NCBI GenBank assembly: GCA_903893625.1 | Contig: CAITND010000151.1 | Span: 71,738 to 91,664, forward strand | DNA length: 19,927 bases | Direction of reading: 5' to 3' | Origin: an uncultured Oscillatoriales cyanobacterium | GTDB lineage: Bacteria; Cyanobacteriota; Cyanobacteriia; Cyanobacteriales; Microcoleaceae | In this document: positions 1 through 19,927 of the stretch, one piece after another | Numbering within the stretch: the first letter of the stretch is position 1 | How the letters are laid out: each line of letters starts with the position of its first letter | Program-made: the position numbers and the translations under genes | Notes under the pieces: generated by a model | What the model saw: the letters and a program-made list of their open reading frames with translations, nothing else | Told to the model about the DNA's origin: nothing | The model's database searches: none

Positions 1-854
1 ACCGCACCTCCCATGATTAATAAATAAGGACTAAAAGCCAATAACCATAACATTAATCCTACTAATAACCAGGTTAATTCTCCCATTGCATGAGTCGCCA
101 TTCCCCAGGTTTCTTGTACTCTTAACCCCAAATTTTCTTGAGTGGGAGCAGCAGAAACTACCGATTCAATATTTAAAGTAATCGTAGAATAAGCCACTTG
201 ATTTTGTAAACTTCTTAACTGAGCATCAATACGTTCAATTGATTCTCGAATCGTACTCAGTTCATTAGCCGCTTTGAGAACATCCCCAACGGAACCGGAA
301 CGTTCCATAATTTTTAAGACCATTTCTTCCGATTTGCGTAAATTTCGCAGTCGAGCTTGAAAATCTACTAATTGATCAGAAACATCCTCGGCTGTAATCA
401 TTTGATTTTCTACTGTTCCCAATTTGGCTAAGGAATTTAATGTTGTTTCTAATCGTTTTTGGGGAACTCTAAACTCTAAATAAGCGGTTTGACGCTGACT
501 ATTATCTGGGGATTTTTGAGCTTCAAATTTTAAAATATCTCCTTGTTGTTTCCGTATAATTTCAGTAATGGATTCTGTGGTTTGATGAATGGACTGCACC
601 ACTAACGTCAACTGAGCGCGTTTAATTAATTGGGATTGTTTTGTAGGTTCTGGGGTCGTTTGTTCCGGTGCAGAAGCATCCATTTGCAGGCTTTCTGCGG
701 CAGGGACAGGCGCGTTAGCCGGGGAACTCATGACTTTTGCAGAATTACTTTCATTGAGAGAACTGCAACTGAATAAGGCGAAAGTTGATACAATTAATCC
801 CAGGCAAAATCCTAGCTTTGATGCGGTCTGAGTCCGAATTTGATCACTATTCAT
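1..854 (-). CDS. DUF4349-family lipoprotein-like protein, partial (C-terminus lies beyond the window start)
   Basis: Reverse-strand ORF starting at the ATG complementary to 852-854 and open to position 1. It was missed by the ORF track because there is no stop in the window. Translation: MNSDQIRTQTASKLGFCLGLIVSTFALFSCSS... (signal peptide with a lipobox-like LFSC), then ...AEDVSDQLVDFQARLRNLRKSEEMVLKIMERSGSVGDVLKAANELSTIRESIERIDAQLRSLQNQVAYSTITLNIES.... This matches the conserved core I recall for DUF4349 (DVT..YvD..aRLrNLra.e..L..Ll.kA..v.dlL.vE.EL..vR.eIE...aql..L...v..STI.v.l). The C-terminal hydrophobic stretch (LTWLLVGLMLWLLAFSPYLLIMGG) also fits. Confidence 0.6.
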   Translation of the reverse strand, partial: MNSDQIRTQTASKLGFCLGLIVSTFALFSCSSLNESNSAKVMSSPANAPVPAAESLQMDASAPEQTTPEPTKQSQLIKRAQLTLVVQSIHQTTESITEIIRKQQGDILKFEAQKSPDNSQRQTAYLEFRVPQKRLETTLNSLAKLGTVENQMITAEDVSDQLVDFQARLRNLRKSEEMVLKIMERSGSVGDVLKAANELSTIRESIERIDAQLRSLQNQVAYSTITLNIESVVSAAPTQENLGLRVQETWGMATHAMGELTWLLVGLMLWLLAFSPYLLIMGGA

Positions 855-968
855 AGTAGAACCTTTTCAAAAAAATACTCTTAGATCCCTGAAATATGCT
901 TTTAAAATTTCCTGTACCCTGATAAAATTTGGATTGATATCCTCATAAAAACACCCCTAACGTAACCG

Positions 969-3422
969 TTGATTTTTCATGATCCCTTTAATATTGAGCC
1001 TAAAATGACAGACGATTTTGATCTCGATCCAGTTTCCTCCCTCCATTCTATACCAACCCCAGAAGCGGAATCGGTTGTTTCTGAGGTGACAACGAATTCT
1101 TTAGAAAATATTGAGCAAATTCAAGCATTTCGAGCGCAAAAAATAAAAGAAATTTATCAAAGTTTACGTCCGGGTCAACAACAAATGGCAGACTGGAATG
1201 GGGGGCCATTAGCCATTTCTGCCGTTCCAGGTGCCGGGAAATCAACGGGAATGGCTTTTGCAGCCGCTTTAGCAATCGCTCGGTATCCCCTGCATTCTCA
1301 TCATCAATTAGTTATTGTTACATTTACCCGTTCAGCCGCCGCAAATATTCGCGCTAAAGTCAGTGAACAACTCAAAGCCATGCGATTACCATTAGGAGGA
1401 TTTGTTGTTCATACTTTGCATGGTTTAGCCTTGAATATTGCCTTAAAACATCCTGAATTATCGGGATTAAATTTAGATGATTTTACTTTAATTTTACCTA
1501 CTCCCAGTAATCGAATTACTCGCACCTGTGTTGAGCAGTGGATTGCTGCTAATCCTCGCCATTATCAACGGTTAATTGAAGGGGTTCAATTTGATGGAGA
1601 AGAAACAGAACGGTTAAGGCGACAATCGGTTTTACGGACAGAAGTTTTACCGAATTTAGCTTGGAAAGTGATTCAAGAAGCCAAAAGTTCAGGACTGCAA
1701 CCGGAAGATTTAAACCGAATTTCTGAACAAATTCCTGATGATTATGAGATTTTAAAAATAGCAGGGGGATTATATGAAAATTATCAAATTTTATTGCGAT
1801 CGCAGAATTTAATTGATTATGACGAAATGATTTTAGCTGCATTGCGAGTCTTAGAAAATCCAACAATTCGTCAAGTGTGGCAAAATCAATTCTTTGCTGT
1901 GTTTGAAGATGAAGCTCAAGATTCTACCCCTCTACAAAGTAAACTCTTGAGAATTTTAGCCCGTTCTTATGAATCAATTACTGATGATTTAGATACTTTA
2001 AATTTAGTTCGAGTCGGTGATCCCAATCAAGCGATTAACTCAACATTTACTCCGGCTGATCCGATTTATTTTCGTCGTTTTTGTAATGATTGTGAACAAT
2101 TAAAACGGTTAGCTACAATGGATCAGGCAGGACGAAGTAGTCGGATTATTATTGATGCAGCTAACTATATGTTATCCTGGGTAAATCGATCAAAATTAGC
2201 CGGAAATGAACAACCTTTTCGAGAGCAAATGATTCATTTAGTGGGATTTAATGACCAGCAATCAAATGCCAATCCTCCCGCATATAGTCGAGGTTTAGAA
2301 CTCTGTGAACCTGCGGATATTTATCAAACCGTTGAGTGGATTGTGGAACGGATTGTGACGATTCTTCAAGATGATCCAAAAGGGAAATTTGCTATTTTAC
2401 TTCGAGAAAATAAACAAGGAGAGTTTATTTCTAGCGTTTTGACTAATCCCCAATTGTATAATATTAAAATTCCTGAAGAATTTAAAACTAAAATTCGGAT
2501 TTATGATGCTTCCCAACAGGCGCGAAATTCTAAAATTCCAGCAGAAATTTTATCTTTATTACAATTTTTAGATCGTCCCCATTCACCGGATTATTTAAAA
2601 TTGGCGTTAAAAGTTTTAGGCGATCGCAATTTAATTCCTAATTTGGATTATAATAAAATTGCGATTCATCCTGAAGAATTTCTGTATCCTGGCCCCCTTG
2701 ATCCGCCACAATCGGAAGAAATTCGGAAATGTCGTTATTTTTGTTGTCAATTATTGCAAGCGCGTTTAGAACTTCCTCCCTATCAATTGATCTCCTTTTT
2801 AGCGTTATCCTTGGATTATGAAAGAACGGAATTAGCAACGGCTGATAAATTAGCAGAACGCATTGCTAAAAACACCTCTGGTAACCATTCAATGGGAACA
2901 ATTTTAGACGTTTTAAACGATATTGTTAGTTCTGAACGGTTTGAACCCGTTGATATTGATGATGAAGAAACCTCTAAAGAAAGTCCCTACACCCGTGAAG
3001 GTCAATTAACTCTAATTACCATGCACAAAGCCAAAGGATTAGATTGGGATTATGTGTTTCTTCCCTTTTTACAAGAGTCTACAATTCCCGGTAGTTTACG
3101 AGTTTTATCCCAAACAAAATTTCTAGGAGAATTAACCCTTTCTGAAGTCGCCCGCGCTCAAATTCGAGCCGCATCTCATGGACAAGAATTGATTCCCGAT
3201 GTCGTTACCGCTTGGGAACAAGCTAAGGATTTAAAAACCGCAGAAGAATATCGGTTACTCTATGTCGCTATAACGAGAGCTAAACGTTTTTTATGGATGT
3301 CTGCATCTCGTTTTTCTCCCTATAGTTGGCATAAACCCGAAAATCAGCAAGAACAAAAAGCCTGTCCAGTTTTTATTGCTTTAAAACAACAATTTCCTCA
3401 ACATTTTTTAGAGAAATTTTAA
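969..3422 (+). CDS. UvrD/REP/PcrA-family (superfamily 1) ATP-dependent DNA helicase
   Basis: Walker A in [12 protein letters not shown]. Motif Ia-like [14 protein letters not shown]. Motif [12 protein letters not shown]. Motif [15 protein letters not shown]. UvrD C-terminal domain motifs [22 protein letters not shown] and [18 protein letters not shown]. The N-terminus has a ~70-aa extension before the helicase core. An alternative start at M13 (nt 1005) is possible. Confidence 0.85.
1796..1803. repeat. HIP1 octamer GCGATCGC (one of 11 exact copies in the window)
   Basis: Exact GCGATCGC copies at about 1796, 2620, 4379, 6987, 7619, 7878, 10408, 13833, 14882, 15670 and 16758. None occurs between 10416 and 13832 or after 16766. 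HIP1 over-representation is a cyanobacterial hallmark. Confidence 0.8.
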
Positions 3423-6400
3423 AAAATAGAAGAAATAGTTTGTTCTATTTTGGGTTGAATTTCAGCATCAAATCCAGCAGATTTTAAGGCATCAAGAGTT
3501 GCTTCGGCATTCTGTATCCAGAAGTCACGACCCCAAGAAACCCCTTGATAATTCTGCTTAAATTCTCCTGTCACCTTAGCGACGATGGGAATATTAGCTT
3601 GTTGTTGATTACCAGATGATTGTTCTTTGAGGAGTGCCTGAAGGTTGTGTAAGGTTCGATCATCAACTTGTTGATATTTGATTTGAAGTAGGATCATGAT
3701 TTTAGGCTCCTCTAGAATACTATTAATCGATGAGTTAGACTCCTCTGGAATACTATTAATGGATTTAATTTCATCAACAAGAAGCTGTGTTTTATCTTCT
3801 TGTTTATCTACTTTTCCCACCAGTAAAACGATATTATTGGCAATGAGTAAAGGTTCATTTTCTTTATAAGTTCGAGGAAAAACCACCCCTTCTGCTTGTC
3901 CGCTTAAGTCTTCTAACTGCAAAAAAGCCATCCGTTCATTCTTTTTAGTGGTATGCAGTTTGATTCCACTTAGGATCACCAGAACTTTAACCGATGCTTT
4001 TGCTTTCTTTTCAGAAAGTTGACTGAGAGAAACTACATCGGCAATATTAATAGTTTTGGCAAAGCTTGTTAAGGGATGTTCAGAAACATAAAATCCTAGT
4101 AATTCTTTCTCAAACTGCAACTTTTCTTTAATTGAAAAATCTTCGACTTTAGGAGGTTTGGGCGCGTCTTCATGGGTTGTTTTTATATTAGTTTCTCCTC
4201 CTAAAATGTCAAAAATACTTTGTTGACCAATTTCTCGATCTTTCGCTTTATGTTGCGCCCAAGTCATCAATAGTTTAAGATGATCGATCGCTTGCTTACG
4301 GTTGGGGTTAAGTTTATCTAAAGCTCCACATTTAATTAAAGCTTCTAAAGCCCGACTATTAACCATTTGTAAATTTATGCGATCGCATAAATCGGGAAAA
4401 CTCTTAAATTCTCCTCCTTCTTGACGCACGGCTAATAAATGTTCTATAGCACCTTCTCCCACATTTTTAATTGCAGAAAGTCCGAAAATAATACTCTGAT
4501 CTGAGGGGGTAAAATCCATACCCGAAAGATTAATATCTGGGGGGATCACCTTAATTCCCAAAGATTTTTGACAAGATTCAATATATTTTTGGATCTTATC
4601 CGTATCCCCACTATTTGCACTTAATAAAGCCGCCATATATTCAACTGGATAATTTGCTTTTAAATAAGCAGTTTCATAGGTGACATAAGCATAGGCCATT
4701 GAATGGGATTTGTTAAAGCAATATTCAGCGAATTGAAGCATCTGTTCAAACAATTTTTCAGCGATTTTTTGCTGAACTCCATTTTTAGTGGCCCCATCAA
4801 TAAATGTCTCCCGTTGCTTATTCATTTCTTCCGCTTTTTTCTTCCCCATTGCTCGTCTTAATAAATCCGCTTGACCTAAAGAATAGCCCGCTAAATCTTG
4901 AGCTAATTTCATAATTTGTTCTTGAAAACATAAAATTCCATAGGTTTCTTTTAAAATTGGCTCTAACAGAGGATGGTCATATCTAATTTCATCCCGTCCA
5001 TGTTTACGATCAATAAATTGTGGAATTAAACCCGCATCTAAGGGCCCCGGACGATACAGCGCTAAAATAGAAGAAATATCATCCAAACAGGAAGGCTTGA
5101 GTTTTTTAACAATATCTATCATCCCAGAAGATTCTAACTGAAAGATGCCATCTAAATCGCCTTTTTCTAGTAATTTATAAGTTTTCAGTACATCTTCAGG
5201 TAACTTTTTATGGGTTTTATAGGCATCTTGGGCTTTTCTTTCAATATCAGAAGGCAATTTTTCAGGATCAATTTTATGGCCATATATTTCTTCAATATAA
5301 TTAACTGCTTTTTGAATCATGGTTAAATTTCTTAACCCTAAAAAATCCATTTTTAATAATCCAACCGCCTCTAAATCCTCCATATAATATTGAGTAATAA
5401 CTGCCCCATCATTATTGCGCTGTAGGGGAACAATTTCGTCTAAAGACTGTTTAGAAATCACCACACCCGCCGCATGAACCCCGAAGGTTTTGTTCGTTCC
5501 TTCGATGCGAATTGCCATATCTAGCCATTGTTTAACACTAATGGTATCGACTTCTTCCCCCGCCTCATTATGAACCGGAACATTTTCATTATCATAAGCT
5601 TCTTTGAATTCCGGTGCGGGACTTTGATCGGAAATCATAACTTTTAAACGGGCGGGTTTTCCCCGTGAAACCGGAATTAATTTCGCCATTTGATCGGATT
5701 TTTTATAGGAAATTCCTAATACCCTGGCGACATCTTTTAACACCGCTTTAGAGGTCATACGGTTAAACGTAATAATTTGAGCCACTTTATCCGCTCCATA
5801 TTTTTCGGTGACATATTTAATCATTTCATCTCGTCTTTCAATACAGAAATCCGTATCAATATCAGGCATAGATTTTCGTTCAGGATTTAAAAATCTTTCA
5901 AATAATAAACCATGATAAACTGGATCAATATTGGTAATTTTTAGGGCATAAGCTACTAATGATCCCGCCGCCGAACCTCGTCCTGGCCCGACGGCAATAT
6001 TGTGATCTCTGGCAAATTTAATATAATCCCAAACGACTAAAAAGTAAGTCGAAAACCCCATCTTTTGCATCATTTTGAGTTCATATTCTAAGCGCTCTTT
6101 ATAGATGGGTTTAATCTCGCTTCTGGTTTTGGCATTCATCCGTTCTAATAACCCTTTCCAGGTGACTTCTTCTAAATAAGTATCAGCCGTATGATCAGGG
6201 GGAATGGGATAGTCAGGGATGCGGGGTTCCCCTAAAATACCGGAATAGGGTTCAACTTTATTGGCAACTTCTACCGTATTATTAATCGCTTCTTGAATGA
6301 TATCATCCGATAAATGATCTCGAAATAATTGCGCCATTTCTTCAGCAGATTTTAAATATTCTGTACCGCTATAGCGCATTCGTTTTTCTTCACTAATTAA

Positions 6401-7096
6401 TTTTTGGGTATTAATACAAAGTAAGGCATCATGGGCTTCTACATCATTACAGGAGATAAAATGGGAGTCATTAGTGGCGACAAGTTTAATATTTAATTCT
6501 CGACTAATTTTAACAATTTCAACATTCACCATCCGATCTTCTGGAGAACCATGATCTTGAATTTCTAAATAAAAATCCTCTCCAAATACCCTTTGATACC
6601 ATTGAGCGACTTCCCGCGCCTTCTCGTAGAGTCCTTGTAAAATTGCTTGGGGAATTTCTCCCCCTAAACAAGCACTGGTAACAATTAACCCTTCATGATA
6701 TTGTTCTAATAGTTCTTTATTAATACAGGGACGTGCAAAAATGCCTTTTCCTTGAAACCCTTGCAAGTGTGAAATGGTGGTTAATTTAACTAAGTTTTTA
6801 TAGCCTTGGCTATTTTTAGCTAAGACCACTTGATGATATTTTCTTCGTTTCTTATCCTTCTGATCCTGAACTTTAACATCACCATTAATCACATACATCT
6901 CATTGCCAATAATGGGTTTTATCCCTTTATTTCGGCAAGTTTTAATTAACTCAATTGCCCCATACATAACTCCGTGATCGGTGATAGCGATCGCAGGCAT
7001 TCCTAACTCTAATGCTCGGTCAATTAATTGCGGTAATTGAGATGCACCATCGAGTAAACTATAATCACTATGAATATGTAAACCTACAAAAGACAT
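3419..7096 (-). CDS. dnaE: DNA polymerase III alpha subunit (DnaE), contiguous and intein-free
   Basis: 1225 aa. N-terminal PHP domain [50 protein letters not shown] is canonical DnaE. The polymerase core has [19 protein letters not shown] and [19 protein letters not shown]; the OB-fold C-terminus is present. The 3' end overlaps the helicase gene by 4 nt (convergent). Confidence 0.95.
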
Positions 7097-7142
7097 GGTT
7101 GAGTTCCTTAGTTAAATTAAACTTAAAATTAATTGAGATAAA
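7097..7142. promoter_or_regulatory. Very short (46 bp) divergent intergenic region between dnaE and menD start codons
   Basis: The dnaE start is the complement of 7094-7096, with AAGGA 11 nt upstream on the minus strand. The menD ATG is at 7143. The spacer is 46 bp and AT-rich (TAAATTAAACTTAAAATTAATTGAGATAAA). Two promoters would have to overlap here, or be located inside the neighbouring coding regions. Confidence 0.35.
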
Positions 7143-8906
7143 ATGATTGACTTCCGTAATACTAACACAGTTTGGGCTTCTGTATTGGTGGAAACTTTAG
7201 CCAAATTAGGATTAAAAACTGCCATTCTTTGTCCCGGTTCCCGTTCTACCCCTTTAACAATTGCTTTTGCTCAACATTCTAGCATTGAAACCATCCCAAT
7301 TTTAGATGAACGTTCCGCTTCTTTTTTTGCTTTGGGAATTGCTAAAAAATCGGGTTTACCGACGGTTTTAGTTTGTACTTCAGGAACCGCAGGAGCTAAT
7401 TTTTATCCCGCTATTATAGAAGCCAAAGAAAGCCGAGTTACTCTATTAATTTTAACCGCAGATCGCCCCCCTGAATTAAGAGATTGTCATGCTGGACAAA
7501 CCATTGATCAGCTTAAATTATATGGGAATTATCCTAACTTTCAAACCGAATTAAGCATCCCTAGTTTGGATTTAGGATTGTTAGGTTATTTGCGACAAAC
7601 ATTAATTTATGCTTGGGAGCGATCGCAACTTCCTATTCCCGGTGTTGTCCATCTTAATATTCCCTTTCGTGATCCTTTACATCCCGTTTATCAACCGGAA
7701 GTAGAAGATTTAAAAGCCGTATTTCCTGATGATTTTTTCCAAAAAATTAATCCTGTAAAAACTTCAATTTTTTCTGGTTTTGATCTTTATGATTATTTTA
7801 AACAGTGGTATAATTATTCTCAAGGAATTATTATTGCGGGTGTAGCTCAACCTCAAAATTCCGAGGGTTATTGTCAAGCGATCGCCCAACTTGCTAAACA
7901 ATTAAATTATCCCGTCTTAGCAGAGGGATTATCTCCCGTTAGGAATTATTCTAACCTTAATCCCTATTTGATCTCAACCTATAATTTAATCCTGAGAAAT
8001 TCAACCTTAGCCGAAAAACTCGCCCCTCAAATTGTGATTCAAATTGGAGATTTACCCACCAGCAAAACCCTCAGAAACTGGTTAGAACAACTACAACCAG
8101 ATTATTTTATTCTTGACCCAACCTATCAAAATTTAGATGGGTTACATGGAAAAACAACCCATTTGAGGATATCTATCGAACAGCTATCAGAACAAATTCA
8201 TCAGAGAAAAAATCCACAACCTCTTAACTCAACTCAATCTGAATTATATTGTCATCTTTGGTGTAAATTAGAAGCGCAAGCGAGAACCGCTATTGACCAA
8301 AAATTAGAACCCATTAATCTATTAATAGAACCTAAAATTGCTGGGTTACTCTCCCAAATTTTGCCTAAAAATACACCGATTTTTATTGCTAATAGTATGC
8401 CCGTGAGAGATGTAGAATTTTTTTGGAGTCCGAATACATTAAATATTCAACCTTTTTTTAATCGAGGTGCAAATGGTATCGATGGAACCTTATCCACTGC
8501 ATTAGGAATTGCCCATCATCAACAAAGTAGTATTTTATTAACAGGAGATTTAGCATTACTTCATGATACAAATGGATTTTTAATTAGGAATAAATTTATC
8601 GGACATTTAACAATTATTTTAATTAATAATAATGGAGGTGGAATTTTTGAAATGTTACCCATTTCTCAATTTGATCCTCCTTTTGAGGACTATTTTGCTA
8701 CCCCTCAAAATATTAACTTTGCTCAATTAGCGACAACTTATAATATTGAGTATGAACAAATTCAATCTTGGGAACAGTTAAAACAACGATTAAATCCCCT
8801 TCCTGAGCAAGGAATTAGGATTTTAGAAATTCCAACAAATCGCAAAATTGATGCAAAATGGAGGCAAAAATATCTACAGCAATTCGCCAATCAACTAAAA
8901 TTATAG
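7143..8906 (+). CDS. menD: 2-succinyl-5-enolpyruvyl-6-hydroxy-3-cyclohexene-1-carboxylate (SEPHCHC) synthase MenD, ThDP-dependent (phylloquinone pathway)
   Basis: 587 aa. N-terminus NTVWASVLVETLAKLGLKTAILCPGSRSTPLTIAF. Then TSGTAGANFYPAIIEAKESRVTLLILTADRPPELRDCHAGQTIDQ. C-terminal ThDP-binding region GDLALLHDTNGF...LINNNGGGIF. This is the typical MenD architecture and length. Confidence 0.9.
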   Translation: MIDFRNTNTVWASVLVETLAKLGLKTAILCPGSRSTPLTIAFAQHSSIETIPILDERSASFFALGIAKKSGLPTVLVCTSGTAGANFYPAIIEAKESRVTLLILTADRPPELRDCHAGQTIDQLKLYGNYPNFQTELSIPSLDLGLLGYLRQTLIYAWERSQLPIPGVVHLNIPFRDPLHPVYQPEVEDLKAVFPDDFFQKINPVKTSIFSGFDLYDYFKQWYNYSQGIIIAGVAQPQNSEGYCQAIAQLAKQLNYPVLAEGLSPVRNYSNLNPYLISTYNLILRNSTLAEKLAPQIVIQIGDLPTSKTLRNWLEQLQPDYFILDPTYQNLDGLHGKTTHLRISIEQLSEQIHQRKNPQPLNSTQSELYCHLWCKLEAQARTAIDQKLEPINLLIEPKIAGLLSQILPKNTPIFIANSMPVRDVEFFWSPNTLNIQPFFNRGANGIDGTLSTALGIAHHQQSSILLTGDLALLHDTNGFLIRNKFIGHLTIILINNNGGGIFEMLPISQFDPPFEDYFATPQNINFAQLATTYNIEYEQIQSWEQLKQRLNPLPEQGIRILEIPTNRKIDAKWRQKYLQQFANQLKL

Positions 8907-10267
8907 AAACCGGGTTTCTGAAGTTGCCAAACTCTCCGACGTTTTTGACCTGTTGGAATTGAGGGAAATTGATCAAGAAATACAATTTCAGGGATATGAC
9001 AGTGGAGACGTTCAAAAAGCGATTTTAGCGATTTAATAACCCCTTCTTGAATCATATCTTTTTCGCCATTTCTAACTTTCAAAGCAACTTCTATCCGATT
9101 TAAACTTAACTGCATCACTTGATAATCCTCAATATCCGCAGAAACCATAACAATTGCTCTGCGAATAAAATCAGGAAAAATTGTCACCCATTCACCATGA
9201 CTAGATTGATGAGGGAGATAAAAAATATCATCCTGTCGTCCTTCTATCTGTTCAATAGCCATTAACACTGACCCACACTGACATGGTGTTTTACGCTCTA
9301 CTAAAATATCATTCAGTTTATAACGGATAATCGGTTGCGTTGTTCGTCTAAAATCGGTTATAATCGGCATAAATCTGAATTTATCTTCATCTAAATATTC
9401 TTTTTGAATTACAACACTATCCTCATTGAGATGTAAGGTTCCATAATCACAGGTATAACCCAAAAATCCTTCTGTACATTGATAAACTTGATGAATAATT
9501 TGATTAAAAACTCCGCTAATATAATCTGCATCTAAAGGATCAAGCACTTCAGCAACGGAAACTATTTTTTTTGGTGATATCTTTAAAGTCCCTTGTGCTT
9601 GAGATTCCGCTAATAATCGTAATAAAGAAGCAGGAGCGACTAAAATTGTGGGTTGATACTGATTTAATCGTTGAATATGATTCGTTATTGGTTCTAATAA
9701 ATCAAAAAAATTAAACTGCAAACGCCGACTTTTTACCGTTTCATATAATCGACTATTTGCCCTTAGAAAAAATGCAATTTTCTCAGGAAATAAAATAAAA
9801 TTAGGTAATAATTTGGCTAAAATTGTTCCAGCCCAAATCCATTCTTCTTGAGGACTAACTAAAAATAACCCTCGATTTCCACTCGTTCCCGTCGATAGTC
9901 CAACGGTATATCCGCGTAAATTAGAGCTAAAATCTCGCGTTTGTTCAGCTTTCAATGCAATTTCAAAAGCTTCTGAGGCTGAAATTTTAACGGTATTAAG
10001 TTGATCAAAATTTTCCATCATTTTCGCTTTATCAATAATTGGAAAATTTTGCCAATCTTGAATTTCTAAACCTTGATAATACTGTTGATAAAAGGGAGAT
10101 CGAGGCAAAATCTTATTTAAAAAGTTTTGAACCTGTTGATTTTGCCATTTTAATAACTGTTCTCGACTATTGAAATGTCTAAAATATTTTGTTTTTAAAT
10201 AGTGATTAAGAATGATTAATGTACGTTTCATTTTAATAATATACCTCGTAGGCTGTGTTTTACTCAC
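8891..10267 (-). CDS. Adenylate-forming enzyme, PaaK / coenzyme F390 synthetase / CapK / GH3-like superfamily (function unknown)
   Basis: 458 aa. Phosphate-binding loop YTVGLSTGTSGNRGLFLVS resembles the SSGTTGKP motif of PaaK/F390-synthetase-like enzymes. It does not fit the ANL (MenE) A3 signature. The likely true start is M13 (MKRTLIILNHYL..., around nt 10231). The 3' end overlaps menD by 16 nt (convergent). Confidence 0.55.
   Translation of the reverse strand: MSKTQPTRYIIKMKRTLIILNHYLKTKYFRHFNSREQLLKWQNQQVQNFLNKILPRSPFYQQYYQGLEIQDWQNFPIIDKAKMMENFDQLNTVKISASEAFEIALKAEQTRDFSSNLRGYTVGLSTGTSGNRGLFLVSPQEEWIWAGTILAKLLPNFILFPEKIAFFLRANSRLYETVKSRRLQFNFFDLLEPITNHIQRLNQYQPTILVAPASLLRLLAESQAQGTLKISPKKIVSVAEVLDPLDADYISGVFNQIIHQVYQCTEGFLGYTCDYGTLHLNEDSVVIQKEYLDEDKFRFMPIITDFRRTTQPIIRYKLNDILVERKTPCQCGSVLMAIEQIEGRQDDIFYLPHQSSHGEWVTIFPDFIRRAIVMVSADIEDYQVMQLSLNRIEVALKVRNGEKDMIQEGVIKSLKSLFERLHCHIPEIVFLDQFPSIPTGQKRRRVWQLQKPGFYNFS
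8904..8925. repeat. Palindromic short repeat copy 1: TAGAAACCGGGTTTCTGAAGTT (core AGAAACC-G-GGTTTCT)
   Basis: 15-nt palindrome with 7-nt arms. It overlaps the menD stop codon (TAG 8904-8906) and the 3' end of the convergent adenylate-forming enzyme gene. A 22-of-24-nt near-identical copy lies at 15377-15398. Confidence 0.6.
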
Positions 10268-10523
10268 CTAGAACTCTGTTGTATTAAATAATGTTGCTGG
10301 TGCGTGGACTATGCTTATGTAGCTTACAATAATTACATCTTAATTTGCGTAAATTTACGGTTTCTTTTTATGATTTTATCCGCTATTCTAAAATTTAGTA
10401 AGTTTGAGCGATCGCTCCTTATGAACTATTGATCAATATCCTTACCTGCTTTTTTTCTATATCACCTTCTCTCTATCCTGTTTTCCATTTACCTCTAATA
10501 AAAATAACTTCAACTTCGTTCCT

Positions 10524-11729
10524 ATGAATACACAACCGTTTTGGCTTCCTTTGGTTAGATCTTTAATTCTTCTTCCGCTTGGAATTCCTGGCTTTTTAAT
10601 CCTACCATTTCTAATAGATATTTTTATAAGTATATCTGGCTCAACTCGATTTATTTGGTTATCAAGATTAGGTATTTTTACTATTTTATGTGTATTAATA
10701 ACAATAGTTATATGCTCATTATTTTATCTTTTGAGTCAAGTTTTAATAGGTAAATGGCTGCCTAAGTTTAATTTTTTATGGGAAGGAACAAAAGCAACAT
10801 TTATAATTTTTATTAATTCTCTAATTACTTGGAATATTCTCTTTAAATTTCAAGAATTAAATTGTAAATTTTTTTATGATTTATCTGAAGAAGCAGAGAT
10901 TTCATATTGCATGGGAATGAAAACTAATATAGTAATTTCTAATATGCTAGAAAATCCTACTAGCTTAAGTGCATTATTCGTTTTGATAATTTGGCTTATG
11001 CTCGCAACTATATTCTACCGACTAGAGAATAATAGTAATCAATCTAAAAATAATTTATCAAAAACTATTGTATTTTTCCTAGTAGGTTTAATTATTAGTT
11101 CAGGCATTAAACTCTCGCAAATTACTCCATCACAGAATGTAAATTCTGATGCTTCTGTTACTGAAAACACTGAACAAACGTCTTCCTCAAATGTTCAAAC
11201 GACAGAAGAAATTGTACCAGAAAATAATGAAGAAAATCAGGATGAAACTAATTATTTTCGAGAGGCCATTGAAACAGCAACAAAAGCTGCTAATTTAGCA
11301 CAAACTGCTAAAACTTCCGATGAATGGAAAACTGTTGCAGATGAATGGAAAAATGCTATTGAATTAATGCAATCTGTTCCTGATTCTTCGGAAAATTATG
11401 TGCTTGCTCAAGATCGGGTTCAACAATATCAAAATAATTTACAGTATAGTCAAAAAAAGGCTAATCCCCAGCCTAAAAATCCATCCGTAAAACATCCAGA
11501 AATTTATTTTCAACAAGGGTTAAATGAAGCTAATACTGCTGCATTTTTAACACAAACCTCTAAATCAAAAGATGAATGGGAATTTGTAGCGAGTCAATGG
11601 GAAAAAGCAATTGAAAATATGAAAGCGGTTTCGACTTCTGATGTTAATTATGGCAAAGCACAACAACGGGTTATTCAGTATCAAAAAAATCTGGATTATG
11701 CGCGTTTAGCTGCTAGTCGTGCTAAATAA
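10524..11729 (+). CDS. Multi-pass membrane protein with a duplicated ~70-aa C-terminal soluble module (no recognised family)
   Basis: 401 aa. Residues 1-200 contain ~5 hydrophobic helices (LILLPLGIPGFLILPFLIDIFISI, IFTILCVLITIVICSLFYLL, ATFIIFINSLITWNILF, LSALFVLIIWLMLATIF, IVFFLVGLIISSGI). Residues ~244-317 and ~328-401 are a tandem repeat at ~45% identity (YFREAIETATKAANLAQTAKTSDEWKTVADEWKNAIELMQSV...AQDRVQQYQNNLQY vs YFQQGLNEANTAAFLTQTSKSKDEWEFVASQWEKAIENMKAV...AQQRVIQYQKNLDY). DNA is very AT-rich (~25-30% GC) compared with its neighbours. Confidence 0.75.
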   Translation: MNTQPFWLPLVRSLILLPLGIPGFLILPFLIDIFISISGSTRFIWLSRLGIFTILCVLITIVICSLFYLLSQVLIGKWLPKFNFLWEGTKATFIIFINSLITWNILFKFQELNCKFFYDLSEEAEISYCMGMKTNIVISNMLENPTSLSALFVLIIWLMLATIFYRLENNSNQSKNNLSKTIVFFLVGLIISSGIKLSQITPSQNVNSDASVTENTEQTSSSNVQTTEEIVPENNEENQDETNYFREAIETATKAANLAQTAKTSDEWKTVADEWKNAIELMQSVPDSSENYVLAQDRVQQYQNNLQYSQKKANPQPKNPSVKHPEIYFQQGLNEANTAAFLTQTSKSKDEWEFVASQWEKAIENMKAVSTSDVNYGKAQQRVIQYQKNLDYARLAASRAK

Positions 11730-11803
11730 TAAAACTAGCTAGACAACTTCTGACCTCAATGTGCTAAAGTTAAAATAGATTAGGGCTATTTTTACAGCAA
11801 AAT

Positions 11804-12880
11804 TTGATTAATATGCTTGAAAATATAGAAATTCAAAATTTTAGATGTTTTGAAGATACTAAAATTTTAGGGTTTAAACGAGTGAATTTAATCGGGGGTA
11901 AAAATAACGCTGGAAAGACAGCTTTTTTAGAAGCTTTACTGTTGCATAACTTTCCTCGCCCTAAAAGCATAATTGAACTTAAAAGAATTAGGAGAGAGTC
12001 TTCAGAGATTTCAAAATCAAGACCTGAAAAGACTTGGGATAATTTTTTTTTAGAGCAAAGTCATCAAGGAGAAATAAAAATTAGTGGCAAATATTCAGAA
12101 AATTGTAAAACGGTAGAGCTTTCTGTTTCGGATACAATTAACTCAGATTTTTTTGAAGATCAAAAAGATATAAAAAAATTGATTGACTTTATTTCTCAAA
12201 ATGAATCAGTAACATCACTTAATATTAAAGTTACTCAAAATCAAGAGAAAATATCTGAATCTTCGGTAATTGCAAGCTCAAACGGAATAATTTCAGTCAA
12301 TGGTTCAGACTCAACTGATATACCTATTATTCCCTCTGGTTTAAGAATGTCTAATAAAGAGTTAGCTGAATCTTATGATAAAGCTCGTTTAGATGAAAAA
12401 GATGGTGAAGTTTTAAAATTATTACAAATTCTTGATTCATCAATTCAAGAGGTCGATAGTTTTTCTATTGGTGAACCTACTTTATATTTAAGAAGCATAA
12501 ATAAACGTCGCTTACCTATTTCACTCTATGGAGATGCTATTATTCGGGCTACAACTATGATTTTAAAATTAATCAATAATAATCATAAAATCTTGTTAAT
12601 TGATGAAATAGAAAATGGCATACACTATACTAATCAACGAGAATTTTGGCGAACTTTATTTCGACTATCAACAGAACTAGATACGCAAATTTTTGCCACA
12701 ACCCACAGTTTAGAAATGATTCAAGCTTTTGGAGATGTAGGCTTAGAAATGGATGAAGAAATGAGTGCTTATTTTGAACTAGCAAGACATCCTAAAACTA
12801 ACGACATTATAGGAATTAAAAGGGATGTAGAAACTTTAAAATATGCTTTAGAACATGGAAAAGGAGTTAGAGGTGAGTAA
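11804..12880 (+). CDS. ABC-type (AAA_15/AAA_21, RecF/SMC/OLD-like) ATPase, PARIS AriA-like defence ATPase
   Basis: 358 aa. N-terminus IEIQNFRCFEDTKILGFKRVNLIGGKNNAGKTAFLEALLL is the classic N-terminal beta-strand plus Walker A (GKNNAGKT) of RecF/OLD-like ABC ATPases. C-terminus has Walker B KILLIDEIENGIH and an H-loop FATTHSLEMI. Very AT-rich (first 60 nt ~20% GC). The stop overlaps the next gene. Confidence 0.8.
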   Translation: MINMLENIEIQNFRCFEDTKILGFKRVNLIGGKNNAGKTAFLEALLLHNFPRPKSIIELKRIRRESSEISKSRPEKTWDNFFLEQSHQGEIKISGKYSENCKTVELSVSDTINSDFFEDQKDIKKLIDFISQNESVTSLNIKVTQNQEKISESSVIASSNGIISVNGSDSTDIPIIPSGLRMSNKELAESYDKARLDEKDGEVLKLLQILDSSIQEVDSFSIGEPTLYLRSINKRRLPISLYGDAIIRATTMILKLINNNHKILLIDEIENGIHYTNQREFWRTLFRLSTELDTQIFATTHSLEMIQAFGDVGLEMDEEMSAYFELARHPKTNDIIGIKRDVETLKYALEHGKGVRGE

Positions 12881-13571
12881 TCTTTTAATTGTGGAAAGTA
12901 AAAATGATAAATTTTTTCTTAAAGCTCTAATTAAAGAGCTAAATTATGATATTGAGATTGATGCTCCTATTTGTATTGATGACTATGAATGTTTAGAAGG
13001 ATTAAGTGAAAAAAGGCTAGTAGGGGCTTTAAAGTCCTTGTTAGCTGATATCCAGAAAAGACAAATTAGTAAAATTGGAATTGTGATCGATATTGATCAA
13101 TATTCTAAGCAAGAGCGTTTACAATTTATTAATCAATGTTTAGGGCAGGTTTTTCCTTTAAATCATGAATTTTCTGATATATCACAATTCATAACTGTCA
13201 ATATTCCTGACTATGATTCTATTGAAATAGCTTGTTATTTTACCCATGTCGAAGGTCAAGGAGAGTTAGAAACTGCCTTAAAACTTATTAAAACCCAAGA
13301 ATCTCCTTATGCAGATTGTTTAGACAGTTGGCGAACCTGTTTAAAAAGTAATAATGAATCGATTAGTGATAAAGACTATGATAAATTTTGGATTAGTAAT
13401 TATATTCGATTTGATACTTGTTCTGGTTCAGAACCCAAGCAAGCAGAACGAAAATGCAGCATGAAAAATTTTGAATATATTATGGAAAATAAAAAAGATA
13501 TCTGGAATTTTAATCACCCTGTTCTCGATGAGATCAAAGAATTTTTGCAGCTTTTCGTTGCTGAGAGTTGA
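12855..13571 (+). CDS. Toprim-domain (DUF4435/OLD-nuclease-like) protein, PARIS AriB-like putative effector nuclease
   Basis: 238 aa. N-terminal LLIVESKNDKFFLKALI matches the Toprim beta1 'ilVEG.tD..f' motif with the catalytic Glu. IGIVIDIDQY provides the Toprim DxD motif. Overlaps the upstream ATPase gene by 26 nt. An alternative start GTG at ~12873-12875 is preceded by AAGGAG and overlaps the ATPase stop as GTGAGTAA, consistent with translational coupling. Confidence 0.7.
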   Translation: MEKELEVSNLLIVESKNDKFFLKALIKELNYDIEIDAPICIDDYECLEGLSEKRLVGALKSLLADIQKRQISKIGIVIDIDQYSKQERLQFINQCLGQVFPLNHEFSDISQFITVNIPDYDSIEIACYFTHVEGQGELETALKLIKTQESPYADCLDSWRTCLKSNNESISDKDYDKFWISNYIRFDTCSGSEPKQAERKCSMKNFEYIMENKKDIWNFNHPVLDEIKEFLQLFVAES

Positions 13572-13635
13572 TCAAATAGAAAATAGTGGGGCTGGGGAGG
13601 AGTATTTCTGTTATCATTAAAAGCAGAATTCATCA

Positions 13636-13653
13636 GGTGCATGGGGATGCACC
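13636..13653. terminator. Hairpin between convergent Toprim gene and psaK (possible weak psaK terminator)
   Basis: GGTGCAT-GGGG-ATGCACC: perfect 7-bp stem with a 4-nt loop. On the minus strand it is followed, after ~10 nt, by CTTTTAA. There is no clean U-tract on the plus strand. Confidence 0.3.
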
Positions 13654-13669
13654 CTACATCTGAAATGAG

Positions 13670-13930
13670 TTAAATTACTCCTAAACTGGATAATCCTAAA
13701 ATCACACCCGCCCCTAAAATATGACCAAAACTTGTGGTTGCTAAAACCGCAGGTAAGCCAAACCCACCGAACATATTAGGTGAGGGTAATTGAGGGCCAG
13801 CATTAGGCTGTTGGATCGATAATTTACCAATGGCGATCGCTGCAATATTGGATACAATCATTACAATAGCGATGGTAGGACTCCAGGCGTGAGTAACGGG
13901 GGTAGCAGCAGTGACGGCTAAAAGCATCAT
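13670..13930 (-). CDS. psaK: Photosystem I reaction centre subunit PsaK
   Basis: 86 aa, two transmembrane helices. WSPTIAIVMIVSNIAAIAIGK...PNMFGGFGLPAVLATTSFGHILGAGVILGLSSLG matches the cyanobacterial PsaK consensus (WSP..., FGGFG, ATTxFGHILGxG). Higher GC and C-ending codons are typical of a highly expressed gene. Confidence 0.9.
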   Translation of the reverse strand: MMLLAVTAATPVTHAWSPTIAIVMIVSNIAAIAIGKLSIQQPNAGPQLPSPNMFGGFGLPAVLATTSFGHILGAGVILGLSSLGVI

Positions 13931-14111
13931 GGAATTATCTCCTAAAGTTTTTTAAACTGTAACCAATGGAAATTAATCGTTATAGCTAAGATGTTTTACC
14001 AAACAAAGGGAATTGATTTTCGTCCTTGTAGCAATACTTAACATTTTCTCCCTAAAATTGCTATCCTAGTTTAAAGAAACGGCCCGACTCAGAGAAACCA
14101 TTGATTTTAAT

Positions 14112-15332
14112 ATGACTAAACAGCAAACCCGCATCTGTATCCTTGGGGGAGGTTTTGGTGGACTCTACACCGCCTTACGTTTGAGTCAACTTCCTTGGCA
14201 AAAATCGGAAGAACCGGAAATTGTTCTGGTGGATCAGAATGACCATTTTTTATTTTTACCTTTGTTGTATGAACTGCTAACCGATGAACTGCAAGCTTGG
14301 GAAATTTCTCCAGCTTTTGAAGACCTGTTAAAAGATACAAATGTGCGGTTTTGTCAAGGTGTTGTCAGTGAAATTAATATTGAAACTAAACAGGTTAAAC
14401 TGCAAAATAATTCGCCCATTTCCTATGATTATTTGGTGTTAGCAATGGGGGGAGAAACGCCTTTAGATCAAGTTCCTGGGGCGAAAGAGTATGCAATTCC
14501 TTTCCGAACTATTGCTAATGCTTATCGTTTAGAAGAACAGTTGCGACGGTTAGAAACCTCCGATCAAGATAAAATTCGGTTGGCAATTGTTGGGGGCGGT
14601 TATTGTGGAGTTGAATTAGCTTGTAAATTAGCCGATCGCTTAGGAACAAAAGCCCGGATTAGAATTATTGAACAAGCGGAGGAAATCTTAAAAACCTCTC
14701 CTGAATTTAATCGAGAAGTGGCTCAAAATGCGTTATCAGATCGACAAGTTTGGATCGATTTAGAAACCACTGTAGCAGCAATTGAAGGAGATAGAATTGC
14801 ACTAGAATATCGAGGTGAAATTGATGAAATTCCGGTTGATATTGTGCTGTGGACGGTGGGAACAAAAGTCTCTCCTGTGGTGCGATCGCTCCCTTTTAAA
14901 CAAAATCAACGGGGTCAAATTGTTACAACATCAACCTTACAAGTGATTGATCATCCTGAAATTTTTGCATTAGGAGATTTAGCAGATTGTAAAGATGCGG
15001 AGGGTCAAACTATTCCAACTACGGCCCAAGCCGCTTTTCAACAAGCAGATTATACCGGGTGGAATCTTTGGGCATTATTAACAGGAAGACCTTTATTACC
15101 CTTCCGATATATTAATTTAGGGGAAATGATCACATTAGGAATAGATAACGCCACCCTAACAGGTTTAGGGGTTAAATTAGACGGTCAATTTGCCCATTTA
15201 GCCCGACGGTTAATGTATTTATATCGCTTCCCAACCTTAGATCATCAAATCCGAGTTGCTGTTAATTGGATAACTCGACCGTTACAGGATTTGTTAATTT
15301 CAATGGATCAGAAAATTGGGACGAAAGAATAG
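14112..15332 (+). CDS. Type II NAD(P)H dehydrogenase (NDH-2), probably NdbB/NDC1-like demethylphylloquinone reductase
   Basis: 406 aa. N-terminal Rossmann dinucleotide-binding motif RICILGGGFGGLYTALRL. Second nucleotide-binding motif RLAIVGGGYCGVELACKL. A length of ~400 aa without a C-terminal extension fits the NdbB class rather than NdbA/NdbC. The NdbB assignment is an inference from the genomic context: divergent from psaK and close to menD. Confidence 0.8.
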   Translation: MTKQQTRICILGGGFGGLYTALRLSQLPWQKSEEPEIVLVDQNDHFLFLPLLYELLTDELQAWEISPAFEDLLKDTNVRFCQGVVSEINIETKQVKLQNNSPISYDYLVLAMGGETPLDQVPGAKEYAIPFRTIANAYRLEEQLRRLETSDQDKIRLAIVGGGYCGVELACKLADRLGTKARIRIIEQAEEILKTSPEFNREVAQNALSDRQVWIDLETTVAAIEGDRIALEYRGEIDEIPVDIVLWTVGTKVSPVVRSLPFKQNQRGQIVTTSTLQVIDHPEIFALGDLADCKDAEGQTIPTTAQAAFQQADYTGWNLWALLTGRPLLPFRYINLGEMITLGIDNATLTGLGVKLDGQFAHLARRLMYLYRFPTLDHQIRVAVNWITRPLQDLLISMDQKIGTKE

Positions 15333-15376
15333 CAATTGAGGAACTGGGTTTTTCTGTTAAAATTGAGATATTTTTG

Positions 15377-15398
15377 TAGAAACCCGGTTTCTGATGTT
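15377..15398. repeat. Palindromic short repeat copy 2: TAGAAACCCGGTTTCTGATGTT (core AGAAACC-C-GGTTTCT)
   Basis: Intergenic: ~45 nt downstream of the NDH-2 gene stop and ~25 nt upstream of the HAD hydrolase start. The central base is inverted relative to copy 1, so it is the reverse-complement orientation of the same element. Confidence 0.6.
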
Positions 15399-15420
15399 AT
15401 TAAAATATTGACCATTAACC

Positions 15421-16146
15421 ATGATTAACCTACAAAATCCTGCACCCGAAAAACCCCGTGTAATTTTTTTAGATGCTGTTGGCACGTTATTTGGAGTCCG
15501 CCATAGTGTGGGGGAAGCTTACCGAATTATTGCTGATCAATTTGGGGTAAAAGCCGAAGCTGAAATTTTAGATCAAGTCTTTTTTCAATGTTTTTTAGCT
15601 GCTCCGAGTATGGCCTTTCCTGGAGTAGATTCGAGTGAAATTCCATCCTTAGAATTTGAGTGGTGGAAAGCGATCGCAGAACAAACCTTTAAAACCGTTG
15701 GACTCTATGATAATTTTACAGATTTTTCCGCCTTTTTTCAAGCCTTATATGGTTATTTTGAAACTGAAAAACCTTGGTTTGTTTATCCCGATGTTCCCCC
15801 TCGGTTAAAATCTTGGCAAGAACAAGGAATAGAATTAGGCGTATTATCCAACTTTGATTCTCGATTATATCCGGTTTTAGAAGCCTTAGATTTAGCTCAA
15901 TTTTTCCAAACTGTGACAATTTCTACAGAAGTAGGAGCCGCAAAACCCAGTTCTGAAATCTTCAAAATTGCCTTAACAAAACATCAATGTTCACCGGAAG
16001 AAGCTTGGCATATTGGTGATAGTTTGAAAGCCGATTATCAAGGATCAAAAGCTCTTGGAATACGCGGAATTTTAGTGCATCGAGAGCAACCGCCAAAGGG
16101 GATTTTAGATGAATATGAAAGTTTAGAACAAATTCCGATATGCTGA
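15421..16146 (+). CDS. HAD-superfamily hydrolase (subfamily IA, haloacid dehalogenase-like phosphatase)
   Basis: 241 aa. Motif I VIFLDAVGTLFGV (D-x-x-G-T-L, as in DAYGTL-type HAD enzymes). Motif IV WHIGDSLKADYQGSKALGIRGILV. Cap-domain-sized insertion between them. Confidence 0.75.
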   Translation: MINLQNPAPEKPRVIFLDAVGTLFGVRHSVGEAYRIIADQFGVKAEAEILDQVFFQCFLAAPSMAFPGVDSSEIPSLEFEWWKAIAEQTFKTVGLYDNFTDFSAFFQALYGYFETEKPWFVYPDVPPRLKSWQEQGIELGVLSNFDSRLYPVLEALDLAQFFQTVTISTEVGAAKPSSEIFKIALTKHQCSPEEAWHIGDSLKADYQGSKALGIRGILVHREQPPKGILDEYESLEQIPIC

Positions 16147-16173
16147 ACAGAGGAGATAGGAGTTAGAAAAACA

Positions 16174-17385
16174 GTGGAATATCATCGGAAAACCCAAGAA
16201 AAACCCGTTCAAAATCTTTCGTTTCGGGAGTTTTCATGGCCCTTTTGGGCTGTTGTCCCGATTTATCCTTATGGTCAACGGCGAACCCTGCGTACTGAAG
16301 TTGTTCCCAATACTATTTGGACGTTTGAGCAGGTACAGGGTATTCTTTATGTCGTGGTTCCCATTCGGATGACGGTGGTGAAACTCGAAACGGGAGGTTT
16401 GTTGGTTTATGCTCCCGTTGCTCCCACCCCAGAATGTCTGGGTTTAATGAGGGAATTAGTGGCAGAATATGGAGATGTAAAATATATTATTTTGCCAACA
16501 ATTTCGGGAATTGAACATAAAGTTTTTGTTGGCGCCTTTGCTCGAAAATTTCCCCAGGCTCAAGTTTTTGTCGCACCGGGACAGTGGAGTTTTCCGATTA
16601 ATTTACCTCTAAGTTGGTTAGGTTTACCTTTAAAACGGACTTATATTCTGCCCCAAGATAGTCAAAAAACGCCCTTTGCTGATGAATTTGACTATCGAAT
16701 TTTAGGGCCGTTAGCGTTAGGAGTTGGACGGTTTGCAGAGGTGGCTTTTTTCCATAAGCGATCGCATACACTATTAGTAACTGATACTATTGTTTCCATT
16801 CCTGAAACTCCTCCAGCTATTATTCAACTTGATCCCTATCCGTTATTATTTCATGCCAAAGATCATACCTTTGATAAAGTAGAGGATAACGAAACTACCC
16901 GTCGTCGAGGATGGCAAAGAATATCATTATTTTCCTTTTATTTTCGTCCTAGTGTATTAGATACCGTAGAATTGGGGGATGCTTTTCGAGAATCTTGGCA
17001 AGCGCCAGACCGTTCTAAAAAAGCTTATTTTGGGATTTATCCGTTTAAATGGAAACCCAATTGGCAAGAATCTTTTGAAGCATTAAGAGGAAATGGACGG
17101 TTATTTGTCGCCCCAGTTTTACAAACTTTAATTTTAAATCGCGCTCCTGAAGAAACATTAATTTGGGCAAATCAAGTATCTGAATGGGATTTTAACCGGA
17201 TTATTCCTTGTCATTTTGATTCCCCAATTATGGCAACACCCCAACAATTTCGGCAGGCGTTTAGTTTTTTAGAACAAAATAGTAATGATAATTTATTACC
17301 TCAAGAAGACTTTGAATTATTATTAGAAATTAATGATATTTTGAATCAATTTAAAATTACACCGCCATCTAAACCTAAAGTTTAA
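16174..17385 (+). CDS. Conserved cyanobacterial/plastid-lineage protein, DUF4336-like (function unknown)
   Basis: 403 aa soluble protein. I recognise the overall pattern of DUF4336 proteins conserved in cyanobacteria and plants (WPFWAVVPIYPYGQRRT...YVVVPIRMTVVKLETGGLLVYAPVAPT...YIILPT). No catalytic motif could be verified by eye. Confidence 0.45.
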   Translation: MEYHRKTQEKPVQNLSFREFSWPFWAVVPIYPYGQRRTLRTEVVPNTIWTFEQVQGILYVVVPIRMTVVKLETGGLLVYAPVAPTPECLGLMRELVAEYGDVKYIILPTISGIEHKVFVGAFARKFPQAQVFVAPGQWSFPINLPLSWLGLPLKRTYILPQDSQKTPFADEFDYRILGPLALGVGRFAEVAFFHKRSHTLLVTDTIVSIPETPPAIIQLDPYPLLFHAKDHTFDKVEDNETTRRRGWQRISLFSFYFRPSVLDTVELGDAFRESWQAPDRSKKAYFGIYPFKWKPNWQESFEALRGNGRLFVAPVLQTLILNRAPEETLIWANQVSEWDFNRIIPCHFDSPIMATPQQFRQAFSFLEQNSNDNLLPQEDFELLLEINDILNQFKITPPSKPKV

Positions 17386-17458
17386 TATCAATAAAATTCC
17401 TGTAGGGGCAGGTTCGTCGAGTTCTTGAATACCAGTAAACAATTTAACTAAACCCGCC

Positions 17459-18625
17459 CTAAGCTAAAACAAGCTGATTATTTGCTGGCAAATTACACTC
17501 AAATTCAATAAGTTTAAACTCGTTAATCTTACGAACTGTAATCAAACAACCATCTTCAAATTTTATAGCAGTCAAATAATAGCAGTCGTGAGTAAGATCA
17601 TTTTCCAAACAAAATTTTTTCTCGATTTCTTCTGCTGTATCAACTACATTAATCAAGGAATCAAATAGCTTAGGAGTTAGTTGATTAAGCAATTTTGGGG
17701 GAATAGTCTTACCCATCAGGTCTTCTCGTTTTTGACCCAAAAGTTTAACAAATACGGGATTGATTACCAAACAGTGAAAATCTTTAATTTCTTCAGTGAT
17801 CATATCTCTCACCGCTTGCAGGGCAAGAATTCCATCTTTAGAACTATTTAATAAGTTAGCTAATAAAGAACGAGATTGATATAAGATTTCTGCCGTTTGT
17901 TGATGGTGTTCAATTTGCTTTTTTAACTCTTTTTTTTGTTTTTGGATAGTGAGTTGAGTTTGTACGCGGGCAACAACTTCTTCTGGGCCACAGAGTTTGG
18001 TAATATAATCAACTCCGCCCATTTGAAAAGCTTTTAATTTATTTGAAACTCGATCAAACGCACTCAAGAAGATGATCGGAATTTCTGAAGTTGCTTCATC
18101 AGCTTTTAGGGCTTCGCAAACTTGATAACCGTCCATTTCTGGCATTAAAATATCGAGTAAAATTACATCAGGATGAGTCTTTGGAATTGTTTTTAATGCC
18201 ATTTTCCCATTCGTGACACCTCGGACTATATATCCAAATTGCTCTAATACTTCTGTTAAGAATTGTATGCTTTCTACGAGATCGTCAACAATTAAGATAT
18301 GGGGTTTGGGGTCTTTAATTTCATCAGTATTAGTTGCTGTGATTGTTTCTTCAGAAGATTGAGATGTGTCACCAAGCACTTCCATTACCCGTCGAAAGTT
18401 ATTCTTGGTGATTTTTTCCCCAAAAGCCGATGAAAGGCGTAGCCATAACAGGGAGGCTAAATCTTTAATATAGCCGACGCTGAGATATAAACTATCAGCT
18501 AGGTTGCTGTAGGTTTCTTTTTCCCAGGCAGCTTTGAGGATTTCTTTTTCTGAAGGGGTCAGTTGTTTAGCTGTTTTGGAATCTAGGGCAGCTTCAAGAA
18601 ATTTTAGGGTTTCTTCAAAGGTCAT
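17459..18625 (-). CDS. Response regulator with N-terminal LuxR/GerE-like HTH, central receiver (REC) domain and C-terminal PAS domain
   Basis: 388 aa. Residues ~20-65 LTPSEKEILKAAWEKETYSNLADSLYLSVGYIKDLASLLWLRL align with the GerE/LuxR HTH consensus LTpRErEVL.l.a.G.sn.eIA..L.iS..TVk.H...i..KL. Residues ~108-225 are a CheY-like receiver (ILIVDDLVE...DVILLDILMPEMDGYQVC...IPIIFLSAF...AFQMGGVDYITK); the phospho-acceptor Asp is in LLDILMP. Residues ~255-370 are PAS-like (LLNSSKDGILALQAVRD...CLVINPVFVKLLGQKREDLMGKTI). Confidence 0.8.
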   Translation of the reverse strand: MTFEETLKFLEAALDSKTAKQLTPSEKEILKAAWEKETYSNLADSLYLSVGYIKDLASLLWLRLSSAFGEKITKNNFRRVMEVLGDTSQSSEETITATNTDEIKDPKPHILIVDDLVESIQFLTEVLEQFGYIVRGVTNGKMALKTIPKTHPDVILLDILMPEMDGYQVCEALKADEATSEIPIIFLSAFDRVSNKLKAFQMGGVDYITKLCGPEEVVARVQTQLTIQKQKKELKKQIEHHQQTAEILYQSRSLLANLLNSSKDGILALQAVRDMITEEIKDFHCLVINPVFVKLLGQKREDLMGKTIPPKLLNQLTPKLFDSLINVVDTAEEIEKKFCLENDLTHDCYYLTAIKFEDGCLITVRKINEFKLIEFECNLPANNQLVLA

Positions 18626-18717
18626 GATTGTTTCAGAGTGATCAGGTTTTTCATGGTTGCACCTAGTTGCATTATATTTTACTTCTCAACTAATGTCAGT
18701 GACCCAGGAATCTAATC

Positions 18718-18760
18718 ATCCGACTTTTCTGACTTTAAATATCCGACTTTTCCGACTGAC
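18718..18760. promoter_or_regulatory. Tandem direct repeats ATCCGACTTTTC(T/C)GACT x2 (four GACT half-sites) upstream of the response-regulator gene
   Basis: Unit 1 at 18718-18734 and unit 2 at 18741-18757: 16/17 identical, 23-nt register. Each unit contains CGACT/TGACT half-sites 9-10 nt apart; GACT occurs at 18722, 18731, 18745 and 18754. Located ~95-135 nt upstream of the response regulator start (18625, minus strand) and ~275 nt upstream of the secreted-protein gene. Confidence 0.45.
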
Positions 18761-19029
18761 AACCGTAGGGGCGAGGGTTGACAATTAAGGTAAAGAAAAG
18801 GTGCAGTTGAGAAAAGCTCACTAAGTAGTTGTAAATCAATCGAGTTAATCAGTAAAGACACGCTATCAAGCGTGTTTGCAGAAGTCAGAAGCCAGAAATT
18901 ATTACCGCATCTAATTCCAATTAAAATGGTTTTCTGTTTCATTCTGCCTACCTACTTAGTCTGTGTTCCTGCATCGCAAATTAGGGTGCTCTTCAACAAC
19001 TTGATGTTTACTTTAGTAGGTGTAGAAAA

Positions 19030-19437
19030 ATGATTATTCGTCGTTTTGCCTTAGTTAGCAGCCTCGTTGTGCTGAGTTCTTTGGGATTTTCTACCGTAGC
19101 CCGTGCTGGTGAAGGTGGTGTGGCAGGTTCTGCGGCTTTCACCGTTTATAACGGTGCGGTTACGGGTGTAGCTGTCTCGGCTGCTGTCGGTAAAGAAAGT
19201 GCTATCGCCCATGCTTTCAACTACAATGGCAACAATGCCAATGGTTTACAGAACTCAGCTTTTTCCTTGGGTACTGCGGGTACACTGAGTCTTAACGGTC
19301 TTGGCGACCCGGCAGGCTTTAGCCTTAACACCGTAGAAGACTCTCATCGCGCTGATTTCCAAAACAATACCTTCATAACAGGCTACACCATCGAACTGGG
19401 TACTGGTGCTGGTCATGTTGTGAATCGGGTTCCCTAG
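19030..19437 (+). CDS. Small secreted Gly/Ala/Asn-rich protein of unknown function, with highly-expressed-gene codon usage
   Basis: 135 aa. Sec signal peptide MIIRRFALVSSLVVLSSLGFSTVARA|GEGG. Mature ~109 aa, rich in G/A/N/S/T. The gene is ~50% GC with C-ending 'optimal' codons (cgt, ggt, gct, aac, ttc, tac, atc), unlike the ~35-40% GC neighbours. RBS-like AGGTG 8 nt upstream. Confidence 0.7.
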   Translation: MIIRRFALVSSLVVLSSLGFSTVARAGEGGVAGSAAFTVYNGAVTGVAVSAAVGKESAIAHAFNYNGNNANGLQNSAFSLGTAGTLSLNGLGDPAGFSLNTVEDSHRADFQNNTFITGYTIELGTGAGHVVNRVP

Positions 19438-19730
19438 AACTATTATGAATTGTTAATTGGGAATTTGACCCAGCAATTCATTGAATTTTATTTTCTCTCG
19501 GATCTGACTTGAGGATCTCAGCGACTCTCGAAGCAGATAGTCAGCAGAGATCCTCTTTCAGTGTGTAGGTAGCGATAACTTTATGCTAACGCCGGGATAG
19601 ATACTTTTGTCCTAGCTTTATTTCCAGCGAGTACCGAAAGTTCGTTGATTTTTTTCTAGTATTAGACCCCCCTAGCCCTGGCTTAGAAAGCAGGGTGTTT
19701 TCAAAGTCGGGGGTAAAAAAGAAAATAATA

Positions 19731-19780
19731 GTGATCTTTTCTTGATAAAATCAAAAAGAGATCACTTTTTTTTGATTTTT
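19731..19780. terminator. Strong bidirectional rho-independent terminator
   Basis: GTGATCTTTTCTTGAT (19731-19746), loop AAA, ATCAAAAAGAGATCAC (19750-19765). The 16-bp stem has one mismatch and one G-U pair. It is followed by TTTTTTTTGATTTTTT on the plus strand and preceded by AAAAAAGAAAATAATA, which is a U-tract for the minus strand. Confidence 0.65.
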
Positions 19781-19786
19781 TAAACC

Positions 19787-19927
19787 ATGTTAAATAGTAT
19801 AATAGAACAAATAAAGTTAGTCAAGGATTTTCGGAAAAATCGAGGCAAAAGACATGAGCTATGGGTAGTGTTGACTATTATTATTTTAGCCATGCTGACG
19901 GGAAATGTTAGTTATAGGGAAATAGAC
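19787..19927 (+). CDS. ISAs1-family (H-repeat-associated, DDE_Tnp_1) transposase, N-terminal fragment (continues beyond the window end)
   Basis: Open from ATG 19787 to the window end: MLNSIIEQIKLVKDFRKNRGKRHELWVVLTIIILAMLTGNVSYREID. This matches the conserved N-terminal DDE_Tnp_1-associated region of ISAs1 transposases (compare E. coli H-repeat protein ...[42 protein letters not shown]/DF-R...h.L..+L.l.I.A.lsG...y..I). Confidence 0.55.
   Translation, partial: MLNSIIEQIKLVKDFRKNRGKRHELWVVLTIIILAMLTGNVSYREID

Follow-up and report, generated by a model that had tools for sequence, protein, structure and literature searches.

Gene content of the locus

The window analysed is a 19,927-nucleotide stretch of DNA from a Planktothrix-like cyanobacterium whose nearest named relatives are Planktothrix species. 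The block under study (10268–13669) holds three genes with separate histories, namely a gene for a membrane protein and a coupled pair encoding an ATPase and a DUF3226 protein (Table 1). The original prediction had placed the block between core loci. The gene identities given there (menD, an F390-synthetase-related gene, psaK and an ndbB-like gene) were confirmed, but the F390-like gene cannot count as a core flank, since two of the nine Planktothrix loci compared (P. paucivesiculata, L019, and P. agardhii, L020) are without it. Its nearest relatives found outside Planktothrix were from Bacillota and Bacteroidota (at 43–55%). The true start of this gene is likely to be near 10231.

Table 1. 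Positions of the features described in the text (numbering of the window).
Feature	Positions	Strand	Basis or remark
F390-synthetase-related adenylate-forming gene	8891..10267	-	TIGR02304, NCBIfam 7e-175
High-identity tract to P. paucivesiculata	10359..11759	.	Nucleotide identity above flanks
Membrane/repeat protein, 401 aa	10524..11729	+	Sequence; internal repeat D1
Indel unit (ATPase–DUF3226 module)	11760..13576	+	Bounded by genome comparison
ABC (Rad50/SMC-like) AAA_15/AAA_21 ATPase, 355 aa	11813..12880	+	Counted from ATG 11813
Walker A, GGKNNAGKT	11894..11920	+	Translation; homologue alignment
ABC-signature-like motif, SLYGDA	12521..12538	+	Translation; homologue alignment
Walker B and D-loop region, LLIDEIENGIH	12593..12625	+	Translation; homologue alignment
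H-loop, FATTHS	12692..12709	+	Translation; homologue alignment
Shine–Dalgarno-like AAGGAG	12861..12866	+	6 nt upstream of conserved DUF3226 GTG
DUF3226 protein, 232 aa	12873..13571	+	From GTG 12873; predicted Toprim/OLD-like nuclease effector
VESKND motif (Toprim-type glutamate E8; D12)	12891..12908	+	Homologue alignment
IDIDQ, Toprim DxD motif (D73, D75)	13086..13100	+	Homologue alignment
GELET acidic motif (E131, E133)	13260..13274	+	Invariant among 40 close homologues
Cysteines C149, C156, C183, C195	13317..13457	+	Invariant in 40 homologues
Spacer to psaK	13577..13669	.	Blastn breakpoints, alignment, sequence
psaK, conserved right neighbour	13670..13930	-	Pfam PSI_PSAK 9.9e-23

The nucleotide-binding motifs of the ATPase were compared across 40 homologues. 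Residues G29, N31, N32, G34, K35 and T36 of Walker A, S237, L238, G240, D241 and A242 of the signature, D264, E265, E267, N268, G269 and H271 of the Walker B/D-loop region and F294 through S299 of the H-loop were all invariant. The mechanically called open reading frame begins at TTG 11804 rather than at the ATG used here.

The DUF3226 gene starts inside the ATPase gene, overlapping its stop codon (TAA 12878–12880) by 8 nt. Both the GTG start and the AAGGAG element were invariant across six aligned orthologues, and an alternative ATG at 12855 was ATA in two of the species. The order ATPase then DUF3226 was found in all of the contexts examined, which range from Planktothrix to Acinetobacter, and the arrangement of the two genes points to a translationally coupled operon. 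Pfam assigned the second protein to DUF3226; from its model, it is predicted to be a stand-alone Toprim/OLD-like domain carrying the metal-binding E…DxD signature. E8 and D12 were invariant in 51 DUF3226 sequences at 27–55% identity, and the DxD residues did not vary among 40 close homologues; in a broad set they, like C149 and C156, were conserved in at least 90%. The four conserved cysteines may form a metal-binding cluster.

The N-terminal half of the membrane protein is hydrophobic; there is a low-complexity linker, and the C-terminal part contains two repeats of ∼75 residues. No match to it was obtained in Pfam, PADLOC or NCBIfam, and its 26 homologues were all cyanobacterial. A search of 9800–14200 against Rfam returned one sub-threshold chance match, and a promoter and terminator scan gave background levels. 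A hairpin (13636–13653) sits between the convergent genes in the spacer to psaK.

Base composition of the block

The GC content of the block was 0.306, compared with 0.372 in the rest of the window, so the size of the drop that had been proposed was confirmed; its shape was not. In 500 nt windows the GC content was 0.27–0.35 within the block and 0.39–0.43 to its right, and on the left it was already declining from ∼7500 (menD 0.349, F390-like gene 0.330); the only abrupt step is the right edge, at 13570–13670. Values for the first 60 nt of the ATPase gene and menD (0.18 and 0.40, respectively) were close to those first reported. The preference for codons ending in A or T is real and barely distinctive, with GC3 at 0.17–0.21 for the block genes versus 0.21–0.29 for most neighbours. 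Codon positions 1 and 2 together carry ∼63% of the GC deficit, a share that reflects amino-acid composition; the proteins of the ATPase–DUF3226 pair contain more S, I, E, K, N and D and less A, P and V. When GC3 was conditioned on the amino-acid content of each gene and on core-gene codon usage, it was low for the ATPase gene (z = −3.6) and the membrane-protein gene (z = −5.0) and not low for the DUF3226 gene (z = −0.6); menD and the F390-like gene were likewise low (z = −2.4 and −2.7).

HIP1 was present in 11 copies in the window with none between 10416 and 13832, as had been noted, but this gap carries no signal. With 11 copies, the block would be free of HIP1 with a probability of 0.13; the largest gap reached at least 3425 nt in 94% of random placements, and the last 3169 nt of the window also lack HIP1, though they are richer in GC.

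These features had been taken to mean that the whole 3.3 kb block is foreign DNA of recent arrival, AT-rich and free of HIP1 because it has not yet adjusted to the host. The composition is indeed host-atypical (GC 0.30 versus 0.37), and GC and GC3 both lie below those of the flanks. However, AT-richness of the pair was found in every host examined: its GC content was 7–13 points lower than that of the neighbouring genes in each of Planktothrix, Microcoleus, Coleofasciculus, Crocosphaera and Acinetobacter, and the orthologous pairs at the same site in Planktothrix had GC contents of 0.29–0.31. In the hosts examined, AT-richness is thus a lasting property of the ATPase–DUF3226 gene family. All orthologues show this offset, distant hosts included, so composition does not date the acquisition.

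History of the psaK site

An intact ATPase–DUF3226 pair occupies the same site in seven of the nine Planktothrix loci. The loci with the pair include those of P. tepida and a near-identical second genome, PCC 11201, UBA8402 and two P. agardhii genomes, and the 90% cluster of the ATPase also takes in P. rubescens and P. mougeotii. The other two loci bear deletion scars instead of an empty pre-insertion site, and both hold remnants of the pair. P. paucivesiculata lacks exactly 9940–11759 of the P. tepida locus (L011) and retains a 21-codon 3′ remnant of the DUF3226 gene (...LKEFLKILADES*) exactly where it would be expected; GU0601_MAG3 keeps the pair with two internal deletions. In P. agardhii the last 37 nt of psaK adjoin the DUF3226 gene and the right flank is now YebC, and a Microcoleus-type contig has the order pair–HisPhos–psaK, with one gene between the pair and psaK. 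The divergence ranking of the pair roughly tracks that of the flanks.

These comparisons show that the ancestor of the Planktothrix species sampled already carried the module next to psaK, where it probably stood even earlier, and that two lineages have since lost it by deletion. Purifying selection has maintained it. Since the pair has been at the site from before the Planktothrix species split, its low GC content is read as characteristic of the gene family rather than as a sign of recent import. Orthologous loci with the same pair and composition are also what the original prediction had itself named as evidence against recent acquisition, and that part of it is largely refuted. An island of recent origin is considered very improbable, even though the absence of the pair from P. 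paucivesiculata would suit it, as would the synonymous divergence, which in the pair reaches about half the level of the flanks; the latter counts against the explanation preferred here. Neither an integrase or other mobility gene nor a tRNA was found among the genes of the window, and no flanking direct or inverted repeats of the block were significant in the window (z ∼ 0); the check suggested earlier gave no sign of mobility. In UBA8402 a 60 nt inverted repeat flanks the block and in P. agardhii there is a 25 nt hairpin repeat; these were treated as small local hairpin repeats rather than the ends of an element. The locus provides a worked counter-example to the use of low GC content as evidence of recent horizontal transfer, because the same AT-rich module was in place before the sampled species separated.

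The block had also been regarded as a single insertion of ∼3.3 kb. The breakpoints limit the indel unit to the pair: its left break was placed at window 11759 (7236 in the P. paucivesiculata locus) and its right break between 13576 and 13577 (11755 and 13412 in L011). At the latter junction a 1.66 kb segment is missing relative to P. tepida according to blastn; it encodes an oxidoreductase-like gene of 523–532 aa. The membrane-protein gene has its own history. The tract that covers it is 97.4% identical to P. paucivesiculata over 1401 nt, compared with 85.5–87.7% for dnaE/menD, psaK/ndbB and HAD/DUF4336 in the same comparison, which argues for a recent import by recombination over this gene; this real recent exchange at the locus is a further point in favour of an island. 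To P. tepida and PCC 11201 the membrane protein is only 36–45% identical in local and global alignments. The gene was considered as a third component of the system and was rejected because it was undetected at the locus in P. agardhii L013, never adjoins the pair outside Planktothrix in the contexts examined and diverges in a different pattern.

That the block lies within a truly variable stretch between conserved genes was borne out. Neighbouring accessory genes have been gained, lost and exchanged between species by homologous recombination, and the locus is a small hotspot of recombination and indels at which the F390-like, membrane-protein and oxidoreductase-like genes each come and go. 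Planktothrix is a genus of toxic bloom formers with little-studied phage defences.

Predicted function of the ATPase–DUF3226 pair

The best sequence-profile matches of the pair were all to defence families. The ATPase matched the PADLOC AbiLi profile (PDLC02336) end to end (9.7e-58, profile positions 1–340 of 340) and PDC-M38A (PDLC04611; 3.5e-55, residues 4–352, profile 1–379 of 383). DUF3226 matched PDC-M38B (PDLC04623) at 2.9e-12, over residues 9–90 only, its N-terminal third. Both component models of PDC-M38 were thus matched by adjacent, co-oriented and overlapping genes; PDC-M38 is itself a computational candidate only. The module is best described as a putative split OLD-like system with an AbiLi-like ATPase, and corresponds to PADLOC candidate PDC-M38. 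The term `defence islet' used at the outset is plausible as a prediction from homology (AbiLi, PDC-M38A/B and the Toprim/OLD-like fold), with the recent acquisition dropped from it.

The closest known systems differ from the window pair in their partners and architecture. Lactococcal AbiL likewise combines an ABC ATPase with a small Toprim-type protein encoded after it (PMC13064643), but its partner is AbiLii, an RloB-type Toprim protein; AbiLii was not among the PADLOC matches of the pair at E ≤ 0.01 and RloB was not assigned by Pfam. PARIS combines the ABC ATPase AriA, of 53–55 kDa, with the DUF4435 Toprim nuclease AriB. The window ATPase is much shorter, its insertion is β-rich and not a coiled coil, and no AriB/DUF4435 match was found in PADLOC or Pfam. 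In the OLD family (P2 Old, class 2 B. pseudomallei OLD and GajA) the ATPase and Toprim domains are fused in one chain, whereas here they occupy separate reading frames; the Toprim fold with a conserved Glu and DxD is present in the DUF3226 model, and no sequence similarity to Toprim_Old was detectable. A hypothetical protein of Pyrococcus horikoshii, PH0156 (PDB entry 2p62), is among the closest known to the window module. Text searches of the literature returned no paper addressing DUF3226 or PDC-M38.

The reading preferred here, which is considered fairly probable, is that 11760–13576 is an old split OLD-like ATPase–Toprim operon with a predicted defence role, lost by deletion in two lineages and located in a hotspot. 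By analogy with PARIS and other ATPase plus Toprim systems, an oligomer of the ATPase would hold the nuclease inactive and sense a phage cue; infection would release or activate the Toprim effector, which might then cut nucleic acid (tRNA or DNA), and the infection would be aborted. Association with defence is suggested by the neighbourhood of the pair in Crocosphaera, which is rich in TA and RM genes, and by the ATPase plus Toprim systems in the literature (PMC11464382, PMC10802264, PMC13064643). Against it, ordinary metabolic genes make up most of the immediate surroundings of the pair in Planktothrix, Microcoleus and Coleofasciculus. A scan of IMG/VR for DUF3226 gave no match, and the BLAST matches in the phage and plasmid collections were Acinetobacter records; the one phage-labelled record inspected had a chromosomal context and the plasmid-collection match was a 4.09 Mb record. 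A mobile defence gene would not usually be retained vertically for so long, stay under purifying selection and be missing from the phage, plasmid and IMG/VR collections searched; these features would also fit a housekeeping or an addiction role.

As an addiction (toxin–antitoxin-like) module of the chromosome, the pair would comprise a Toprim toxin neutralized by the ATPase and would persist because cells that lost only the ATPase would die; an effect on phages would be secondary or absent. PARIS acts as such a pair, with AriA neutralizing AriB (PMC10802264, as relayed in PMC13064643). The tight translational coupling and long retention without evident mobility agree with this, as does the inactivation of the DUF3226 gene together with the ATPase gene in both observed losses, although two events are a small basis and a dN/dS of 0.39–0.57 for DUF3226 is faster than expected for a tightly controlled toxin. 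This explanation, which is compatible with a defence role and does not exclude it, is judged unlikely. A housekeeping complex of a Rad50/SbcC-like ATPase and a Toprim nuclease, serving repair or RNA maturation in filamentous cyanobacteria, is rated lower still. The top structural matches of the ATPase were indeed Rad50/SMC heads, the ATPase evolves under purifying selection, synteny on the psaK side is kept across Planktothrix and the Microcoleus-type contig, and the mobile-element collections searched did not contain the pair. However, the family is a small one with a patchy distribution (361 clusters among 1.84 billion representatives), and the pair is dispensable in two Planktothrix lineages, is richer in AT than each of its hosts, lies in contexts that are unrelated between Coleofasciculus, Crocosphaera and Acinetobacter and has the defence-family matches described above.

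Within the defence reading, the pair could represent a mechanistically distinct branch of ATPase–Toprim immunity. Its effector, with a cysteine cluster that may bind zinc, would be unrelated in sequence to AriB, AbiLii and OLD, and the system, in contrast to typical mobile defence genes, would have stayed at a single chromosomal site beside psaK from a time before the split of Planktothrix and Microcoleus, with alleles recombining between species, as a `domesticated' defence locus of bloom-forming cyanobacteria; this extension is judged unlikely. The best 150 DUF3226 representatives listed were all short, mostly 200–265 aa with a longest of 312 aa, and include many shorter fragments. The analysis nominates DUF3226 as a predicted Toprim-type effector partnered with an AbiLi-like ATPase, and E8, D73/D75, E131/E133 and C149/C156/C183/C195 are concrete residues for mutagenesis.

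Orthologous loci and the age of the pair

The block (window 10268–13669) contains three ORFs: a membrane-protein gene followed by an ABC ATPase gene and a DUF3226 gene (the latter two termed the pair). Searches with the pair, the membrane protein and the F390-synthetase-related protein served to recover orthologous loci. Nine Planktothrix loci were obtained, including that of the window; P. rubescens and P. mougeotii proteins are also present in the 90% cluster of the ATPase. The pair is intact at seven of the nine loci and the other two carry a pseudogene and a deletion scar, which contradicts the recent acquisition proposed in the original prediction and is the outcome that the prediction itself named as refuting it. 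Two deletions lie within the GU0601_MAG3 pair, equivalent to window 11848–12598 and 12916–13377. P. paucivesiculata lacks exactly the pair-bearing segment of P. tepida (L011 9940–11759), retains a 21-codon remnant of the 3′ end of DUF3226 (PEIDQILNQLKEFLKILADES*) at the expected position and continues downstream of it with sequence common to P. tepida and UBA8402; judged from these junctions, the site is a deletion scar rather than an empty pre-insertion site.

In one P. agardhii locus (L013) the final 37 nt of psaK persist 36 nt 3′ of DUF3226, the flank now being YebC, and the DUF3226–psaK adjacency is therefore ancestral. Outside Planktothrix, a Microcoleus-type contig has the gene order XFP–ATPase–DUF3226–HisPhos–psaK (identity to the window of 56% for the ATPase, 57% for DUF3226 and 60% for psaK), which suggests from gene order that the psaK linkage of the pair is older than the genus Planktothrix.

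Gene content of the nine Planktothrix loci (+, present; -, absent)
Locus	F390-like gene	Membrane gene	Pair	523–532-aa gene	Right flank
Window	+	+	+	-	psaK
UBA8402 (L010)	+	+	+	+ (453 aa)	psaK
P. tepida and near-identical second genome (L011, L012)	+	+	+	+	psaK
PCC 11201 (L001)	+	+	+	-	YebC
GU0601_MAG3 (L002)	+	+	pseudogene	-	YebC
P. agardhii (L013)	+	-	+	-	YebC
P. agardhii (L020)	-	+	+	-	YebC
P. paucivesiculata (L019)	-	+	deleted	+	psaK

Base composition and mobility marks

The predicted drop in GC content is real in size (30.6% in the block versus 37.2% in the remaining window; 36.1% in the whole window) but abrupt at the right edge only. In 500-nt sliding windows GC is 0.27–0.35 within the block and 0.39–0.43 rightward of it, whereas the leftward fall is stepwise (menD 0.349, F390-like gene 0.330, three block genes 0.298–0.305). 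The figures quoted for the first 60 nt were about right (ATPase gene 0.18, menD 0.40). Codons ending in A or T do predominate in the block (GC3 0.17–0.21), but this is barely distinctive, since GC3 is also low in most neighbouring genes (0.21–0.29). Codon positions 1 and 2, i.e. amino-acid composition, account for ∼63% of the GC deficit. Once amino-acid content is allowed for, GC3 falls below expectation in the ATPase (z = −3.6) and membrane (z = −5.0) genes, likewise in menD and the F390-like gene, and not in DUF3226 (z = −0.6). The HIP1 count was reproduced (11 copies in the window, none within 10416–13832), but the gap is uninformative because the block would hold no copy with a probability of 0.13, 94% of random placements produce a maximal gap at least as large and the final, GC-richer 3.2 kb of the window also lacks HIP1.

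In all hosts examined the GC content of the pair lies 7–13 points under that of its neighbours: 0.29–0.31 in Planktothrix (whole locus 0.36–0.38), 0.34–0.36 in Microcoleus L016 (neighbouring genes 0.42–0.53, whole locus 0.44), 0.36 in the Microcoleus-type contig L021 (rest of locus 0.44), 0.34 in Coleofasciculus (rest of locus 0.47), 0.26 in Crocosphaera (whole locus 0.35) and 0.28 in Acinetobacter (rest of locus 0.39). AT-richness thus belongs to the family as a stable trait; it fails as a sign of recent acquisition, and composition gives no date for the arrival of the module. The biological interest of the pair is modest, and it is more useful as a caution against inferring recent transfer from composition.

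A search of the window for the proposed integrase remnants and flanking direct repeats gave no integrase or transposase among its ORFs, no tRNA gene and no flanking repeats of the block above shuffled expectation. DUF3226 was not found in IMG/VR. Its matches in phage and plasmid collections were Acinetobacter records only; the one phage-labelled record that was inspected had a chromosomal context and the plasmid-collection match was a 4.09-Mb record.

Predicted proteins and proposed mechanism

The membrane protein has no family match among Pfam, PADLOC and NCBIfam profiles, and its 26 homologues are exclusively cyanobacterial. The ATPase matches AbiLi (9.7e-58, entire profile) and PDC-M38A (3.5e-55) in PADLOC and, more weakly, AriA, GajA, PtuA and Old; its Walker A, signature-like, Walker B and H-loop motifs are intact and invariant across homologues. 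A GTG start at 12873 with AAGGAG 6 nt upstream is conserved in six orthologues and an ATG at 12855 is not, so that the start of DUF3226 shares 8 nt with the end of the ATPase gene, an arrangement that implies probable translational coupling. The DUF3226 structure was predicted with a pLDDT of 85 and a pTM of 0.84. In a set of 51 sequences that are just 27–55% identical to the window protein, E8 of VESKND does not vary, and D73xD75 of IDIDQ, C149 and C156 are each retained by at least 90%; 40 closer homologues all carry C183 and C195. The pair combines an intact ABC ATPase with a coupled Toprim-like protein bearing a conserved acidic triad. dN/dS is 0.14–0.22 for the ATPase and 0.39–0.57 for DUF3226.

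By analogy with PARIS, AbiL, OLD and Gabija, as described in PMC11464382, PMC10802264 and PMC13064643, the ATPase would be a sensor and a scaffold restraining the nuclease, a phage cue would release or activate the nuclease and the outcome would be abortive infection. Alternatively, the pair might be an addiction module or a housekeeping nuclease. The pair matches both components of the PADLOC candidate PDC-M38. The ATPase is AbiLi-like, but its partner is not AbiLii; AriA of PARIS has a coiled coil, whereas the insertion in the window ATPase is β-rich. Assignment as PARIS was ruled out by the lack of DUF4435 and as a classical OLD protein by the location of the domains on separate proteins. 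In the AAA15/21 defence tree (PMC11464382) the Toprim-type partners include TOPRIM-Old, DUF4435, RloB and DUF4276, and DUF3226 is not annotated; a text search of the literature found no mention of DUF3226 or PDC-M38. With 361 clusters at 50% identity among 1.84 billion representatives, the DUF3226 family is small.

Recombination and gene turnover

Despite the age of the pair, the menD–psaK locus is a hotspot: the F390-like, membrane and oxidoreductase-like (523–532-aa) genes are each polymorphic for presence among the Planktothrix loci. The F390-like gene, considered a core flank in the original prediction, is missing from both P. paucivesiculata and one of the P. agardhii genomes. Its nearest non-Planktothrix relatives found are from Thermoflavimicrobium (55%) and Bacteroidota MAGs (43–49%), and the gene could have been acquired horizontally at an older date.

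Window 10359–11759, spanning the membrane gene, shares 97.4% identity with P. paucivesiculata against 85.5–87.7% for every flank in that comparison, and clearly marks a recent recombination tract. The membrane gene occurs as two allelic types that diverge exactly from the start codon, with just 36–40% identity in the N-terminal part in local alignments. From the left end up to position 11000, L011 and L012 are almost identical; 25 substitutions, all inside DUF3226, fall in 11034–11750 and the next 2 kb are again near-identical, a pattern resembling that left by local gene conversion or recombination within the effector gene. When window 11813–13571 was compared with L001, L010, L011 and L013, synonymous divergence was 0.17–0.25 for the ATPase, 0.13–0.16 for DUF3226, 0.28–0.65 for the flanks and 0.14–0.28 for psaK. 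For every two species compared, the pair thus has about half the divergence of the housekeeping genes beside it (psaK apart), which fits either repeated interspecies exchange or synonymous-site constraint.

Coordinates of features at the locus
Feature	Position	Description
dnaE	window 3419–7096 (-)	single uninterrupted 1225-aa ORF
F390-like gene	window 8891–10267 (-)	GC 0.33
Membrane gene	window 10524–11729 (+)	401 aa; hydrophobic N-terminal half, low-complexity linker, two C-terminal ∼75-aa repeats
ABC ATPase gene	window 11813–12880 (+)	355 aa; Pfam AAA_15, AAA_21
DUF3226 gene	window 12873–13571 (+)	232 aa; Pfam 1.5e-28; PDC-M38B 2.9e-12
psaK	window 13670–13930 (-)	
523–532-aa gene	L011 11756–13411; L019 7356–8927; L010 4355–5716	between DUF3226 and psaK; FAD-binding, weak geranylgeranyl-reductase-family match; missing at window 13576|13577 (clean 1.66-kb deletion relative to P. 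tepida)
GGTGCGT…ACGCACC element	L010 4240–4360, 9281–9340; L011 about 8350–8410; window 10248–10335	hairpin-containing, ∼60–90 nt
Endonuclease and methyltransferase genes	L013 630–2268	GC 0.30–0.32

In all five aligned genomes the spacer between the F390-like and membrane genes (window 10360–10400) contains an invariant stretch, GTAAATTTACGGTTT, and a conserved HIP1 site, which may together form a shared regulatory site of divergent promoters. In UBA8402 the block is flanked by inverted copies of the GGTGCGT…ACGCACC element (z = 24.6), an additional copy occurs in the same spacer in P. tepida and only a degenerate left copy is found in the window; a local MITE-like repeat and a duplicated terminator are candidate readings. 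Just past dnaE in P. agardhii L013, a ScaI-like restriction endonuclease and an N6/N4 methyltransferase make up another AT-rich pair of defence type close to the locus. dnaE itself was compared in the window, L001, L011, L013, L019 and L020. P. paucivesiculata resembles the window (1228 aa), only an N-terminal part of 889–892 aa is present at the locus in P. tepida and in one P. agardhii genome, a different P. agardhii encodes a 1122-aa product with an intein-splicing domain and PCC 11201 has ∼1.2 kb inserted at the same point; judged from these reading frames, the differences are an intein/split-gene polymorphism within Planktothrix.

Follow-up and report, generated by a model that had tools for sequence, protein, structure and literature searches.

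Split ABC ATPase and Toprim systems

The ABC-ATPase/Toprim immune supergroup holds OLD, Gabija, PARIS, AbiL and MADS3-4, and the AAA_15/AAA_21 type of ATPase is a generic feature, common to OLD, Gabija, AbiL, MADS, Septu and PARIS. In class 1 and class 2 OLD proteins (P2 Old, Ts OLD, Bp OLD and Gabija GajA) the two domains are fused, and class 2 OLD/Gabija has a UvrD-like partner, GajB. PARIS, a class 4 OLD-like system, is split into an AAA_15/21 ABC ATPase (AriA) and a small Toprim two-metal nuclease (AriB) encoded by tightly linked genes. Anti-restriction proteins (Ocr, Ptr1/2) activate PARIS, upon which released AriB cleaves tRNA-Lys. AriB is a DUF4435 (PF14491) protein holding the Toprim nuclease, and the IS1/IS2 insertions of AriA (a coiled-coil bundle) are helical and build a hexameric propeller in which three AriB are held (PMC11464382). 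[quoted passage not shown] PDC-M38 is a PADLOC candidate composed of an ATPase, PDC-M38A, and PDC-M38B (Payne et al. 2024 preprint, 10.1101/2024.01.29.577857); PDC systems are computational candidates recognised from genes that lie inside BREX, DISARM or type I RM loci. A literature search for DUF3226, PF11536 and PDC-M38 found no mention of them, in keeping with an earlier description of the pair considered here as uncharacterised.

This pair (genes A and B) is encoded on a 19,927-nucleotide stretch of DNA, referred to as the window, from a 91.7 kb contig of a Planktothrix host; a cyanobacterial host had been correctly anticipated. By profile matches to PDC-M38A and PDC-M38B the pair is of the PDC-M38 lineage, in which a DUF3226 Toprim protein is partnered by an AbiLi/PDC-M38A-type ATPase, and by its domains it belongs to the supergroup named above. 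As in PDC-M38, the genes are adjacent and on the same strand; they differ in being solitary among housekeeping genes, whereas the genes that defined PDCs lie within BREX, DISARM or type I RM loci, although such a location is the discovery criterion for PDCs and is not demanded of every member. The original prediction had called the pair PARIS-like, which holds for architecture and superfamily but not for the family, as B has no DUF4435/AriB match and A is not specifically AriA-like.

The gene pair and its conserved elements

Two overlapping open reading frames are present on the + strand where they had been placed, the longest forms being 11804-12880 for A (358 aa from TTG) and 12855-13571 for B (238 aa from ATG). 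The most likely genes and the elements of their junction are:

11813..12880, + strand: gene A, ABC ATPase (AAA_15/AAA_21; AbiLi / PDC-M38A type), 355 aa, 40.5 kDa
12861..12866, + strand: Shine-Dalgarno-like AAGGAG within the 3' end of gene A, 6 nt before the GTG of B
12873..12880, + strand: start/stop overlap GTGAGTAA (GTG start of B, TAA stop of A), read from the sequence
12873..13571, + strand: gene B, DUF3226 Toprim-fold protein (PDC-M38B type), 232 aa, 27.0 kDa

Gene A most likely starts at the ATG at 11813, the earlier in-frame TTG at 11804 being less likely, because the database holds an identical 355-aa protein, 13/13 full-length members listed in its 90% cluster are also 355 aa long, and nucleotide homology with a relative (locus L003) picks up again exactly at 11813. 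For gene B the GTG at 12873 is the most likely start, since the junction design and the Shine-Dalgarno (SD) motif are conserved and homologs in the database are mostly 228-232 aa; the in-frame ATG at 12855 would yield 238 aa. The junction reads AAGGAG-TTAGAG-GTGAGTAA, and both overlaps described for it, 26 nt from the ATG and 8 nt from the AAGGAG-preceded GTG, are as claimed. B starts 8 nt ahead of the A stop in ~75/88 loci, including members of ~28% identity from other phyla, the identical octamer occurs at the A/B junction in 57/88 loci, and an SD-like motif lies upstream of the B start in 79/88; the conserved 8-nt overlap and SD bear out the proposal that A and B are translationally coupled.

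A is directly upstream of B in 81/82 loci, with a modal overlap of 8 nt that persists across phyla, and both genes have hundreds of homologs (roughly 940 detected, with E-values as low as 1e-137 and 1e-227), by which measure the pair is far beyond chance. Judged by gene order and junction, A and B are one unit, a single self-contained predicted operon. A scan of 11500-14100 found no terminators, and its 14 promoter-like sites compare with 10.8 expected; the operon limits are therefore not set by such signals. The module is AT-rich, although only moderately (GC 0.300 vs 0.361 in the window) and not extremely as first described, and its proteins are indeed smaller than AriA and AriB (40.5 and 27.0 kDa vs 53-55 and 35 kDa; PMC11464382). 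All the motifs quoted in the original prediction (GGKNNAGKT, LLIDEIENGIH and TTHS in A, LIVESKND and IGIVIDID in B) are recovered by translation, and the features of A are:

11894..11920, + strand: Walker A / P-loop GGKNNAGKT (A residues 28-36), from translation
12053..12322, + strand: variable beta-rich insertion (~residues 81-170), from conservation and predicted strands
12515..12538, + strand: ABC signature-like motif PISLYGDA (residues 235-242), from translation
12593..12625, + strand: Walker B and D-loop region LLIDEIENGIH (D264, E265), from translation
12695..12709, + strand: H-loop ATTHS (H298), from translation

Alignment of 24 homologs shows that the predicted A protein has a complete, conserved ABC catalytic set, the invariant residues being G29, N31, N32, G34, K35 and T36 of Walker A, P235, S237, L238, G240, D241 and A242 of the signature-like motif, D264, E265, E267, N268, G269 and H271 of the Walker B region, and A295 to S299 of the H-loop. 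The insertion has the lowest conservation in A (0.40-0.53 vs 0.77 in the core), many indels in the same alignment and five predicted strands (E88-94, E97-106, E134-142, E145-155 and E158-162), and it is a candidate sensor or partner surface.

The expected Pfam matches of A are found (AAA_15 1.6e-24, AAA_21 3.2e-15). Its best PADLOC match is AbiLi (PDLC02336, 9.7e-58, profile positions 1-340 of 340), and residues 4-352 match PDC-M38A (PDLC04611, 3.5e-55) over profile positions 1-379 of 383. Matches to PADLOC 'AriA' profiles score well below both, and these models appear generic because their lengths (373 and 304) match those of Pfam AAA_15 (374) and AAA_21 (304). Against AriA in the PDB, the A-family profile gives only E=0.018, in the Walker A region, and AriA is only a distant structural match: the AriA chains in the PDB, at 464 residues, are longer than A by ~100, and the insertion of A is short and beta-rich in contrast to the helical IS1/IS2.

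The features of B are:

12885..12908, + strand: Toprim strand 1 and acidic motif LIVESKND (E8, D12), from translation
13077..13097, + strand: Toprim DxD motif GIVIDID (D73, D75), from translation
13260..13274, + strand: GELET motif (G130, E131, E133), from translation
13317..13340, + strand: CX6C pair (C149, C156) in the helical C-terminal half of B, from translation

Among 58 diverse relatives of B, with identity down to 26%, E8, D12 and D73 are each found in 58/58 and D75 in 57/58; this shows a predicted Toprim fold in which the acidic E, D and DxD residues are invariant. The earlier reading of the pair as a split system, in which an ABC (AAA_15/AAA_21) ATPase accompanies a small Toprim-fold protein whose acidic catalytic set is intact, is upheld. 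B also has similarity to OLD nucleases. G130 is present in 53/58 relatives and position 133 is E or D in 54/58, and GELET is likely to provide an additional, putative metal or substrate ligand. C149 and C156 are found in 56/58 and 57/58 relatives and are missing from a homolog on a Klebsiella plasmid, whilst C183 (32/58) and C195 (36/58) are conserved only in the cyanobacterial clade. None of the 150 listed representatives of the B family (54-312 aa) is fused to an ATPase.

The assignment of B to DUF4435 in the original prediction has to be replaced: neither DUF4435 nor the PADLOC AriB models match B even at E<=1, DUF4435 matches 0/58 of the relatives, and B is instead a DUF3226 protein, a family that matches 58/58 (PDC-M38B, 57/58). 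AbiLii, RloB and RecR models do not match B; among the relatives, AbiLii matches 2/58 and RloB 5/58, all weakly, and DUF4276 2/58. The match of B itself to PDC-M38B (PDLC04623, 2.9e-12) covers only the N-terminal third, 84 of 219 profile positions, and the C-terminal half with its CX6C pair has therefore diverged in the cyanobacterial clade. The closest solved structure is PH0156 of Pyrococcus horikoshii (PDB 2P62, 17% identity), a structural-genomics protein without known function or partner which AriB also resembles; PDB sequence searches with B and with the B-family profile gave only a 22-residue N-terminal match to it.

Distribution and genomic context

The B family is rare and patchy: of 1.84 billion clusters at 50% identity it makes up 308, and among 185,579 species genomes at least 214 carry it, a lower bound biased to cyanobacteria because a narrower alignment was the query. 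Synteny blocks end exactly at the module edges, 11813 and 13576, and the neighbours of the pair differ from genus to genus. In the window these include psaK, an NDH-2-type oxidoreductase, HAD, a TPP enzyme and dnaE; dnaE and a helicase lie 4.7-8.4 kb from the pair in other transcription units, the UvrD-like gene at 969-3422 being ~8.4 kb away with several unrelated genes between. The module is thus patchy, a solitary insert in unrelated genomic contexts as well as the main cargo of a small plasmid. In Planktothrix it is retained at one locus in several species, and there it looks more stable than many defence genes.

Across 18 loci, 108 flanking proteins were examined for signs of a defence island, with no clear enrichment: the proteins are overwhelmingly housekeeping or signalling, with 7/108 Uma2 and 2/108 DrmMI/type IIG-like. 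Three distant loci and an Acinetobacter locus have no defence neighbours. At loci L014 and L054 the large protein after B is a WD40-repeat protein. B is essentially absent from phage and large-plasmid records, the only ones being from Acinetobacter and apparently chromosomal, namely a 4.09 Mb 'plasmid' and 240 kb 'phage' records in which the inspected neighbourhood consists of housekeeping genes.

In Desulfonema the pair stands in tandem with a HEC-01-like ATPase-Toprim pair, and hhalign of the B family against the second small Desulfonema protein gives a probability of 4.7%, over the N-terminal motif only. In Klebsiella an ATPase and DUF3226 pair is almost the sole cargo of a non-mobilizable 4.2 kb ColE1 plasmid (130 records), whose B homolog is matched full length by PDC-M38B and aligns with the B family at 96.9% probability in hhalign. 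On Klebsiella plasmid p48896_6 (NZ_CP024435.1) the pair occupies 437-2184.

Proposed function and alternatives

The best explanation, to which we assign a probability of roughly 60%, is that the pair serves as a module for defence or addiction, built of a split ABC ATPase and Toprim nuclease, with the ATPase controlling the nuclease. PARIS, OLD and Gabija provide the analogy for a mechanism in which A, probably as a dimer or larger oligomer, would bind B, made in a fixed ratio to it, and keep it inactive. A phage or mobile-element cue would be sensed by A, perhaps through the hypervariable beta-rich insertion, and B would be released or activated with the involvement of ATP binding or hydrolysis. 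B would then cleave nucleic acid of the host or the invader as a two-metal nuclease, either halting growth and aborting infection or killing cells that lose the module. Such a sequester-and-release logic may be common to PARIS and the A/B pair.

This explanation draws on the domains, the conserved ATPase motifs, the Toprim fold with its invariant catalytic residues, the pairing and junction, and the patchiness of the family. Also counted in its favour are the synteny breaks, the low GC, the Klebsiella plasmid, the Desulfonema tandem, the origin of PDC-M38 and the relationship to AbiL. Counted against it are the housekeeping neighbours, the near-absence from phage and large plasmids, the single-locus stability in Planktothrix and the partial PDC-M38B match.

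It is unlikely that the pair is chiefly a TA-like addiction or stability module for mobile DNA, with B as toxin, A as antitoxin and no dedicated antiphage role. The solitary two-gene insertion among housekeeping genes in many lineages, the conserved fixed-ratio translational coupling and the dominance of the pair on a 4.2 kb ColE1 plasmid that is non-mobilizable and very common all fit such a role, and PARIS itself acts as a type II TA pair; however, an ATPase of 355 aa whose catalytic set is fully conserved would be a costly antitoxin, and those related ATPase-Toprim pairs whose function is known serve in defence. One module could have both an addiction and a defence role.

A housekeeping or accessory part in DNA repair or recombination, after the manner of RecF with RecR (Toprim) or Rad50 with a nuclease, is quite improbable. 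Core repair would not fit a family so rare and so patchy, its neighbours are not conserved between genera, dnaE and the helicase belong to other transcription units, and repair does not sit easily with carriage as small-plasmid cargo. RecF/RecR in particular is rejected on equivalog scores and the patchy distribution: TIGR00611 recF scores 36.2 bits on A against a cut-off of 172, over residues 5-48 (the Walker A region) only, and B lacks a RecR match.

There is a slim chance that A and B are orthologs of AbiLi and AbiLii. AbiL is itself an ABC ATPase and Toprim pair, AbiLi matches A over its whole profile and is likewise the best PADLOC match of the Klebsiella and Acinetobacter homologs of A, but the effector differs, AbiLii being RloB-type and B a DUF3226 protein with the few weak AbiLii and RloB matches among its relatives given above. 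That the pair is a true, divergent PARIS, with AriA/AriB orthologs sensing anti-restriction proteins (Ocr) and cleaving tRNA-Lys, is very improbable, since the shared split architecture is accompanied by a B that is not DUF4435, as AriB is.

Two further systems were considered. Gabija is rejected, as A and B are unfused and the UvrD-like gene is ~8.4 kb off, leaving the pair without an adjacent helicase; fusion likewise sets the other class 1 and 2 OLD proteins apart from the separate proteins seen here. MADS (MAD3/MAD4) does not fit either: NCBIfam MAD3 reaches 37.8 bits against a cut-off of 420, mad4 matches at E 0.008 over the N-terminus only, a DUF4276-type partner appears in 2/58 B relatives, and there is no methyltransferase near the pair.

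For the preferred reading, a module in which an ATPase would control a Toprim nuclease, the architecture is a familiar theme, lists of computational candidates already include the family, and nothing is overturned. If the pair is functional, DUF3226 effectors would represent an experimentally untouched branch of the supergroup, in a host group of ecologically important bloom-forming cyanobacteria whose phage defence is poorly charted. More tentatively, and rather doubtful as it stands, the ATPase and DUF3226 combination could be a distinct fifth split ABC-Toprim conflict lineage, with its own trigger and a target unlike the tRNA cleavage of AriB, a stoichiometry set by the 8-nt overlap and, in cyanobacteria, a redox- or metal-sensitive CX6C pair. 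Bloom-forming cyanobacteria (Planktothrix, Microcystis, Microcoleus and Dolichospermum) would commonly carry such a lineage, and the pair would keep the ubiquitous 4.2 kb Klebsiella plasmid in place. It would stand beside PARIS/DUF4435, AbiL/RloB, MADS/DUF4276 and fused OLD. The homolog on the Klebsiella mini-plasmid offers a directly testable enterobacterial model for phage defence, plasmid stabilisation and the nuclease target.

Reading frames and family identity of the two genes

The original prediction of a PARIS-like (AriA/AriB) module was built on two plus-strand reading frames, and translation at the exact coordinates reproduced both frames, all the quoted motifs and the overlap, which is 26 nt long for the ATG start of gene B and 8 nt long if the SD-preceded GTG is used.

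Features of genes A and B (motifs by re-translation)
11804-12880, + strand: gene A reading frame, longest form, 358 aa counted from the first TTG
11894-11920, + strand: gene A Walker A, GGKNNAGKT
12515-12538, + strand: gene A signature-like motif, PISLYGDA
12593-12625, + strand: gene A Walker B, LLIDEIENGIH
12695-12709, + strand: gene A H-loop, ATTHS
12855-13571, + strand: gene B reading frame, longest form, 238 aa counted from the first ATG
12885-12908, + strand: gene B motif LIVESKND
13077-13097, + strand: gene B motif GIVIDID

The most likely start of gene A is ATG 11813 (355 aa), since the exact 355-aa protein is in the database, all 13 listed full-length members of its 90% cluster (from Planktothrix rubescens, P. 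agardhii, P. mougeotii and PCC 11201) have this length, and nucleotide homology with L003, the locus of a close relative, picks up again exactly at 11813. For gene B the most likely start is GTG 12873 (232 aa), because most database homologs have 228-232 aa, the octamer GTGAGTAA is identical in 57 of 88 loci, GTG lies 8 nt ahead of the A stop in about 75 of the 88, and 79 have an SD-like GGAG/GAGG upstream; the junction here reads AAGGAG TTAGAG GTGAGTAA.

Judged by its motifs, gene A encodes an ABC ATPase whose catalytic set is complete. It matched the Pfam families AAA_15 (1.6e-24) and AAA_21 (3.2e-15), as had been expected, and its top defence models, both over full length, were AbiLi (PDLC02336, 9.7e-58), from lactococcal abortive infection, and PDC-M38A (3.5e-55), from a PADLOC candidate defence system. 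Two PADLOC 'AriA' models also matched, at 9.5e-26 and 1.2e-20, but appear generic, as their profile lengths (373 and 304) agree with those of AAA_15 (374) and AAA_21 (304). Gene A is AbiLi/PDC-M38A-like, and its resemblance to AriA is distant.

Gene B matched DUF3226 over nearly its full length (1.5e-28) and, at E≤1, had no Pfam match to DUF4435, RloB, DUF4276 or Toprim, so that the DUF4435 assignment proposed for it failed. Among PADLOC models it matched PDC-M38B (2.9e-12, the N-terminal 84 of 219 positions), with no AriB or AbiLii match. When 58 diverse relatives (26-55% identity to B) were scanned with family models, DUF3226 was matched by all, PDC-M38B by 57 and DUF4435 by none, with scattered weak matches to Pfam OLD-like_TOPRIM (15), RloB (5), OLD-like_TOPRIM_1 (3), DUF4276 (2) and Toprim (1), and to the defence models mad4 (17), AriB (3) and AbiLii (2). 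The Toprim acidic residues are effectively invariant across these relatives (E8, D12 and D73 in 58/58, D75 in 57/58, and E or D at position 133 in 54/58), which places gene B in the Toprim superfamily as a predicted Toprim-fold partner of family DUF3226 with its catalytic signature intact. A CX6C pair is near-invariant as well (C149 56/58, C156 57/58); C183 and C195 are restricted to the clade.

PARIS consists of an AAA15 ABC ATPase, AriA, and a DUF4435 Toprim nuclease, AriB; the AriA hexamer sequesters AriB, which upon Ocr binding is freed, dimerises and cleaves tRNA-Lys (PMC11464382, PMC12409363). A and B share its ABC ATPase + Toprim architecture, but B is DUF3226 where AriB is DUF4435, so architecture and superfamily were rightly predicted and the family was not. 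The AAA15/21 tree published with the PARIS work takes in DUF4435 (PARIS), RloB (AbiL), DUF4276 (MADS3-4) and TOPRIM-Old, without DUF3226 (PMC11464382/PMC12409363), and AbiL has been classed with PARIS as an ABC ATPase + Toprim system (PMC13064643). Since PH0156/2P62 is the top HHpred match of lactococcal AriB (Grafakou et al., PMC11381338), DUF3226 and DUF4435 are probably sister families, which would explain the initial impression of PARIS. The A + B family is already catalogued as a candidate, PDC-M38; the PADLOC PDC entries are 145 candidates drawn from genes that lie inside BREX, DISARM or type I RM loci (10.1101/2024.01.29.577857). The literature searched contained no mention of DUF3226, PF11536 or PDC-M38.

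Obligate pairing and conserved translational coupling

The adjacency of A and B is obligate and their translational coupling is conserved. Of 82 loci (80 species genomes and two look-ups), 81 have an A homolog immediately 5' of B in the same orientation; the sole exception is a 1 kb contig with too short an upstream sequence. The 8-nt overlap and SD are kept in cyanobacteria and, as GTGAATAA or GTGAATAG, in members of other phyla (~28-31% identity); in an Acinetobacter pair (34% identity) A and B are separated by 5 nt. The C-terminal RGE of A, invariant in 24 homologs, overlaps the first codons of B, M-S-N (12866-12880). The Acinetobacter A (L083, around 11990-12003) still ends ...CGT GGT GAG TAA (RGE) despite the lost overlap; besides the overlap, a constraint on the protein itself thus seems to act on the tail of A. 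The two proteins have diverged in parallel, with 93% (A) and 90% (B) identity to P. tepida, the nearest named relative of both, which identifies the DNA as Planktothrix, and ~57%/57% to Microcoleus.

A patchy, portable cassette and its possible function

With 308 clusters at the 50% identity level, out of 1.84 billion representatives, the B family is a small one. No ATPase fusion occurs in the top-scoring 150 representatives, whose lengths span 54-312 aa (full-length ones ~215-265 aa). Relatives are present in at least 214 of 185,579 species genomes; cyanobacteria (Microcoleus, Planktothrix, Coleofasciculus, Microcystis, Nostoc/Anabaena, Pseudanabaena, Crocosphaera, Spirulina) make up almost all of the best 80, with a few others such as Desulfonema and Saprospiraceae. 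The pair occurs patchily, as a portable two-gene cassette. Its neighbours vary by genus and are in the main housekeeping or signalling genes; distant loci are flanked by, for example, aconitase, ribosomal protein S16, a radical-SAM enzyme, DinB or glyQS. The 108 flanking proteins include seven Uma2 (PDC-S03) and two DrmMI/type IIG-like, and neither they nor the distant loci gave a defence-island signature.

A conflict function is suggested by two of the contexts. A Desulfonema limicola MAG (L016, 6148-9788) carries two different ATPase + small-protein modules in tandem, in both of which the genes overlap by 8 nt: a PDC-M38-like pair and, directly after it, a HEC-01-like one, with a HEC-01A-like ATPase (2.1e-45) and a 238-aa protein without a Pfam match that carries an N-terminal Toprim-like motif, 'LILVCEGPHD'. 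On the Klebsiella pneumoniae plasmid NZ_CP024435.1 (4,167 bp, ColE1-type, non-mobilizable) only four genes are annotated: those for Rop, an HTH protein, an 'ATP-binding protein' and a 'DUF3226 domain-containing protein', the last two being the pair.

437-2184, - strand, NZ_CP024435.1 (L088): ATPase + DUF3226 pair of the same family as A + B

Its ATPase matched AbiLi (1.9e-58) and PDC-M38A (7.9e-44), and its small protein matched PDC-M38B over full length (3.9e-11) and aligned with the B family over 200 columns (hhalign probability 96.9%). A-like matches occur in 130 Klebsiella plasmid records, and this plasmid case apart, B-like genes are essentially missing from the phage and plasmid collections.

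By analogy, A would hold B in check by binding; a cue sensed by A, possibly via its hypervariable beta-rich insertion, would free or activate B, with ATP binding or hydrolysis taking part, and B may then cut nucleic acid by two-metal catalysis and arrest the cell or the invader. An addiction or toxin-antitoxin module, compatible with defence, accounts equally well for the solitary contexts and the mini-plasmid. A repair function of the RecF/RecR or Rad50 kind is less probable, given a rare and patchy family, varying neighbours and carriage as plasmid cargo. One more ABC-Toprim pair will not surprise specialists; this ATPase + DUF3226 branch is common in bloom-forming cyanobacteria, and the Klebsiella pair offers a ready, very convenient experimental model.

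Module edges and surrounding DNA

The module has a GC content of 0.300 against 0.361 for the window, and comparison with four close relatives shows homology blocks breaking at its edges. In L003 the two ORFs upstream (8848-11812) are absent and a TPP-enzyme gene lies just ~170 nt from gene A. Downstream, the block stops at 13576, five bases past the B stop, in all four. An extra 1.65-1.76 kb, missing from the window, follows between B and psaK in P. tepida (L002), L003 and L004, and the product encoded by it in P. tepida, 532 aa long, weakly matches FAD-oxidoreductase (DAO). Planktothrix PCC 11201 has unrelated DNA there, with a YebC-like gene; the spot just 3' of gene B (13576/13577) is therefore a recurrent rearrangement point.

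The stretch 8848-11812 is low in GC (0.28-0.31), and its two ORFs have no convincing Pfam match.

8891-10267, - strand: ORF, 458 aa
10524-11729, + strand: ORF, 401 aa, with N-terminal hydrophobic segments

The 401-aa ORF holds a ~55-aa repeat in two copies (…DEWKTVADEWKNAIELMQ… and …DEWEFVASQWEKAIENMK…).

Further upstream, a UvrD/REP-family helicase gene (969-3422, + strand, 817 aa) converges on dnaE (3419-7096, - strand), their 3' ends sharing 4 nt. The synteny of the helicase gene is shared by L003 and not by P. tepida, where a Uma2 gene adjoins dnaE instead. The window dnaE runs uninterrupted (1225 aa) through the classic cyanobacterial DnaE intein site (...FAEY/CFNKSH..., extein junction near 4712-4714). 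Close relatives, at ~88-90% nucleotide identity, vary at or near this site: P. tepida has an 889-aa ORF whose match stops at residue 795, split-intein-like, L003 a 1365-aa ORF that is ~140 aa longer there, and PCC 11201 (L005) a larger insertion of ~1.3 kb.
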